IMG/VR virus record: IMGVR_UViG_3300032323_003610
Coordinates: 4,760 to 68,759 of that record
Length of the DNA: 64,000 nucleotides
Direction: 5' to 3' (one strand)
From: a virus
Position numbers and translations under genes: made by a program
In this document: piece by piece, positions 1 through 64,000 of the stretch
Numbering within the stretch: the stretch's first letter is position 1
Layout of the letters: every line of letters starts with the position of its first letter
Notes under the pieces: generated by a model
Told to the model about the DNA's origin: nothing
What the model saw: the letters and a program-made list of their open reading frames with translations, nothing else
Databases searched by the model: none

Positions 1-818
1 GTCACACGCTCGGGTCCTTTGGCTGGACCTTTTGGACGACCTTTTTTCTTAGGACCTGTGTCAACTTCTGTATCGTCCTTGGGCTCGTCCTGAACCTTGC
101 GAGTATAACGTGTTGAATAGCCTGTGTCTTTGACATCATAACGAGGATGTTTGTCTGTGGCGGACATGCTCTTGGCCACTTCTGGATCAAATGCTGTGCC
201 GGTACTGCGACTTTTTTTCTTGTCAGCAGCTGCCTTCTTCATGGTTTCTTTACGGTTGCCGTCCTTGTCTAAGTCAATGTAGTCTGGCTTTGCCGCTTCT
301 TTAACAGGATATGACTTGCCGTCTACTTTGAATTCTTTGGCACCTTGCGCACGAGCTTTGACCAGTTCGCCCGAAAATTCGTTGCCTTCTTCCATGTCAG
401 CTTCGTCCATCTTGTTGTAGCGATTGCGAATCTGACTCATTTTGTCTTTACTGGCTCCCTCACGTCCCGCTTTACGAAGTGCATCCATACCTTGCTTGCC
501 GTATTTTTTGTTGCCGATGTAGGCCTGAAGTGCGCTTTCGTCTACTTCGGTTTCTTCAACACTTTCCTTAGCACGTAATTTTTTTAATACTGCGCCGGCA
601 ACTTTCTCACCGCGCTCTTTACTACCGTATTCTTTGCCTGCACTTTTGGCAATCTTTGCAAACATTTTTCCAGGCTTGCCAATGTCTTGGCCTGCGGCAG
701 CTTTCTTGGCTGAGTAATCAGCCTTTTCCACAACGGCGGCACTTTCAGTCAACTGTGTTGCATCTTGTTTTTTAGCCAAGTCGGCTAAGCGTTTGTTGAG
801 ATCGTAAAAAAATGTCAT
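1..818 (-). CDS. Partial (runs off left edge) charged hypothetical virion/internal head protein
   Basis: Manual translation from ATG at 818: MTFFYDLNKRLADLAKKQDATQLTESAAV..., open to position 1. Lys/Glu-rich, several (L/V/M)xE motifs and a DLDKDG motif. AAGGA SD upstream. Missing from the ORF track because it has no stop in the window. Confidence 0.8.
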   Translation of the reverse strand, partial: MTFFYDLNKRLADLAKKQDATQLTESAAVVEKADYSAKKAAAGQDIGKPGKMFAKIAKSAGKEYGSKERGEKVAGAVLKKLRAKESVEETEVDESALQAYIGNKKYGKQGMDALRKAGREGASKDKMSQIRNRYNKMDEADMEEGNEFSGELVKARAQGAKEFKVDGKSYPVKEAAKPDYIDLDKDGNRKETMKKAAADKKKSRSTGTAFDPEVAKSMSATDKHPRYDVKDTGYSTRYTRKVQDEPKDDTEVDTGPKKKGRPKGPAKGPERV

Positions 819-822
819 TGTA

Positions 823-1431
823 TTATCCTTTGGGGTTTGCGCCAGTAGCTGGGCGTGGTGGGCGTTTTACTTTTGTCATTGGGCTGTCATTGCCCATGGG
901 TAAATCATTTGTGGTCTTGGCAGGCGGTGTCTTGCCTCCGGCCACAGTAAACTCACTGCGGTAAGCATTCTTTAATACAGCATGCTCATTGTATGGAGCC
1001 GAATAATCAGCACTCAAGGCTTTTTGTTCTGCGTCAGGAGCAGGATAGTCTGTGTCGGTCAGAAGATCTGTGTTTTGATCCGCAATCTTTTCTTTTTCTA
1101 GGGCCATGCTGTCTTCATGTGCAGTGGTCAACATGATGATTCGATTGGGATCCATAAACAGCAGCTGAGCAATCTGTTTGATCTGTGGCTCAATGGCTGG
1201 GTAGCGGAATTCCACATCCATGCTGGTCACTGAATCGTTGCTGTGTGCAGGAAAGTCTGCAGGTTTGGCCTGTACCGGTGTGGTTTTGGTCTTGCCAATC
1301 TTTACTGGGTCAAACTGTTGAAGTTTTTGTTCCAGTTGTTTGATCATGTCTGGAGCAACATCGCCTACAATTTTGATTCGGTACGTGTAGGTTCTTTGGC
1401 TTTCGGACAGGTATTCGTGAAATTTTTTCAT
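823..1431 (-). CDS. Hypothetical virion protein, probable internal head protein
   Basis: 202 aa. N-terminus MKKFHEYLSE resembles the T4 capsid-targeting sequence MKTYQEFIAE. Late-promoter-like TAAATA at ~1450-1455. Confidence 0.6.
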   Translation of the reverse strand: MKKFHEYLSESQRTYTYRIKIVGDVAPDMIKQLEQKLQQFDPVKIGKTKTTPVQAKPADFPAHSNDSVTSMDVEFRYPAIEPQIKQIAQLLFMDPNRIIMLTTAHEDSMALEKEKIADQNTDLLTDTDYPAPDAEQKALSADYSAPYNEHAVLKNAYRSEFTVAGGKTPPAKTTNDLPMGNDSPMTKVKRPPRPATGANPKG

Positions 1432-1452
1432 ATTTTTATCCCTATATGATAT

Positions 1453-1953
1453 TTATGCTTTGTTATCTTTTTGGTCTCGACTGTTGATCAAGCGTTCCAG
1501 TAGATCGTTACGATTCAACACCTGGCCGTGAGCTGTTTCCACAGTGGTTTCTGGCTCATTACGACGTTGGTCTTGATCCATTTTGAGTTTTTTCAATTGC
1601 AGATCCACCATCTTTAACTTCTTGTTCAACTTGGCTGTTTTGGCTGTGAGTGCATGACCCAGCATGGTACCGGCAACAGCAAAGATTTCACTTGAAAAAC
1701 GGCTGTCCACATTGAATCCCAAATCCATGAGATTATCAAATGTTTCTTGAGCTTTGGCCGCTAGATCGTCCAGTTCCTGATCGCCTGTTTCTAAATCTCG
1801 CACTGTGGGCAAGGCCGCATCTATTTTGTCTATGGTTGCATCAAGATTGGCCAATTGTGCTCGAGTTTCGTCCACTGTGATTGTAGCCGGACCAGGCAGG
1901 TCAGTCTGCTCTATTTTATCAAATTCAAACAGTTCTTCAAGGCGTTTAGTCAT
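1453..1953 (-). CDS. Putative terminase small subunit (gp16-like)
   Basis: 166-aa helical/coiled-coil protein (EIFAVAGTMLGHALTAK...KLKMVDLQLKK) next to gp4. Size and pattern fit TerS of T4-like aquatic phages. Inferred. Confidence 0.5.
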   Translation of the reverse strand: MTKRLEELFEFDKIEQTDLPGPATITVDETRAQLANLDATIDKIDAALPTVRDLETGDQELDDLAAKAQETFDNLMDLGFNVDSRFSSEIFAVAGTMLGHALTAKTAKLNKKLKMVDLQLKKLKMDQDQRRNEPETTVETAHGQVLNRNDLLERLINSRDQKDNKA

Positions 1954-1979
1954 ACCATATTTACCGCTGGTACAATAAG

Positions 1980-2417
1980 TTATTTTTTCTTGGCGCCCTG
2001 ATGATAGATCATGTCTTCATTAATAACTCTAAAGGTCAGGCCGTTTTTTCTTGCCCATTTGGTTGCCGAGTCCCATTTGGCATAGTTCACAGCCACTATG
2101 GCTCGATCTCGATCATTCATTCGGCTTTCGATCAGGCTTTGTTTTTTGGGTTTGATTTCTATCAGTTCAGCCACAGTTGTGTTGTTGCGGCCGCGGTAGG
2201 TCACCAGGAAATCTGGCACATACATGCTTTGTTTGCCAGTTATGGGATTGCGATAAGGTATGCTAATGCTTTCGCTGGCCCACTGCAACACGTTGTCGTT
2301 TGAATCCAAAAACATCATGAATGTCAATTCCCACCCTGAACGATAACGGGGAGTGCCGCGACCCACATATTTGGCAGAATTTTTTACCACATACGCACCC
2401 TGTCTAAAATTGGGCAT
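1980..2417 (-). CDS. Head completion nuclease, T4 gp4-like (TnsA-like PD-(D/E)xK)
   Basis: YRSGWE...WASE...IPY...YVPDF...LIEIKP motifs. Confidence 0.9.
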   Translation of the reverse strand: MPNFRQGAYVVKNSAKYVGRGTPRYRSGWELTFMMFLDSNDNVLQWASESISIPYRNPITGKQSMYVPDFLVTYRGRNNTTVAELIEIKPKKQSLIESRMNDRDRAIVAVNYAKWDSATKWARKNGLTFRVINEDMIYHQGAKKK

Positions 2418-2420
2418 GCC

Positions 2421-2780
2421 TCAAATCCTGATATTTCTAGCCACGTACTGGTTGGGCTGTGTGGGTGCATTTACACCCAGCAAGGTGCTGGAGCTGCGTA
2501 TGCCATTTAGATAGTAGGCCAAGGTCAGGGTAACCTCGGGTGCTGATTGTCCTTGGAACTGTTGCAACAGATCCATTACAGGAATGCCGGTCTGATGACT
2601 TACTCTAAATACTGATACTGTAAAATTTCCTGCTGCTTCAAGTGATCCAAACACTGATTTGAAATAACTCAGCACTGCATCGTAAGCGTCAACCGGAACC
2701 TGTTGTTCATAGCCATAAAATCTGTCAAATATCTGAACGGTTAAATCAGTCTTGGTGTTGATAGCATTTACCGAAGCCAC
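2421..2780 (-). CDS. Hypothetical protein
   Basis: 119-aa ORF tightly packed in the tail operon. Confidence 0.7.
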   Translation of the reverse strand: MASVNAINTKTDLTVQIFDRFYGYEQQVPVDAYDAVLSYFKSVFGSLEAAGNFTVSVFRVSHQTGIPVMDLLQQFQGQSAPEVTLTLAYYLNGIRSSSTLLGVNAPTQPNQYVARNIRI

Positions 2781-2782
2781 GA

Positions 2783-3991
2783 TTATCCTCCACTGACCAG
2801 ATTTCTAAGTTTAGTAGCTGCATCTATTCCATTTGGAGTGGGGAAGTTCATGCCGCCGCGGCCATTGGGCAACTGACCAATAGATCCTGGCACACCGATT
2901 CCGGCTGCAATGCCAAGTCCGGTTACCAGAGCAGGTCCCAGCGCACCAGATCCTGCCAGTGCTCCAGACAAGAAAGACGATGCTGCTGGCACTAATCCTT
3001 GTCCCACTGCACCCAACACATTTTGCAGAGTATTTTGTCCGGTGGACAAGGACTGTAGATCCTGTTTGCTGCCAATGGGACTGGCTTTTATAGTGCCTTG
3101 GATTTCTACTGTATTGGTACTGCCGGGCACGGCAATAGGACTAGGTACAGTGTCATAAAATCCAGGATCAGCAAATCCTGTTACCGGATCACTGGGTTGT
3201 GCACCGCCAACTGCTCCAGAATAATACTTGACATTTTCATAACGTATGCTCATGGTATGTGTCATGATACCACTGCCTTGACTGTAGTCGTAAGTGTCGT
3301 GTGCCCATTCTGTGATTAGTGGATTGATCATGGTGTATTGTGCGTAGGTCTTTTGGCTCATGCCGTACACAGTAATATCATTAAAAAATGGCAATTGACC
3401 ACTGGCCGGGCCTGTCAGTATGGAACTGGCTAAACTTTGCAGTGAGGGGTTAGCATAGCCTTGGCCGTTGAGTCCCCATTTTTGCACAGGTCTACTGGCA
3501 CTGTAAATGTCATTGCTGCCGTAACTGAATCCACTTAGAGCCGAGCTTATGTCGCCCAGAGTGCCTGACTGATTAGGAGTGTTTCCGTACTTGTAGACCG
3601 GATCACTGTAGTAGTATTGATAGTACTGGTACCACATGTTACGAACCAGATCGCTGTGATCGTCATTGAACACTATCTGTGCTGGATTGTAATTGATTTT
3701 TGTTTGTACCAGACGTTTACGATTGTACTGGTTCATGGTGGCCACATCAATGGTATAGCCAGGTAATTGTACAGATTTAACTGCAAGACCAATGGTGCTA
3801 GACTTGCCGCCTGAGACCAAGTTGGCCACAGCAGGTATATTTGTGTTTAAATTGAAATAAACATAAAATAAAAATTTGGTACGGGGCGCAAGATCGTAGC
3901 CGCCAGCCCGAAAGGTCTTGCTGGCGTGGGTATAATCTCTTAACCCTTCGCCGGGCGGAAAAGGTTGTAGGGACTCTTGGCCAAAAGCCAT
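2783..3991 (-). CDS. Tail-tube-like protein (gp19/gp54 family paralogue)
   Basis: VKSVQLPGYTID...NQYNRKRLVQTKINYNPAQIVFNDD...PLITEWAHDTYDYS...MSIRYE tube-fold pattern, directly after the tube gene. Confidence 0.7.
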   Translation of the reverse strand: MAFGQESLQPFPPGEGLRDYTHASKTFRAGGYDLAPRTKFLFYVYFNLNTNIPAVANLVSGGKSSTIGLAVKSVQLPGYTIDVATMNQYNRKRLVQTKINYNPAQIVFNDDHSDLVRNMWYQYYQYYYSDPVYKYGNTPNQSGTLGDISSALSGFSYGSNDIYSASRPVQKWGLNGQGYANPSLQSLASSILTGPASGQLPFFNDITVYGMSQKTYAQYTMINPLITEWAHDTYDYSQGSGIMTHTMSIRYENVKYYSGAVGGAQPSDPVTGFADPGFYDTVPSPIAVPGSTNTVEIQGTIKASPIGSKQDLQSLSTGQNTLQNVLGAVGQGLVPAASSFLSGALAGSGALGPALVTGLGIAAGIGVPGSIGQLPNGRGGMNFPTPNGIDAATKLRNLVSGG

Positions 3992-3997
3992 GGATTA

Positions 3998-4621
3998 TTA
4001 ACCTGTGGCTACGTTGTTGACTGTCAACGGAATTGACGCTCCAACACCCACATCTGCACCAGTTGTTGTTTGTAATGCATTGTCGTATCTAATGGTCATG
4101 GACACTGACATTACACTGTTGTCGCCGTAGTCAGCTGAATTATAGTTGACTCCCTGCAGATAGCAACCTTGTATGGTCCAGGTTTCAAGAGCAATAGGAA
4201 CATTAACGCCGTTGCCGCCGTCCAACACTTCAAATACCGTGACAAATTTATAATCAATACCACTTGCAGCACTGCTTTGCTCCAAGAAGTCCAGTTGTTT
4301 CTGCAGTTGTTCGCCAACCAAACGACTCACATTGCCTGCGGCGTCGTCGCGCAGTTCGCAGGTGATGTCGGTCCACTCGTGTTTGCCAGCCAGACGTATA
4401 GTGCTGTTGTAGATAGGCAGGTCAATGTTGGCAAAAGTCACATTAGGACGAGAGAAATTCATGACCTGTTTGGTCAATTCTGTTGTGGGTTGTGATACGC
4501 CCAGACCTAAAAAAGTAACGCGAAAGCGATACTTGAGTTTTGGCATCAGCAGACCCTGAGCCGAGTTGCTTTGATCGCTGGCCAACGGTACGGTCAGTTT
4601 GGTTAGTGATGCTGTTGCCAT
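3998..4621 (-). CDS. Tail tube protein (gp19-like)
   Basis: 207 aa, KYRFRV...RP...LAGKHEW...LRDD...ETW.IQGCY...MTIRYDNA, directly downstream of the sheath gene. Confidence 0.88.
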   Translation of the reverse strand: MATASLTKLTVPLASDQSNSAQGLLMPKLKYRFRVTFLGLGVSQPTTELTKQVMNFSRPNVTFANIDLPIYNSTIRLAGKHEWTDITCELRDDAAGNVSRLVGEQLQKQLDFLEQSSAASGIDYKFVTVFEVLDGGNGVNVPIALETWTIQGCYLQGVNYNSADYGDNSVMSVSMTIRYDNALQTTTGADVGVGASIPLTVNNVATG

Positions 4622-4696
4622 TTGTTTATTCTCCTAATATGCTTTTATTTATGGTGTTTGAGTCGGGCAAAATTCTAGTGATTTGCCCGACATCAA

Positions 4697-7600
4697 TTAC
4701 GCAGACTGCTGAGCTGCAATAGTTCCTGTGTTTTGAATACGCATTGGTATGTAGATAAATTCTACAGCCTTGACTGGTTCAATTGCAATATCCACATACA
4801 ACTCGTTGGCATCAATTGTTGCAGGAGTATTGTTTGTTAGATCGCAAACCACCAGATAATCATACAGACCGCGCTTGTTGACCAGGTCAACCATGAGACT
4901 TGTTATCTGATTAGTAATCGCGGCTCTGGTAATGGTGTCGTTGGGTTCAAACAGGTATTGATTACCAATAATCTCCAGACGTCCACGGATGAATGCTACC
5001 AAACGTGCCACGTTGATACGGTCTAACGCTGTAGCTGTGCCTTGTAGAGTATGGTTACCAAAATTGGTAATACCCGTGCCAGGTATGAATGTAATTGGAT
5101 TTACATTGTTGCTGTACAACACATCACGTAGACCTTGATTTACTCCCAAGGGTGCAAACTCTCCGGTAGCAGCATCAAGATAACCAATCTGCAAGGCATT
5201 GTCCACTACTCCGCGGCGCAGTCCAGCAGGTGCAAACCAAGGATATGCCACGCTGTCACTACGAATAATTGTACGCAACATCATGTGACTTGGTGCGGTC
5301 ACAACCACGTTGCCGGTCAGATCAGTTGTGGTACAGCTTGGGTAAAATGCAGCAGCATATGAATCACCGCCAGATAAATTTCCGTCACCGGTGGCCAGTC
5401 CAAGACCATTGTTGTTGGTTGACCATGTGACCACTTCGTCTGGAGTCAATCGTAACGGTGTGTCCACAATACTAAATGCCGTTTCACCGCGATCGTTATT
5501 GAGCACCACCATGTTGGGTGCCAATTCTGGATACTGTGTACACACTATCAAATTAAATTGCGCCTGCTGTTCACGTAACTGTGTGTTGGTATCAATGGCA
5601 ACTCGTAATGCTTGTACAATCAAGCTGCGTTGGGCCTGACGGCCCATATTGGGACTGCCGTCTGCACGGTTAGGGCTGGCTGTGACCCAGGCATTGGTCT
5701 GGCTGGGCAATACCAATGGTGCTGGATAGTCCTGACTATTAAAATAGTTGACCTGGAATGATTTAACATTAAATCCACTACGGCGTGTGTTGAACAACAA
5801 GATACCTTCAGGATACAGATCAGGATTGGGTGCATCAAGATCCAGATAGTTGCTGGTGATCAATGGTGTTGAACCTGAGGCAATCGGTGGAATTGGATCT
5901 GTGATGGGATTCGTTGTGCCGTTAGGAGCCCAACGTGCATCGGCAAAAAGTACTCCATTGATCGTGGTCTGATCGGAGTTGTTTATGATAACCCACTGAT
6001 CTTCGCCATTGACCGGTTGCCAACGACTGATTACCGGATAGTTTTCCAGGTCGGCGGTATTGATCCACAAGTCGCCGTAGGCCAGTGGACTTTCTGCTGA
6101 ATCGGTCTGCGTGACCGGTGCTGTGGCACTGAATATTGGTCCAGAAGCATTGGTCAAACTCAGATCAAATCCACGAACATCATTGTCGACGTTTTGATAC
6201 CCAACCCAGTTACCGTTGTTTTGTATCATGATGTCGGCAGTAGTTGCATCGCTGTAGTACCACAGAGTGCCGTCAGCCGGATCAATGTTTGGTGCACTGG
6301 CAGATGCTGTATAAACAAAAGTTGGGCTACCAACCCAGTTGCTGAGCGTGAGGCCTGTGCCGTCAACATCAGTCTGAGTAATTCCGGTTACTGCTGTAGT
6401 AAACCCAGCATCCACAATTGGAGTATTGGTGCCGTCTACTAGATAAATGTCACCACCGGTGGCATGTGTGAAGAAAATTGCGCCGGCAGCATTTACACTA
6501 GCACTGACATTGTCAACTCCGGCAGCACTGACAGCTGCTACAAAGTCAGCTGCTGTAGTACCGTTAATAGTCACAGTTACTGGAGCCGCTACCACAGTTG
6601 ACTCAGGCTGTGTGGCAGCCAATGTAAATGTGGATGCATTGACAAAGGTAGGATTTTCAACAGCACCAGTAATTACCGTGGCGCCAGGAGACAATCTTTC
6701 AAGAATCAACGCACCAGATGTGGCGTTGTTATAGGGATCGATCTGAGCGTATGTGGTACCAGCTGGAATTGATTGACCGCCCGAAGTTGGATCCAGTGCA
6801 TAGAGTGCGGCAGCATTGTTGGCATAAACTGGACAACTTTGCAATACAAACACACCCAGGGTAGTGTCATAACGTTTGACCTGAATCTGCATGCCTTGAT
6901 TTACACTGTTGGTCTGTTGAAAAACACTGCCGGTGGGTTCTGGTTGTACATCTGTGGACCGCCATCTTGGTGCACTGAAGTTTGGACCAGCAAAATAAGC
7001 AGGAGCTGCATATTCGCCTGCATCAATATCCAACGTGGCCAACGGAGTGCCGCTGACGTTGTTGATGGCAATAACGCCTGTGCCTTCAGTGCTGCCGTCA
7101 TTGGTTGCTGTGCTGTCTGCGTACAGTGTTAATTTTCCACCAATGTTGGCAGCATAAACTCCACTGGCATTTAAGGCAGCATTGATGTCTGTGACCAAAC
7201 GAGTCACGGTATTGTTGGGACTGGCTTGAACTGTGATTGTAACATCATTGATGGCAAAACTGTTGCCCACTGTCAAACTAGTAGGAGCAAGACCTCCCTG
7301 GATTGTGGGCCAAGCAGTTTTCCATTCGTCGCTACCAATCAACACCCAGGTGTTGTATAAATCTTGGGCACTGGCACCGTCTTGTATCCATCCAGGTGCT
7401 TGATTAACACCGTTAACTGTGGTGGGACCTCCACGCTTGTAGTAGGTTGGGTTGTACACGTTGGTAGCTGTGACTGCATAGTCACCAATACTGCCAAAAC
7501 TGGGCAAGGGTACTGTGCTGCCTGTTTCTAAAAACACTGTGTCAACAATTACACTGGGTGTTTTTCTTGTGAATGCAGAAGTGGATTGATTCCACTCGGT

Positions 7601-8038
7601 TAGACCCCAGGTAGTGTTGGTAGTGTCTAGCCAGAAAGTGCCGTTGTTTGGTGCGCCGACTGGGCGAGACAGGCTGGCTGTAAGAGCAGCCAGATCAATG
7701 TTGGCACGTTGCACATATGCTATGTTGGTAACGCCCAGGGCAGAATAAGCAGCTAACAAGCCGTATTCGTTCAGTTCATATCCGTTGATTGGAGTACCAG
7801 CTGTGGTGTTGTAGAAAAACGGCACACCAAACGTGCTTAACAAATCTCGCTGACTGGTCATTAGATACAGTTTGTTAGCATTGGCAGCCAAGGTTCCTGG
7901 AGCAATACCAGTGCCTGCGCCAGAGATCTTGTTTTCTGCAGTGACCAACAGAATATATGGTGTTGAACTGGCAGCACCGGGTGTGTAATTACTTTGATCA
8001 ATTACACTGACTTGTACACCTGGGGATAGTAAGGCCAT
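4697..8038 (-). CDS. Contractile tail sheath protein (gp18-like) with large internal insertion
   Basis: N-terminal LSPGVQVSVID. C-terminal YPWFAPAGLRRG...NVNPI...LDRINVARL...FEPND.ITR...ELYVDIAIEPVKAVEFIYI. Confidence 0.95.
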   Translation of the reverse strand: MALLSPGVQVSVIDQSNYTPGAASSTPYILLVTAENKISGAGTGIAPGTLAANANKLYLMTSQRDLLSTFGVPFFYNTTAGTPINGYELNEYGLLAAYSALGVTNIAYVQRANIDLAALTASLSRPVGAPNNGTFWLDTTNTTWGLTEWNQSTSAFTRKTPSVIVDTVFLETGSTVPLPSFGSIGDYAVTATNVYNPTYYKRGGPTTVNGVNQAPGWIQDGASAQDLYNTWVLIGSDEWKTAWPTIQGGLAPTSLTVGNSFAINDVTITVQASPNNTVTRLVTDINAALNASGVYAANIGGKLTLYADSTATNDGSTEGTGVIAINNVSGTPLATLDIDAGEYAAPAYFAGPNFSAPRWRSTDVQPEPTGSVFQQTNSVNQGMQIQVKRYDTTLGVFVLQSCPVYANNAAALYALDPTSGGQSIPAGTTYAQIDPYNNATSGALILERLSPGATVITGAVENPTFVNASTFTLAATQPESTVVAAPVTVTINGTTAADFVAAVSAAGVDNVSASVNAAGAIFFTHATGGDIYLVDGTNTPIVDAGFTTAVTGITQTDVDGTGLTLSNWVGSPTFVYTASASAPNIDPADGTLWYYSDATTADIMIQNNGNWVGYQNVDNDVRGFDLSLTNASGPIFSATAPVTQTDSAESPLAYGDLWINTADLENYPVISRWQPVNGEDQWVIINNSDQTTINGVLFADARWAPNGTTNPITDPIPPIASGSTPLITSNYLDLDAPNPDLYPEGILLFNTRRSGFNVKSFQVNYFNSQDYPAPLVLPSQTNAWVTASPNRADGSPNMGRQAQRSLIVQALRVAIDTNTQLREQQAQFNLIVCTQYPELAPNMVVLNNDRGETAFSIVDTPLRLTPDEVVTWSTNNNGLGLATGDGNLSGGDSYAAAFYPSCTTTDLTGNVVVTAPSHMMLRTIIRSDSVAYPWFAPAGLRRGVVDNALQIGYLDAATGEFAPLGVNQGLRDVLYSNNVNPITFIPGTGITNFGNHTLQGTATALDRINVARLVAFIRGRLEIIGNQYLFEPNDTITRAAITNQITSLMVDLVNKRGLYDYLVVCDLTNNTPATIDANELYVDIAIEPVKAVEFIYIPMRIQNTGTIAAQQSA

Positions 8039-8138
8039 CGCTAATTCCTTTTTATTAATTAAAGATATTTATCGGTTATTGAAAAAAGAACGAGGTTACA
8101 GCAACCTATATATAGGTTCGTAATCAATAAATACTGGT

Positions 8139-8486
8139 ATGATTAGGCCAATGTGTCCAGAATGCCAACAACGCAACAGAGCAGTTGCGTATCACAAGTA
8201 TGAACGTGTGTATTATCGTAGCCGATGTATACAATGCTTAAACAAAGCAAAGAAAATGCGTAGTCCAAAACCTCGTTGGCAGTTGTCTGGTTATAAGAAA
8301 AAAACCACATGCGACCGCTGTGGTTTTAGAGCAAAGTACAGTGCTCAATTACTGGTGTATCATGCGGACGGTAGTCTCAACAACAACAGTTTGAGAAATT
8401 TAAAAACTGTTTGTCAGAATTGTGTAGTGGAAATTGCTAAGACTGATCAGACTTGGCGGCCCGGAGATTTAGAACCAGATTATTGA
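8139..8486 (+). CDS. Zn-finger/HNH-like protein
   Basis: Four CxxC pairs and a VYHADGSLNNN..NLKTVCQNC HNH-like core. Confidence 0.7.
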   Translation: MIRPMCPECQQRNRAVAYHKYERVYYRSRCIQCLNKAKKMRSPKPRWQLSGYKKKTTCDRCGFRAKYSAQLLVYHADGSLNNNSLRNLKTVCQNCVVEIAKTDQTWRPGDLEPDY

Positions 8487-9099
8487 TCTGACGATACAGT
8501 TGATCCATGCCGTCGGCATTGTTATCAATTACTGCGTCAAAATCGGTGCCAATCCAAGCAGTTTCACTGGCATGAACTTTGTATTTGGCCAATTGATCTT
8601 TGCTCAATGACCAGGTGATGTTTGCGGGCCCTGCGTTTACAGATTCAGCCAGTGGGTACCATTCGGGCTCTGGGCCTCGAACTACTCTAATAACCAGTCC
8701 GCCGGCTCTTTTAATAGCATCAATTTCGTTGGGGAATCTACAGTCGCTGATCACTGTGTCGTCTTTACTTTTGCGTATTTTGTTCTCTAAACTGGCAATC
8801 CAGGTATTGTCGTGGAACCCTTTACGCACAACTTCTGTGCCCCAGTATTGCAACACCCAACGTGGCGTCAGATTGGGCATGTTCAAGCGTTCTGCCCACC
8901 ATGGATCCACTTGCTCACGCCATTCTCTACTCTGGCGAGTTCGCCCTTCCAACAGTTCACGATCCCATCCAAACACTGCGGCAACAGAATCCTTGAGAGT
9001 GCTGGCAAAACTTTCTCGTCGGAACTGATGTATATTCTGTAGATAATCTGCAATAGTGTCTTTGCCAGAACCAATTAGTCCGCATACTCCAATAATCAT
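8437..9099 (-). CDS. Deoxynucleoside monophosphate kinase (T4 gp1-like)
   Basis: MIIGVCGLIGSGKDT P-loop, SFA..LKD, TPRWVLQYWGTE, ISDCRFPNE, HASE. Start set at the ATGA overlap with the upstream stop (9096-9099). Confidence 0.92.
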   Translation of the reverse strand: MIIGVCGLIGSGKDTIADYLQNIHQFRRESFASTLKDSVAAVFGWDRELLEGRTRQSREWREQVDPWWAERLNMPNLTPRWVLQYWGTEVVRKGFHDNTWIASLENKIRKSKDDTVISDCRFPNEIDAIKRAGGLVIRVVRGPEPEWYPLAESVNAGPANITWSLSKDQLAKYKVHASETAWIGTDFDAVIDNNADGMDQLYRQINNLVLNLRAAKSDQS

Positions 9100-9620
9100 C
9101 GCATTTCCTTTACGTTCAAGTGTCGGAGTGTGGCCTGCAACATGTCGATCTGTCTGCGACAATCTTCTAGTGCATGATGGCTAGTGGGTGGTTTGGGTAG
9201 GCCTGGCCATAGGCTGTAAACGGTTCTTGCATCACGTACATTGTAAAACTGCCAAGGCAAGCTCTTGTTATAACTCTTGTAGGCATGCTCCAAGATGTTC
9301 ATGTCGTATGTGGGTCCATTGGCGAAAATAAACTTGTGTTGCCAGGCCAGCTTGTATAAACCATCCAGGGCCTGGTCGAGATCTATACGACCTTCTTCCA
9401 TGAATGCTTCGGCCTGTGCTTCAGGTTGGGTGGCCCACCAATCTATGGTGTCCTGTTGTATGGTACGATTGGCTTGACTTTCCAAAGTGACGCGGGCATA
9501 ATAACAACGATCATAATAACCAGTGCCAAACGGATCAAAGCTCTGGGCTGCAATGGTCAAGATAGTAGCATCAGGGCCAGTGCCCAGACCTTCTATGTCG
9601 ATCATTAGTGATGTGCTCAT
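9096..9620 (-). CDS. DEDD 3'-5' exoribonuclease (Rv2179c-like)
   Basis: LMIDIEGLG...TIDWW...ANGPTYD..ILE...RDART...HHALEDC. Confidence 0.85.
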   Translation of the reverse strand: MSTSLMIDIEGLGTGPDATILTIAAQSFDPFGTGYYDRCYYARVTLESQANRTIQQDTIDWWATQPEAQAEAFMEEGRIDLDQALDGLYKLAWQHKFIFANGPTYDMNILEHAYKSYNKSLPWQFYNVRDARTVYSLWPGLPKPPTSHHALEDCRRQIDMLQATLRHLNVKEMR

Positions 9621-9659
9621 GCTATTATTATAATAGCATGATTTTTGGAAAAAGTCTAG
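9617..9659 (-). promoter_or_regulatory. Sigma70-like promoter overlapped by a 12-bp inverted repeat
   Basis: Minus strand TAGACT-17nt-TATTAT/TATAAT. Perfect IR TCATGCTATTAT-T-ATAATAGCATGA at 9617-9641. Confidence 0.6.
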
Positions 9660-9665
9660 TTGCTG

Positions 9666-10436
9666 TTAGCCAATTACCCAGCTCAAGGGCTGGCTACCAT
9701 CAACATAGTTCTTGAGATCTTCGACCAGCTTGTCCATACTCATCTGTGCTTCGCTTTTCATAGCAGCACCGTTTAAGGTTCCACCGCCCTGTGGACCGGC
9801 AATTGTACCAAATTTTTCACGGGCTTCGCCAATGATTAATTTGCAAGTGGCGGTCATGTAGTCACGGAACCATTGTACAATTTGAAAATCACTTAGTAAA
9901 TTAAATTCAGGTTTAAGATTATAACACCACACCAGAACATTTTCACCAGTACCTTTAGGATCTCTTATCAGTTGTAGTTTTTTGGTCACAGGGTTGAATG
10001 TGTAGTTCATGTAGGCGCCAAACATACGTCCGGCCAGTTCTACATATTGGCTATAAAAATCAAATGTGGCCAGACCACCTGCCACGTTGAAATTCATTAG
10101 ATACACATTTATACTGGCCTGGCTGAACGGATCAAAGTTTGACGCAAACGGACCGGTGCTATCACCAAATGTTCTGCGAAAAATCTGTCGCACTGTCTGT
10201 ACTTCCTGTGGTAAGGTATAGATGTTGACATCTCGTACCAGTTCCATAAAGATATAGCTTTCTTCATAGGCGTTCTGTGCTCGTTGCCGATACACACCTA
10301 GAGTGCGTTGATATGCTGCTTCAAAATGAGCTGCATCCAGTTCAATATCAACAATGCCATCGCCCAGTTGCAGGCGCACATAATCAATAAGATTTTGTTT
10401 TAGGGTGTCTAAGCTGGATTGATTTTCTAAGGCCAT
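9666..10436 (-). CDS. Neck protein (gp13-like head-tail adaptor)
   Basis: LIDYVRLQLGDGIVDIELD...LIIGEAREKF.TIAGPQGG.TLNG..MKSEA. Confidence 0.88.
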   Translation of the reverse strand: MALENQSSLDTLKQNLIDYVRLQLGDGIVDIELDAAHFEAAYQRTLGVYRQRAQNAYEESYIFMELVRDVNIYTLPQEVQTVRQIFRRTFGDSTGPFASNFDPFSQASINVYLMNFNVAGGLATFDFYSQYVELAGRMFGAYMNYTFNPVTKKLQLIRDPKGTGENVLVWCYNLKPEFNLLSDFQIVQWFRDYMTATCKLIIGEAREKFGTIAGPQGGGTLNGAAMKSEAQMSMDKLVEDLKNYVDGSQPLSWVIG

Positions 10437-10471
10437 ATATAGGGGACTCCGTGTCCCCTGTATTTAGTAGT

Positions 10472-11617
10472 TTACCAGGCCCATAGTATGATCAAGTTGT
10501 CGTTGCCACGACCGTTAAACTTAGTTTCTGTTGCTTTGATTTCAACAAATGCTTTACGGGCTGCAGGTTTACCGCCGCCTGTAACTGCTTTAATTGATTC
10601 TGCAGGTTTACGTAGGGTTTTTTGTACAGTTGTTTGAGCATCAAATCCTACAATAGCACTACCTTTAATTGTAAAGGTCCCAATGTGACTATCTGCCACA
10701 ACATGGATAAGTTTGCGTTTGGCTGTGTCATATAACCAGGCTTCGCTGGCATTTACTAGTTTTGTAACTGGTTCTGACTTGAGGTTAAGTTCATCAAACT
10801 CTCGCAGGAACTTGAATTTACGGCTTAATTTTTCTGGACTTACTGCTTTTTTGGCACGTGGTTTGCGTTCTACTTTTTTCAGTTGAACGTAACTGGCGCA
10901 ATCGTTGATTACAGTTTCGCAGAATTTCACACACTGCTTTAATTGGTTCTTGTTAAGATGGCTATATCCTTCAACTAGGTCTGGATCAACTCCTTCTAAT
11001 ACTTCTGTAAACTCAGCCAGACGTAGCTCCCAAACTGTACTCACAGTTCCTATCATGTTGGGACTAATGTTCATACCACGCATGAGTTTGATTGGACTAA
11101 AGTCTGCACTCATCTTGGCACCGGCTACAACAAAATCATCAAACATGCCTTCGAGTTCGCCACAACACTCTGATACTTTTTCACGCAGATGATCTTGAAT
11201 TGTGAGTTTAGCTACTGCGGCCTCTGAGTCAACTTCTGATTGCTCTCGTTTCTTTTCTTGTTTGACTTTGAGCATGGCACTAATCTGTTCGTCAACAATA
11301 CCTTGTTCATGATCGTTGAGTACCAGGCCAAGTAAAGTCATGCGACATACCCAAGCCGGTGTAAGACGAATTTGACTGTCAGGGATACCACGCATGGTCT
11401 TAGCGTCTACCTTGCGGCCGTTGTGCTCTAAATAATGGCACAGCATTTCTTTGGCGTCTTTTTTGCCATAGTGATAGTTATACCACTGGAACGCATTGGC
11501 CAAACTGCTGATGCGATTTTCTTCTGTAGGTTGGAATTTCCACTCTGGTTCAAACCCAACATATTTGGTTTCAGCACCCTTGGGGTTTAGTCTTTTGATT
11601 TCGTTTGATTTAGCCAT
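10472..11617 (-). CDS. Hypothetical early protein (381 aa)
   Basis: Long ORF with basic C-terminal domain, preceded by a TTGACA/TACAAT promoter. Confidence 0.75.
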   Translation of the reverse strand: MAKSNEIKRLNPKGAETKYVGFEPEWKFQPTEENRISSLANAFQWYNYHYGKKDAKEMLCHYLEHNGRKVDAKTMRGIPDSQIRLTPAWVCRMTLLGLVLNDHEQGIVDEQISAMLKVKQEKKREQSEVDSEAAVAKLTIQDHLREKVSECCGELEGMFDDFVVAGAKMSADFSPIKLMRGMNISPNMIGTVSTVWELRLAEFTEVLEGVDPDLVEGYSHLNKNQLKQCVKFCETVINDCASYVQLKKVERKPRAKKAVSPEKLSRKFKFLREFDELNLKSEPVTKLVNASEAWLYDTAKRKLIHVVADSHIGTFTIKGSAIVGFDAQTTVQKTLRKPAESIKAVTGGGKPAARKAFVEIKATETKFNGRGNDNLIILWAW

Positions 11618-11624
11618 AGTCTTT

Positions 11625-11654
11625 ATTGTATATTAAATTTTAGTAATGTCAACC
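11625..11654 (-). promoter_or_regulatory. Sigma70-type early promoter
   Basis: GGTTGACA-16nt-TACAAT, 7 nt before ATG 11617. Confidence 0.75.
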
Positions 11655-11900
11655 TAATAGGCTGGCAAAGGTTATGTGTTGTTCTAGATTAGTCAATAGA
11701 TCATTAACTTTTTGCACCAGTTCTCGGTAACGAGCTGTTTCTCGGTGCATGCGACGGCATTCTACACTTTCCATATCTGCAGCCACAATAGCTTGGTCTA
11801 CTGCTCGTGTCATTTTAAGCAGGTCGCGGCGAGCCACCTTGTTTTTAACTGTAGCAATTTGCTTTTCAGCCCGATCTAAGCGTTGAAATAACTCGTCCAT
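11649..11900 (-). CDS. Small coiled-coil hypothetical protein
   Basis: Start revised to MDELFQ at 11900 because a TTGACT-17-TATAAT promoter lies inside the longer predicted N-terminus. Confidence 0.7.
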   Translation of the reverse strand: MDELFQRLDRAEKQIATVKNKVARRDLLKMTRAVDQAIVAADMESVECRRMHRETARYRELVQKVNDLLTNLEQHITFASLLG

Positions 11901-11906
11901 TTTGTA

Positions 11907-11935
11907 ATTATACTGGCTTTTGAATTCATAGTCAA
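11907..11935 (-). promoter_or_regulatory. Sigma70-type early promoter
   Basis: TTGACT (11935-11930), 17-nt spacer, TATAAT (11912-11907). Confidence 0.75.
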
Positions 11936-11943
11936 TCTGGCCC

Positions 11944-11950
11944 ATAAATA
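11944..11950 (+). promoter_or_regulatory. T4-like late promoter (ATAAATA)
   Basis: 7 nt upstream of ATG 11958. The same motif recurs upstream of most structural genes. Confidence 0.7.
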
Positions 11951-11957
11951 CACTACT

Positions 11958-13325
11958 ATGCCGCGCCTGTCACTTTACCGCCCTAACCGAACCAATGATT
12001 ATCAGTTCTTAGATCGCACGATCAGTGAAATGTACACTGTGGGAGGACTGGACATTTTTGTCCACAAATATCTTGGCCCGCAAGGTGCTGGTGTTGACAA
12101 CGGCAACAACGATGCCACTATTCCCAATTATGCCACAACCAATCCTTTATTCATTGAAGATTTGCTGTTGTTGGAAAATCGCGATCGAGTGTATGCACCC
12201 GATGTGTTTGTCATGCGCGGTGTTTACAGAACGCAAGACATTGACTTTGATCTTACACAATTTGGCCTGTTTTTAAACAACGATACACTTTTTATTACCT
12301 TTCACTACAATGACATGATTGACACGTTTGGTCGCAAGCTCATGTCAGGCGATGTTATAGAAGTGCCCAATCTGCGAGACTATCATCCTTTAGATACCAG
12401 CCTGGTCAAAAGCCTGCCCAGATACTATGTAATTCAAGATGCCAACTTTGCGTCAGAGGGATTTAGTGTTACCTGGCAACCGCACCTGTGGCGAGTCAAG
12501 GCTACACCCATGGTCAACGCTCAAGAGTACAGCCAGATCATCAACGAACCATTTATGCCGGAGAACATATGGGATCCTGGTAATTTTTATCCCAACGGAG
12601 TGGTGGTCAACAATGGCAACACCTACTACACTGCCAACGGCAATGTGCCGCCGGGCACTGCCATTGACGCTGTGAATCCTAGCACTGGGCAACCTTATTG
12701 GACACCCACTACGCCCAACACAGTGGGCGACAAACAAAGTACCAGACCCAAAGATCTTGCCATCAACGATGCCATACTTACACAAGCATACGAAGATGTT
12801 CCACTTAGTGGATATGACAATGTAAAATTTTATATCTTGCCAACCGGACCCAATGGCGAGCCTGGCAGTGCTGGACTCACTGCTGACAACACCACTAACA
12901 CAGTAGATGGAACAGAAACCGGAGCTGGCATTACGCCCAATGGTTTTGGCTATGCACAAGGGTACCTAACCGGTTCAACTCATGCTCCTAATGGCCTGCC
13001 GGTCACGCCAGGTGTGCAGTTTCCGCCCACACCGGTGCTGGGAGATTACTGTTTGAGATTAGATTATTTTCCCAACAGACTGTTTCGTTTTGATGGCAGA
13101 GTTTGGTTGGCCATCACGGACAATGTCAGAACTGATCTTGACTATGCCACCCAAGCCTTGACACAACGTGCCAGCTTTGTAAACAATACCTATACAGTAC
13201 CCACCACAGACCAAGGCAACATACCTAGTCGACAGAGTCTCAGTGAGATACTGGAACCACAACCCGACAACGGCAACCAAGGTGGTAACATTACACCTGC
13301 CAATCCAAGACCCCCAGGGAGATAA
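11958..13325 (+). CDS. Neck/head-closure protein (gp14-like) with extra domains
   Basis: DLLLLENRDR...FDLTQFGLFL.NDTLFITFH..DM...GRKLMSGDVIE.P, followed by gp15. Confidence 0.8.
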   Translation: MPRLSLYRPNRTNDYQFLDRTISEMYTVGGLDIFVHKYLGPQGAGVDNGNNDATIPNYATTNPLFIEDLLLLENRDRVYAPDVFVMRGVYRTQDIDFDLTQFGLFLNNDTLFITFHYNDMIDTFGRKLMSGDVIEVPNLRDYHPLDTSLVKSLPRYYVIQDANFASEGFSVTWQPHLWRVKATPMVNAQEYSQIINEPFMPENIWDPGNFYPNGVVVNNGNTYYTANGNVPPGTAIDAVNPSTGQPYWTPTTPNTVGDKQSTRPKDLAINDAILTQAYEDVPLSGYDNVKFYILPTGPNGEPGSAGLTADNTTNTVDGTETGAGITPNGFGYAQGYLTGSTHAPNGLPVTPGVQFPPTPVLGDYCLRLDYFPNRLFRFDGRVWLAITDNVRTDLDYATQALTQRASFVNNTYTVPTTDQGNIPSRQSLSEILEPQPDNGNQGGNITPANPRPPGR

Positions 13326-13327
13326 TT

Positions 13328-14743
13328 ATCGCTCAGTTTTTTTACGACGCCCAAATCCGTCGCTTCTTGTTACAGTTTGCCAGAATCTTTTCCAACTTTG
13401 ATGTGGAATATGGACCTAACCAGGCCGGACAAGGACCAGGTTCTGAAATTGATACCTTGATTCGCGTGCCAGTTCGCTATGGCGATGCCAGCCGACAAGC
13501 ACAGACCATCCTGCAGAACAATTCGGCCAACGACATGCCGTCAACTCCCCTGATGACCTTTTACATAACAGATTTAAAATACGATCGTCCTAGAATGCAG
13601 GAGCCCAATTTTGTCGACAATATTGCAGTGCGGCAACGCACCTACGATAGTGCCACTGACACTTACGAAACTACCCAGGGCAATGCGTTTACCATAGAAC
13701 GAGTCATGCCAGTGCCATATGAAATGACAATAAATTTAGATATTTGGACATCAAACACCAACCAAAAAATGCAGTTGTTAGAACAAATATTAACGCTGTT
13801 CAATCCCAGTTTGGAAATTCAAAGCACTGACAACTACATTGACTGGACCAGCCTAACTGTGTTATATCTCAAAGACAGCAGATGGAGCAGTAAAACTATT
13901 CCGGTCAACGCAACAGATCCTATCGACGTGGCCACCTTGACTTTTACCTTGCCCATGTGGATTACGCCACCTGCCAAAGTCAAAAAACTTGGCGTTATCG
14001 AACGTATCATTGCCAGCGTATATGATGCGCAAGGCGATCTCAACAATGCACTAACCAACAGTGATTTACTGCTGGGCACCAGACAACGTATTACCCCATA
14101 TGCATATCAGGTATTGTTGATTGACAACAAGTTGCAGGCTCTGCGATCACAACAGACAATCGACGAGTCCAATGCCAGTTTGACTCCGCCAGACAGCCCC
14201 GATAGTAACTTATTATGGCACAGTGTGATCAACTTGTACGGAACCTTGAGGCCTGGTATCAGTTACATCACTCTGGAACAACCAGATGGAACCGATGTCA
14301 CTGGCACTGTGGCATATGATCCGACCGACGATAGATTTTTGTTGTTTACTGTCAACACCGGCACTGTGCCGCCCAACACGTTGGCACCTATTACCGCTGT
14401 GATTGATCCTTTGGCAGGTGGACCAGGAGATGGCTTGGCGCCGGCTACTGTTGGACAACGATACCTGTTTACACAGGCAACTGGATCTTACAACAACCCT
14501 GGCTTGACCAATCCAGAAATTTGGACTGGTATTAATGGGCAACCTTTGGTGGCCTTGGCAAACGATATTGTGGAATACGACGGATCAAGATGGAACATAG
14601 TATTTGACAGTGCCTCAAGTCCTGCAAACATGCAGTATGTGACCAATATCACTACAGAATTGCAGTATCGGTGGACTGGCACGGCCTGGGTCAAATCATA
14701 CCAGGGGCTATACCCCGGAGGCGCATGGACACTGGTATTGTAA
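13328..14743 (+). CDS. Tail terminator / sheath stabiliser (gp15-like), probable ATC start
   Basis: (I)AQFFYDAQIRRFLLQF...VPVRYGD...MPVPY..TINLDIWTSNTNQKMQLLEQIL.LFNPS. GGGAG SD 6 nt before ATC at 13328. Confidence 0.85.
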   Translation: MAQFFYDAQIRRFLLQFARIFSNFDVEYGPNQAGQGPGSEIDTLIRVPVRYGDASRQAQTILQNNSANDMPSTPLMTFYITDLKYDRPRMQEPNFVDNIAVRQRTYDSATDTYETTQGNAFTIERVMPVPYEMTINLDIWTSNTNQKMQLLEQILTLFNPSLEIQSTDNYIDWTSLTVLYLKDSRWSSKTIPVNATDPIDVATLTFTLPMWITPPAKVKKLGVIERIIASVYDAQGDLNNALTNSDLLLGTRQRITPYAYQVLLIDNKLQALRSQQTIDESNASLTPPDSPDSNLLWHSVINLYGTLRPGISYITLEQPDGTDVTGTVAYDPTDDRFLLFTVNTGTVPPNTLAPITAVIDPLAGGPGDGLAPATVGQRYLFTQATGSYNNPGLTNPEIWTGINGQPLVALANDIVEYDGSRWNIVFDSASSPANMQYVTNITTELQYRWTGTAWVKSYQGLYPGGAWTLVL

Positions 14744-15165
14744 AAGCAGTGGGCGTTTGGTTTTACGCTATTAACAGCCGTCGGTATCTTTATCTCATGC
14801 GAAACGATCCCAAACATCCTGGGTCGTGGGGCTTGCCGGGTGGGCGAGTGGAAACCGGAGAAACCTTATTGGCAGCCATGAATCGCGAATGTTGCGAAGA
14901 AATGGGATTTGTTCCCGAGTATATCAAATTAATACCCTTGGAAAAATTTACCACTGCTGATCTGGGATTTGAATATCACACATTTTTCTGCATTGTCGAC
15001 AATGAATTTTGTCCTGTGCTTAATAACGAACACATAGGCTATGCCTGGATCAATTCTGGCACCTGGCCCAAACCCATGCATCCAGGTCTATGGTCAACTG
15101 TAAATTTTGACGCGGTGCAAAGTAAGATTTTAACTATCGAAACCAGTGTTCAAATGTCGCAGTAA
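14725..15165 (+). CDS. NUDIX hydrolase
   Basis: WGLPGGRVETGETLLAAMNRECCEEMG Nudix box and NEH.GYAW. GGAGG SD before ATG 14725. Confidence 0.9.
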   Translation: MDTGIVKAVGVWFYAINSRRYLYLMRNDPKHPGSWGLPGGRVETGETLLAAMNRECCEEMGFVPEYIKLIPLEKFTTADLGFEYHTFFCIVDNEFCPVLNNEHIGYAWINSGTWPKPMHPGLWSTVNFDAVQSKILTIETSVQMSQ

Positions 15166-15812
15166 CCAATAAAGTCGCCGTACGGCATGACCTGCGTGTT
15201 AGGATAACTGGCCCAGATGTCGGGCATTCTGGTTGATTCGCCTACTAGATAAAATTTAGTGCCAGTGTAGGCACGAAATATACCGGCAATTTGATCTGCC
15301 CATTCGTTATGGCCAGCCGATGTTTCGTCGGTATAGCCCAACATGAATATGTCTTTGTGTCCGTCAAACGCTGCCAGATATACCACAGTGGCCAAGTCAA
15401 CTATCCTGGGTCGCAAGGGAATTAGATAAAATTCTCCCGGGTGTGCAATACAATAACGAGGGCTAGTGTACACAATATTGCTAATTTGATAACCGATTTC
15501 TAAAATGTTAGCTAATTTATCAGCGTTGGTTTCTACTGCAAAGTCCAAGCGCATTTGTTGAGCAATTGTGCCAGTGCCATAGGTTTGTAATTTTTTGCTG
15601 CCCAACAGGCCGCCACGGTGGCGTTGCAATCTAGTGTAGTCAAATCGTTTTTGATCTTGTCCACTACCAATGCAGGCAGCTCGACCACTGAGATGGTGGT
15701 TCTCAATAGGATTAGCAATCCATTCACGTGTTTCTGTTTTTTTTCCGCTGGTCCATTTGGTCTCAAGAATTACAAACTCGCCAAGATAGTCAGTTCGATA
15801 TCTGGCATCCAT
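15150..15812 (-). CDS. Maf/DUF115-like (glycosyltransferase-related) protein, degenerate
   Basis: AACIGSG...TYG...DFAV...VYLAAFDGHKDIFMLGY. Paralogous pattern to 28438-29025. Confidence 0.5.
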   Translation of the reverse strand: MDARYRTDYLGEFVILETKWTSGKKTETREWIANPIENHHLSGRAACIGSGQDQKRFDYTRLQRHRGGLLGSKKLQTYGTGTIAQQMRLDFAVETNADKLANILEIGYQISNIVYTSPRYCIAHPGEFYLIPLRPRIVDLATVVYLAAFDGHKDIFMLGYTDETSAGHNEWADQIAGIFRAYTGTKFYLVGESTRMPDIWASYPNTQVMPYGDFIGYCDI

Positions 15813-16807
15813 TAAATCCTGCCTACTGCCACTTCAATTGTGCCTACAGTGTCTGAATCATATGATTCAAGAGCTTTGCCAATGATACAACCGGGTTGAT
15901 ATTGTGACATATCCAATCGTGTGGCTATGCCAGGAATGGAGCTAGATACCAAGCGATCACCTTTGGCAATGGTACCAATCACATGGCATGGCACTCGGCC
16001 AACCAGGGCCACTTGTACGGTATTGATACCGGTAAGTGTGCTGTTCATTAGGTAGCTGGGGTTTGTACTTACAATACCGGCTACTTGAGTGCTGTGTGAC
16101 TGTGTTGTAGAGGTAACTTCTTCGCCGCCGCCAAAATCAAGTACAGTGCCGGGAGTGTATTCTGAATCGGCACGGTACATCTCTGCCAAGTCAGCGTATT
16201 GTGCTGATGTTGCCCGAGCAAATATGGTGTTGTAGCTAAGTGTGGCACTACCAATATTGGCCGTAGCATTGGCTGAGGGCATGATGTTGGCGCCAGTGTT
16301 GATATTTCCTGTGCCATTGGGTGACAAGGTAATGTTGCCGTTGCTACTGGTAATAATGGTCAATGGCCCTGTGTCAACAATGTTACCAACTAGGCTCAAA
16401 TCGCTGCCTGCGGTAATAGCACCGGTGACACTCACAGTGGCGCCTGTGTGCGTTGTAGCGTTGACGTTGGCTCCACCTAAAATGTTACCACCTCTGATGT
16501 TGCCCGTGGCACTGATCAGCCCGCCGGTTAGAATATTTGCACCGGTGATATTGCCGCCGGTAATTGTACCAGTGGTTGATATTACATTTGATCCTAGTGT
16601 GGCCAAATTAGAATTAGTATATCCAGCTGGCAAGCCAGTTAACTGACTACCGTTGCCAATAATAAATGAGCCGGTGATGTTACCCGATGCTGACACGCTA
16701 GTAGGAGTAAATGTTCCTGCTATCAGTGTTCCACTAGCAATAACGTTGCCTCCGGTAATGTTGCCAGTAGCCGATATACCAGTTGTGCCGTCTAAAATTA
16801 GTGCCAT
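15812..16807 (-). CDS. Short fibre/structural protein with C-terminal chaperone-like domain
   Basis: GNITGG repeats plus SAQYADLAE.Y...PGTV..FGG..EVT...VAL.GRVPC...IGKALE domain. Confidence 0.75.
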   Translation of the reverse strand: MALILDGTTGISATGNITGGNVIASGTLIAGTFTPTSVSASGNITGSFIIGNGSQLTGLPAGYTNSNLATLGSNVISTTGTITGGNITGANILTGGLISATGNIRGGNILGGANVNATTHTGATVSVTGAITAGSDLSLVGNIVDTGPLTIITSSNGNITLSPNGTGNINTGANIMPSANATANIGSATLSYNTIFARATSAQYADLAEMYRADSEYTPGTVLDFGGGEEVTSTTQSHSTQVAGIVSTNPSYLMNSTLTGINTVQVALVGRVPCHVIGTIAKGDRLVSSSIPGIATRLDMSQYQPGCIIGKALESYDSDTVGTIEVAVGRI

Positions 16808-16832
16808 TTTGTTGTCCTTGGTGTATTTATGT

Positions 16833-17936
16833 TTATATTATGTTTAATGTGCTACCGTTTGGCACAAGAATATTGTTGGCAGGATCCACACTTATGGGGC
16901 CAATTAACATTGAGTTTATATTTGGTCCAATAACCACGTTGCTGGTTATTGTTTTGGGGTTTGAAAACACCCCGTACACTGTAAGTTCGCCCGGGCTTAC
17001 TTCTACAGTATCTTGCCCATTGGTATATAAATTAATATTTCCATTAGCTGTAGCAATGACCACATTTGAGGTGCCATTGCTAATGCTGTTTGAAGAGGCA
17101 GATATACCAGTAAGTTGGCTACCATTACCAATGAAATAATTGCCGGTAATATTACCTGTGGCACTGACTCTACCTGTAATATCTAGTCCACTGGTACTGA
17201 ATACTGCCACATTACCTGTACCACCAACTCCTACTGTGACATTGCCACCTGAACTGACCACAGTTACATTTGACGTGCCATTGTTGATATTGGCCACACT
17301 GGTGATAACTCCAGTGAGCGAAACTCCGTTGCCTAAAATATAAGCACCGGTAACATTGCCTGTGGCACTTATGGCTCCACCAGTTAAGACGTTGCCGCCA
17401 GTTACATTACCTGTGACACTTGCTGTTCCAGAAGTTACTGTGCCTGTACTACTGATCAGCAACACATTGGCCGTACCAGCTGAGCTTATTGTGACATTGG
17501 CATTTGAGTTGACTACTACATTTGACGTGCCTGACGATATTGAGTTGGCCATGTAGTTTTGTGTAAACGTCAGGGCCGTGGTATTGATTACGATAGGGTC
17601 GTCGGTGATCAGTTTCCACTGGGTGTCGGCGTAGATGGTACCTTCGGTGACCATCACAATCATGCCAGCTTCAATTTCACCAGTTTCGTTGCCGTCTGAT
17701 GTTCTGGCCCAGGTTCCGTTGCTGCCAGAACCCAGTGTGGTCACAAAATAAAGTCCGTTTTGGCTTCCGGTGCTTTGACCGGTAACCAGCACACGATCAT
17801 TCAGGCTCAGAGTTACACCGTCTACACTGTTTGGTGCGCCGCCGCTCAAGGTAATATTGGTTGTTGTAACTACCCGTGTGGACTGTTTGTAGTCTAAATT
17901 GAATATCTGTGCAGCACGCGGTTTGGTTAAGCCCAT
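16833..17936 (-). CDS. Tail fibre-like structural protein
   Basis: N-terminal DYKQS.RV.TT.NITLSG...DGVTL...DRVLV..Q....NG.Y...W.R..D fibre domain, plus GN-rich repeats. Confidence 0.75.
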   Translation of the reverse strand: MGLTKPRAAQIFNLDYKQSTRVVTTTNITLSGGAPNSVDGVTLSLNDRVLVTGQSTGSQNGLYFVTTLGSGSNGTWARTSDGNETGEIEAGMIVMVTEGTIYADTQWKLITDDPIVINTTALTFTQNYMANSISSGTSNVVVNSNANVTISSAGTANVLLISSTGTVTSGTASVTGNVTGGNVLTGGAISATGNVTGAYILGNGVSLTGVITSVANINNGTSNVTVVSSGGNVTVGVGGTGNVAVFSTSGLDITGRVSATGNITGNYFIGNGSQLTGISASSNSISNGTSNVVIATANGNINLYTNGQDTVEVSPGELTVYGVFSNPKTITSNVVIGPNINSMLIGPISVDPANNILVPNGSTLNII

Positions 17937-17966
17937 TGTTGTTCCATTAATATCTAATATTTAGTC

Positions 17967-17997
17967 AAAAAAATAGGACTCCTCGGAGTCCTATTTT
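17967..17997 (-). terminator. Rho-independent terminator
   Basis: AAAATAGGACTCC-tc-GGAGTCCTATTTT stem with U-tract, just after the 1979-aa fibre gene. Confidence 0.85.
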
Positions 17998-18015
17998 AAC
18001 TAGATAAATCCTAGT

Positions 18016-21000
18016 TTAGAAGCGTCCTACTACCACTTCTATTGTGCCTTCTGTACCATCAAAGTCTTCTAACGCCTTGCCAATCACAGTACCAACACGC
18101 GGATCTGCTTCGGCTCTAGCACGGCCTAGTCCAGCTGCAACCATCATGTCACCTTTGCGCACTGTACCAACAACCTGACACGGTACACGACCTGTAAGTG
18201 CTACTGTTGCTACAAATGTTGCGGCTAGTCCGTCGTTCATGATGTAGGCTGGATTTGTGGACACTATGCCTGCCACACGACGGTCGCTATCTACAGCATC
18301 CACAGTGACTTCTGCTGTGCCACCAAACACAACTACTGTGCCCGGAGCATAAGCCGCGTCAGCAGTGTATTTCTCTGCCAAGTCAGCGTACTGTGCTGAT
18401 GATGCAAGAGCAAACACTTGATTAAATCTTGTAGAACTTGATCCAATATTGCCCACACCATTGGCTTGACCGTTTACGATGTCTTTGTTAACAACAATCG
18501 CTCCTGTGCCGTTTGGAGTCAACACAATGTTACCGTTTGATGCTGTGGTTCTAATGTCTAACTGACCTGAATCTTCAATGGCACCACTCAATAACAAGTT
18601 GCCACCGGTGATGTTGCCGGTGACGCTTGCCAATCCAGTAATAAATGCACCTGTAGTGGCAAACACTGCCACGTTTGATGTTCCACCAATGCTAATATTG
18701 GCATTGCCACTAGGTGTTTGAATATCAATGCTTGTGGTGCCGTTTTGTATACGATCGCCTAAGATGTTTCCACTTAGCGTTGCATTACCAGACACACTCA
18801 AGTTGCCCACAATGTCTACCAGGCCTGGGCTGATGGTCATAACTGTGGTGCCGGCCACGTTGCCACGTATGTTGCCACCACTGGACACAATTGACATGTT
18901 TGACGTGCCACTGGTAATAGCAGTGCTGTTGATGTTTCCACCCAGGATACTTCCAGTGACACTAAGGTCTCCGGTTACATTGACCTGTGCGGCAGTGTCA
19001 CTGACTCCAACCACAGCATTACCACTGGAATTGCTGATGCTAGTCACTGAGGTTGTTGTGGTGATTTGACGAACTTCAATTGCATCACCTTGAGCTGGAG
19101 CTTCTGTAAAGGTCAACACGCAGGTTGGATCTGTACCCGACACCGAGTATGCCGTGATTGGAATCTGTACCACACCGTTGATACTAACAATACAACTGTT
19201 GGTAGTCTGCGTTGAGTTTAACGTAAATGCCACTTGTGATCCATCACCAAAGAACTGCTCATTGGTAATAACTGTGAACTCTGGAACACCCACTGCGGTC
19301 CATTGACTGTTGTCATACAACTCTAGGTTATTGTTGGTGGTGTTGAAACGCACCATGCCGGTAACACCAACTGCTGGACGTTGTGCAGTATTTCCAACCG
19401 GTGTCAAGATTGAGTTGGTTGAGTTGAATGCCACAATAGCATTGATTGTCTGTGTAGCACTGCCAAAGCTGGCTGTGCCTGTACCAGCATCCACATAAAA
19501 CACATTGGCCACTGTGTCGCCGTTGACTGCAAAGTCCACGTCGCCGCCTGCTGTGTTGAAGTTTACACGACCATTTGTATCGGTGATATCATCACCAGAA
19601 ATAACAATATTGCCGCCTTGTAGTTGGCCTGCTGTTGAAATATTACCAGCTATGATGTTGCCAGTAGCACTTACTGTACCGCCAGTTTGGACATTGCCGC
19701 CTGTGACTGTGCCTGTTACACTAGCACTTGATCCTGTTATAACACCACCCACTGTGGAGGCGGCTGTTACTGTGCCACTTGCACTGACTGAGGTGCCAAA
19801 CACATTTCCATTGAAATTGCTTGCATTAACGTTGCCGCCTACTGTGACCAAATTGCTGGTCTTGTCAAATGTAAATCCTGATGTGGCATTGGTTGTGCCA
19901 TTGTCATTAAATTCAACCTGTGTGTTGGCGCCTGGTGCACTGATGTTACCAGAAATATTACCAATAAAGTTGGCTGCAATTACATTGCCGGTGGCACTTA
20001 CATTACCTGCCGTCAGTATGTTTGCACCAGTTACGTTGCCACCTGCACTAACAGTGCCACCTGTGGCAATATTACCACCTGTAATAGTGGCAGTAGCACT
20101 GACTGTGCCACCTGTGGCTAGGTTACCCACTGTTGCAGTTCCTGTGACACTGGCTGTGCCGCCTGTTTGCAAATTGCCACCAGTTACTGTTCCAGTAGAA
20201 CTAACCAGTCCACCTGTTAAAATATTTCCGCCGGTGATATTGCCAGTGGATGTTATTAGACCACCTGTGATAATGTTGGCGCCAGTTATTTCACCGGTAG
20301 CACTGACTGTACCACCAGTGGCTAGATTACCCACGGTTGCAGTGCCTGTGGCACTGATCAATCCACCTGTAAACACATTACCGCCTGTAACGGTACCTGT
20401 TGCACTTACTGTACCACCTGAGGATATGTTTCCAGTGGCACTTACAGTGCCGCCCGTGGCTAGATTACCTGCAGTGGCCGTACCAGTTGCACTGATTATG
20501 CCGCCTGTTAAAACGTTTGCACCTGTGATGTTTCCTGCGGCACTTACGGTGCCGCCGGTGGCCAAGTTGCCACCTGTAATTGTGGCTGTTGCACTAACAG
20601 TTCCGCCAGTAGCTAAGTTGCCACCTGTAATTGTGGCTGTTGCACTAACAGTTCCGCCAGTAGCTACATTACCCGCTGTGGCTGTGCCAGTTGCACTGAC
20701 TGTGCCACCTGTAAGAATATTTGCACCTGTAACATCGCCGCCTGCACTGACTGTGCCACCTGTGGCTATGTTGCCTGCTGTAACAGTACCAGTAGCACTT
20801 ACTAGGCCTGCTGTTTGTAAATTACCAGTTTGTGTTGTTCCAACCACACTCAGTGTGGTCAAATTGCCAACTGATGTTAGGCTTGAAAAGGTTACGTTGG
20901 GACTTAGGGTGTTGCCAATCAGGTTACCAGCATTGACACTAGAAGCTGCTACACCTGTCAATTGTGAACCGTCACCTAAGAAAAAGCTTCCGGCACCTGC

Positions 21001-23955
21001 TGTAATATTTCCTGCAGAACTTACAGTACCACCAGTAGCAATATTACCTGCTGTTATTGTAGCAGTAGCACTCACAGTGCCACCTGTGGCAATGTTGCCG
21101 CCTGTTACTGTGCCTGTTGTGCTGAGACTTGTACCAGTTGCAGCACCAATATTTGGTGTTGTAAGATTTGCGCCTGCTTTGACACTGATGTTTCCTAAGC
21201 CATCAAATGCTGTGGTGTTGTTGTCAACTTTGGCCGAGAATACTGTGCCGGTTAAACTTAAACCAGCCGATGTGTTGGCCGAGTATACTTGAGTAGAACT
21301 GAACTGGGCAAATTGTATATTGCTGGTGCCGAATACAATAGGAGTAGTTGGAGCATCAACAATAAATGCAGATCCAGCATTGACGTTACCGCTGGTTGTA
21401 AAGAAGTAATCGTTGAGACCCAAAGCAAATGCATTGCCGGTGCCAGCAGTATCTTCGTCGGCAGCTCGTGTAATTACCGTGGCATTGGACCAAACATAGA
21501 CACCGTTTTGTACAGCGTTGGCTTGATCTTTGACCAAGATACGTGTGCCCACGGTCTGAACGTTGCCTGTATCAATAAGATTAAACGAACCTGTAGTGGT
21601 CAATGTTGCGCCAATACCATTGGCCGCGCCGTTGGGTTGAGCATAGGTAACTGTACCACCTGTGGCTGTTTCCAAGGTGGTGTTTGTGGATACAAAGACT
21701 GCTTGGTGAAAAGAGATAGCAGTGCTGACCATGTTGTCAACATAGTATTTGCTGGCTGCGTCAGCGTCCTGTACTGGATTCAATTGCAAGCCATTGATAT
21801 ATGTGTTGGCCAATACAACATTGCCCGTTGTCTCAAGATTTAGGTTGCCTGCGCCGGCACGCAATGTTAGTGTTGTTGCGCCATAAACTTGTGGAGCATT
21901 GAGATTGCCGCCAGTGATGTTGCCTGTTCCACTGACAACTCCAGAACCAAATAACAAGTTACCACCAGTGATGTTGCCGCCGGCACTTATTGTGTTGCCT
22001 GTGGCAAAGTTGCCGCTGACAGTGTTGCCTGCTACACTCAAATTACTCAACACACCTACACTTGTCAAACTTGAACCAACTACGTTGTTTGCAAGGAATG
22101 TGCCTGTTAATGTTTCTGCATTGGCTGATGAAGCAACAACTCCTGTTAACTGTGATCCGTTACCAATGAAAAAACTTCCAGAGCCGGCTGTGATGTTTCC
22201 TACAGCACTTACAGTGCCGCCAGTGGCCACGTTGCCGCCTGTGATATTGCTTGTAGCACTAACAGTTCCACCTGTGGCAATATTGCCACCTGTGATAGTA
22301 CTAGTAGCACTTACTGTGCCACCTGTGGCTAAGTTACCTGCTGTGGCTGTGCCGGTAGCACTTACTGTGCCACTTGTGACAATATTACCTGCTGTGGCTG
22401 TACCTGTGGCACTGACAACGCCGCCGGTTAAAATATTGCCGCCAGTGACGTTGCCACCTACACTAGCTGTTCCACCTGTGTTTATGTTGCCTACTGTGGC
22501 AGTGCCAGTGGCACTAATCAGTCCATTTATTAGAACATTAGCACCTGTGATATTTCCAGTAGCACTAACTGTACCACCTGTAGCTATATTGCCACCTGTG
22601 ATAGTGGCAGTAGCACTGACTGTGCCACCTGTGGCCACGTTGCCTGCTGTAACCGTGCCAGTTGCACTGACTGTACCACCTGTTAAGATATTTGCGCCGG
22701 TGACATTGCCACCAGCACTTGCAGTTCCTGCGGTTGCTAAATTTCCAACTGTGGCTGTGCCTACTGCTGATAAAAATCCGTTGCTCTGAATGTTACCGCC
22801 GGTGATTGTTCCAGTTACGTTGGCAGTGCCGCTGGTAGTTAAACTACCACCGGTAATATCACCTGTGGCACTGATCAATCCACCTGTAAACACATTACCG
22901 CCTGTAATTTCTCCGGTGGCGCTTACATTACCGCCTGTGTTAACATTACCTGCTGTAACATTTCCAGTGGCACTAATCAATCCAGCCGTTTGTAAATTAC
23001 CCGATTGTGTTGTTCCACTAACACTGAGACTGGTTAGTGTACCAACTGTTGTGAGGCTGGAAAAAATTACATTTGGACTTAAAGTATTACCAATCAAGGC
23101 ATTGGCATTGACGCTACTAGCAGCAACACCTGTTAACTGGCTGCCGTTGCCCAAGAAAAAACTTCCCGAGCCGGCTGTAATGTTACCTGCAGCACTTACA
23201 GTACCACCTGTGGCAATATTACCACCAGTAATTGTGCTAGTAGCACTGACCGTGCCACCTGTTGCTACATTACCTGCTGTGGCTGTGCCAGTGGCACTTA
23301 CATTGCCGTCTGTAAGAATATTGCCGCCGGTGATTGTGCTGGTGGCACTTACAATGCCGCCTGTTAAAATATTAGCACCTGTGATATTAGCGCCGCTGAT
23401 GATGTTGCCTGTGGCACTGACCAATCCTGCTGTCAAAAGATTACCACCAGTGATGTTGGCGGTGGCATTAACTGCGCCAATCAGGTTGCCCACTAGACTG
23501 CTTGTTCCGCCGACTACAATATTGCCGGTAACGTTGGCACTGCCGGTGGCAAAGTTGGCATAACTGTCGATTGCCACAGTTGTGGTGGTAATGTTTGACG
23601 TGGTAAAAACCGTAACAAATGTGCCTGCGCTTTCGTCCCATACAAATGCAATATTGGTTTCGTCGCCGCGATCTCCAATAAATCCAATGTCCACTGCTGG
23701 TGCGCCGGTTGCAGTCGATGCCAGTAAAATAATTGGATCTTCAATTGTGACAATAGTGGTATCAATTGCAGTACTATTGCCCTGCACCGTAAGATTGCCA
23801 GCTACAGTTAGATCTGAACCGTAGGTTAAATTATTGGCAATTTTTCCTGCCGTAATCGAATAATTTTGTAATTTGGTGTTGGCATTAATGCCCAGCAACA
23901 CGTTGCCTGCTGATGCATCTGTTATCTGATTGTTATTAATTCTTGTTACGGCCAT
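18016..23955 (-). CDS. Giant repeat-rich tail fibre protein (1979 aa)
   Basis: Dozens of ~17-aa GGN(I/L/V)xTGGTVSATxT(A/V/I)T repeats, internal fibre domains and a C-terminal YADLAE domain. Confidence 0.85.
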   Translation of the reverse strand: MAVTRINNNQITDASAGNVLLGINANTKLQNYSITAGKIANNLTYGSDLTVAGNLTVQGNSTAIDTTIVTIEDPIILLASTATGAPAVDIGFIGDRGDETNIAFVWDESAGTFVTVFTTSNITTTTVAIDSYANFATGSANVTGNIVVGGTSSLVGNLIGAVNATANITGGNLLTAGLVSATGNIISGANITGANILTGGIVSATSTITGGNILTDGNVSATGTATAGNVATGGTVSATSTITGGNIATGGTVSAAGNITAGSGSFFLGNGSQLTGVAASSVNANALIGNTLSPNVIFSSLTTVGTLTSLSVSGTTQSGNLQTAGLISATGNVTAGNVNTGGNVSATGEITGGNVFTGGLISATGDITGGSLTTSGTANVTGTITGGNIQSNGFLSAVGTATVGNLATAGTASAGGNVTGANILTGGTVSATGTVTAGNVATGGTVSATATITGGNIATGGTVSATGNITGANVLINGLISATGTATVGNINTGGTASVGGNVTGGNILTGGVVSATGTATAGNIVTSGTVSATGTATAGNLATGGTVSATSTITGGNIATGGTVSATSNITGGNVATGGTVSAVGNITAGSGSFFIGNGSQLTGVVASSANAETLTGTFLANNVVGSSLTSVGVLSNLSVAGNTVSGNFATGNTISAGGNITGGNLLFGSGVVSGTGNITGGNLNAPQVYGATTLTLRAGAGNLNLETTGNVVLANTYINGLQLNPVQDADAASKYYVDNMVSTAISFHQAVFVSTNTTLETATGGTVTYAQPNGAANGIGATLTTTGSFNLIDTGNVQTVGTRILVKDQANAVQNGVYVWSNATVITRAADEDTAGTGNAFALGLNDYFFTTSGNVNAGSAFIVDAPTTPIVFGTSNIQFAQFSSTQVYSANTSAGLSLTGTVFSAKVDNNTTAFDGLGNISVKAGANLTTPNIGAATGTSLSTTGTVTGGNIATGGTVSATATITAGNIATGGTVSSAGNITAGAGSFFLGDGSQLTGVAASSVNAGNLIGNTLSPNVTFSSLTSVGNLTTLSVVGTTQTGNLQTAGLVSATGTVTAGNIATGGTVSAGGDVTGANILTGGTVSATGTATAGNVATGGTVSATATITGGNLATGGTVSATATITGGNLATGGTVSAAGNITGANVLTGGIISATGTATAGNLATGGTVSATGNISSGGTVSATGTVTGGNVFTGGLISATGTATVGNLATGGTVSATGEITGANIITGGLITSTGNITGGNILTGGLVSSTGTVTGGNLQTGGTASVTGTATVGNLATGGTVSATATITGGNIATGGTVSAGGNVTGANILTAGNVSATGNVIAANFIGNISGNISAPGANTQVEFNDNGTTNATSGFTFDKTSNLVTVGGNVNASNFNGNVFGTSVSASGTVTAASTVGGVITGSSASVTGTVTGGNVQTGGTVSATGNIIAGNISTAGQLQGGNIVISGDDITDTNGRVNFNTAGGDVDFAVNGDTVANVFYVDAGTGTASFGSATQTINAIVAFNSTNSILTPVGNTAQRPAVGVTGMVRFNTTNNNLELYDNSQWTAVGVPEFTVITNEQFFGDGSQVAFTLNSTQTTNSCIVSINGVVQIPITAYSVSGTDPTCVLTFTEAPAQGDAIEVRQITTTTSVTSISNSSGNAVVGVSDTAAQVNVTGDLSVTGSILGGNINSTAITSGTSNMSIVSSGGNIRGNVAGTTVMTISPGLVDIVGNLSVSGNATLSGNILGDRIQNGTTSIDIQTPSGNANISIGGTSNVAVFATTGAFITGLASVTGNITGGNLLLSGAIEDSGQLDIRTTASNGNIVLTPNGTGAIVVNKDIVNGQANGVGNIGSSSTRFNQVFALASSAQYADLAEKYTADAAYAPGTVVVFGGTAEVTVDAVDSDRRVAGIVSTNPAYIMNDGLAATFVATVALTGRVPCQVVGTVRKGDMMVAAGLGRARAEADPRVGTVIGKALEDFDGTEGTIEVVVGRF
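20564..20665. repeat. Exact 51-nt tandem duplication within the fibre repeat array
   Basis: aagttgccacctgtaattgtggctgttgcactaacagttccgccagtagct twice (20564-20614, 20615-20665). Confidence 0.9.
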
Positions 23956-24125
23956 GGCTCTCTCCAGTTTATGGTCTTAACAGCCGCGAATTTTTCAAGG
24001 CTATGACATATTTACCAAGGTCGTGACAAATGACATTTGTGCGCGGTTTATTTGCACTATATTTGCTCAAGAGCTAATTGTGTGTAAAAATGCGTGTTTT
24101 TGATACCGCTAGACCAGGATTTGTA

Positions 24126-25130
24126 TTACAAATATCTGATGTCGATCACGTCACTCACTGCTGGAGCTTCAGTAAAAATCAAGTTTACACTGGGGCTTGG
24201 ACTGATGTTGTAAGCAGTTCCAGGCAACTGAGTCACTCCGTTCAGCATGATCAAGGCCGCAGCGCTGGTGGTTGATCGATTCAAGGTAAATGCCACAGTG
24301 GTTCCGTCACCGTTGAATGTTTGATTGGTCACGCCGCTTACAATTTGATCCCACTCGGTACCATCGTACACTTCAACTCGTAAGTTGTCAGAGTTGAATC
24401 TCATGGTGCCTTCGCTGGCAGGACTAGGGCGTTGAGCAGTGTTACCCACAGGTAAAATTAAACCGGTTGTGGTGTCAATTGAAACGATTCCATTACCAGT
24501 GGGCTGAATAAAGATATTGGCAATGGTACCATCTGTGGTTATAGTTGTATTGGAAATTTGCAAATTGCCAATACTGACATTACCGGGCTGATTTGTAACA
24601 CCAATTGCACCTACGTATTCGTAACCTGAAATATAAACCACGTTTCCTGCGGTCAATACTGTTGGAATTGTTTCTCCAATAAAGTTCAGCACTCCTGCTT
24701 GTGTGTCAAAGTAATATTCGCCAACTCCGCCAATGCCCGCGGCAAATATTTGAGTGCCAGTGGCTTGAATGTTGGCTGCTGCTGCAGGTCCTACATATAC
24801 TTTAGGCAACCAGGTAGCACCCATTTCCTGCGGAATCCAATAAGATACACCTGACAGCCAGGTTGGATATATGTTGCCAATGGGCGGAACTGTGGTATCT
24901 GCCACACACTGCACTGAATTGCTGTTTATTCGAGCGTTTGAAATTCCCGAGACAGCTTGAGCCGTGGCGGGTATCTGATTGCTTTCCATCCAGATAATGT
25001 CACCGCGCAAGAAAGCAGGGCTAGCGATACTTTCGTTGCTGGCGCTTTTGACTGTGCTGTTGGCTGTTTTTGCAACACCCTGCAGTTTTTTAAACAGTAG
25101 GTCAACGTATTGTGCTATTGAGACGGCCAT
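24126..25130 (-). CDS. Fibre/baseplate-associated structural protein
   Basis: Start MAVSIAQ at the TAATG overlap (25130). C-terminal LPVGNTAQRP...MRFN and GDGTTVAFTL...FTEAP modules. Confidence 0.75.
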   Translation of the reverse strand: MAVSIAQYVDLLFKKLQGVAKTANSTVKSASNESIASPAFLRGDIIWMESNQIPATAQAVSGISNARINSNSVQCVADTTVPPIGNIYPTWLSGVSYWIPQEMGATWLPKVYVGPAAAANIQATGTQIFAAGIGGVGEYYFDTQAGVLNFIGETIPTVLTAGNVVYISGYEYVGAIGVTNQPGNVSIGNLQISNTTITTDGTIANIFIQPTGNGIVSIDTTTGLILPVGNTAQRPSPASEGTMRFNSDNLRVEVYDGTEWDQIVSGVTNQTFNGDGTTVAFTLNRSTTSAAALIMLNGVTQLPGTAYNISPSPSVNLIFTEAPAVSDVIDIRYL

Positions 25131-27076
25131 TAGTTGCTCGCTGCCTTGAGTGAAAGGCCAGTAACTGACTGACCTGAGGTTAATGCTATACGAATATAAA
25201 TTTCGTTGGTGGCTGTGCTGGAACTTGATACTGTGCCAAAGGTACAGGTTTTGCTGGTGCTGGCCACTGTGGTGTTCAATTGCACAACTCCGCCCAACGA
25301 GCATCCATCACTGCCATTACCTGGACTGTTGACTCCGGGATATCCACTTCCGGCATAGGCCTGAGACATGTCAATCCATCCATTTGCACCAGAACTAGAA
25401 TCAATTACACTGCCAGGCAGTGCTACCCACATACCAGCTATGTTACCGGCATAGGTAATGTCAAATTTACTCACTGCGGTACGCACAAATTCAAATGTAA
25501 AATATTGTGTTCCACTTCTGCCTGCACTTAGGTTGGGTCCAGCTGGCAGATAGCCAGTTGAATAATTTGTTTGATCGTGTCTGAGTACGCCTTGTACGCC
25601 ACTGCCGACTACTGTGGCGTCATAAGTTTGTAGTGTGCTGGACTGACTGTTAAACGCAGTTGCGTTGGCAGTATAGGGCGGAGTATTTCCTGTGCCAGGA
25701 TTTATGATACGAACTGCATTTCCACTTCCGGTGCCCACCGCAGTTACCACAATGTTACCTTCGTCGATGGCAGTTGCTGTACCTGATTTGTACAATACTA
25801 TATTACCAAGGGCTGTGGTCAATGTCAACGTGCCTGTGGCATAACTGTTGTTCACAGACAAACTTGGGCCTGTGGCACTGCCTCCAAATCCGGTTGTAAC
25901 TGCGGCTGTGGTAGTAAAGCTGGCTGATTGAAAAGCGTTTAGTGTGTTGCTGCCAATGTTGCTGGCATTGTAATTTACACTAGCAGGAGCGGCAAAGCTT
26001 CCGCCGGCCGAGCCTGTGGACAACACATTGGATGTTGGGTAAGTATTGCCCGACACATTGGCCACTGTGGTGCCAATGGCGAATTGGTTGACGTTGGTGT
26101 AAAATGGTATGGTACTGCTGTACAGTAACGTAGGCGACCCAGGTGGGGTCATTGTGGTACTGGTGAAACTGGGTGTGCTGGGACTGCTGTTGTCGTAGTA
26201 CCAGACAGGTGTGTTGGTATTGGCTGTGGCCGAATCTGCAATATAAATTTCGTTCCATCCGGCAGGTGCAGACGTGCCAGAGATAGCGGCACTAAACACA
26301 TACCAAAATCCAGCGGCAATGTTGGCATTGGCCGAATTATAATCAAAGTTGTTGGTGATAACCAAATTGCCACCATATGTGCCGTTGGCACTAGGACTAG
26401 CATTGGTGTTTAATGTAACGTTGCCAACGTTGGCTCCATTGCGCACAGCGGTAATAGTCCCAGAGTCGCCTGGACCCACTGTGCTGATAGTGTTGGTAGC
26501 ATAGGTAGCGGCTCGACGAACTGAGGTTACGGTTGTGCCAGCTGCCACTGATTTATTTGCGCCAGGTGTATTGTCTGTTTGAACAATATTGGCCATTCTA
26601 TATGTAGAGAGGCTTGAAATAGCAAGTGTCTGGCCACCTGGAAAATTACTCGGGCTTGGCGGTACCAGTTTTCCTAATACTGTATTAATTTGGACCATGC
26701 CATCTGTGACAAACGTGTTGGCTGTGAGCGTGACTGCGTTGCTGATTAGATTGCCGGCGCTGGGCGTGCCCAATATAATAGCATTACCTATCACACCGCC
26801 GCCAACGTTGCCCACTGCTTGGTCTACATAAAATTTAGTTGTGGCATCTGTGTTAGCCACAGGTTCTGCTAGGTTGTTGATGTTGATATTACCAGCACTG
26901 ATATTACCAATGTTAGAAATAGTAACATTTCCAACTGTAATCACGCCGGCTACTTCGAGGGTGGATGTTGGGCTAACAGTATTAATGCCCACATTGGCAT
27001 TGCTAATAGACAGATCAATGCCGTCTCTTTCAAGATTGCTTGATAAAATCTGTCCTTTTACATAATTGACTGCCAT
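25130..27076 (-). CDS. Structural protein (Ser/Thr/Gly/Asn-rich, 648 aa)
   Basis: Beta-rich composition, NLAEPV...DATTKFYVD fibre motif, late promoter at 27096-27101. Confidence 0.75.
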   Translation of the reverse strand: MAVNYVKGQILSSNLERDGIDLSISNANVGINTVSPTSTLEVAGVITVGNVTISNIGNISAGNININNLAEPVANTDATTKFYVDQAVGNVGGGVIGNAIILGTPSAGNLISNAVTLTANTFVTDGMVQINTVLGKLVPPSPSNFPGGQTLAISSLSTYRMANIVQTDNTPGANKSVAAGTTVTSVRRAATYATNTISTVGPGDSGTITAVRNGANVGNVTLNTNASPSANGTYGGNLVITNNFDYNSANANIAAGFWYVFSAAISGTSAPAGWNEIYIADSATANTNTPVWYYDNSSPSTPSFTSTTMTPPGSPTLLYSSTIPFYTNVNQFAIGTTVANVSGNTYPTSNVLSTGSAGGSFAAPASVNYNASNIGSNTLNAFQSASFTTTAAVTTGFGGSATGPSLSVNNSYATGTLTLTTALGNIVLYKSGTATAIDEGNIVVTAVGTGSGNAVRIINPGTGNTPPYTANATAFNSQSSTLQTYDATVVGSGVQGVLRHDQTNYSTGYLPAGPNLSAGRSGTQYFTFEFVRTAVSKFDITYAGNIAGMWVALPGSVIDSSSGANGWIDMSQAYAGSGYPGVNSPGNGSDGCSLGGVVQLNTTVASTSKTCTFGTVSSSSTATNEIYIRIALTSGQSVTGLSLKAASN

Positions 27077-27106
27077 GGATTATCCCTGTATAGGGTATTT
27101 AGCTGA

Positions 27107-27505
27107 TTAGTTAGTGGTATGAATCACATTGATCGGTACAGTGTTGGGTGGAGCCGATGTAAATGTAATGTTAAGACCGCCGTCAACTGTGTAGGCTGTG
27201 GCTGGATCCTGATAGATTGAGCCCACAAACACAATGATCTGAGTGGTTGTGTCTTGGGCGATACTCATGGTAAACACCGTGGTACTGCCATCGCCCACAA
27301 AGTCATCCACAGTATAGGTTATACTGCCACCAGTGCTGAGCGAATTCCACATTGATCCATTGTAAAATTCTACTAGGCCAGTGTCGGTGTTGTAACGAAT
27401 CATGCCAAAAGCAGCGTTGTCTGGGCGGGTGGCCGAACTGCCAGTGGGCAATACCACTCCACTGCTGCCACTTTGCAGGCGGCGATTTTTTACAAAATAT
27501 CCCAT
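27107..27505 (-). CDS. Small fibre-module structural protein
   Basis: Start MGYFVK at the TAATG overlap. LPTGSSATRP..GMIRYNTD and GDGSTTVF..FTSAP modules. Confidence 0.75.
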   Translation of the reverse strand: MGYFVKNRRLQSGSSGVVLPTGSSATRPDNAAFGMIRYNTDTGLVEFYNGSMWNSLSTGGSITYTVDDFVGDGSTTVFTMSIAQDTTTQIIVFVGSIYQDPATAYTVDGGLNITFTSAPPNTVPINVIHTTN

Positions 27506-27822
27506 TAAATTGTGGTATACGAAGTGACCGCGGTCACTGTGTTGGCTGTGGTTATTACCTGTACAAAGTCTCCGGCGCCCAACAATAATTTTTCTCCAGC
27601 GGCATAAAGTTGGTAGGTGTCTCCACTGGCCAATGGCAATGCATATAAAATTTGATTGCTGGTTGTTGCAGTTCCACTGCTGGGCACTACAAATACGTTG
27701 GCAGTTACGTTGGCAGGACCCCAATTGTTCAAGCTGAGCCAGGTAATAGCAGTGTTACCGCCGCTGGTATAAACTGTATTACCAACTACAGTGTTGCTGA
27801 TCACTTGTGTTGTTATTGTCAT
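27505..27822 (-). CDS. Small structural protein
   Basis: 105-aa beta-rich ORF with AAGGA SD. Confidence 0.7.
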   Translation of the reverse strand: MTITTQVISNTVVGNTVYTSGGNTAITWLSLNNWGPANVTANVFVVPSSGTATTSNQILYALPLASGDTYQLYAAGEKLLLGAGDFVQVITTANTVTAVTSYTTI

Positions 27823-27831
27823 TTTTATTCC

Positions 27832-28437
27832 TTAAAATATAATTCCGTAAACAATGGCTTTGCCTTTACTTACTAATTCGTCGTTGGCACTTGCTGAGGT
27901 AAAGTACAATCCAGTTCCGCCACCGCCTATCACGTTGCTGTATACAGCTACAGCATTGGCCACGTTAGCTGGTGTAGCGGTGTTAGCAAAAACTTGGTGT
28001 CCACTCAAAAACAGTCTGTTGCTGACTTTGTTAAAAGACAAGTTGGCCGTGGCTCCAAACGAACCAGAATCGTTGAACTGTATCTGTGTGTTAGCACCTC
28101 CAACCGCCACTGCGGTAACTGTAGTTAATATGTTGGCATAACTTGTAATGGGCACACCCAAACTCGATACACTGTTGCTGATCTGCCAGGCATTGGCCAC
28201 TGTGTTGAATCGTAGACCAGCAAATGTGGTTGGGCCAGTCTGGCCCAACAGACCCATGTCTGTTACGGTGCCAGTGTTGTTGGCCGCAACTACAATAAAG
28301 TCGTCAACTGTGGTCAAGTTACCAGTTTTTGTAACATTACCGTTAAAAATTGTTTCGGCATAGTTGATCGTAAGAGTAGCAAACCCATTATCGCCCGTCA
28401 GAGTCAAATCACCACTGGTATTCTTGTATGTAGACAT
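27832..28437 (-). CDS. Structural protein
   Basis: 201 aa. The GANTQIQFND.G.FG...SF.K motif is also present in the giant fibre. Confidence 0.7.
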   Translation of the reverse strand: MSTYKNTSGDLTLTGDNGFATLTINYAETIFNGNVTKTGNLTTVDDFIVVAANNTGTVTDMGLLGQTGPTTFAGLRFNTVANAWQISNSVSSLGVPITSYANILTTVTAVAVGGANTQIQFNDSGSFGATANLSFNKVSNRLFLSGHQVFANTATPANVANAVAVYSNVIGGGGTGLYFTSASANDELVSKGKAIVYGIIF

Positions 28438-29025
28438 CTATAGATCCTTTTTGTTATTTATGCGGTCTGTAAAGGTTGCCAAGTCAACATGATCCAGATT
28501 AGGTATTGTGCCCAATTGTGGGATTTGTGCTGTGGTTGGGCCTTGTACTCGCACAAATTTTACAGATTTGTGTTCGGTCATGATATGTGACAGTTGTTTG
28601 ATCCAGTTTCCTGTATAGGTCGGCGGAGCATTGCTATCACGGTAAAATTCTGTGCCGGCGTAAAGGTTGTTGATGGTGTTGGCTGTGCTGGGGCCCATGT
28701 CAAATCCCAGCAGATAAATGCAGGTATTACCATCTAGAGCTGCAAGTCCAGCCGCGATAGGACCCGAACTGAAACCAAAATATGGTTTGGGCACTACATG
28801 GGCTCCCAAATTGGGCAATGGTCGTCTGGTGTAAAATCTGTGCTGGGTACTGTAGCCCGATTCTTGTATGGCCGTGGATATGGGGCGATCTGTGGCAATC
28901 AACACATCAGGCACAAATTCTCTGTAGATGGCATTACAGCCGTAGACAGGACCGCGTTCTTGCAATGCTAACAATGAAATACCCTGTCTGCTGATGCCGT
29001 TGCCCAGCACAAATGCTTGAGTCAT
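28438..29025 (-). CDS. Maf/DUF115-like (sialyltransferase-fold) glycosyltransferase-related protein
   Basis: AFVLGNGISR...YGCNAIYR..PDVLIATD...SSGPIAA.LAALDG...IYLLGFD. Confidence 0.6.
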   Translation of the reverse strand: MTQAFVLGNGISRQGISLLALQERGPVYGCNAIYREFVPDVLIATDRPISTAIQESGYSTQHRFYTRRPLPNLGAHVVPKPYFGFSSGPIAAGLAALDGNTCIYLLGFDMGPSTANTINNLYAGTEFYRDSNAPPTYTGNWIKQLSHIMTEHKSVKFVRVQGPTTAQIPQLGTIPNLDHVDLATFTDRINNKKDL

Positions 29026-29059
29026 AAAAAAATCCCCACAGTACTTATTTGTGGGGATT
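29026..29059 (-). terminator. Rho-independent terminator with a late-promoter-like TAAGTA in its loop
   Basis: AATCCCCACA-aataagtac-TGTGGGGATT, then a U-tract abutting ATG 29025. Confidence 0.7.
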
Positions 29060-29074
29060 GTTCGCAGTGCAAAA

Positions 29075-29845
29075 TTACGAAGTGTAGTTTTCCACAATGG
29101 CCAGATCTAAATTGCCAGTGCTGAGCTGGCTAGTGCCGGCCCAGGTTGCAGTATCTGCGCCAGATTTGGCTGTTACACCTTCATCGCTGAAGAAGTTGGC
29201 TGCAAAGGTCACGTTGTTGACCACTTGAGTATAGTTCCAAACATCGCCTGTGTCGGCATTGCCACCTGCTTCACCGCCGTTAAAGTTCTGCAAGAACTTG
29301 TTGGTCAGCTTGCTGATTGCTGTTTCAGAACTGTCGTTGCTGAAGTAGCTGATACTCATGTTGCCGGCTGTGGGGCTTAGGTCGTTGGCCAATACACAGA
29401 TACCAACTGCGTTAACTGCACCTGTGCCGGTATCAGCTAAAGCACTAGTGGCTGTGAAAATTGTACCAATTTGTGCATTAGGAGCACCATATGCGGCCCA
29501 GTCAGTGTTGCCAACCACAGTGATGCGATATGCTTGGCCCGATACCAGTGCGGTTCTGCTTGTGGCATCTGCTACCAAAAACTTGTGTGCGCCTTTTTGA
29601 CGAATAATGAATCCGTCGGCTTCGGCAAAGCCTGTTATAAACACACGCACTTTCACAATAGGATATGTGGCTGTGGCCAAGGTAGGTGGCTGTGTGCCGC
29701 CCACTACGCCAAGATATTCTGTGTCTGTGTTCCAGATAGGACTTGGTGTTACAGGATTGGTCAAGGTTAAGAGACCGTTGAATCCAATATCTACTCCAGG
29801 ATTACCTGTTTCGATGATTTTTTTAATTTTGAGAGGACGTCCCAT
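29075..29845 (-). CDS. Virion structural protein (MGRPLK...), function unknown
   Basis: 256 aa with a strong AAGGAG SD, its own late promoter and a terminator, which suggests high expression. Confidence 0.7.
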   Translation of the reverse strand: MGRPLKIKKIIETGNPGVDIGFNGLLTLTNPVTPSPIWNTDTEYLGVVGGTQPPTLATATYPIVKVRVFITGFAEADGFIIRQKGAHKFLVADATSRTALVSGQAYRITVVGNTDWAAYGAPNAQIGTIFTATSALADTGTGAVNAVGICVLANDLSPTAGNMSISYFSNDSSETAISKLTNKFLQNFNGGEAGGNADTGDVWNYTQVVNNVTFAANFFSDEGVTAKSGADTATWAGTSQLSTGNLDLAIVENYTS

Positions 29846-29941
29846 TTTGTTTTCTCCTTAAAGAAGCCCAATGTGGGTTCTAGCCACTACGCGGCTGGGT
29901 AAGAGCCGCATAAAACGCCTTATTGCGTTGACAAGTATTTA
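29846..29941 (-). promoter_or_regulatory. Late promoter plus structured 5' leader
   Basis: TAAATA at 29941-29936, followed by three hairpins before the SD. Confidence 0.6.
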
Positions 29942-29983
29942 TGGCTAAACAAATATTTTTGGTCAAGTGGCGGGTAATTAAAT

Positions 29984-31135
29984 ATGATCATGGATACAGA
30001 ACACTTGATCGCACACGGCAATACAGCTCGTGAGCAACGCGATCCCGAACAGGCCTTGAGATACTATGCCCAGGCCTTGATACAGGATCGTCATCATGCT
30101 GGCGCATTCAACAACTACGGCAATGTATTGAGAGAGACTGGAGACCCAGCAGGAGCTGTCCCGTTTCTACAACGGGCTATACAGTTGGATCCTGCCAATA
30201 TCACAGCACAGTTCAATTTAGCTGTGGCATATCTGTTACAGGGCAACTATGCTCAGGGTTGGTCACAGTACGAAAGCCGTTGGCAGTACGAGCACTTAGC
30301 TGGTACCTTGCCTGACTTTGCGCAACCCAGGTGGACAGGCCAAGATATACAAGGCCGGACAGTTTTGGTCATTGGTGAGCAAGGGCACGGCGACAACATA
30401 CAGTTTGTGCGCTTTGTGGGTGATATAGTTGGTCGCGGTGCAAAAGTGGTGCTGGTGGTTGATGCCAGTTTAAAACCTTTGTTGCAGGGACCGACCATAC
30501 CAGATGTGCGAGTGTTTGGCGAGTCTTTGCCAGAATTTGATTTTTGGATACCCATCATGAGCATACCCGGCGTGATTGGATCAACCTTGGAGAATCTATC
30601 ACTGGTGCAATACTATCTCACAGCCGACAGTCAGCGGGTAGCCCAGTGGCAACAACGATTAGGGGCCAAGCGTCGTCTTAGGGTGGGCTTCTGCTGGTCG
30701 GGTCGTAGAGATACCTGGATCAACGGTCACAAGGCCATGCCGTTTGAATCAATGCTGGCTTTGATCCAACGCAACCCTGCTTATGAGTGGATAAATCTAC
30801 AGTGTGATGCTACTGAATCAGAGCAGACAGCCCTGCTGGCAGCAGGCGTCCGGGCCTATCCTGGAGCCATACAGAGTTTTGCCGATACTGCTGCCTTGAT
30901 GATGCATATGGATGTGATCCTGGCCGTGGATACTGCGGTGGCTCACCTAGCAGGTGCCTTGGGTCGCCCGGTCTGGGTCATGCTGAATCAATTTGGCCTG
31001 GACTGGCGGTGGTTATTGAATCGTGATGATTCGCCCTGGTACAGTACTGCCAGATTGTTCCGTCAACCTGCTATGGACGACTGGACAAGTGTCACTGATA
31101 AGATTCACAAATATCTTGCCTGGTATAAAATCTAA
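29984..31135 (+). CDS. TPR-repeat + glycosyltransferase family 9-like protein
   Basis: TPRs (AFNNYGNVL...AQFNLAVAYL), EQGHGDNIQFVRF, F.DTAAL...D...VDTAVAHLAGALG, WRW...SPWY.TARLFRQ. The start may be 29990. Confidence 0.85.
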   Translation: MIMDTEHLIAHGNTAREQRDPEQALRYYAQALIQDRHHAGAFNNYGNVLRETGDPAGAVPFLQRAIQLDPANITAQFNLAVAYLLQGNYAQGWSQYESRWQYEHLAGTLPDFAQPRWTGQDIQGRTVLVIGEQGHGDNIQFVRFVGDIVGRGAKVVLVVDASLKPLLQGPTIPDVRVFGESLPEFDFWIPIMSIPGVIGSTLENLSLVQYYLTADSQRVAQWQQRLGAKRRLRVGFCWSGRRDTWINGHKAMPFESMLALIQRNPAYEWINLQCDATESEQTALLAAGVRAYPGAIQSFADTAALMMHMDVILAVDTAVAHLAGALGRPVWVMLNQFGLDWRWLLNRDDSPWYSTARLFRQPAMDDWTSVTDKIHKYLAWYKI

Positions 31136-31434
31136 GGCTGATAATAGATCACTTGGCCAGTGGCAGGATTGTAGTACATGGCATAGAATCCCGCAGGCAC
31201 TGTGTTAGACACCTGAACATTTCCCAAAAACAAATTGGCGCCATCGCTGGCTATGACAAAATTTAAATTTCCATTGGTGTTGCCAATGTATATTTGACTG
31301 GTATTGGGGTTCACAGTCATCTCGCCTGGGCGTGCATTACCGTTGTAGTTGGCTACAGTCTCTTGCGCATTGTCTTTCATCACAGTGCGAGTGATACCGG
31401 TTATGTCTGTGTATGGTGGAGGTGGATTGGCCAT
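31132..31434 (-). CDS. Small hypothetical late/structural protein
   Basis: 100-aa ORF with TAAATA at 31461-31456. Confidence 0.65.
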   Translation of the reverse strand: MANPPPPYTDITGITRTVMKDNAQETVANYNGNARPGEMTVNPNTSQIYIGNTNGNLNFVIASDGANLFLGNVQVSNTVPAGFYAMYYNPATGQVIYYQP

Positions 31435-31470
31435 ATTATTCTCTTTATAATGACATATTTATTAGTCAAC

Positions 31471-31494
31471 AAAAAAGCGCCTTGCGGCGCTTTT
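31471..31494 (-). terminator. Rho-independent terminator of the major capsid gene
   Basis: AAAAGCGCC-GCAA-GGCGCTTTTTT, GNRA loop. Confidence 0.9.
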
Positions 31495-31536
31495 CTGCAT
31501 CTTCCCATCCCTGAGAAAATAAACTGTGTTCTCTGA

Positions 31537-32733
31537 TTAGGAGAATGACAAGTTTTGTACGGCAATTTCTCCAACATAGTCTGCAGCATTGCCGAAAGAC
31601 GATGCTGTGTTGGTTAATTCTACGAAGCCATAACGTGTCATGAATGATACGACTGGTTCGAATGTTGATGGATCCAACACAACGCCTGAGCTCATGAGCG
31701 GAATATATGGGCAATAGAACGCGGCAGCATCTGCCTCGCTGGAACCCTTATAACCAACCAATACGCTAGTGCTGTCTGAAGCATAGCTGTCAACAAACAC
31801 ACGCATTGCGCCATTGAGTGTACCAACAAACTTGGTGTTTGTAGGTGCTTCAAATGTGCCTTCTGTTGTGCGAGCAAAAGCTGAAGTTGTTGCAGATTGC
31901 AACACTGTCAACGAAGCTGGACTTACAACAGCATAGTTACCAGCGCCACGACGTGTACGCTGAGCGATCAAGTTAGCAACGCGGTTGATCAACACTGCCA
32001 AAGCGGCATGCTCATCACCAACGAATGTTGCTGTACCAGATACAGTAGCTTGGTTGTATGTGAACTCTGTGGCTGCCAAAGTGCGCAGACTCAACAAGAT
32101 TTCTTGATCAATCTCAGCTGTGATCTCTTGTGCAAGAGCAGCCATAATTTCTGCTTCAACGTCAATGCCATGCATGGCTTGTGCGTCTTGTGCAGATTCA
32201 AATGTCCAACGAGCTTGTAACTTACGTGTCTTGGCTTCAACAGCTTGCTTCAAGATCTGTACAGAAATTTGCTTACCGCCTGTGCCTTCCATTGTTGCTG
32301 TGTTGTTACCAGTATAACCAGTAGCAGTTGTGGTATTCTGTGGAACTGTAGAATACGCTGTAGCAATTGTGAATGGGCTGAGTGCTTCAGAACCAGCTGC
32401 AACGCTAGTAGCGGCTGCGGATTGGTCATTCAAACTCTGTGCATAGCGAACACGTAATGTGTGGATTTGGCCTACTGGACCTGTCATTGGCTGTACGCCT
32501 ACCAACTCGTTAGCAATAACTGTTGGCATTACACGACGGATCACTGGCAGAATCACACGGTTTAATGTAGCGATGTTGCCAGAAGTTGTAGAACCTGCAC
32601 TTGCATTCTCACGCAAGTAACGCTTGGTATTTTCGAGGATTACACTCATGGAGCTACGCTTGGAGCCGGATAAACCCTCCAAGAGTGCGTCTTTAGTTTC
32701 GTCCCAACGACCTTCTAATAATTCTTGTGACAT
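31537..32733 (-). CDS. Major capsid protein (gp23-like)
   Basis: LPVIRRVMPTVIANELVGVQPMTGPVGQIHTLR...VEAKTRKLQARWT.E.AQD..AMHGID.EAE...FYCPYIPL...F.TRYG. Confidence 0.97.
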   Translation of the reverse strand: MSQELLEGRWDETKDALLEGLSGSKRSSMSVILENTKRYLRENASAGSTTSGNIATLNRVILPVIRRVMPTVIANELVGVQPMTGPVGQIHTLRVRYAQSLNDQSAAATSVAAGSEALSPFTIATAYSTVPQNTTTATGYTGNNTATMEGTGGKQISVQILKQAVEAKTRKLQARWTFESAQDAQAMHGIDVEAEIMAALAQEITAEIDQEILLSLRTLAATEFTYNQATVSGTATFVGDEHAALAVLINRVANLIAQRTRRGAGNYAVVSPASLTVLQSATTSAFARTTEGTFEAPTNTKFVGTLNGAMRVFVDSYASDSTSVLVGYKGSSEADAAAFYCPYIPLMSSGVVLDPSTFEPVVSFMTRYGFVELTNTASSFGNAADYVGEIAVQNLSFS

Positions 32734-32760
32734 TTAAGTCTCCTTTGATTATGTCTTGGA

Positions 32761-33861
32761 TTACAGCCCTGCCAAACGCTTGAGATCGATCACATTGCTG
32801 GTATTAGCAGCTTGTTGATCTGCATCTGGACTGCGGGCAGATTTATCGCCAGTAGCAATAGAAACTGATTCTGTGATCACTTTATGGGCTTTCGCAGAAC
32901 GATCTTCTAATACAGCTGGTAGATACTTTTCAAATGCGTTAGACAAACGACTTGTCTGTACGCTTTCGAGCAAACTACGCATCACTTGAGCTTTTTCCTG
33001 GTTTAGGGGAGCCAGCAGTTCTTCCAAGGCAGCTTCACGCTGATTGGATTCTTTAAGGATACGCATTTCGCGTTCTTTGGATTCGACAAGAACTTGTGCT
33101 TTCTCGACGAATTTGATGGCCTCGGACAGTTTTGAATCTTTGGCAGCAATTACATCATGCAACTTGCGAACTTCGGCTTTCTCATTTAAATGAGTTGCTC
33201 CAAATTCACTTGCATATGCTTCAAAAATACGACGACCAAAATTGTTCTCGCGAGCAACTTTGATGTCTTCTTTCAACTGACTGAGTTCACCCTTTAGATG
33301 TTGACTAACAGCGTTGGACATTTTCTTGGCACTTTCTGTTACAAAACGTGCTTTGAGCTGTTCCAACTGTGTGCGAGCTTCACGCACCAAACGAACTTTG
33401 GTCTCAACGACGTCTTGTTTGTCTTGTGCAAATTCTTGAATCTCACGTGCAAGTGCTTTGACCACAAAAGATTCCAACTTCTGGACACCTTCTGTGTGCT
33501 GCTTGCGATCTCTGCGCAGTTCGCTGATTTCTTCTGCAAGTTTTGTGACCATAAAGTTGTTGAACTTTACAGCCGATTCCTTCATCTTGCCTTGAAACAC
33601 CACGCGATCTTCAGCAAGCTGGGCTTTTTCGGCCTGTACCTGCTCAAGTTCTGTCTTGAGACCTTCTGTTACCATACGATCCAGGGCTTCCACCATCACT
33701 GTTTTGTCATGCTCATAGCGTTGTGCAAACTCTTCGCGGAGTTCTGCACGTACCTGTTCACGAGCTTCGTTCAACTTGGCTTCCCATGCTTCTGAGATCT
33801 GTTGTTGAGCTTCTTCGTTGATCAAGTCGCTATCTAGTAACGGTTTAATAGCATCTAGCAT
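32761..33861 (-). CDS. Prohead core scaffolding protein (gp22-like)
   Basis: Coiled-coil protein with FGRRIFEAY, located between protease and MCP. Confidence 0.85.
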   Translation of the reverse strand: MLDAIKPLLDSDLINEEAQQQISEAWEAKLNEAREQVRAELREEFAQRYEHDKTVMVEALDRMVTEGLKTELEQVQAEKAQLAEDRVVFQGKMKESAVKFNNFMVTKLAEEISELRRDRKQHTEGVQKLESFVVKALAREIQEFAQDKQDVVETKVRLVREARTQLEQLKARFVTESAKKMSNAVSQHLKGELSQLKEDIKVARENNFGRRIFEAYASEFGATHLNEKAEVRKLHDVIAAKDSKLSEAIKFVEKAQVLVESKEREMRILKESNQREAALEELLAPLNQEKAQVMRSLLESVQTSRLSNAFEKYLPAVLEDRSAKAHKVITESVSIATGDKSARSPDADQQAANTSNVIDLKRLAGL

Positions 33862-33862
33862 A

Positions 33863-34513
33863 TTATTTCCCTTCAATCTTGAGACTACGGATCAGACGAA
33901 CTACTTCATCTTTGACGTATCTCTGTGCTTTGCCGCTCTTGGCCGGATCCTTGAACATGTCCAACAATCTCTGACCGCCGGCATGATTTAACAGGCCTTC
34001 GTAGATTGCAGTTGGATATGCGTTTGGAGCACTTGGCTGAGCGACCACATCTACAGTGACTATTTCAAAGTCACTGACATGTCCGTTGGCGTCGTTTACA
34101 TTGCCTGATCCACGACTGCTAACACCCAATTTAACACCCGAGGTCAACATGGTTTTAACCAGTTCTCCCATGGGTGTAGGTAGTATCTTTAATGTTCCCA
34201 TTCCTGCAGGGCCATCCATCCACATGTTTTCAATCATGTGACTCACACGATCCAGATTGATTTTTAGATCATCTGGGTGATCAACTTCGCCCAGAACTGA
34301 ATGACCAGTTTTGATCTGTTCGTTGATGGTGTCCACAGCATTTGCGATTTCACTCACAGGATATACTCGCTCGTTGGCGTTTCTAACGCCGCCCTCGATG
34401 CAAATACCTTTTAACTTCATGGTCTTTTGCCCAGAGCCATCCTTGGCTTCCTCAAACAGGACTTCCGCCCTAGCTTGAGTGAAGCTTAGATGTTCTTGTA
34501 GATATCGAGCCAT
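33863..34513 (-). CDS. Prohead protease (gp21-like)
   Basis: RNANERVYP, LGEVDHP, INLDRVSH, LGVSSRGSG, DVVAQPSAPNAYP. Confidence 0.95.
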   Translation of the reverse strand: MARYLQEHLSFTQARAEVLFEEAKDGSGQKTMKLKGICIEGGVRNANERVYPVSEIANAVDTINEQIKTGHSVLGEVDHPDDLKINLDRVSHMIENMWMDGPAGMGTLKILPTPMGELVKTMLTSGVKLGVSSRGSGNVNDANGHVSDFEIVTVDVVAQPSAPNAYPTAIYEGLLNHAGGQRLLDMFKDPAKSGKAQRYVKDEVVRLIRSLKIEGK

Positions 34514-34521
34514 ATCTGTGA

Positions 34522-35364
34522 TTAAGCCTTAGGAAATGGAGTTTTTGTATTCACACCACTGGCTTGTGCTGTAACTGGCTTTGGAGCTGGCGACATGGTC
34601 TTGTTGCCACCTACGCTGTTCTGCACTTTACCAATTAACTCGCCTGTCTTAGGAGCAGGACGGCCTTCGGCTGTGTCACCAGTCATTTTTACAGGACTAG
34701 CTACAGCACCTTTGGCGCCACTGTTGTTGGCGTTGGTACTTTTGGTGTTTGTGCCAGCTGGCTCTGAAGTTACAGGAGCAGGAGCTTTGGCCAGGTTGAT
34801 GGCTTCCATCATGCCCATTTCTTCGTCGCTAAATTCAGCTGTGTCGGTGTCGTCCATTTCCAGATCGTCGCCGCCGTCCATGTCGCTGACTGAGTCGCTG
34901 TCCATGTCGTCGCCCATGAGTGCTTCAAATTCAGCCATGAGTTCATCCAACTTGTCTTCTAAATCAACCACGCGGTCTTCAATGTTGTCGCTGGACTCTT
35001 CTTCTGCGTCCATTTCGATGTCCATTTCTTCTTCTTCTTGCATGCCTTGTTCTTCGGCTTCTACGTCGTCAATAAGATCGTCAGATGCATCACCACCCAT
35101 CATTTCGTCGAGTTCTTCTTCTTCCTCGTCCATACGATCTTTTTTGTCATCGTACTCAATGTCTTTAGCGACCTTACGTCCGGCTTTTTCAGCTTTTTCG
35201 TCTTCGTCGTGTGTGCTTTCTTCGTCTAACTCTTCAGACTCATCCATTAAATTTTCATAAATTTCACGGGATTTTTCTACCACGATATCGTGGAAAAGCT
35301 CTTTGGCTTTGGCTTCTTCGTCATTGATTACAAATTCAATGAGCTGTTCAAATTTTGATGTCAT
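34522..35364 (-). CDS. Acidic prohead core/internal protein
   Basis: Extremely D/E-rich 280-aa protein between portal and protease (gp67/68 position). Confidence 0.7.
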   Translation of the reverse strand: MTSKFEQLIEFVINDEEAKAKELFHDIVVEKSREIYENLMDESEELDEESTHDEDEKAEKAGRKVAKDIEYDDKKDRMDEEEEELDEMMGGDASDDLIDDVEAEEQGMQEEEEMDIEMDAEEESSDNIEDRVVDLEDKLDELMAEFEALMGDDMDSDSVSDMDGGDDLEMDDTDTAEFSDEEMGMMEAINLAKAPAPVTSEPAGTNTKSTNANNSGAKGAVASPVKMTGDTAEGRPAPKTGELIGKVQNSVGGNKTMSPAPKPVTAQASGVNTKTPFPKA

Positions 35365-35463
35365 TAATTTCTCCTATAAGATAATGGCTCGTAAGGTATT
35401 TAATATCAACGAGTAATATAGGTAGATTTGAGGCGGAAAAGTGGGTGTTTTAAGACAAAAATA

Positions 35464-35685
35464 TTACAAAGCAGGAGGGGCGGCAGGAGGGGCATACTGC
35501 TTCTTGACCTGCTTGAGTTTTTCTTTAAATTCAAATGTTCTAACGTCTTGCATTTGGCGTAGCTTGTTAAGCTGTCGCAAAGTCAGGCGAGTCTTGCGAA
35601 GATCGTTCAATTGAGGCTGACTATTGTCTTGGCTAACATCCTGATATGCCTCGGGCTCGCGAGAATAAATTTCATTTAGAATCAT
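35464..35685 (-). CDS. Small prohead-associated protein
   Basis: 73 aa (RKTRLTLRQLNKLRQM), TAAATA 5 nt upstream. Confidence 0.7.
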   Translation of the reverse strand: MILNEIYSREPEAYQDVSQDNSQPQLNDLRKTRLTLRQLNKLRQMQDVRTFEFKEKLKQVKKQYAPPAAPPAL

Positions 35686-35696
35686 ACTGGTATTTA

Positions 35697-37529
35697 TTAA
35701 ATTGTCGGAATGGGCGGAGCGCCTGCTGGGGCTGCAGGAACCGGTGTGGGTGCAGGTGTGGCACCCATTTGGGGCGCTCCTGTTTCTGCGCCAATTTCTG
35801 CTCCTGCTAGCTCTTGGCCGGTGGCAATGTCGCTTTCTAGTCCAGCAGGTGTGATGCCGATTGATCGTAAATCTTGTCCCTGCGTTGTGGTCAATTCTGG
35901 TTCGTCGCGCTCTTCGGCCCAGAGTGTTTCATTTTCCACAATCTCTTCTTGGGTCAGGCCCAGATAACGCTTCATCATAAAACGCTTGCTCATGTAGGGC
36001 ATCTGCTCTAACTGTGTAAAGGATGCAATGCGGCTGGTGTCCAGTTCACTCTGGCGATATGATGCAAAATTTTGTGGTTCGCACAAGTTGATTGAAAAGA
36101 GTCCTGCATCAATGTTAAAACCTCTCCAGCGCAGGAACATTTTAAATTCATCATCTAATTTCTGCATGATCAAGCGTTGTAGACGCATGCAGTACTGGTT
36201 AAAACGATACTCTTGTATCAGGGCAGTGCCTACCCGTCCGTCGTTCATGGCACGATCAGAATCGTCGGGACCGGTGGGCAAGTAACTAGAAGGCACACGC
36301 AAACCGCGGGCCATTTTGTTGTTAAAGTACTTCAAGTCGTCAATTTCGCCTAGATTTGAGCCGCCGGGTAGTGTAGACACATCAGATCCGCGACCTTCAG
36401 CTGTGACTGGGAAAAAGTAGTCTTCATTGATGCTAAGTGGATTGTACGACGCATCCATCATGCTGCCACCGCCACCGGTAGTGGTTGGAATACGCCGTTG
36501 ATGCATTTCATTCTTGACCCGTTCCACAAACTGCATGGCCATGTGGCTGGGCATGTTGCCAACGTCGATTTTGAATATTCTACGCTCTGGAGCACGTTGC
36601 ACGCGGTAAATCAGGACTGCGTCTTCCAGGAGTTCTTTTTGTTTGAACACTTTGAATATGTTTTCTAAGATACTCTGTCCAAATGGCCAGAAAAAATCCA
36701 GGCCTTCGTTGAGTCCAATGTGCACCACATGACGTGCATCAATACAGGTTTCGTTCATGGCCTGTGTAAATCTGCTGTTGCCCACACCGCCGCCCGAACC
36801 GCTGCCACCAGCATATGCTCCGCCACCGTTGGGTGCTGTGTAGTTGTTTTGTGCGCCGGCACCATTGGCACCGCTGACATAAAAGTCTGCAGTGGTTTTC
36901 TGTGCCACGCTCATGTTTTGGAAGTTGGGATTAATGTCGCGAATAATGTACTGCTCAGGGCGTTTGCCTTCCGACTCGTTCACAATCACACGGGCCACTT
37001 TGACCATGTCTACCCACATCATTTCAAATGTTTCCGGATCACGAACAAACACCTGATCGCCGTATTTGATGGTGTTGCGGAACAGCTTGAATATGCGTTG
37101 ATCCAGCTTGTTCAGCTTGGTCCACTGTTGCAGTTGCTTTTTGATTATTTCTACTTCGTGATCTGTGGGCTTGTCAGTGAATGCAATGTCAAATGGTGTC
37201 TTGTTGTCTTCGTTGATCTGTGTTGAAAATTCTGCAATGATGTCTAAACAGGCATTGACTTCACTATCACAGTCCATGTTTTCGTATTGATTGTAGCGTT
37301 CAATACGATTGGGGTGTCCTGAATAAACTTCGGGTAATCTGCTGGCATAGTTACGAAAGGCAAAGTCGTTGGGTGTGCCACCTGCGCCATATCCATCACC
37401 TGTTTGTCTAGGATACCCATCCAGACCAAATTGATTTTGTCCCGAAATAGGACTAAGCTGGCCGCCGGTGCTGGCCACTCGGAAATACTTTTTCCAACCG
37501 CGTTTGCGATTATTGTCGTTGTCTGCCAT
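35697..37529 (-). CDS. Portal protein (gp20-like)
   Basis: LLEDAVLIYRVQRAPERRIFKIDVGNMP...EDYFFP..EGRGS.V.TLPGG.NLGEIDDLKYF. Confidence 0.96.
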   Translation of the reverse strand: MADNDNNRKRGWKKYFRVASTGGQLSPISGQNQFGLDGYPRQTGDGYGAGGTPNDFAFRNYASRLPEVYSGHPNRIERYNQYENMDCDSEVNACLDIIAEFSTQINEDNKTPFDIAFTDKPTDHEVEIIKKQLQQWTKLNKLDQRIFKLFRNTIKYGDQVFVRDPETFEMMWVDMVKVARVIVNESEGKRPEQYIIRDINPNFQNMSVAQKTTADFYVSGANGAGAQNNYTAPNGGGAYAGGSGSGGGVGNSRFTQAMNETCIDARHVVHIGLNEGLDFFWPFGQSILENIFKVFKQKELLEDAVLIYRVQRAPERRIFKIDVGNMPSHMAMQFVERVKNEMHQRRIPTTTGGGGSMMDASYNPLSINEDYFFPVTAEGRGSDVSTLPGGSNLGEIDDLKYFNNKMARGLRVPSSYLPTGPDDSDRAMNDGRVGTALIQEYRFNQYCMRLQRLIMQKLDDEFKMFLRWRGFNIDAGLFSINLCEPQNFASYRQSELDTSRIASFTQLEQMPYMSKRFMMKRYLGLTQEEIVENETLWAEERDEPELTTTQGQDLRSIGITPAGLESDIATGQELAGAEIGAETGAPQMGATPAPTPVPAAPAGAPPIPTI

Positions 37530-37546
37530 GGTAGTATATTTAGCGA

Positions 37547-39634
37547 CTAGCCCCGGGAGTTCTGCAATAATTTAGCATTGATAGCGTTGTTTTGTCGTTG
37601 TAGAGCAACCAATTCGTCCAGTCGTTGTATCATGCGATTGTCAGCTGATCCGGCCTGTTGCTGACTGGCGGCTTGATTGCTTTGTGCTGTGGTTTCAGAA
37701 CCAGCACTGGCTGGATTTCCGCCTGCTACCTGCGATCGGTAACCGCTTGTGGGTCCAGCAATAGTGCCAGCACGTCCGCCTTCGATGCGTTTCATTTCGT
37801 CCAGAACTTTTCCTTGTTGTTCGGGTGTCAACGAAGCATATGTTTTGGTAATGTCTACTCCGGTAGCCCTGGCTATCTGATTGGCATAGGCACGGGGATC
37901 ATTTTCGTTGGAAGGTGCGTATCGTTTGATAGCATTTTCCAAAGATAGATTAGCATAGTTTTTGCTTTTTAACAGAGCATCCTGGGCTTTGCGACCCAAT
38001 TCTTCTGAGGGAAATATAGCAAATCTACCATCAGATCCAACAGCCCCGTACTGCATGGCAAAAGGACCGTACTCGATATTGCCTGGATTGTTATTGCGCC
38101 AGTTTCGATCGCCGCCAATTCTGGTTTGATCTCCAATGGTGACTGACCTGGACCCGCCTGTGGATCCTACTGTGGCACTGCCTGTGGATGCACCTTCTGT
38201 TGGTCGGGCAGGCACTGTTCCGCCTAGTCCAAACTTTTTATTCATAAAGCTGGTGGCCTTGTCCAGCGTTTCGGCAAACAATTTCACCGCTGGTATAGCA
38301 GCTTCAGCCAGACTAAAACCAAGACTTTGTAGATTTTTACTGGAATTGGCCACGGCCAACTGAGCCTTGGTAAATTCTTCAGTGTTTTTTCCACTGGCAG
38401 TCATTTGCTTTTTTTGTACAGCAGCAATGGCCTGTTCTCGTGTCATGCCCTCTGACATGAGTTTGTTTTGTTCTGCTAGGATAGCAGCGGTATCAAATGC
38501 CTGTACTGCTATTCCGCCAAACTGGTCGCCAGCGTACATGATCTGTTTGCCAAATCGTACCGTTCCATCAGCCATGGCCTGCTGTGTGTCAGCAATGGCC
38601 ACAGTGGCCTGACGACCTTCTTGGATGGCCATGGTATTTTGACGTATGGCATCGTTGGCAAACAAGTTGGCTTTGGCTGCTTCTTTGGTCAACGGAATGC
38701 CTGTAACCAAGGCTCTAGCTGCGTCACCAGCAGCTCCGCCCAAACCTTCTACATACTTTCTTAGTTCTTCGGCCTGTACACCTTGTCCTGAGGCCTGCAT
38801 TTCTGCAAGTTTGGCACGGAATCTGGCATCTACTAGACTTTTTTGTGCTTCTTTTTGTTGCGCTTCTCTGGTTTGCCCGGTCAATCTAGCAATCTTGTCC
38901 ACTTCCTCAATGTAGTTTTGAGTTTTTTTGGTCAGTTCTTCAGTGGTAGCGCCTTGTAATATGCCGTATCTGGCACTGGTGGCCAGATATTCTGTAGTAG
39001 CATCCCCCACTGCGTCTAGGCTCATGCCCAGTTTGAGGAATCTCTGTGCTGTATTTCCTGTAGTTAACGCACCCGACACCTTGCTGAGTTCTTCAGCTCC
39101 CAGGGCAGCAGTACCTTGAAAAGCTGCTAGCCCTAGTGTGTTGGCCCTGACTGCCTTGCTAAATGCCGGCAAACTGTAGTTGCCTAGTTGATTGAACTGA
39201 CGAAGCAAGCCGTCAACTCCGTCGGCTGCTCCGGCACTGGCGTCGCCTAGTGTTTGATAATTCCGGGCCATTGTGTCCAGTTGATCTAACACAAACTTGG
39301 CCGCTTCTCCTACACCTTCAGCCAAGGCCTTGGCTGCTCCGCCAACTAGTGGTATGGCGCTGGCCAGTTTTCCAACCACGCTGGTCAATCCAGTAATGCT
39401 GGCACCCAGGGAATTGAATGAACCTTCGCCCTGGGCCACAGCCTTGGCCATGCCGCCTACTGCTGCTCCTGCACCTAATATAGACTTAGTATAGCCTTCT
39501 AGAGCTTTGCTGGCTGAAACACTATTGCCACCCAGTTTAGCCAGAGATTCTGCGCTGAGGGTGCCGTTTTTCCTCAGCTCTTCCATTGCTTCTGCTACAC
39601 CTTGAATATCGTTTGGGTCCATATTTCCAGCCAT
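37547..39634 (-). CDS. Tape-measure/hub protein (gp29-like) with C-terminal lysozyme-like domain
   Basis: Long Ala/Gly helical region plus RNNNPGNI...GRFAIFPS.E.G..AQ..LL...Y...RYAP..END..AY, adjacent to gp26. Confidence 0.7.
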   Translation of the reverse strand: MAGNMDPNDIQGVAEAMEELRKNGTLSAESLAKLGGNSVSASKALEGYTKSILGAGAAVGGMAKAVAQGEGSFNSLGASITGLTSVVGKLASAIPLVGGAAKALAEGVGEAAKFVLDQLDTMARNYQTLGDASAGAADGVDGLLRQFNQLGNYSLPAFSKAVRANTLGLAAFQGTAALGAEELSKVSGALTTGNTAQRFLKLGMSLDAVGDATTEYLATSARYGILQGATTEELTKKTQNYIEEVDKIARLTGQTREAQQKEAQKSLVDARFRAKLAEMQASGQGVQAEELRKYVEGLGGAAGDAARALVTGIPLTKEAAKANLFANDAIRQNTMAIQEGRQATVAIADTQQAMADGTVRFGKQIMYAGDQFGGIAVQAFDTAAILAEQNKLMSEGMTREQAIAAVQKKQMTASGKNTEEFTKAQLAVANSSKNLQSLGFSLAEAAIPAVKLFAETLDKATSFMNKKFGLGGTVPARPTEGASTGSATVGSTGGSRSVTIGDQTRIGGDRNWRNNNPGNIEYGPFAMQYGAVGSDGRFAIFPSEELGRKAQDALLKSKNYANLSLENAIKRYAPSNENDPRAYANQIARATGVDITKTYASLTPEQQGKVLDEMKRIEGGRAGTIAGPTSGYRSQVAGGNPASAGSETTAQSNQAASQQQAGSADNRMIQRLDELVALQRQNNAINAKLLQNSRG

Positions 39635-39663
39635 AAGTAATTTACAATATTTATGGTGGTAAA

Positions 39664-40497
39664 ATGACCAATCCTTTAACTCAGTATTTTAGACAACCCA
39701 GCATCTACATCAAATTGCCCAGTGGTGGACAAAACTACCAGCCTGGATCAATTGATCTGCCGCTCAATGGCGAATTGCCAGTTTATCCCATGACGGCTAT
39801 AGACGAAATCACTTATCGCACCCCAGATGCGCTATTCAACGGACAGGCCACGGTCAATGTCATACAGAGCTGTTTGCCCAATATCAAAAACGCCTGGGCT
39901 ATTCCCAGCATAGATCTAGACACCATACTCATAGCCATACGCATTGCCAGTTACGGACACGATATGGAGTTTGCTACCACCTGCCCAGGTTGCAACGAAA
40001 CCACAGAACAGTCAGTGGATCTGAGAACCATGTTGGATGCTTTGCGGGCTCCAGACTACAACAGTCACATCACCCACAGTGATCTGGAAATTTATTTCCG
40101 ACCTTTGAATTACCAAAATCTCAACGACAACAGCCGCCTGCAGTTTGAGCAACAAAAACTCCTGCAGGTCATACCCGACAGCACTGTAAGCGAAGCAGAC
40201 AAGATGGTTGCTTTGACCAAGGCCTTTAAACAACTGACCGAAATCACTGTGCAGAGTCTGGCCTTGAGCATCACTGTGATCAAAACACCCACTGCACAGG
40301 TACGTGAACAGGCATTTATTGAAGAGTTTTTAAAGAACTGCGATCGTGATCTGTTTAATCAGATCCGAGATCATGTGATGCGTTTACGTGAGCTGAGTGA
40401 ATTGCAACCACTCAAGCTGACCTGTACCGGTTGCAACCATCAATACGAACAGGCCTTGACCTTGGATATGACAAGTTTTTTCGCACCCGCCTCTTAG
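39664..40497 (+). CDS. Baseplate hub assembly protein (gp26-like)
   Basis: YIKLPSGG...VYPMTAIDEI...DLDTILIAIRIASYG...CPGC...CTGC...SFF. Confidence 0.85.
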   Translation: MTNPLTQYFRQPSIYIKLPSGGQNYQPGSIDLPLNGELPVYPMTAIDEITYRTPDALFNGQATVNVIQSCLPNIKNAWAIPSIDLDTILIAIRIASYGHDMEFATTCPGCNETTEQSVDLRTMLDALRAPDYNSHITHSDLEIYFRPLNYQNLNDNSRLQFEQQKLLQVIPDSTVSEADKMVALTKAFKQLTEITVQSLALSITVIKTPTAQVREQAFIEEFLKNCDRDLFNQIRDHVMRLRELSELQPLKLTCTGCNHQYEQALTLDMTSFFAPAS

Positions 40498-40712
40498 TCC
40501 TGGACTCTGACCAGATCAGCGCAATGGTTGATCAAATGGACAAAGAAACTACCGATATCAGGCAAGAGGCGTTGAAAGTGGCGTGGTACATGCGAGGCGG
40601 AGTCAGTTATGATCAAGCGCTGCAACTCAGTGTCAGTGAGCGCACCAGTATTAGTAATCTCCTAAAAGAAAATTTAGAAACAACCAAAAAAACAGGCTTG
40701 CCATTCTTTTAG
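40476..40712 (+). CDS. gp51-like hub/tail assembly chaperone ORF (-1 frame extension of gp26-like; alternative ATG 40524)
   Basis: WYMRGGVSYDQAL.LS..ER motif. The frame is open from before the T-TTT-TTC site. Confidence 0.65.
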   Translation, partial: FFRTRLLVLDSDQISAMVDQMDKETTDIRQEALKVAWYMRGGVSYDQALQLSVSERTSISNLLKENLETTKKTGLPFF

Positions 40713-40715
40713 ATC

Positions 40716-41222
40716 ATGTTAGATATCAAAACTGTTGCCTACAACATCGAACGATGGATAGAAACCTTTGTAGAAGTTCCGCACCCTGCATTAGGAGGAT
40801 GGGCTCCGTGTCCTTATGCCAGGCGGGCCAGATTAGATCAGGATTATACTATCCGTGTAGGAGTTAATCCTTACTTTGATCTCTTAAATGTGGCTAGAGA
40901 CGGCCTGGGCGGTAAAAGTGTAGTGATACTGGCATATGACCCTGATGAATTTTTCTACGCACAGTTTACCAGTGATGTACGTGCAGCCAATCAAGAAGTA
41001 CTGTTAAGCCGTAATATGTTGGCCCTAGAAGATCACCCTGGTGATCCAGAAATAGTCAATGGTGTCGCAATGAATCAAGGCACCTACGCACTAGCCCTGG
41101 TGCAGAGTCTAAGTGACCTTGACCAAAAAGCACGGGCCATGGCCAACCGAGGATTTTACGATACCTGGCCCGAAGACTATCTCACAGCACTATTTGAACA
41201 CAGACAGGATCCACGGGCATGA
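40716..41222 (+). CDS. Hypothetical protein, DUF1415-like
   Basis: W...FVE.PHP.LGGWAPCPYA...DHP motifs. Confidence 0.55.
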   Translation: MLDIKTVAYNIERWIETFVEVPHPALGGWAPCPYARRARLDQDYTIRVGVNPYFDLLNVARDGLGGKSVVILAYDPDEFFYAQFTSDVRAANQEVLLSRNMLALEDHPGDPEIVNGVAMNQGTYALALVQSLSDLDQKARAMANRGFYDTWPEDYLTALFEHRQDPRA

Positions 41223-41653
41223 CCTATCAGTACGCCAGGATTGATTTGCACAAAAACACCTATCAACCCACAGTAGATTGGTATTATATCACTGAGCCCA
41301 ACATCGCAGTTCTGCAAGATATCTATAGAACCTATTGCATCTACAAACATTTTGCAAGTGTGATGCCCTTGTTTGATTCGCAATTTACTGATCCTATGAC
41401 TGATGTTATTGGCTACCGTGAGCAGGGACAGTTGGTGGCATTTAGTTTAATGAAACGCTACGACGATAAAAATGTCTTGGCTAGCCAATTTGCATGGACT
41501 TACCATAACCCACGCACCAAACTGGGAGTAGAAAGTTTAAAAACAGAGTGTGCTGTGTATCGAGAACGAGGTTTTCGGTACTTGTATCTGGATCAAGCAC
41601 ACCTGTACAAACAAGGCCTTGAAGGCTTCGAAATTTTAGGAGGATTACAATAA
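41219..41653 (+). CDS. GNAT-fold protein resembling arginyl/aminoacyl-tRNA-protein transferase C-terminal domain
   Basis: GY...GQLVAFS...QFAWTY..P..KLG..SL..E......GFRYLYL.....YK pattern, as in ATE1/Bpt C-domains. Confidence 0.55.
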   Translation: MTYQYARIDLHKNTYQPTVDWYYITEPNIAVLQDIYRTYCIYKHFASVMPLFDSQFTDPMTDVIGYREQGQLVAFSLMKRYDDKNVLASQFAWTYHNPRTKLGVESLKTECAVYRERGFRYLYLDQAHLYKQGLEGFEILGGLQ

Positions 41654-41988
41654 TGGCAGACTTATACACAATCTGGGCCAGCAAAGCTGGTGACATCAGC
41701 GACACAGAATTTGTTGACAACATGCGCGGTTTCTTGCAACATCTAGTGGACGAAAACAAGATGATATCTTTTAGAATCACTCGTTGTAAAATGGGCTTTC
41801 GCAGTGTGGCTGACATGCCCGAATGGTTTATCCTGATGGAATTTCGTGACATGGCACAAATTGATGAAGCGTTCCGTCGCGTTGCTCCATTAAGTGGCGA
41901 ACTAGAAGACAAGCATCGGAGTTTTAATCAGTTTGTTGGTGGAGATATACAACACGCACTTTGGCGTGATTATCCTGATACATTCTGA
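41653..41988 (+). CDS. Small dimeric alpha-beta barrel-like protein (DUF6614-like)
   Basis: 111 aa, FRITRCKMGFRS...PEWFILMEF.DMAQ.D.AF. Confidence 0.5.
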   Translation: MADLYTIWASKAGDISDTEFVDNMRGFLQHLVDENKMISFRITRCKMGFRSVADMPEWFILMEFRDMAQIDEAFRRVAPLSGELEDKHRSFNQFVGGDIQHALWRDYPDTF

Positions 41989-41989
41989 T

Positions 41990-42400
41990 TGATGTTTAGA
42001 GATTAGCTGCGCTAATCTATGTGTGTCGCTACGCTCACACATGATTGTCTTTCTCTTGCATTATCCAGATTATGCGGTCACAATTCACCGTATGCACGGT
42101 GAACTGACTTCTACATTATCCGAGTTGTAGCTGTCATTTATCATAATGAGATTGTAGTTTCCTACGCGGAGGCGGTTGACCGGTACCCCCTACTCAAGCT
42201 TCACATATCAACGGAACCCTAGTGACCCGACGATAAATCCAAGTCCTACGAGCATGAGTTGTGTCTTTTTCACAGAGCTCAAACCATTTGTTGCCTTAAG
42301 TTAGCAATTGCCTTTGACGCCCAAAGTTTTCCAGACCGGGTATTGCACCGTTCTTCGATGGGGCCGGATCAAACATCCAGCACAGAGTCGGTAAAGTTGC
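41990..42400 (-). ncRNA. Candidate large structured ncRNA or cis-element
   Basis: ~410 nt without a credible ORF, at least 8 hairpins, a GAAA tetraloop on the minus strand and a duplicated GGATAATG loop motif. Confidence 0.55.
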
Positions 42401-42401
42401 C

Positions 42402-43403
42402 TTACTGTATTTCTATGTTTGTAATTTTACTTTTTGACAAGTCGTGTATATTTGGTTCTAGTAATTGATGTAGTTGTTTTGTATTTGTAAATTTTTCTAG
42501 TTGCCAGGTTTTTAGGTTTAAATTGTGCTTATAAATTAATTCGTGTTGAATAATTGCTTCTTGTACAATGTCTAGATTTAATCTCATTAAATCTAAATCA
42601 TATCCTGATTTGATATTGTCAATAATGGTATCAAAATACCAAACAAATAACATTCTGTTAAGGTGAAATCTACGCCATTGATTATAAACAGTATTCCACT
42701 GTAATCGACGATCTTCGATTATAGGAACTCCTAAATAACTAAACAAATTGTCTACTGTTACATCAAATGTATTCCATAACTCCATTGTGTCTAACCGATA
42801 ATGTTTTTTTGATAAATCTATGTTTGGAATAATAGATACGTTGTGTGTGGGCATTAGATTTAATGCTAAAAATTCCCGTTGATCCCAGATGTTTATTAAC
42901 GACAATTCTTTCCACGCAGACCGAGAGTCTTTGAAAAAATAATCAATAAAATCTTCAAGTGCTTCGTGATCTGTGCTAATTTTTTTTGCTGGATCGTTCC
43001 GGGACTCGACTTCATCGCTACGAATTTTATATGATTTGTTATACAAAAAATGATTTTTAGATAATGTTAATATTATACGTTGATTGCTATCTAGATTAGA
43101 TATAGCCGTCGCAAGATCCTTATCATATGATGTTGTAGTAAATGAAAAATTATGAAAATATATAGTATGAAAATTATCCACCGGGGTTGACGCCAATGCC
43201 GAGTGTATTAAATTAAATGTATCTAATGTACTTGGCTGATTTGGTTTAAAAACGTGAGAATTTTTAATAGTTAACGGGTTTTCAGGAACAGTTATCCAAC
43301 GGTTTGATTTAGCATGATAGTAATTTTTATGTCCAGCAAGAAAGTGCAAACTCCATGTAAGGAATGTGCCGCCAACTCCAGGGTCAGTTAAAACTTCTAT
43401 CAT
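42402..43403 (-). CDS. AT-rich hypothetical protein, P-loop/sulfotransferase-like N-terminus
   Basis: DPGVGGTFLTWSLHFLAG resembles sulfotransferase PAPS loops. Markedly low GC. Confidence 0.45.
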   Translation of the reverse strand: MIEVLTDPGVGGTFLTWSLHFLAGHKNYYHAKSNRWITVPENPLTIKNSHVFKPNQPSTLDTFNLIHSALASTPVDNFHTIYFHNFSFTTTSYDKDLATAISNLDSNQRIILTLSKNHFLYNKSYKIRSDEVESRNDPAKKISTDHEALEDFIDYFFKDSRSAWKELSLINIWDQREFLALNLMPTHNVSIIPNIDLSKKHYRLDTMELWNTFDVTVDNLFSYLGVPIIEDRRLQWNTVYNQWRRFHLNRMLFVWYFDTIIDNIKSGYDLDLMRLNLDIVQEAIIQHELIYKHNLNLKTWQLEKFTNTKQLHQLLEPNIHDLSKSKITNIEIQ

Positions 43404-43419
43404 ACCTATTCTTTAAAAA

Positions 43420-43848
43420 TTAAATTTTGTTTTTGATGTGACTACCGTGTATACGGCAAACTATCTGTCCGTTGTACCAGTCGTCTGATTCTAATACTCT
43501 ATGATTGAATTGTTCTCTAGCTTCTACATAACTGCATTCTGCCTTTGATTTACAATAAAATAATATTTCTCTTGTGAAGTTGTCAGCGCCCAGCGCCAGT
43601 AGGTCTCGATTGAGTTGATCATTGCTGCCATAGTATAGTTGCCAGTCTGAATCAATTTTGCTTCTAATTTTTTTCTTTTTCTTGTTGCCGTTTTTTAATT
43701 TTATTACTTTGTATGAGGTTTTACTAAATTTTGCTAATTTTTTTCCAATGTACTTTCTTCCTGTTACCGTGTTTGTTATTAGGTAAACAAACCCTACACA
43801 GTCTTCGGGTAGTTGTTCAACGTGAGTGTTTTCGTACAACCATATCAT
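43420..43848 (-). CDS. Minimal GIY-YIG family nuclease
   Basis: GFVYLITN...GRKYIGKK...YYGS...FTREIL...E...YN. Confidence 0.88.
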   Translation of the reverse strand: MIWLYENTHVEQLPEDCVGFVYLITNTVTGRKYIGKKLAKFSKTSYKVIKLKNGNKKKKKIRSKIDSDWQLYYGSNDQLNRDLLALGADNFTREILFYCKSKAECSYVEAREQFNHRVLESDDWYNGQIVCRIHGSHIKNKI

Positions 43849-43872
43849 GGACTAGTAGTTATCGTCTGACCA

Positions 43873-44736
43873 TCAACTCAGTTGAATTTCGTATTGCCAC
43901 TGGTCTTGAAATGCTGTAGTCTTGTTGCTAGTACAAACACTAGCACAGGTCTCATTTGGGTTATTTGTTTTCCATGTTTTTTTAACTTCACTAATGTTGG
44001 CTATGGGATTAACAATGCTGTTTCCTAACCAACAGCACGGAATTCTGCGTCCGCGGGCATCGACATATTCGCTTTTTTCCGCTAGGGCCTGGCACTTAAT
44101 TATACCAGTTTTGTTTTTGGGAACTTGCCAATCTATAGGTGCCTCCAGCCCGTTGACCATTGGGCGCTTACTGACCTTTGCCCTAAACCACTTGAATCCC
44201 ATGGTTCTGGCCAATTGTTCGCAAGCACTGACCTGATGTTGATTGTGTTTGTAAACAAGCATGTCCCAATGAGCATTACCATTCCCAGCAATAAATGCGG
44301 TTGCATTACTCATTAGCTTGCGCCAATCAACATTCCGCCTATAAATGGCGTTGGTGTCCTCTAATCCATCGATACTAAACACACAATAATCTCTGGGCTG
44401 GTTAAATATCTGTGCCAGTTCGTGCCACCAGAATGTTGTTTGTATGGCACCATTGGTATTCATACCTAATACAATATTGGGATTTATTGTTCTAAAATAT
44501 CTATACAAATCCAAGGTATATTTTCCAGCTGCTGGATCCCCATAGTTCCCGCACATGAACACTTTTTGTAATTGTGTCAACTGCATCTCGGAATATAGAT
44601 GTTGTATTTGTTCTACACGCAAGTGATGTTGTGCGGATTTATTAAAATCTGTCCTGGTTTCTCTAGCACACAAAGGGCATGCAGCCTGGCACACATCTGT
44701 GGGCTCTAAGTGAAGGACCTTGGTTTTACTAGACAT
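43873..44736 (-). CDS. Radical SAM protein with SPASM/twitch domain
   Basis: CQAACPLC (CxxxCxxC), CGNYGDP, SIDGL, C-terminal PCC...C..C. Confidence 0.9.
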   Translation of the reverse strand: MSSKTKVLHLEPTDVCQAACPLCARETRTDFNKSAQHHLRVEQIQHLYSEMQLTQLQKVFMCGNYGDPAAGKYTLDLYRYFRTINPNIVLGMNTNGAIQTTFWWHELAQIFNQPRDYCVFSIDGLEDTNAIYRRNVDWRKLMSNATAFIAGNGNAHWDMLVYKHNQHQVSACEQLARTMGFKWFRAKVSKRPMVNGLEAPIDWQVPKNKTGIIKCQALAEKSEYVDARGRRIPCCWLGNSIVNPIANISEVKKTWKTNNPNETCASVCTSNKTTAFQDQWQYEIQLS

Positions 44737-45985
44737 TGATATCTTTAATATTTTGGTCATAAAAAAATTGATCAATTTCGGGCCACAATCCACGCCAATT
44801 GGTGTTTCGCCGATGATCAAGTTGATCAAGGGTTAATTGTAGTTTTTTTAGCCTGGTCGGATCAATTTTACTAGCTAACAACAGGTTGACAAGTCCTAAT
44901 AATTTATTTTTGTATAAATTATCTTGATCAGTTGCACAAACAAAATTGTTTGCAATATCGTGTAGTTGTTGGGAAAAAAATTCAGAGCCAAATATTTCTG
45001 GATGTAAAGTAATTGAATTTTCTCCATCCACTACAAAATAATCCTGCACAATAGAGGGATTAATTTTTTTCCAAGAAACAATTTTAGATTGAAACTCGTT
45101 TGTAGTTTTGATACTAAGTGAGGTCAACACCTGATGTATCGATAACTTTAACCATTTGTGTTTAATTAGATATTCAAAGTTTTTTTCCCATTGATCCAAT
45201 TTGATGCCATATCTAATAAACTCTTGTTGGGAGCCCCAGCAGTCAAGGCTGATATGTATATCTGCACGCTTGATTAATCTATTGATCAGTAGTTCTTCAA
45301 CAGTTTCTACATACTGTTGTATTTTTTCTGTGGGAGCATTCAGGTTGGTATTAATAGAAATTTCCAAATTTGGATTGGCTTTCTCTTTTAAAAAATCTAA
45401 TATTTTCCATAGATTTTTTTGTAACATTGGTTCACCGCCTTGAATAGCAAATCTGGTTAGATGTTGAATATTTTGATCTAACCAATTAAGATAGCGATTA
45501 AAATATTGATCGCTGTCAATTGACCTTGAAAAATAATTTAAGCCAAGTATAGTTGGTCCAAAATTTTTAAGCTCGTCGTTGATACGTGAACTAAAAAATG
45601 GTTGACAATATACACAAGCTAGATCACATGTGTTATCTAGATACACTTCACAAAGACTAGGAATTACATAGTCGGACTCACCAAAATTAACAGGTTGTTG
45701 ATCTGGTATTTGATTATGATACAACCGATCACTTAGCCCATGTTGCTTCTCAACGTCGTGACAGTATTCACACCCCCGACCCGAGGGCCATTCTCCTTTT
45801 CGCATAAGGGCCCGATCTTCTAAAACCTTGGGCATATTATGAAAATTTTCAAATTGATCAAGGGGAACAAATTCTGAGTTAACTCGATGACACGAGCTAG
45901 ATGTACCGGTATGAAATCTAAAAGTATTCCATCCCCACTTTAGCACACAAGCTGAATCATTTTGTATTGGAAATATTTTAGACAA
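44729..45985 (-). CDS. Radical SAM protein with N-terminal Cys cluster
   Basis: NTCDLACVYC, GGEPML, N-terminal C...SCH...CEYC. Confidence 0.9.
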   Translation of the reverse strand: MSKIFPIQNDSACVLKWGWNTFRFHTGTSSSCHRVNSEFVPLDQFENFHNMPKVLEDRALMRKGEWPSGRGCEYCHDVEKQHGLSDRLYHNQIPDQQPVNFGESDYVIPSLCEVYLDNTCDLACVYCQPFFSSRINDELKNFGPTILGLNYFSRSIDSDQYFNRYLNWLDQNIQHLTRFAIQGGEPMLQKNLWKILDFLKEKANPNLEISINTNLNAPTEKIQQYVETVEELLINRLIKRADIHISLDCWGSQQEFIRYGIKLDQWEKNFEYLIKHKWLKLSIHQVLTSLSIKTTNEFQSKIVSWKKINPSIVQDYFVVDGENSITLHPEIFGSEFFSQQLHDIANNFVCATDQDNLYKNKLLGLVNLLLASKIDPTRLKKLQLTLDQLDHRRNTNWRGLWPEIDQFFYDQNIKDINV

Positions 45986-47741
45986 TATCTACCTCTGTAT
46001 TGTAACTGGTAAAGCCGCCTTCTTTTACAACCTTGAGAATGTTTCCCACTCGTCCAGCCAATTCATCTCTGTGGCTGACCAGCCAGATACTCTTGTGGCG
46101 CTCGCGGCTCATGTGTTTCAACAAGCCCAGCGCATTTTCAACACCTGCGGTATCTAGGCCATTGTCGATCATTTCGTCAATGAACAAGAGATTGATGGGC
46201 TGATATAAACTTTCAAACACATCGCGGAATGCCCAGCTCATGCTGAGAATCAATCGGTTGCGTTCACCACGACTTAAATTGTCAAAGTCCAGTTCACGTC
46301 CCAGTTCCTCGATGCTGACTGTGAGATCGTTCTGGAATACCACTGTGTGTGGCAAGCCCACACGATCCAAGTAGTGGGTCAGTCTGGTATTGAGATAGCT
46401 CAAATTCTGTTCAATGATCTTTTTGCGTATAAAGCTGTCCTTGCTGGTCAACAGCTTGAGTAAAAAGTCCTGGTGTTCCTGCAAGCGAGTCAAGTTGTTG
46501 AGAGTGTCATAGGAGATTTCCTGTAAGGCCGCACCAGTCATTTCTTCAATCTGCTCGCTGTAGGGATCTGTTTCCGCAGATTTGTCTGCAATTTGTTTTT
46601 CTAAATTGGTCAGGGTGGCCTGGTGATGCACAGCATCTGCTTCGTTGTCATAAAACATTGTGGGCGGCTTGCCTAGCGTGCCCAAGGAGGCGTGGGTAGC
46701 CTCCAGTTCTGATAACAGGGTGCTAAATTCTGTGCCACTCGCTCGCGCCGTTGCCAGATCTGCCTGCTTGCTTTCCATAACCTGTTGGTGCTTACTGTCG
46801 TGGAAGGCTTGCCCACACGTATGACATTCATGGTTCTCGAGCGTTTCAATTTCTTTTGATAGTTTTGCCGCCAACTTTTCCTCCCGGCCGATGTCCAATT
46901 TGACTCGCGAGATCTGACTTGATAGTTCGTTGATATCCTTGCGTTTTTGATCCCATGCCTTATGATCCTTGTGCGCCCGTATCTCTGCCTCAATCTGTAT
47001 ATTCTGTAGCGACTTGAGGGCTTTCTCAAGTTCCGTGATATCTTCCGCATGTTTGGTAGTCCATAGGGTTTGTCTACGCTTCAGTGATTCGATCTGTTCT
47101 TCGATGCGTTTATTGGCCTCTTGAACAGCACGAATACGGAATTCTTCTTGTGTAATGCCTTCCTTGGTAGATCTGTTGTGTTCTTTGATCCGGTCAGCAC
47201 GTTCACTCAGCATGGTAATGCCCAGCAACTGTTCAATGATGGCACGCTGGTCGTTGGCTTTGAGACTCAAGAATGGCTCGGTATAAGTGTTAAGTGCCAA
47301 AATATGTTTGAACATTTCGTGGCTGAGTCCGAGAATATGTTCAATGGCATCCTGTGTTTCTCTTGAGTCGCCCTGTGCTTCGTCTGTGGCTGTTTGTTCT
47401 GCATTGTTGACGTAGAATTTCAACACATTGGGCTTGCGACCACGCTCGATCTTGTAGGACTGTGTGCCCACGGCAAAATCCAAACTCACCAACATGTTCT
47501 TGCTGTTGGTCTTGTTGACCAGATTGTCCTTGCGTATGTTGCTGAGTGCTTGTCCGTACAAGGCATAGCTGAGAGCATTGATGATTGTGGTCTTGCCTGT
47601 GCCGTTTCTGCTTCCGTCACCGCCCAGATCCAGATTCTCTCCTAGGACCAGGGTAAGATCCTGTCTATCAAAATCAATACCTTGAGTGGCATTGCCCACA
47701 CTCATAAAATTTTTTACTGTTAAATTTTTAATTTGGATCAT
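45978..47741 (-). CDS. Recombination endonuclease ATPase subunit (gp46/SbcC/Rad50-like)
   Basis: KNFMSVGN, NGTGKTT Walker A, CHTC zinc hook, LSRGE signature, FIDE Walker B, VSH. Confidence 0.95.
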   Translation of the reverse strand: MIQIKNLTVKNFMSVGNATQGIDFDRQDLTLVLGENLDLGGDGSRNGTGKTTIINALSYALYGQALSNIRKDNLVNKTNSKNMLVSLDFAVGTQSYKIERGRKPNVLKFYVNNAEQTATDEAQGDSRETQDAIEHILGLSHEMFKHILALNTYTEPFLSLKANDQRAIIEQLLGITMLSERADRIKEHNRSTKEGITQEEFRIRAVQEANKRIEEQIESLKRRQTLWTTKHAEDITELEKALKSLQNIQIEAEIRAHKDHKAWDQKRKDINELSSQISRVKLDIGREEKLAAKLSKEIETLENHECHTCGQAFHDSKHQQVMESKQADLATARASGTEFSTLLSELEATHASLGTLGKPPTMFYDNEADAVHHQATLTNLEKQIADKSAETDPYSEQIEEMTGAALQEISYDTLNNLTRLQEHQDFLLKLLTSKDSFIRKKIIEQNLSYLNTRLTHYLDRVGLPHTVVFQNDLTVSIEELGRELDFDNLSRGERNRLILSMSWAFRDVFESLYQPINLLFIDEMIDNGLDTAGVENALGLLKHMSRERHKSIWLVSHRDELAGRVGNILKVVKEGGFTSYNTEVDIV

Positions 47742-47755
47742 GTGCTATTATAGCA

Positions 47756-48694
47756 TTAATCGATTGAAATGTTGTGTCTTTTGACAAGATCCCGATAAAC
47801 TTGAGTCTCAGATGACACAGTTCTGTCAAGTTCTTGTAAACTAACATTCCATGGGTTATAGTTTAGTGTTTTCATTGTTGCTTGTACCTCGGGGGACCTA
47901 AGTGCGACTCTGATATCTCTTTCCAGTATTGTTGCAACATCGTTGGGCACACCTTTGTTAATAAAAAATGAAATCCATGCGGTGGTATATCTAAATTGGT
48001 TGTGTGTCAGTTCTGTCAGGGTTGGTACATCTGGATAGCTTGGGTGCCGAGTAGGACCGGCATACGCAACATATTTGATCTTGTTCGCTTGTTCCATCTT
48101 GGACGACGAAGCAATAGTCGAATACCCAAACAACACATCTTGATTGCTAACATCAATGAACCATTGGTTGAAATCTCTATACGGAACATGGGTCAATTTG
48201 ATTTTGTAAAAGTCACCGAGTTCTAGTCCAGCCATGTGCCCGGTACTGCCAACACTCCACGAACCAAAGGTAGAACTGTTTCCCAGTTTGTACCTAAACT
48301 CATGAAAGTTTTTTGTTTTGGGCGAAGTAAACAACATCAAGTGATTCAAGGTAACAGGGGCCAGGGGCCGGATGTTTTTGATAATTTCTGTGTTTTTGTA
48401 AAGAATCGGATATGACACCACATTGCTATCGCTGTAATACAAACTGTAACCATTTGCTGGTTCTTTGTTGTAGGCCAGTAACCCAACGCTGCCGCCACCG
48501 CCTGGCCGATTGTCAACAACTACCGGAACATTCCAGTTTTTACTCAATTGCTCTGAAATTTGTCGCAACAAATTGTCGGGTCCAGAACCTACCGGAAGAG
48601 AAGTGATAATTTTCACTGGTTTGTCTGGAAAGGTAGATGCATGGCTCAGGCATGTGCCTGCCAATAAAATTAGTGTAAGTAATATTTTTTTCAT
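47756..48694 (-). CDS. Tripartite tricarboxylate transporter substrate-binding protein (Bug/TctC family)
   Basis: Signal peptide, FPDKPVKII...GSGPD..R...VVVDNRPGGGG...HVPYR...PDVPTL.E. Confidence 0.85.
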   Translation of the reverse strand: MKKILLTLILLAGTCLSHASTFPDKPVKIITSLPVGSGPDNLLRQISEQLSKNWNVPVVVDNRPGGGGSVGLLAYNKEPANGYSLYYSDSNVVSYPILYKNTEIIKNIRPLAPVTLNHLMLFTSPKTKNFHEFRYKLGNSSTFGSWSVGSTGHMAGLELGDFYKIKLTHVPYRDFNQWFIDVSNQDVLFGYSTIASSSKMEQANKIKYVAYAGPTRHPSYPDVPTLTELTHNQFRYTTAWISFFINKGVPNDVATILERDIRVALRSPEVQATMKTLNYNPWNVSLQELDRTVSSETQVYRDLVKRHNISID

Positions 48695-50172
48695 TTGTTT
48701 TTCTCTCTAAAGTAATTTCTCAACGCAGGTTGATCCAGCTTGAACCCATTGCTGTATGTGTCTTTTTGCAGATAGTCAAAATCTGTAAATTTGATTTCGA
48801 GTTTGTTGTACATGTTCGAATTCACATCATCAAAATCAATCTTGCCTTGCCATACGATCAGATAAAGATTTTGATAGTGCGGATCCATACATATATCAAA
48901 CTCTCCATCAAATACTTCCTTGACGGTTTCAATCACATTGGCCAGTTTGAATTCAACATGATCGATTCTGTAGAAATTGTCTCGGCCCAGGTGATAAAAA
49001 CCGGTTTCTACCGAACCTTCAAATTTATCGTCTAACTGTTTAATGTCATCATACCATTCGGGGCATGCTACACTTAATGTTTGTCCATCTAAAAAATATT
49101 CAAACGCATTGTCTGGCGGATAACCTACAAAATTTTCTTTGTAAGTATTAACATCTTCGTTGGGTGTTATATGCTTCATCAACACCGGAGACATGGTTTC
49201 TGTAGTTCCAAGTATTGCTATTATCTTTGTGGCGTTTGTTTGTTTTACATAGTTCAAGTATTTTTTAGGAACATATTGTCCACCGATGATCATGTTGAAC
49301 TCGTGCTCAAATTTGATTTGATTGGCAATCATATACTCCATGACTTTTTCCATGATGAATCGAGCCGAAAACGCAATCTGATTGATCTGATTGTCTCTAA
49401 TGTATCCTACAAATTTTTCTAATTGGTCTTGTGTGATTTTGTTTGAAATTGCGATGCTGTAATGATTTTCAATTTTGTGCAAGGCCGGCATAAAAAAGTC
49501 TGTCAGCACAAAAGGATGATGCATATTTCTAGTATGACATGCATGATCGTCACTGGAAAAACCATACACAGACACATTTCTTTCTGCATTTCTATACAAT
49601 TGACAGTGTGTGTAAGGCACTAGTTTTGGTTTTCCTGTGCTGCCACTGGTTGTTGTGATGGTTGCAATATCGTCTGGTTTGGCAAACACCGTGGTCAATA
49701 GCTGTTCATACACAGCGTGATCTTTGATTTCATAGTCATAAAACACCTGCTTGAAAATAACAGTCTTTCCATAATACCGGGCCAGGGCGACCAACAGTTC
49801 AGATTCTTCGGCCTGCTCATCTAAGATAAACAGGTCAATGTCACCATACACTGCAACAATCTCGTCCATTTTATCGGTTCTACCACTGGTGGTAGCAGGC
49901 ATGTCTGGACTGATGACCAATCTTGCTCCTAACTCCAAAACAGCTAAAAATAATGTGCAATAACTAAACCTAATGGTTCGGTCATACAAGACCACAGTGC
50001 TACCAGGACGAATTCCATAGCCTTCGTACAGTATGGTTTTCCAGTAGGTGATGTCCTCCACACAATTTTGATAGTTCTTTGTGGGCAACTCAGGGCCATC
50101 GTAGAATTTTATATTTTTTGGTAGAAAATTTCTACTAATAATTTCGTCGGGTTTGGGCATAGGTGTAATCAT
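48691..50172 (-). CDS. Adenylate-forming (AMP-binding) enzyme
   Basis: TTTSGSTGKPK (A3), GG...LGTTET (A5), Y.LGR motifs. Confidence 0.75.
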   Translation of the reverse strand: MITPMPKPDEIISRNFLPKNIKFYDGPELPTKNYQNCVEDITYWKTILYEGYGIRPGSTVVLYDRTIRFSYCTLFLAVLELGARLVISPDMPATTSGRTDKMDEIVAVYGDIDLFILDEQAEESELLVALARYYGKTVIFKQVFYDYEIKDHAVYEQLLTTVFAKPDDIATITTTSGSTGKPKLVPYTHCQLYRNAERNVSVYGFSSDDHACHTRNMHHPFVLTDFFMPALHKIENHYSIAISNKITQDQLEKFVGYIRDNQINQIAFSARFIMEKVMEYMIANQIKFEHEFNMIIGGQYVPKKYLNYVKQTNATKIIAILGTTETMSPVLMKHITPNEDVNTYKENFVGYPPDNAFEYFLDGQTLSVACPEWYDDIKQLDDKFEGSVETGFYHLGRDNFYRIDHVEFKLANVIETVKEVFDGEFDICMDPHYQNLYLIVWQGKIDFDDVNSNMYNKLEIKFTDFDYLQKDTYSNGFKLDQPALRNYFREKNK

Positions 50173-51182
50173 AAATTTTGATAGATTTGTAATAGTAATT
50201 TTGGATCGTAAAACTCTGAAGAGATGTTTGTGATTTGATCCGTGACAATTTGATCTACGGATTCAAATCGAACTTCTCCTGGTGCCATATCTGTGTCCAC
50301 AGAATTATTTTTTACTGGAATCAAGGCCATTTCACGCAAACTGTAATCCTTGACAAAGGTATCCTTGATAAAATTTGCCTCTTCATAACTGATATCAATG
50401 TCCAATTCTACACGCACATGCATGTTGGGAACTAATATATTGGATGCGTTATCAATTACTTGGCTTAGTTTAAGCACACGATACAACGGTTGACCTGGCC
50501 AGGCATGATATTCTGGTTCGCTACCCCACTCTAATATCATCATACCGCGAGCATCATCGCCCGCATCGGCAAAGTTGTGCGGAAAACAATTGCCAATATA
50601 GTTGATGTTTTTTTTCTGTTGCCGTAAATGAAAATGCCCAGAAAATACCTTGTCGACCCCGCCAAAACTATCAACTCCAACTTCGCCGTGATCTGGCATT
50701 TCTACCATGGCATTCATTTTGAAATGTGGCAACTCAAAATGCCCAAACATATACTTAGCTGACATTTTGGGAATTTTTTTATGATCGTCTCCGACCAGCC
50801 AGGGCGCGATTACCACATCACCATCCGAAAACCAGTCGTTGACAATCTGTATATTAGGAATGTGTTTGGCCCACTCAGTTGAGTAGATATCACGTTTATC
50901 ACGATAATATAAGTCGTGATTGCCAGGAATAAAATAAAATCTATCAAATGCTGCTGATAATTTTTCTAGGCTACGCAAACTATACTGTAGAGTCTGCATG
51001 TTTATGGCCGCTCGTTGATGACTCCAGTCGCCCAGGAACATGCCGGTTTCGCAACCGTTCTGTTTGGCTGTAGCTATAAACCAGTCAATAAAATCGCTAC
51101 AGTCTTGATTATGCACAAGACTGTTGGATTTTAAACCAAAGTGAATATCGGTACATACTGCTACTTTTTTAAATAGGCTCAT
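50169..51182 (-). CDS. Recombination endonuclease subunit (gp47/SbcD/Mre11-like)
   Basis: TDIHFG, FLGD, GNHD, FGHFE, SGHFH metallophosphoesterase motifs. Confidence 0.95.
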   Translation of the reverse strand: MSLFKKVAVCTDIHFGLKSNSLVHNQDCSDFIDWFIATAKQNGCETGMFLGDWSHQRAAINMQTLQYSLRSLEKLSAAFDRFYFIPGNHDLYYRDKRDIYSTEWAKHIPNIQIVNDWFSDGDVVIAPWLVGDDHKKIPKMSAKYMFGHFELPHFKMNAMVEMPDHGEVGVDSFGGVDKVFSGHFHLRQQKKNINYIGNCFPHNFADAGDDARGMMILEWGSEPEYHAWPGQPLYRVLKLSQVIDNASNILVPNMHVRVELDIDISYEEANFIKDTFVKDYSLREMALIPVKNNSVDTDMAPGEVRFESVDQIVTDQITNISSEFYDPKLLLQIYQNL

Positions 51183-51189
51183 AGCTACT

Positions 51190-51220
51190 AGTATACACTA
51201 CAGATTTGTGTTTTACAACC
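51190..51220 (-). promoter_or_regulatory. Sigma70-type promoter
   Basis: GGTTGTAA-17nt-TATACT, 7 nt before ATG 51182. Confidence 0.65.
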
Positions 51221-51227
51221 GGTCTGG

Positions 51228-52142
51228 TCAAGTTTCGTTGTTGTATTCGGCAATGTCTATGTTCGTGACTACAGCACCCCAGTTGGGGTTCTTCTTGCCT
51301 GCATTTTGTCTAGTCCAACTAGGGTTCAGTCCAGCCTGTTCCAACATGTCATCACGAATGTTTTGATTTTTCTTTTCCAAATTTAAAATACGTGTAAACG
51401 AATTGGTAATGGCCGCTGTGTAGTAGGCAAATGGATTTTGTGATTTTGATTCGTCAAACTGTAGACCAATTTGGCTCAACTGTAACAAGGCCTGTCCACG
51501 CATTTCTTCATTGTAAGTGTAGCCACGCCAGTTGCTACGGGTAGCATAGCGTTCACACAGTTTCATGTACATGGTGGCCAAAGTTCTAGTAGCCTGCCCG
51601 TGATCCTTGCTGAATTCTCCAGTTTCAAAGTCGCCCTTCCAGTGGCTCTTGCCCACTTGGATCAGTTGTTTGTTTTCATCCAGTCGATAGTGGTAAAATG
51701 GAGGAAAGTTTAGACGCACATGTTTTTCGTCCAGGACAGGGATATCCAGCAATTCGGCCAAGGGATCATCCTCGGCATCCAGTTCCAACTCAAAAATGTC
51801 TTCAATTTTTTTCTTTTTGCTGGCATTTTTTGGTACTTTTTTGGGCGCCATGGGTATGTGTTCCCAACAGGTCACACGGAATACTAGATCAGTATTGGCG
51901 ATCTTTTTTGGATCAACAATGATGCCTTCACGCTTGAGTCTGTCGGCACGATTTCTACGGGCCTCTGCAATGGTACGCTGATTGATCTTGGCCACTGTGG
52001 GCAGGATAATGTCATACTGGTGATCGTTTACCGGATCTGTATATGCGCAGTAGGTGTTTTTGCTGAGATGTATCTGTTTTAATATGTCACGATTATTTAA
52101 ATAATTCGTTTTTGCTGGGGTTCTTGGCAAGGTTGTGGCCAC
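51228..52142 (-). CDS. Late-transcription sigma factor (gp55-like)
   Basis: NYLNNRDIL...NWRGYTYNEEM...FDESKS.NPFAYYT..I.NSF.R.L..EKK. GTG start at 52142 with AGGAG SD. Confidence 0.85.
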   Translation of the reverse strand: MATTLPRTPAKTNYLNNRDILKQIHLSKNTYCAYTDPVNDHQYDIILPTVAKINQRTIAEARRNRADRLKREGIIVDPKKIANTDLVFRVTCWEHIPMAPKKVPKNASKKKKIEDIFELELDAEDDPLAELLDIPVLDEKHVRLNFPPFYHYRLDENKQLIQVGKSHWKGDFETGEFSKDHGQATRTLATMYMKLCERYATRSNWRGYTYNEEMRGQALLQLSQIGLQFDESKSQNPFAYYTAAITNSFTRILNLEKKNQNIRDDMLEQAGLNPSWTRQNAGKKNPNWGAVVTNIDIAEYNNET

Positions 52143-52162
52143 GGACGGGTCTCCTAATAGTG

Positions 52163-52197
52163 TATTTATTTTAGCATAGTTTTGGTGTTTGTCAACC
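52163..52197 (-). promoter_or_regulatory. Overlapping sigma70 and late promoters for the gp55-like gene
   Basis: GGTTGACA-16nt-TAAAAT overlapping TAAATA (52168-52163). Confidence 0.6.
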
Positions 52198-52254
52198 TTT
52201 ATAACATAATCTGAGCCGTTTATTTTTGCAATAAATACATGATAGGAAATTGAC

Positions 52255-53277
52255 ATGGCCATTAATGAATTCCCACAAGATGTAGGCAACCCACCTGATC
52301 CGCAAGTTAGTTCGGGCGAAGAACCGGCAGTGCCAGCATCTTCAGTACGGTTTTCTGCTGCTGATCTTGATGCGCTGGCAGCTGCCAATGGAGTGGATGC
52401 CGGCAACACCGACATCGAAGTAGGAACTACTGATGCACAGTTGTTTGACGCAGAAGCCAGAGTTACTTCGCAAGTGCGCCAAGCACAAAACCAAGAAACC
52501 ACAGCAAACCTGACACAGTTTCCGCGCAACACCGACTGGCGAGTGACCTTGAGATTGGCGCCTGGGGCCAACTATCTATATAACGCACCAGATGCAGGCT
52601 TACTGCAACCACTCAAAACCACCAATGGCGTGGTGTTTCCGTTTACGCCAGCTATCAGCACAGCCTACAAGGCTGTCTATTCGGACTACAATCTTACTCA
52701 TTCAAACTATCGTGGGTACTTTTATCAAAACAGTTACACTGACGCGATCAATCTCACAGCCACTTTCACAGCGCAAAGCACAAGTGATGCGGCCTATGTG
52801 CTGGCAGTGATACACTTTTTTCGATCAGTGACCAAGATGTTTTACGGGCAGGATGCGCAACGTGGATCGCCGCCGCCGTTGACATACCTGAGTGGCCTGG
52901 GCGATTATCAATTCAACAATCACCCTTGCCTGGTCACTCAGTTCAACTATACCTTGCCAGCCGACGTGGACTATATCAGTTCAGGATCACCCAACAATCT
53001 GGGTTTGAATCTACAACCGCTACAAAATCTCTATAGCACCACACTGAATGCCGTGGCACCAACTGTAACTAGACTAGCGTCAGCATTCTTGCCGGTTGGC
53101 GCACAAAACAACATTCCTGCACCGTTACAGGCTCTGTTGGCCAATCCTACCTATGTGCCCACCAAAATGGACATGCAGATTACCCTGCTGCCAGTGCAGA
53201 GTCGCAGTCAGGTCAGCAAACAGTTTAGCCTTAGAAACTTTGCCAATGGCAATCTGCTGAGAGGAGGGTTCTGGTAA
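52255..53277 (+). CDS. Baseplate tail-tube cap/initiator (gp48/54-like)
   Basis: GVVFPFTP...THSNY...HFFRSVTKMFYG...PPP...LSGLG...LP.DVDY, upstream of gp53. Confidence 0.7.
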   Translation: MAINEFPQDVGNPPDPQVSSGEEPAVPASSVRFSAADLDALAAANGVDAGNTDIEVGTTDAQLFDAEARVTSQVRQAQNQETTANLTQFPRNTDWRVTLRLAPGANYLYNAPDAGLLQPLKTTNGVVFPFTPAISTAYKAVYSDYNLTHSNYRGYFYQNSYTDAINLTATFTAQSTSDAAYVLAVIHFFRSVTKMFYGQDAQRGSPPPLTYLSGLGDYQFNNHPCLVTQFNYTLPADVDYISSGSPNNLGLNLQPLQNLYSTTLNAVAPTVTRLASAFLPVGAQNNIPAPLQALLANPTYVPTKMDMQITLLPVQSRSQVSKQFSLRNFANGNLLRGGFW

Positions 53278-53579
53278 TGGCCGGCAACTACAGTGCAACC
53301 AGTCCGTATTTTCTCACAGGCTACAGTCAGTTCTTCCTGGATGTCATGGTCAACAGGCCTATACCCCGCAGTGCCGACGATCTCTTGTTTACCATCAACA
53401 CCACATTTGAATATAGGCCAGATCTCTTAGCGTTTGACCTGTACGGTGATGCTGGCCTCTGGTGGGTGTTTTATCAACGCAACCCCAATACCCTAACAGC
53501 TCCACCCATGGACTTTGAAGCTGGCGCAGTGATATATCTGCCCAAGTTGGACACACTAAAATCAGTGCTAGGATTCTGA
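53277..53579 (+). CDS. Baseplate wedge protein (gp53-like, LysM-like)
   Basis: YRPDLLAFDLYG..LWWVF.QRNP...DF..G..IYLP. Confidence 0.88.
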   Translation: MAGNYSATSPYFLTGYSQFFLDVMVNRPIPRSADDLLFTINTTFEYRPDLLAFDLYGDAGLWWVFYQRNPNTLTAPPMDFEAGAVIYLPKLDTLKSVLGF

Positions 53580-53580
53580 T

Positions 53581-54966
53581 ATGAGTAGTCTAAATGCCAA
53601 ACCTGGTTATAGCGAAGCCAACAGCCAGTATCGGGCACTCAAACAACAAGTTGACACACTGCTAGATCAGCGTGACGCAGCAGCTAGAGAATTTGGCATT
53701 GACTCCCCACAGGCACAACAGTATCAAGCACAGGCTTCTGCACTTGCTCCGCAGGTTATCGAAGCTAACAACCGTGTACAGGAAATCATACAGGCCCCTA
53801 CTGATCCCAATCTGGCCAGCCCTACGGTAACTACCGGACAGTCACAAAGCACGCCGGCCGCCAATGCCAGAGATGATGGTCCTAACCAGGCACCCACTTC
53901 GGGTGGTGTGGGCGCAGGGACCAGTCGCAATGCTGCTAACAGTCGCGGCAGTGACAACACGCCACCTGCATCCAGCAACACCGCACAACAGATTATCAAT
54001 CAAACTTTTGCCAATCAACGCATTGTGGCTCAGCCAAACGTGCTGGATCAATATGCCAGCTATACCTATGCTATTTCGTGGTGGCTATTGACGCCTAGTC
54101 AGTACAACTCTTTGACCACTGGACTTGCGCCTGCTCCTGGGTCTGGCAACTGGAGTCTGCTGATGCAGAGCGGCGGCGCACCCATTGCAGGTCGTAACCA
54201 ATTCTTCCCCAACGATTATTACTTGGATGATCTAGAGATTGAAACAGTGTTGATGGGCAAGGGCACTGGTATGAGCACCAACGGCATGACCCTTAAATTT
54301 AAAGTGGTGGAACCCAACGGCCTGACCTTGATACAAAACCTCTACAGTGCTGTGCAGGGCGCCGCACTCAATACTTCTGCGCAAACTAGTCAACAAGCAG
54401 CGTCAGGAACGACCACACCCGGCACAGTCAATGCCAATCAAACTAGCCAGCCACCCAACTACGGTGCTGCACAGTACTGCCTGACCATAGAGTTTTACGG
54501 CTACGATGAACGTGGCAACCTGGTTGCACCTGCTCGTGGTCAGATCAGCACTACAGGGCAACTGGCCACAACCAATCCACAGTCGGTGATCAAAAAATAC
54601 TATCCATTCTTGATTGAAAATATCACATTCCGCACAGTGGCCAATCAGGTTGAATATTATGTTGTGGGCAATCCTGTGCCTTACGACACCGGCACCAGCC
54701 AGGCACGTGGCACTATACCTTTTGCGTTTCAGCTGTCAGGACAAACAGTGGGCCAATTGTTGCAGGGCGGTCCTGCTGTAACAGCCACAGCTCAGGCCAG
54801 TCCCGGTGAAAGAACTTCCAGGCCAGCGCCTAACATGAATGAAGTAATGCAAGCCAGCGACCGAGTGGCGGCCACCAATGCCGGAGTTGATGCCAATGGT
54901 AATTTCACTGGCAGTACCGCCGGCAGCGGAGTCCCCGGGTCAATTTCTTCAGTGTTAGGAGCATAA
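53581..54966 (+). CDS. Baseplate hub protein, N-terminal part (gp27-like, inferred)
   Basis: NVLDQYASYTY...DYYLDDLEI...FKVVEPNG...L.IEFYGYD, located between gp53 and gp5. Confidence 0.55.
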   Translation: MSSLNAKPGYSEANSQYRALKQQVDTLLDQRDAAAREFGIDSPQAQQYQAQASALAPQVIEANNRVQEIIQAPTDPNLASPTVTTGQSQSTPAANARDDGPNQAPTSGGVGAGTSRNAANSRGSDNTPPASSNTAQQIINQTFANQRIVAQPNVLDQYASYTYAISWWLLTPSQYNSLTTGLAPAPGSGNWSLLMQSGGAPIAGRNQFFPNDYYLDDLEIETVLMGKGTGMSTNGMTLKFKVVEPNGLTLIQNLYSAVQGAALNTSAQTSQQAASGTTTPGTVNANQTSQPPNYGAAQYCLTIEFYGYDERGNLVAPARGQISTTGQLATTNPQSVIKKYYPFLIENITFRTVANQVEYYVVGNPVPYDTGTSQARGTIPFAFQLSGQTVGQLLQGGPAVTATAQASPGERTSRPAPNMNEVMQASDRVAATNAGVDANGNFTGSTAGSGVPGSISSVLGA

Positions 54967-54970
54967 CATC

Positions 54971-56749
54971 ATGTCAGATCCATTGAATCCTGGATTTGGC
55001 ACTAATGAAGGTGGCGCAGCCTTTGGAAATCCTCGACTGGCTCGCCAGGGTGCTAGAGCTGCCATATCAAGAGCTACAGGAACAGATGCCCGTGTTGCAC
55101 CTCCGGCAGCAGTACCAGCGCAACCCACAACAGCACCGCCCAACGCTACAGCAGCTCCCAGCAAAGGCGCCAACAATCAGTTTGTAGGTTTATGCGACGC
55201 ACTTAACCAGTATCAACAGAATCTAGTAAAACGCGGCACCTATGGAGTAGCCGACGAGTATGCCATAGAATTTGCCCCACCGGCCATAGGTGCGTCAGAA
55301 GTGATCAAACCTGGTCCAGTGACCTACAGAAATACCGCAGGCAAAAATGTCAAAACTGCCGAAGACAAATTGGATAGCAAAACAGATTCTGTTAATGTCA
55401 ACAGCCAGAATTGGAATGTGTTGGCAGGCACGCAAATTGTACAATTTATTGATCAGGTCATGCGCAGCAGTAGATACATCACTGATCAACAAAAGGTCAA
55501 CTTTGACGAAAATGGCAAACAAACCAAAAATGCCACAGCAGGCGCCAACGGGGTCACAGCCTGGTACAAGATCAGTGTCACTGCCAAACAATTGGCCTAC
55601 GACAACAAGCGAAGAGATCATGCATACCGTATGACATTTACAATCAGCCCATATGCTATCAATCAGATGGCCAGTCCCTATTTTCCTGACAGCACATACC
55701 GCGGCGCCCACAAGGTATACAACTACTGGTTTACCGGACTCAACACCCAGATTCTAAGTTATGAACAAGAATACAACCATGCCTATTACACAACTTTGAG
55801 TGGCAACCCAGATGCTCTAGCCGTACCACCACCCAGCGGCCGCGACCAGTTCAAACAAACACACATGGCCACCAGTGAACAGCGCGGTCAGGGGCAGGCC
55901 AACTATGTGAACGAGCCTGCAGACTCGGCTGCATCTTTTTTGTACAGCGTATCAGATTTTAGCCAGGTACAAATGAAAATTGTTGGTGATCCTGCTTTTA
56001 TGCAACAAGGCGAAGTGGCCTTTGGTGTCAATGCCAGAGCATTTGAGTTCAGGCCATTCAATGCCGACGGTGGTATAAACTACGACAGTCAGGAAGTGAC
56101 CTTTACTGTGAGTTTTAACAGACCCACCGACTACAACTTCAATACCGGCATCATGAACACCAACTCACCCTCGGGCGCACCCCAGGAAACATTTGCTTAC
56201 ATTGCTACCAATTGTAAAAACGTTTTTAGCAAAGGTCAGTTTACCCAGGAATTGGTGGGTTCATTGTTGCCACTCAGCAACACGTCCAAGCCGCCATCTA
56301 CCAACGGTCGAGAAACCACAGCGGCCAGTGCTTCGCGTACTACCAATATCAGGGGAGAGTCGTTGGGTTATGAAGTGCGTGACGAAACTGGAGCACTGTC
56401 TAATCTTAGACAAAATGAGTATGGTGACCTGTATGATCCTGCCGGTACAGCTGGTTCGGCCTTGCCGGTGCCTCGCCCGGCTCCTCCACCGCAACCTGCA
56501 ACCAGTACCGGCGATATACAAAATAATATAATCAGCCCAGAATTTGGATTTGAAGAGTCTTTGTCACTGGCTTCAAGACCACGACGCAACTTTGGTCAAA
56601 CTGATATTGATTTCGCAACTCAGTCAGCCCTGATACCCACAGCGCCAACTCCAGTTCCAAGACGAAACTTTGGTCAAAACGATATTGACTTTGCAACTCA
56701 GTCTGCCGTCGTTCCAACACCACCACAAATCATGAATAGAGACACATAA
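54971..56749 (+). CDS. Baseplate hub protein, C-terminal part (gp27-like, inferred)
   Basis: GTQIVQFIDQV...K.YNYWFTGLNTQIL...MKIVGDP...FSKGQFTQEL. Confidence 0.55.
   Translation: MSDPLNPGFGTNEGGAAFGNPRLARQGARAAISRATGTDARVAPPAAVPAQPTTAPPNATAAPSKGANNQFVGLCDALNQYQQNLVKRGTYGVADEYAIEFAPPAIGASEVIKPGPVTYRNTAGKNVKTAEDKLDSKTDSVNVNSQNWNVLAGTQIVQFIDQVMRSSRYITDQQKVNFDENGKQTKNATAGANGVTAWYKISVTAKQLAYDNKRRDHAYRMTFTISPYAINQMASPYFPDSTYRGAHKVYNYWFTGLNTQILSYEQEYNHAYYTTLSGNPDALAVPPPSGRDQFKQTHMATSEQRGQGQANYVNEPADSAASFLYSVSDFSQVQMKIVGDPAFMQQGEVAFGVNARAFEFRPFNADGGINYDSQEVTFTVSFNRPTDYNFNTGIMNTNSPSGAPQETFAYIATNCKNVFSKGQFTQELVGSLLPLSNTSKPPSTNGRETTAASASRTTNIRGESLGYEVRDETGALSNLRQNEYGDLYDPAGTAGSALPVPRPAPPPQPATSTGDIQNNIISPEFGFEESLSLASRPRRNFGQTDIDFATQSALIPTAPTPVPRRNFGQNDIDFATQSAVVPTPPQIMNRDT
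56579..56720 (+). repeat. Two-copy 78-nt tandem repeat (PRRNFGQxDIDFATQSA)
   Basis: Units start at 56579 and 56657. Confidence 0.85.
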
Positions 56750-58272
56750 TGGCCGGCGAAAATATCAACCGCAACACAGGACAACCAAGAAACTACAAGA
56801 TGGACCGTGGCGGCATGCCCACGGAAATGGGTCCGTTTATTGGTCGTGTTACCAACAACGTGGATCCTACTAGATCGGGTCGATTACAGGTTTATATAGA
56901 ATTGTTTGGCGGCCCCAACGCCGATGATCCCACACTGTGGCGCACAGTGAACTACTGTCCTCCTTTTTATGGTGCAACGCCTGCAGGTGCTGCTGCTGGC
57001 ACTGGTGCGTTTGAACAGGGCAATCCACAAAGCTATGGCATGTGGTTTACCCCACCCGACATAGGTGTGCAGGTCTTGTGTTTCTTTGTAGGCGGCGATC
57101 CCAATCAGGGCTACTATGTGGGTTGTATTCCGGATCAAGGCATCATACACATGATTCCGGCTGTGGGGTCCGTACCCAAGAGTCAAGCAGTCACACAGAA
57201 CGAAACACAGACCAGCTACTTTGCTGGATCCACCCGTTTGCCAGTCACGGAAATCAACAATTCAAATACAGCCATTGCTGACAATCCCAAGTACTTTGAT
57301 CAACCCAAACCGGTGCACAGCTATGTGGCCGGTGTCCTATTCCAACAGGGCTTGATCAATGACCCTATACGTGGATCAATTGGCAGTACCAGTCAGCGCG
57401 AAAGTCCCAGCGGCTGCTACGGAATCAGCACTCCGGGTCGGGCAATTTATCAAGGCGGCATTGGTGGGGGAGCCGGTGGAGACGCAGGAGTAACCAGTCA
57501 ATCACTGTCCAATCAGCCAGCCACAGCCACCGAAGTAATTGCTCGCCGCGGCGGACATACCTTGGTCATGGACGACGGTGACCTCAATGGCAAAGATAAT
57601 CTCGTTCGTATTCGTACCAGCAAAGGCCATCAGATCACCATGAGTGACGACGGCAATTGCTTGTATATTTGTCATGCCAATGGCCAAGCCTACATTGAGC
57701 TTGGACAAGAAGGTACCTTAGATGTATACACTACCAACAGTGTAAATCTACGCACGCAGGGCACTGTAAATATACATGCAGATGATGACATTAACATGTT
57801 TGCTGGCGGCCGCATCAACATGAAAAGCAACAAGGGCACTACCATGCAGAGCGATGCAGACATGGGCATAAGCAACAAGGGTCAACTGACCCTGTTTAGT
57901 CAAGCCGGCATTGGCCTAAAAACTTCTGGTACCCTGGCCATGATGAGCCAGTTGGGCAGTTGGGCCGCCAGCTCTACATTAAGTTTTAATGGAGATAAAC
58001 TGAATCTCAATGGCGGACCCAGAGTGGAGGTGGCTACGCCCGCAGGGTTAACCAAATACTTGTTGCCCAAGGTGGAATTCAATGCCAGTCTGGGTTGGGT
58101 GGCGCAACCCACGGGTCTAGATAGCATAGTGACTCGAGCACCCACACATGAGCCTTACCCTTACCATAATCAAGGTGTGGCCACATCAGTCAAATTAGCA
58201 GGCCCAGCACCCACGCCACCACCGGCAACTCCGTCGGTTCCGCCTGGAGTAACAATTACCAAAACAGCCTAA
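56749..58272 (+). CDS. Baseplate central spike (gp5/VgrG-like OB-fold + beta-helix)
   Basis: DPTRSGRLQV...SYGMWFTPPDIG..VL..F, GGHTLVMDDG...RIRTSKGHQI.M.D, C-terminal PTHEPYPYH. Confidence 0.88.
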   Translation: MAGENINRNTGQPRNYKMDRGGMPTEMGPFIGRVTNNVDPTRSGRLQVYIELFGGPNADDPTLWRTVNYCPPFYGATPAGAAAGTGAFEQGNPQSYGMWFTPPDIGVQVLCFFVGGDPNQGYYVGCIPDQGIIHMIPAVGSVPKSQAVTQNETQTSYFAGSTRLPVTEINNSNTAIADNPKYFDQPKPVHSYVAGVLFQQGLINDPIRGSIGSTSQRESPSGCYGISTPGRAIYQGGIGGGAGGDAGVTSQSLSNQPATATEVIARRGGHTLVMDDGDLNGKDNLVRIRTSKGHQITMSDDGNCLYICHANGQAYIELGQEGTLDVYTTNSVNLRTQGTVNIHADDDINMFAGGRINMKSNKGTTMQSDADMGISNKGQLTLFSQAGIGLKTSGTLAMMSQLGSWAASSTLSFNGDKLNLNGGPRVEVATPAGLTKYLLPKVEFNASLGWVAQPTGLDSIVTRAPTHEPYPYHNQGVATSVKLAGPAPTPPPATPSVPPGVTITKTA

Positions 58273-58273
58273 T

Positions 58274-59929
58274 ATGTCACAATTCAAATATACTCTTCCT
58301 TCAGGTTCAAGGTTTCTTGTGGAAGCACCTGTGAACACCACACAGAGCGAGGCTGATTTTATCTTTTACAACCAGGTGGCCGCCGGTGCATTGGTTGAGT
58401 TTGAAGTTGGACAAAGTGTAACCGAACTTGCAACCGTGGCCACAAAGTTTGAACTCAGCAGACTAGACCGCGGCACCGCCGGAGTTGACGACACGGTTAT
58501 TTTGTCCATTGTTAACGGTTTACCCACAGTGGCTGACATACCCTCTTTGATCAATGTGCCTTTGACCAATCCCATCACACAGGCCAGCATAGCAGAGATA
58601 AACAGCACAGGTTTTACTGCACCAGCCATAGGATCCTTAACCAGCAGTCAAACCTTGGCACTGATGGCCCAGGTGGCCAGTACAGTGGGTCAGGCTGCAA
58701 CGGCCATTACCAACGAAACTGGGGTAGGTCAATATGGATTAGACTGTCAACAACTGGAAATGGCTGGCTATGTCAAGCCCGGAACTTGGCAACGGTTTTT
58801 ACAAAATAGTTCTAGCAATTTAATTGACGTGTTGAGTGCTCCAGGCATATGGACTGGCCTTGATGGAATCAATACCCTTGCAGAGTTCCTTGCAAATAGC
58901 GAAGCACAACACACAGCTCAGGCCACTCTCATGGTCAACGGATATGCCAGTCTGCAGGCCGCTGGGGTAATTACTACCCCAGCCGCACAGTCTGTGTCGG
59001 CAGTAGTAGGACAAATTTTTACAGGAACAGACCCACAATTGACCTCAGCAACTACCGCGCTTACCAACGGTGTAAACAATCAAGTAGCATCGTTGGTTAC
59101 AAATAGCAGCAAGTACGGCACCCAACTCACCGCACAATGGGCCAAGGACTTGCCAGCACTAACGGACCTTACTTCCAATTTAACAAGTATAAAAGGTCTC
59201 TCTGCATCTCAAAGTGCTGTTCCTGGTATTCCTAGTCTTGGCTCACTAACATCCGGTATAACTCCTAATCTAGCGTCAGTAAAAACTGCTATGGACACTT
59301 TGGCCAAAGGATCACAATTTGCTGCCACAGCAAGCAGCACATTGACCAGCGGCCTGGATAGATTATCCAATCTCAATGTTACTGTTGGCAGTGTTACTGC
59401 CTTTGCAACGACATTGGCTGGGCAACTACAAGGACGTGCCCTTGCAGCAGCAGGGCAATTGCAAGGGCAAATCACAGGACAAGCACAAGCTCTGATTGGA
59501 CAGGCACAAGGACAAGCGCAAGCTCTAATTACACAGGCACAAGGTCAGGCTGATGCTCTGTTGACCCAGGCACGAGAACAGTTTGATCTGCTACGGGCAC
59601 AGGGTGACAAACTGGTAGCAGCGGTGCAACAAGCACCTGGATTTGCCAACACAGTGGATCGTGCCAGCATTGACGTGGCCACTACAAAAATATTTGGTAG
59701 TGCCAAGATACCCACCCCCAATTTTGGTCCTATTGTGGCCGAGTCAAAATCCTTGCTGGCTGCCTTGGACATCAGCAGAGCCCAAGGCATATTGAAAAAT
59801 TTGCAAGGGCAAGGTACTGCCCTGTTAAATCAAGCACAAGGACAGGCCACAGCGCTGGCAGGACAAGCACAGACCCAGGTCACCGCACTGGCAGGCCAGG
59901 CCAGAACAGTTGCAACCACGATTGTTTAA
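58274..59929 (+). CDS. Baseplate-associated protein with possible lysozyme-like domain and Gln/Ala repeats
   Basis: GQYG...QLE.AGYVKPG...WTG.DGI..L..FL domain and 11-aa QAQALxxQAQG repeats. Confidence 0.5.
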   Translation: MSQFKYTLPSGSRFLVEAPVNTTQSEADFIFYNQVAAGALVEFEVGQSVTELATVATKFELSRLDRGTAGVDDTVILSIVNGLPTVADIPSLINVPLTNPITQASIAEINSTGFTAPAIGSLTSSQTLALMAQVASTVGQAATAITNETGVGQYGLDCQQLEMAGYVKPGTWQRFLQNSSSNLIDVLSAPGIWTGLDGINTLAEFLANSEAQHTAQATLMVNGYASLQAAGVITTPAAQSVSAVVGQIFTGTDPQLTSATTALTNGVNNQVASLVTNSSKYGTQLTAQWAKDLPALTDLTSNLTSIKGLSASQSAVPGIPSLGSLTSGITPNLASVKTAMDTLAKGSQFAATASSTLTSGLDRLSNLNVTVGSVTAFATTLAGQLQGRALAAAGQLQGQITGQAQALIGQAQGQAQALITQAQGQADALLTQAREQFDLLRAQGDKLVAAVQQAPGFANTVDRASIDVATTKIFGSAKIPTPNFGPIVAESKSLLAALDISRAQGILKNLQGQGTALLNQAQGQATALAGQAQTQVTALAGQARTVATTIV

Positions 59930-59944
59930 CAGAGTAAATACATC

Positions 59945-60319
59945 ATGCCCACATTTATAGGATTTAATACCATAGGTCAAAACAAGAAATTCACCGCTGT
60001 GGATTTTGATTTGATCAAGATTGACCTGCTGAATGCATTCAATATCAGACAAGGCGAAAAAGTTGGACGACCCGGATACGGCACTGTGATATGGAACTAC
60101 CTGTTTGAAAATCAAACTCAGGAAACACAACAGGCTATTACGGCAGAAATACAGCGAGTGTGCGCCGGCGATCCTAGAATCTACATCAGCGGGCTAGAGA
60201 TATTTCCACAACAAAATGGCATACTGATACAGTTAGGGCTGGTAGTAGTACCCAGCACCACTGCACAACAGTTGAGCTTGTTTTTTGACCAACAACAGCG
60301 CACAGCCACTTACGTTTAA
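59945..60319 (+). CDS. Baseplate wedge protein (gp25-like)
   Basis: LIKIDLLNAFNIRQGEKVGRPGYGT.IW..LFE...DPR. Confidence 0.9.
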   Translation: MPTFIGFNTIGQNKKFTAVDFDLIKIDLLNAFNIRQGEKVGRPGYGTVIWNYLFENQTQETQQAITAEIQRVCAGDPRIYISGLEIFPQQNGILIQLGLVVVPSTTAQQLSLFFDQQQRTATYV

Positions 60320-60375
60320 CTATCTAAATAACAGCACATTATTAGTTCCATAAATACTCTAACATTGGAATAACT

Positions 60376-63300
60376 ATGGCCACAACCTCAAGACAAACTG
60401 CGATTTTTGGTGTTGAAGATTGGAAACGAATCTATCAAACCTATCGTGAAGCAGATTTCCAAAGCTATGATTTTGAAACCCTACGCAAGAGTTTTGTTGA
60501 TTATTTGCGCCTGTACTATCCAGAAACATTCAATGACTACATTGAATCGTCAGAATTTATTGCCCTGTTGGATGTCATGGCTTTTATGGGCCAAAGCCTG
60601 GCTTTTCGTACAGATCTAAACACACGTGAAAATTATCTAGACACAGCCGAACGCAGAGACTCGGTAGTTAAACTGGCAAATCTGGTCAGTTACACTCCCA
60701 AACGCAACACAGAAGCATCTGGATATCTCAAGGTATTTTCTGTCTCAACCACCGAAAATCTCATAGACTACAATGGCATCAATTTGGCCAATCTCACAGT
60801 CAACTGGGCTGATCCTACCAACCTTGACTGGCAAGAACAATTTATTACCATTATCAATGCTGCCTTGACCAACACACAAAAATTTGGCACTCCGGCAAAT
60901 CGACAAACCATCCTAGGAGTAGACACCCAGGAATACACTATCAATCTGGTTCCTGGATTTTTACCAGTGATACCTTACACAGCTACGGTAGACACAGTAA
61001 ACATGCCATTTGAAGTGGTCACCGCCACGTCCGCTGGCGAGGATTTTGTGTATGAGCCTCCGCCCCTGCCCAATGGTCAGTTCAACGTGCTGTTCCGCAA
61101 CGATCAGCAGGGCTTCCTTAGTGGCAACACAGGATTTTTCTTCCTATTCAAACAGGGTGTGTTGCAGAATCAAGACTTTAATTTGCCAGAACGCATAGAC
61201 AATCGTGCTGTGGCCATCAACATTGAAGGCATCAACAACACTGACGTTTGGTTGTATCAACTGGACGACCTAGGCAATGTAGCAGGCCTCTGGGAAAAGG
61301 TACAAAGTGTCTACGCTGCCGCAGTAGAACAACTTGCGCCTGGCACCAGAGATATCTACAGTGTGACCAGTAGAACCAATGACCAGATCACTTTGAATTT
61401 TGGTGATGGAGTGTTTGCTACCATACCAGTGGGTACATTTAGAACTTATGTTCGTGCTAGCAATGGCCTGACTTACATTATCAATCCGGTGGAAATGCAA
61501 AGTGTCAGTGTGCCCATCAGCTATGTGAGTCGCACAGGACAGATCGAAACCATTACATTTGTGTGTGGCATTACAGAACCAGTAACAAATGCACAGGCAC
61601 GCGAAACCATTGAAGAAATCAAGCAACGTGCACCTGCTCAGTACTACACACAAAATCGCATGGTCAATGGCGAGGACTACAACAATTTTCCTTTCACCCA
61701 ATACACCAGCATACTTAAAAGTACCGCTATCAATCGTGCATCTATTGGCACCAGTAGATACCTCGACCTGGTAGACGGTACTGGAAAATATTCCAGCACC
61801 AACATTTTTGCCAGTGATGGTGCCTTGTACGAATCCGATAACCTGTATTCATTTCAGTTTAGTTGGCTGACCAACAACGATATCTCAGACGCAGTAATCA
61901 ACCAAATCAATCCCCTGACCATCAGAGCAGGACTGCAACAGTTTTACTATGCAAATTTTCCAAGACCAAATTTGGCAGTGCTGAACTATACATGGAATCA
62001 AAGCACAGCAATTACCAACGAAACTACAGGTTATTTTGTTAACGATCAAGGCAATCCAGCTCCCATTGGAACCTATGCCAGCAATGCCGGCAGATACATC
62101 ACAGAAGGCAGCCTGGTACAATTTGCAGCGCCCACCGGCCAGTATTTTACAGCCACCAACAGACTAGCAGTCGGTATACCCACACAACCAGACGAAAAAC
62201 TCACCATATGGGCCAGTCCAACGGCCGTATATCTCGAAGGCACTGCCCAAGGTCTGGGTAATTTGCCATCGGGCCTAGGCCCTGTGGTGTTGAATAATTT
62301 TGTGCCAACTGGTGCAATTCCAGTGCAGGTTATTCCAGTGGTAGTCACGGATATTCCAATTAGTGTGCAACAAAGTGTAATTTCACAGATTGCATTGAAT
62401 CAAAACTTTGGATTGGGCTACAGCAACACTACCAGCACCTGGTACGTGATTACCTCCAGCAATCTTGATGTGGGTGCAAATTTTAGCCTGGCAAATGCAC
62501 AAAATACTTCAGGCTTGAATCTTGACGCTAGTTGGTTAATTCAGGCCACCTACGATGGATCCAAGTACACAGTAGTTTCTAGATCTCTGGAATATTATTT
62601 TGGCAGCGTGTTGCAGACTAGATTTTTCTTTTATACCAGTGATCCTATATACGACAGTCGGACTGGCACCGTGATTAGAGATTATATCAATATATTAAAG
62701 ATCAACAGCCAAGCCGACAGTGCAGTTCCCCTGGGTACCGACAACATATTGACCATCATTGATCAGCCGGTGCTGAGCGACGGTCTGGTTGACGATTTTC
62801 AAGTTGTTGTCAGTTTTGATAGAACCAGTGGAGATCTAGCGCCGGTAAACCCAGATTTCTTTGATGAAATTGTGTCACCTGCAATTGACCCTACACAAAA
62901 ATTGGTGTTTTTTCAAGCCACTGTAGACTTTGATAATCTACAACGATACCTGCTGATCGAATCAGGTATAGTCAACAGCGATTATGCCACCCTGACTGAT
63001 ATTCAAGCTGTTCAAACACAGTTTATTCCCGGTCAAGTTTTTTATGCCTATAATCCAACACAACAAATTACCAACATTGATTACAGTGCCGGAATATTTT
63101 ATATCCTGGGCGTGGACAGTCTTGACAATCCTGTATTAACTGTGACCAATGATTATTTGGCACAAGTGGGACGCCAGGACCTGTATTTTCAATATCGTCA
63201 CAATAGTCCTTTAACCAGCAGAATTGATCCTGGATCCACAAACATCATTGACATATATTTGGTCACCTCAGCCTACCACACGGCCTACATCAATTGGTTA

Positions 63301-63813
63301 CAGGATACCACTGGCACAGTAGCCGAGCCAACGGCCCCAACAATTGATCAGTTAAATACAGCGTACCAGGGCCTGCAAGAATATAAAATGATATCCGACA
63401 ACATGATTCTCAACACTGTGGACTTCCAACCCTTGTTTGGACAAAAGGCAGATCCGGCCTTGCGAGCCACAATCAAGGTAATACGTGCTGCAGGTAGTAC
63501 TGCCAGTGTCAGCACCATTAAAAATTTAGTAGCGTCTAATATGAATGCCTATTTCAATATTGACAACTGGAATTTTGGAGATACCTTTTATTTCAGTGAA
63601 CTGGCAGCATACATTCATCAAAACATTGGCGACATTGTCAGCAGTGTGGTGTTGGTGCCACTAGATGTGCAAAAAAGTTTTGGCGATCTATACGAAATTA
63701 GATCGGCTCCAAATCAAATTTTTGTTAATGGAGCCACAGTAAATGACATAGAGGTTATTACTGCATTGACCAGCACTAATTTACAGACTGCACCTGGCAG
63801 TGGAGTAATTTAA
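60376..63813 (+). CDS. Baseplate wedge protein (gp6-like)
   Basis: YDFETLR...DYIESSE..ALLD...ENYLDTAERRDSV..LA..V.Y.PKR, FGDGVF, ETIEEIK.RAP..YYTQNRMV..EDY. Confidence 0.92.
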   Translation: MATTSRQTAIFGVEDWKRIYQTYREADFQSYDFETLRKSFVDYLRLYYPETFNDYIESSEFIALLDVMAFMGQSLAFRTDLNTRENYLDTAERRDSVVKLANLVSYTPKRNTEASGYLKVFSVSTTENLIDYNGINLANLTVNWADPTNLDWQEQFITIINAALTNTQKFGTPANRQTILGVDTQEYTINLVPGFLPVIPYTATVDTVNMPFEVVTATSAGEDFVYEPPPLPNGQFNVLFRNDQQGFLSGNTGFFFLFKQGVLQNQDFNLPERIDNRAVAINIEGINNTDVWLYQLDDLGNVAGLWEKVQSVYAAAVEQLAPGTRDIYSVTSRTNDQITLNFGDGVFATIPVGTFRTYVRASNGLTYIINPVEMQSVSVPISYVSRTGQIETITFVCGITEPVTNAQARETIEEIKQRAPAQYYTQNRMVNGEDYNNFPFTQYTSILKSTAINRASIGTSRYLDLVDGTGKYSSTNIFASDGALYESDNLYSFQFSWLTNNDISDAVINQINPLTIRAGLQQFYYANFPRPNLAVLNYTWNQSTAITNETTGYFVNDQGNPAPIGTYASNAGRYITEGSLVQFAAPTGQYFTATNRLAVGIPTQPDEKLTIWASPTAVYLEGTAQGLGNLPSGLGPVVLNNFVPTGAIPVQVIPVVVTDIPISVQQSVISQIALNQNFGLGYSNTTSTWYVITSSNLDVGANFSLANAQNTSGLNLDASWLIQATYDGSKYTVVSRSLEYYFGSVLQTRFFFYTSDPIYDSRTGTVIRDYINILKINSQADSAVPLGTDNILTIIDQPVLSDGLVDDFQVVVSFDRTSGDLAPVNPDFFDEIVSPAIDPTQKLVFFQATVDFDNLQRYLLIESGIVNSDYATLTDIQAVQTQFIPGQVFYAYNPTQQITNIDYSAGIFYILGVDSLDNPVLTVTNDYLAQVGRQDLYFQYRHNSPLTSRIDPGSTNIIDIYLVTSAYHTAYINWLQDTTGTVAEPTAPTIDQLNTAYQGLQEYKMISDNMILNTVDFQPLFGQKADPALRATIKVIRAAGSTASVSTIKNLVASNMNAYFNIDNWNFGDTFYFSELAAYIHQNIGDIVSSVVLVPLDVQKSFGDLYEIRSAPNQIFVNGATVNDIEVITALTSTNLQTAPGSGVI

Positions 63814-64000
63814 TGGCCAAGCAAGTACGCAGTGTAGAATTTTTACCAGAAATATTTCAAACACCAGTCAACAAACAATTTTTATCTGCAACTCTGGATC
63901 AGTTAATTCAGAATCCACAATACACACAAACTCAAGGATTTATTGGCCGCCGAATTGGCCCAGGAGTCAATGCCAACGATACCTATGTGGTTGAACCTAC
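63813..64000 (+). CDS. Partial baseplate wedge protein (gp7-like), runs off right edge
   Basis: TAATG overlap, MAKQVRSVEFLPEIFQTPVNKQFLSATLDQL... Confidence 0.65.
   Translation, partial: MAKQVRSVEFLPEIFQTPVNKQFLSATLDQLIQNPQYTQTQGFIGRRIGPGVNANDTYVVEP

Follow-up and report, generated by a model that had tools for sequence, protein, structure and literature searches.

Does the gap that separates the stop codons of two convergent open reading frames (41989-42401) in a viral genome hold a gene, and if so, what might its product do? The window analysed here, a 64,000-nt stretch of an IMG/VR virus record, was singled out at this point for its hairpins, which had been read as an undescribed RNA of about 400 nt, possibly the partner of a GIY-YIG nuclease encoded upstream, or else as a replication or packaging site. 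The gap had also been called the longest ORF-free stretch. By a crude cover with ORFs of at least 90 aa it is the fourth largest, behind 23956-25129, 52572-53276 and 44237-44728; the last of these is probably spurious, produced by the overlap of two ORFs. The features of the locus are collected in Table 1.

The folded RNA and its strand

All of the hairpins originally listed are present in the sequence, and six of them (H_b to H_f and the hairpin of repeat unit 1) coincide with helices supported by comparison. Two further proposals fared worse: CTTTG/CAAAG (42312-26) competes with a long-range helix of better covariation, and the GTCA/TGAC nesting is without conservation.

Folded by itself, the single sequence does not stand out from chance (z = -0.70 on the plus strand and -0.90 on the minus strand, 100 shuffles), and it is thus comparison with relatives alone that shows the structure to be real. 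Two samples were used, one (blastn, MAFFT) anchored on a single neighbouring gene and the other, the RNA sample, on a single pseudoknot motif; counts from both are among the matches listed. The ORF-free stretch was recovered at 70-92% identity in about 50 of the 80 related loci listed in the first sample, and the related loci that carry the RNA are T4-like contigs, dozens in number. A blastn search of GenBank phages with 41650-42420 gave no match.

Covariation in relatives, named in the original prediction as a check, is present. RNAalifold predicts 68 pairs from 36 sequences, 37 of them with compensatory changes on both sides. The 34 core sequences score 0.195 for covariation. Shuffling gives 0.102 +/- 0.007, with none of 500 shuffles reaching the true value, and slid partners give 0.024-0.098. 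The alifold energy is -136.9 kcal/mol on the minus strand and -115.3 kcal/mol on the plus strand. Invariant U-G and G-U pairs can form on the minus strand only, being A-C on the plus strand, and the GNRA loop likewise forms on the minus strand only. There is no conserved reading frame: the longest open frames span 45-93 codons and differ in frame and position, and a coding reading of the gap was rejected on this ground. Compensatory changes above the controls, coupled with the lack of a conserved reading frame, establish a structured non-coding RNA. On such comparative evidence, 42000-42389 on the minus strand is the gene for a folded non-coding RNA of about 400 nt, probably transcribed in the same direction as the upstream nuclease genes. 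The original proposal of a structured RNA of this size, on the strand with the GNRA loop, is borne out by the covariation and the strand-specific G-U pairs. Scans for consensus promoters and terminators made no call for the RNA, their totals across the region being close to those of shuffled sequence.

Table 1. Coordinates of the RNA, its predicted elements and the neighbouring genes within the window.
Feature	Position	Strand	Details
DUF6614 gene, convergent neighbour	41653..41988	+	PF20319 E 4.9e-20
Whole conserved RNA	42000..42389	-	5' GACUCUGUG at 42389, last hairpin ends 42000
P1 hairpin GCUGGAU/AUCCGGC	42363..42381	-	6-7 bp hairpin in 36/36 aligned, 29 different sequences
P2 three-part hairpin, outer CCCA/UGGG and two inner stems	42320..42362	-	RNAalifold
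P4 hairpin, A-rich loop	42255..42281	-	pairs 136-139/162-165
P5 long hairpin, invariant G-U pairs	42216..42253	-	pairs 167-181/190-204
Pseudoknot 5' strand GUUGAU	42207..42212	-	pairs with 42175-42180 in 34/34 sequences
H_a helix UGAG 42193-42196 / CUCA 42147-42150	42147..42196	-	encloses H_b and GNRA hairpin
H_b hairpin GGGGGU...GCCUCC	42168..42190	-	loop 42175-42180 GUCAAC = pseudoknot 3' strand
H_c hairpin GUAG-GAAA-CUAC, GNRA tetraloop	42154..42165	-	100% paired
Repeat unit 1, hairpin CUACA/UGUAG	42111..42130	-	loop: ACUC + heptamer GGAUAAU (42115-42121)
H_d hairpin GUUCACCG/CGGUGAAU	42083..42104	-	stands between the two repeat units
Repeat unit 2, AAUCU + heptamer GGAUAAU (42060-42066)	42058..42075	-	preceded by nearly invariant UGUGACC
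H_e hairpin, conserved GA/GAA internal loop (GAGC...GCGA)	42019..42042	-	RNAalifold
H_f terminal hairpin	42000..42018	-	terminator-like in relatives, then UCUUUU
AT-rich ORF, 333 aa	42402..43403	-	26-33% G+C vs about 45% around
SegE-type GIY-YIG domain protein, 142 aa	43420..43848	-	PF19835 E 1.8e-32, phrog_447 E 3.9e-36

The P2 pairs 50-53/93-96, 58-60/81-83 and 64-66/75-77 show CG/GC/GU/AU exchanges (RNAalifold). One pair of P4 is UA in 22 sequences, GC in 11 and AU in 2, and another is GC in 23 and AU in 13. P5 carries U-G at two positions in 36/36 sequences and G-U in 35/36, all of which would be A-C on the plus strand. The leader, with AGGCAAC, is less conserved, and the RNA may extend to about 42401.

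As predicted from the alignments, the 3' core common to the phage members is built of an H-type pseudoknot and a GNRA-capped hairpin in an enclosing helix, together with two repeat units around a hairpin and two terminal hairpins. The pseudoknot shows exchanges at two of its six pairs (AU/UA/CG and UG/GC/CG). In H_b, 99.5% of cells are paired, and the closing pair is GC in 26 sequences and AU in 8. H_a is 98.5% paired, its first pair being UA in 17 sequences, AU in 15 and GC in one; the RNAalifold helix GAGU/ACUC (columns 225-228/305-308) was dropped, as UGAG/CUCA covaries instead. All three counted pairs of H_c covary; most sequences cap it with a GNRA loop (GAAA, GCAA or GCGA), and a few have a longer loop or one of another kind. 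Compensatory exchanges in H_d include CACCGU/ACGGUG, CACCCG/CGGGUG and UGCCCG/CGGGCA, and five of the six outer pairs of H_e have changed on both sides. The H_f stems of different relatives (AGAUUAGC, AGAUCUCU, GAACUUC, AGAUGUGC) are each self-complementary; a consensus terminator scan made no call for H_f in the window.

With its GNRA loops and pseudoknots, the RNA probably folds compactly. GOLLD and ROOL are likewise large, highly structured phage-borne RNAs of unassigned function, reportedly forming homo-oligomers; in contrast, the RNA described here is smaller, has no Rfam match to either and gives no sign of self-assembly.

Relation to Polynucleobacter-1 and distribution

Searches against known families gave different answers for the window and for its relatives. 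At gathering scores, a scan of the whole window found no Rfam match in the region, and an E-value scan of 41800-42600 returned a chance 5.8S match (E 5.5) alone, without RF01718 (Polynucleobacter-1) even at E 10. Candidates of the tRNA, tmRNA and RNase P RNA kind were rejected, ARAGORN having found 0 genes in the window and Rfam no match; these scans agree with the original inspection by eye, which had recognised none of these RNAs and no intron. The gathering score of RF01718 (37 bits) is reached neither by the window nor by three loci of its kind, termed type A (L021, L078, L031). Five of eight scanned sister loci, all type B (L035, L072, L044, L051, L059), match it at 99-119 bits, directly after the stop codon of the GIY-YIG gene, and there RF01718 constitutes the 5' 140 nt of the same RNA. 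The description of the RNA as undescribed, for which an Rfam scan had been proposed as a check, thus holds for the window's own 5' domain, which is without a match, and fails for that of the sister phages, which is RF01718.

Two observations support the view that the remainder of the molecule is homologous to the RNAs bearing RF01718. Firstly, a covariance model built solely from type A cores recovers 14/14 of the type B loci tested, at full length (E 1e-9 to 4e-20); it found no bacterial copy and nothing in PA5oct, L030, L048 or L080. Secondly, some rows of the 2010 seed extend into a pseudoknot, CCGUUG...GGUAYCG..AACCGCC, which is present in the window. The seed also includes an island copy from a cultured Polynucleobacter strain, in NC_009379. 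Among the 80 RNA-anchored loci listed, 37 are type A and 38 type B; the window's type, with its other 5' domain that Rfam does not detect, is therefore equally common in this sample. An enclosing helix like H_a, in other sequences, was read by eye in type B and bacterial copies, and the GAGCG..GCGAA motif of H_e recurs in both.

The gathering score of RF01718 is also reached in three bacterial genomes. The bacterial copies, whose membership is judged from the RF01718 match and an architecture read by eye, are located in islands. Four were studied: a DUF6641 gene adjoins three of them and an integrase two, the RNA is divergent from the DUF6641 gene in 3/4, and other ORFs follow the RNA in 4/4. 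A pattern scan of bacterial genomes produced at least 121 loci, among which nhmmer identified one true homologue, L197, a 1746-bp contig of a MAG. The distribution that emerges from these comparisons is that of a family borne by mobile elements, namely T4-like phages of fresh water and, in small Burkholderiales genomes, islands that carry an integrase. The syntenic region of PA5oct has no nhmmer or Rfam relation to the RNA, and is absent from the four ncRNAs in Table 1 of Lood 2020.

In the literature searched, Polynucleobacter-1 is named only in the 2010 survey (PMC2864571), whose entry places it in fresh water and in Burkholderiales. In the text of that survey, no mention was found of a phage setting, of two types, of the 3' core or of the twin heptamers. 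The correspondence with the present RNA lies in its position after the GIY-YIG stop in the sister phages, in the motif carried by the bacterial copies, and in the pseudoknot and habitat type shared by the window. The differences lie in length, the Rfam model covering 141 nt and the RNA 400-480 nt, and in the window's unmatched 5' domain.

The survey's entry tentatively lists this 141-nt motif as probably cis-regulatory (Weinberg 2010, PMC2864571), and a same-strand ORF does come next in the four bacterial loci. We nevertheless consider it decidedly improbable that the RNA senses a ligand or signal and regulates a downstream gene in cis. What follows it in bacteria varies between ORFs of 224, 176 and 101 aa and the integrase gene, and a terminator-like hairpin closes the RNA. 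Moreover, the gene beyond its 3' end is convergent with it, both in the window and in the phage loci sampled through a neighbouring gene, which leaves nothing downstream to regulate.

A cis-acting role on the other side would make the RNA a 3' UTR at the end of an operon, serving at the point of convergent transcription to terminate, insulate or stabilise the early transcript upstream. In phages the RNA always forms the 3' end of a string of minus-strand genes, its two end hairpins covary, a U-rich run follows the last of them in several relatives, and no promoter stands out. We nonetheless consider this explanation unlikely, since such a need is far exceeded by 400 nt that include a pseudoknot, a GNRA hairpin and long single-stranded stretches without variation, since the RNA persists when the upstream gene changes, and since, among the four bacterial copies studied, three are divergent from a DUF6641 gene and all are followed by other ORFs.

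Twin heptamers

That two loops carry the same motif (CATTATCC; 42059 and 42114 on the plus strand) is real, and is the most informative feature of the locus. The original prediction had also proposed looking for a variable, guide-like segment, and one is present in the form of these twin heptamers. Of 157 distinct sequences, 148 have the two identical over 6 nt or more, and at least 14 variants were counted among 149 sequences. Corresponding positions in the two units share 0.94, 0.89 and 0.77 bits of mutual information, against at most 0.30 bits between the heptamer and any other core column; the coupling of the two is thus strict. The word itself is lineage-specific and follows CUC or UCU in each unit. 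The loops start with CUCR or CURG, ahead of the heptamers or overlapping them, which would fit the YUNR U-turn rule of antisense loops. Some closing stem is found for unit 1 in 34/34 sequences, with shifting registers, and the local stem of unit 2 (GCAU/AUGC) is not conserved. Stems in fixed columns were tried for both units and found unsupported, with 57% and 53% paired, respectively.

Loops that change often yet always together suggest a specific partner, which renders the function testable. Complements of the heptamer gave no positional signal within 2 kb and nothing above chance in the window. In three contigs of 160-320 kb (G157, G160, G159) the best complements were 10-11 nt including G-U pairs, a length that we would expect by chance. 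Inside the RNA, no partner column was found. GIY-YIG columns share at most 0.48 of about 1 bit with the heptamer, and no residue tracks it. As no complementary partner was found, the heptamers may instead have a co-evolving dimeric protein partner.

Operators recognised by a single protein also typically contain direct repeats that evolve together, and the gap stands between structural and DNA-metabolism modules. The stretch might accordingly act as DNA, as a replication, packaging or protein-binding site in which the heptamers are operator-like sites about 55 bp apart. This is highly improbable. The many invariant G-U pairs valid on one strand are at odds with it, and with the replication or packaging site of the original prediction, as are the GNRA loop, the covarying pseudoknot and the location of the unit 1 heptamer in the loop of a hairpin with a covarying stem.

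Antisense RNAs offer a further comparison. In P1/P7 c4, P4 CI and plasmid copy-control RNAs, repeated short recognition sequences change in concert and set specificity; these RNAs measure about 70-100 nt and have complementary targets in the same transcript or nearby. The likeness lies in the repeated short words that change in concert, and the difference in that no complementary target was found for the heptamer here. The phages in question resemble lytic T4-like phages, which are not known to have an immunity region.

Neighbouring nucleases and a proposed role

The 142-aa GIY-YIG ORF lies upstream and co-oriented, as originally described. It belongs to the SegE type by a full-length profile match that includes its basic segment (residues 3-129 on positions 1-123 of 123 in PF19835; 9-143 of 148 in phrog_447). 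The "basic insert" of the original prediction is therefore part of the family: the SegE_GIY-YIG match spans it, and PHROG 447 comprises 148-aa proteins. The gene is 65-90% identical and syntenic in most of the related loci listed. A Seg-type homing endonuclease was considered and rejected, the gene being not sporadic and its 142 aa amounting to the catalytic domain only. A PDB sequence search with the protein gave one weak, uninformative match (E 0.12).

Between nuclease and RNA, the 333-aa ORF has no Pfam, PHROG or PADLOC match. It had been suspected of being an insertion, and its deviating composition and its absence from this position in most relatives indicate that it is one; in some relatives it is found elsewhere, on the other side or strand of the RNA.

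Linkage of the RNA to the GIY-YIG gene was confirmed, the latter lying upstream in 58 of the 70 RNA-anchored loci listed. In six of the 70 its slot is taken by PDDEXK_15, an unrelated PD-(D/E)XK nuclease, and the remaining six have neither nuclease upstream, two of these carrying a nuclease elsewhere or on the other strand. In some loci mazG-like or baseplate genes precede the RNA. The downstream side is less constant, DUF6614 following the RNA in 28 of 69 RNA-anchored loci listed. Adjacency to a nuclease in 64/70 loci listed, with two unrelated folds, could signify something beyond synteny.

Could the RNA then serve the adjacent nuclease as partner or guide, the heptamers directing a dimeric GIY-YIG or PD-(D/E)XK enzyme to a repeated or palindromic target? 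The constancy of a same-strand nuclease upstream and the presence of a variable, guide-like segment in two identical copies would accord with such a role. We judge it unlikely, however, given that two unrelated folds occupy the slot, that some loci lack an upstream nuclease altogether, that the four bacterial copies adjoin DUF6641 or an integrase, and that genes of about 1 kb intervene in 11 of the 70 loci listed as well as in the window. Additionally, no GIY-YIG residue tracks the heptamer, 7 nt is short for a guide, and neither HEARO nor any other Rfam guide RNA family matches. The HEARO/OMEGA-like partnership of the original prediction is not supported, in view of the PD-(D/E)XK swap, the loci with neither nuclease upstream, the other bacterial neighbours and the lack of a covarying residue.

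Two further classes in which structured RNAs adjoin such genes were compared. OMEGA/HEARO and IS110 bridge RNAs also place a structured RNA with short variable loop segments beside a nuclease or recombinase gene. Here, in contrast, the proteins (GIY-YIG, PD-(D/E)XK, tyrosine integrase) are exchangeable, both variable segments are identical, and no transposon ends were seen. A HEARO/OMEGA guide RNA was rejected on the lack of an Rfam match, on the neighbour being a PF19835 GIY-YIG protein, and on a syntenic locus without element ends. Group I introns with GIY-YIG ORFs (T4 td / I-TevI) likewise combine such an ORF with a 250-450-nt structured RNA in a T4-like phage. Here, by contrast, no gene is interrupted, a convergent gene or differing sequence follows the RNA, and the pseudoknot, a simple one of the H type, lacks any P4-P6 or P8 arrangement. 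A group I intron was rejected in view of the convergent gene on one side, the nuclease stop on the other, varying flanks and no Rfam intron match.

On balance, we lean towards a trans-acting RNA in which the twin heptamers set specificity, an explanation that we hold to be somewhat probable. The RNA would act as a recognition RNA, its heptamers most likely base-pairing with a nucleic acid encoded by the same element, one that is either present twice or symmetric. Adjacency to the GIY-YIG gene would reflect shared transcription and conserved gene order, and not an RNA-guided nuclease.

A more specific and more speculative proposal, put forward tentatively, is that a new class of mobile-element RNA uses the twin heptamers as programmable determinants of base pairing. 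The same 7-nt word, shown twice behind a U-turn-like motif, would recognise a repeated or symmetric nucleic acid target. One conceivable use is discrimination between self and non-self among co-infecting relatives, the RNA serving as an antisense or exclusion determinant; another is the guidance of the neighbouring nuclease in phages, or of the integrase in islands.

These results place Polynucleobacter-1 as one domain of a 400-480-nt RNA found in T4-like phages and integrative islands. They also reveal a second form, invisible to Rfam and equally common in our sample, and provide a structural core. Should the partner of the heptamers prove to be a nucleic acid, the family would represent a new recognition RNA among mobile elements, carried by phages abundant in fresh water.

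Structure and strand of the element

Every hairpin listed in the original prediction was found in the sequence, and the ORF-free stretch that holds them, said there to be the longest, ranks fourth among window gaps by a crude ORF cover. Folded as a single sequence it was no better than its shuffles (z = -0.70 on the plus strand, -0.90 on the minus). Rfam at gathering scores gave no match in the region, an E-value scan of it returned a chance 5.8S match alone, and ARAGORN called no gene there.

A search with the DUF6614 protein gathered at least 80 related viral loci, about 50 of which contain the stretch at 70-92% nucleotide identity, in some loci 1-2.5 kb distant from DUF6614. Compensatory changes are plainly visible in the alignment of these relatives, and RNAalifold (36 sequences) predicted 68 pairs, 37 of which stay paired despite changes on both sides. 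At several pairs, U-G or G-U is found in 35-36 of 36 sequences, where the plus strand would have A-C mismatches; the consensus energy favours the minus strand (-136.9 versus -115.3 kcal/mol), and the GNRA tetraloop forms on the minus strand only. Open frames across the relatives comprise 45-93 codons, their frame and position shifting between sequences. That the minus strand carries a structured RNA gene, of the approximate extent given in the Table, is concluded from conservation, compensatory changes, minus-only G-U pairs, energy, the GNRA loop and the short, shifting frames. Its transcription is inferred.

The 5' half opens with P1, a hairpin of 6-7 bp in 36/36 sequences, built from 29 different sequences. 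A curated structure of the 3' core was tested on 34 sequences. Its pseudoknot comprises six pairs (GUUGAU with GUCAAC, the latter inside the loop of the GGGGGU/GCCUCC hairpin), with 100% of cells paired and two pairs showing exchanges; for the enclosing helix UGAG/CUCA the figure is 98.5%, its first pair being UA in 17, AU in 15 and GC in 1, and the GNRA hairpin is 100% paired. Covariation, the check proposed at the outset, was thus found in the RNAalifold pairs and again in this core, which scored 0.195 against 0.102 +/- 0.007 for shuffles (0/500 reach it) and 0.024-0.098 for slid partners. Two covarying hairpins form the 3' end, with a U-rich run after the last in several relatives; a consensus terminator scan made no call on the terminal hairpin of the window.

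Coordinates of features in the window and in compared loci
Feature	Position	Strand	Remark
DUF6614 gene	41653-41988	+	convergent neighbour of the gap
Gap	41989-42401		bounded by stop codons of two convergent ORFs
Structured RNA gene	~42389 to 42000	-	
P2, P4, P5	5' half, 3' of P1	-	predicted (RNAalifold); P2 three-part, P5 long hairpin
3' core	42053-42220	-	
Heptamers GGAUAAU	42115-42121, 42060-42066	-	
Hairpin H_d	42083-42104	-	between repeat units 1 and 2
AGGCAAC	~42395-42401		
333-aa ORF	42402-43403	-	AT-rich; other convergent neighbour
142-aa protein	43420-43848	-	upstream of 333-aa ORF; Pfam SegE_GIY-YIG, whole profile, E 1.8e-32
Larger gap	23956-25129		1174 nt; cover with ORFs >=90 aa
Larger gap	52572-53276		705 nt; same cover
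Freshwater-2 RNA (RF02980), candidate	29843-29930	-	70.4 bits, gathering score 49.9 (Rfam)
PDDEXK_15, 171 aa	L078:4702-5217		example locus
Relatives of 333-aa ORF	L021:4318-5358; L005:1963-2946	+; -	
Resolvase-labelled gene	L203:9520-10017		PA5oct
ORF-poor region	L203:~10020-11530		PA5oct, NC_071039
Four-gene set	L208:11762-19894		beside a bacterial copy

The RF02980 match is a second candidate RNA of the window.

Kinship with Polynucleobacter-1

Loci without a blastn match contain a diverged homologue in a gap of ~470 nt between DUF6614 and GIY-YIG. In an Rfam E-value scan, 5/8 loci matched all 141 positions of the RF01718 (Polynucleobacter-1) model with 99-119 bits, the matches beginning directly after the GIY-YIG stop, and neither the three window-type loci of that scan nor the window itself matched it. 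Weinberg et al. 2010 (PMC2864571), the sole paper naming the motif in the literature searched, lists it as a probable RNA with a probable cis-regulatory role, its sources being Burkholderiales and fresh water or estuary; some rows of the seed alignment extend into pseudoknot sequence common to the window RNA.

A covariance model of window-type cores only matched 14/14 Polynucleobacter-1-type loci at full length (E 1e-9 to 4e-20), so the two forms are one RNA family with two 5' domains. The RNA is a member of the mobile-element RNA family that includes Polynucleobacter-1. An RNA-anchored sample of at least 80 loci comprised 37 of window type (type A), 38 of Polynucleobacter-1 type (type B), 3 of neither and 2 too short. 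The RNA had been proposed as undescribed; this holds for the window 5' domain, which has no Rfam match, but the sister 5' domain is RF01718 and the RNA is not wholly new.

A pattern scan of bacterial genomes gave at least 121 matches, the one true homologue among those listed lying on a tiny MAG contig. RF01718 scored above cut-off in 3/151 sampled Burkholderiales genomes and weakly in one more, all four being of 1.7-1.9 Mb. By eye, these copies have the pseudoknot hairpin, the twin repeat units, a GAGCG..GCGAA hairpin and a terminator. A DUF6641 gene is divergent from the RNA in 3/4 copies (the fourth contig ends too soon), while the ORFs 3' of it vary, two copies having a short tyrosine integrase. 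In one locus (L208) the RNA has beside it four genes whose domains are MotB/OmpA, EH_Signature and SNF2+Mrr, and a long upstream ORF, a set which we take to resemble the Zorya defence system; in another (L209) the copy adjoins genes for a DNA methylase and a ResIII helicase.

The neighbouring nuclease

The proposed linkage between RNA and GIY-YIG gene is real. Among the matches listed, 70 RNA-anchored loci had enough upstream sequence; GIY-YIG lies directly upstream in 48 and beyond a ~1-kb insertion in 10, PDDEXK_15 (PF24608) directly upstream in five and beyond an insertion in one, and neither in six, where other genes, e.g. a mazG-like or baseplate gene, precede the RNA. DUF6614 follows the RNA in just 28/69 loci among the matches listed. 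In loci of types A and B alike, AGGCAAC comes after the stop codon of GIY-YIG; with PDDEXK_15 or some other gene in the upstream position it is missing. The motif might act as a signal for processing or for a start.

Being syntenic and 65-90% identical in relatives, GIY-YIG behaves like a resident gene and unlike a homing endonuclease of sporadic occurrence. Since the same slot alternatively holds PDDEXK_15, which matches phrog_244 (annotated "RusA-like Holliday junction resolvase"), the resident GIY-YIG may be no homing enzyme but a structure-specific nuclease. The AT-rich gene between nuclease and RNA, rightly taken for an insertion, is one of several whose positions vary among relatives; its family has no database match, and its relatives, inserted 5' or 3' of the RNA and in both orientations in different phages, suggest a mobile gene.

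Co-transcription and a conserved gene order are, in our reading, why RNA and nuclease adjoin. The two may be functionally tied, but the suggested service of the RNA to the nuclease was not borne out: in an alignment of 82 GIY-YIG sequences, no column exceeded 0.48 of ~1 bit on the variable positions of the RNA.

The window derives from a 68.8-kb viral record and has T4-type genes (a baseplate protein, SbcC-like gp46, radical SAM enzymes); by gp46 its closest cultured relative is the Pseudomonas jumbo phage PA5oct (53% identity), where a gene labelled "RusA-like Holliday junction resolvase" lies near the same module boundary. Between that gene and the baseplate hub is a ~1.5-kb region with merely four annotated ORFs of 39-50 codons, a promoter-like TTGACA-17-TATAAT and a GC hairpin with T's behind it. 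Considered as a homologue of the RNA, it showed no relation by nhmmer, Rfam or covariance model. Table 1 of Lood 2020 lists four ncRNAs, and this region is not one of them.

Twin heptamers

The two stem-loops predicted to share a loop motif do so as parts of two repeat units of ~26 nt, on both sides of H_d. Unit 1 presents (A)CUC and seven nucleotides in a hairpin loop whose stem sequence varies; unit 2 presents (A)UCU and seven nucleotides, 3' of a nearly invariant UGUGACC. The heptamer differs widely among phages (14 variants in 149 sequences, including GGAUAAU, AGAUGAU, AGAUGAG, GGAUGAA, ACGAAAU and AUAGCAG), yet both copies agree over at least 6 nt in 148/157 distinct sequences. By eye, the other nine comprise three chance-like pattern matches (L294, L321, L329), three concerted behind other flanks, two partly alike and one not alike; a covariance-model search of L294 likewise gave no match. 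Bacterial copies obey this rule too, with words of their own: AGCGAAA twice and GGCGAAA twice.

Equivalent positions of the two units share 0.94, 0.89 and 0.77 bits of mutual information, against <=0.30 bits with any other core column and 0.17-0.25 bits among the variable positions themselves; the coupling is therefore more than shared ancestry. The two loop words are under selection to remain identical to each other, yet they change often. As change is frequent and strictly paired, the heptamers would be recognition sequences, changing when their partner changes. The pace, together with single-base discrimination (G vs A), points towards base pairing with the partner and away from a conserved host protein, and the identity of the copies suggests a partner present twice or symmetric. 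Antisense loops follow a U-turn rule, which the heptamer loops, starting with CUCR or CURG, would fit. A complement of the heptamer was found neither inside the RNA nor within 2 kb of it, and in three contigs of 160-320 kb none occurred above chance, taken as expectation rather than from shuffles.

Given paired change, signs of base pairing, twin identity and U-turn-like starts, recognition in trans is the role that we favour for this RNA; a nuclease guide, a 3' UTR element, a leader resembling a riboswitch and a site acting as DNA are the less favoured readings. The finding stands and exceeds in interest a mere hairpin-rich gap: a known orphan motif is greatly extended and gains a new variant, along with a testable feature.
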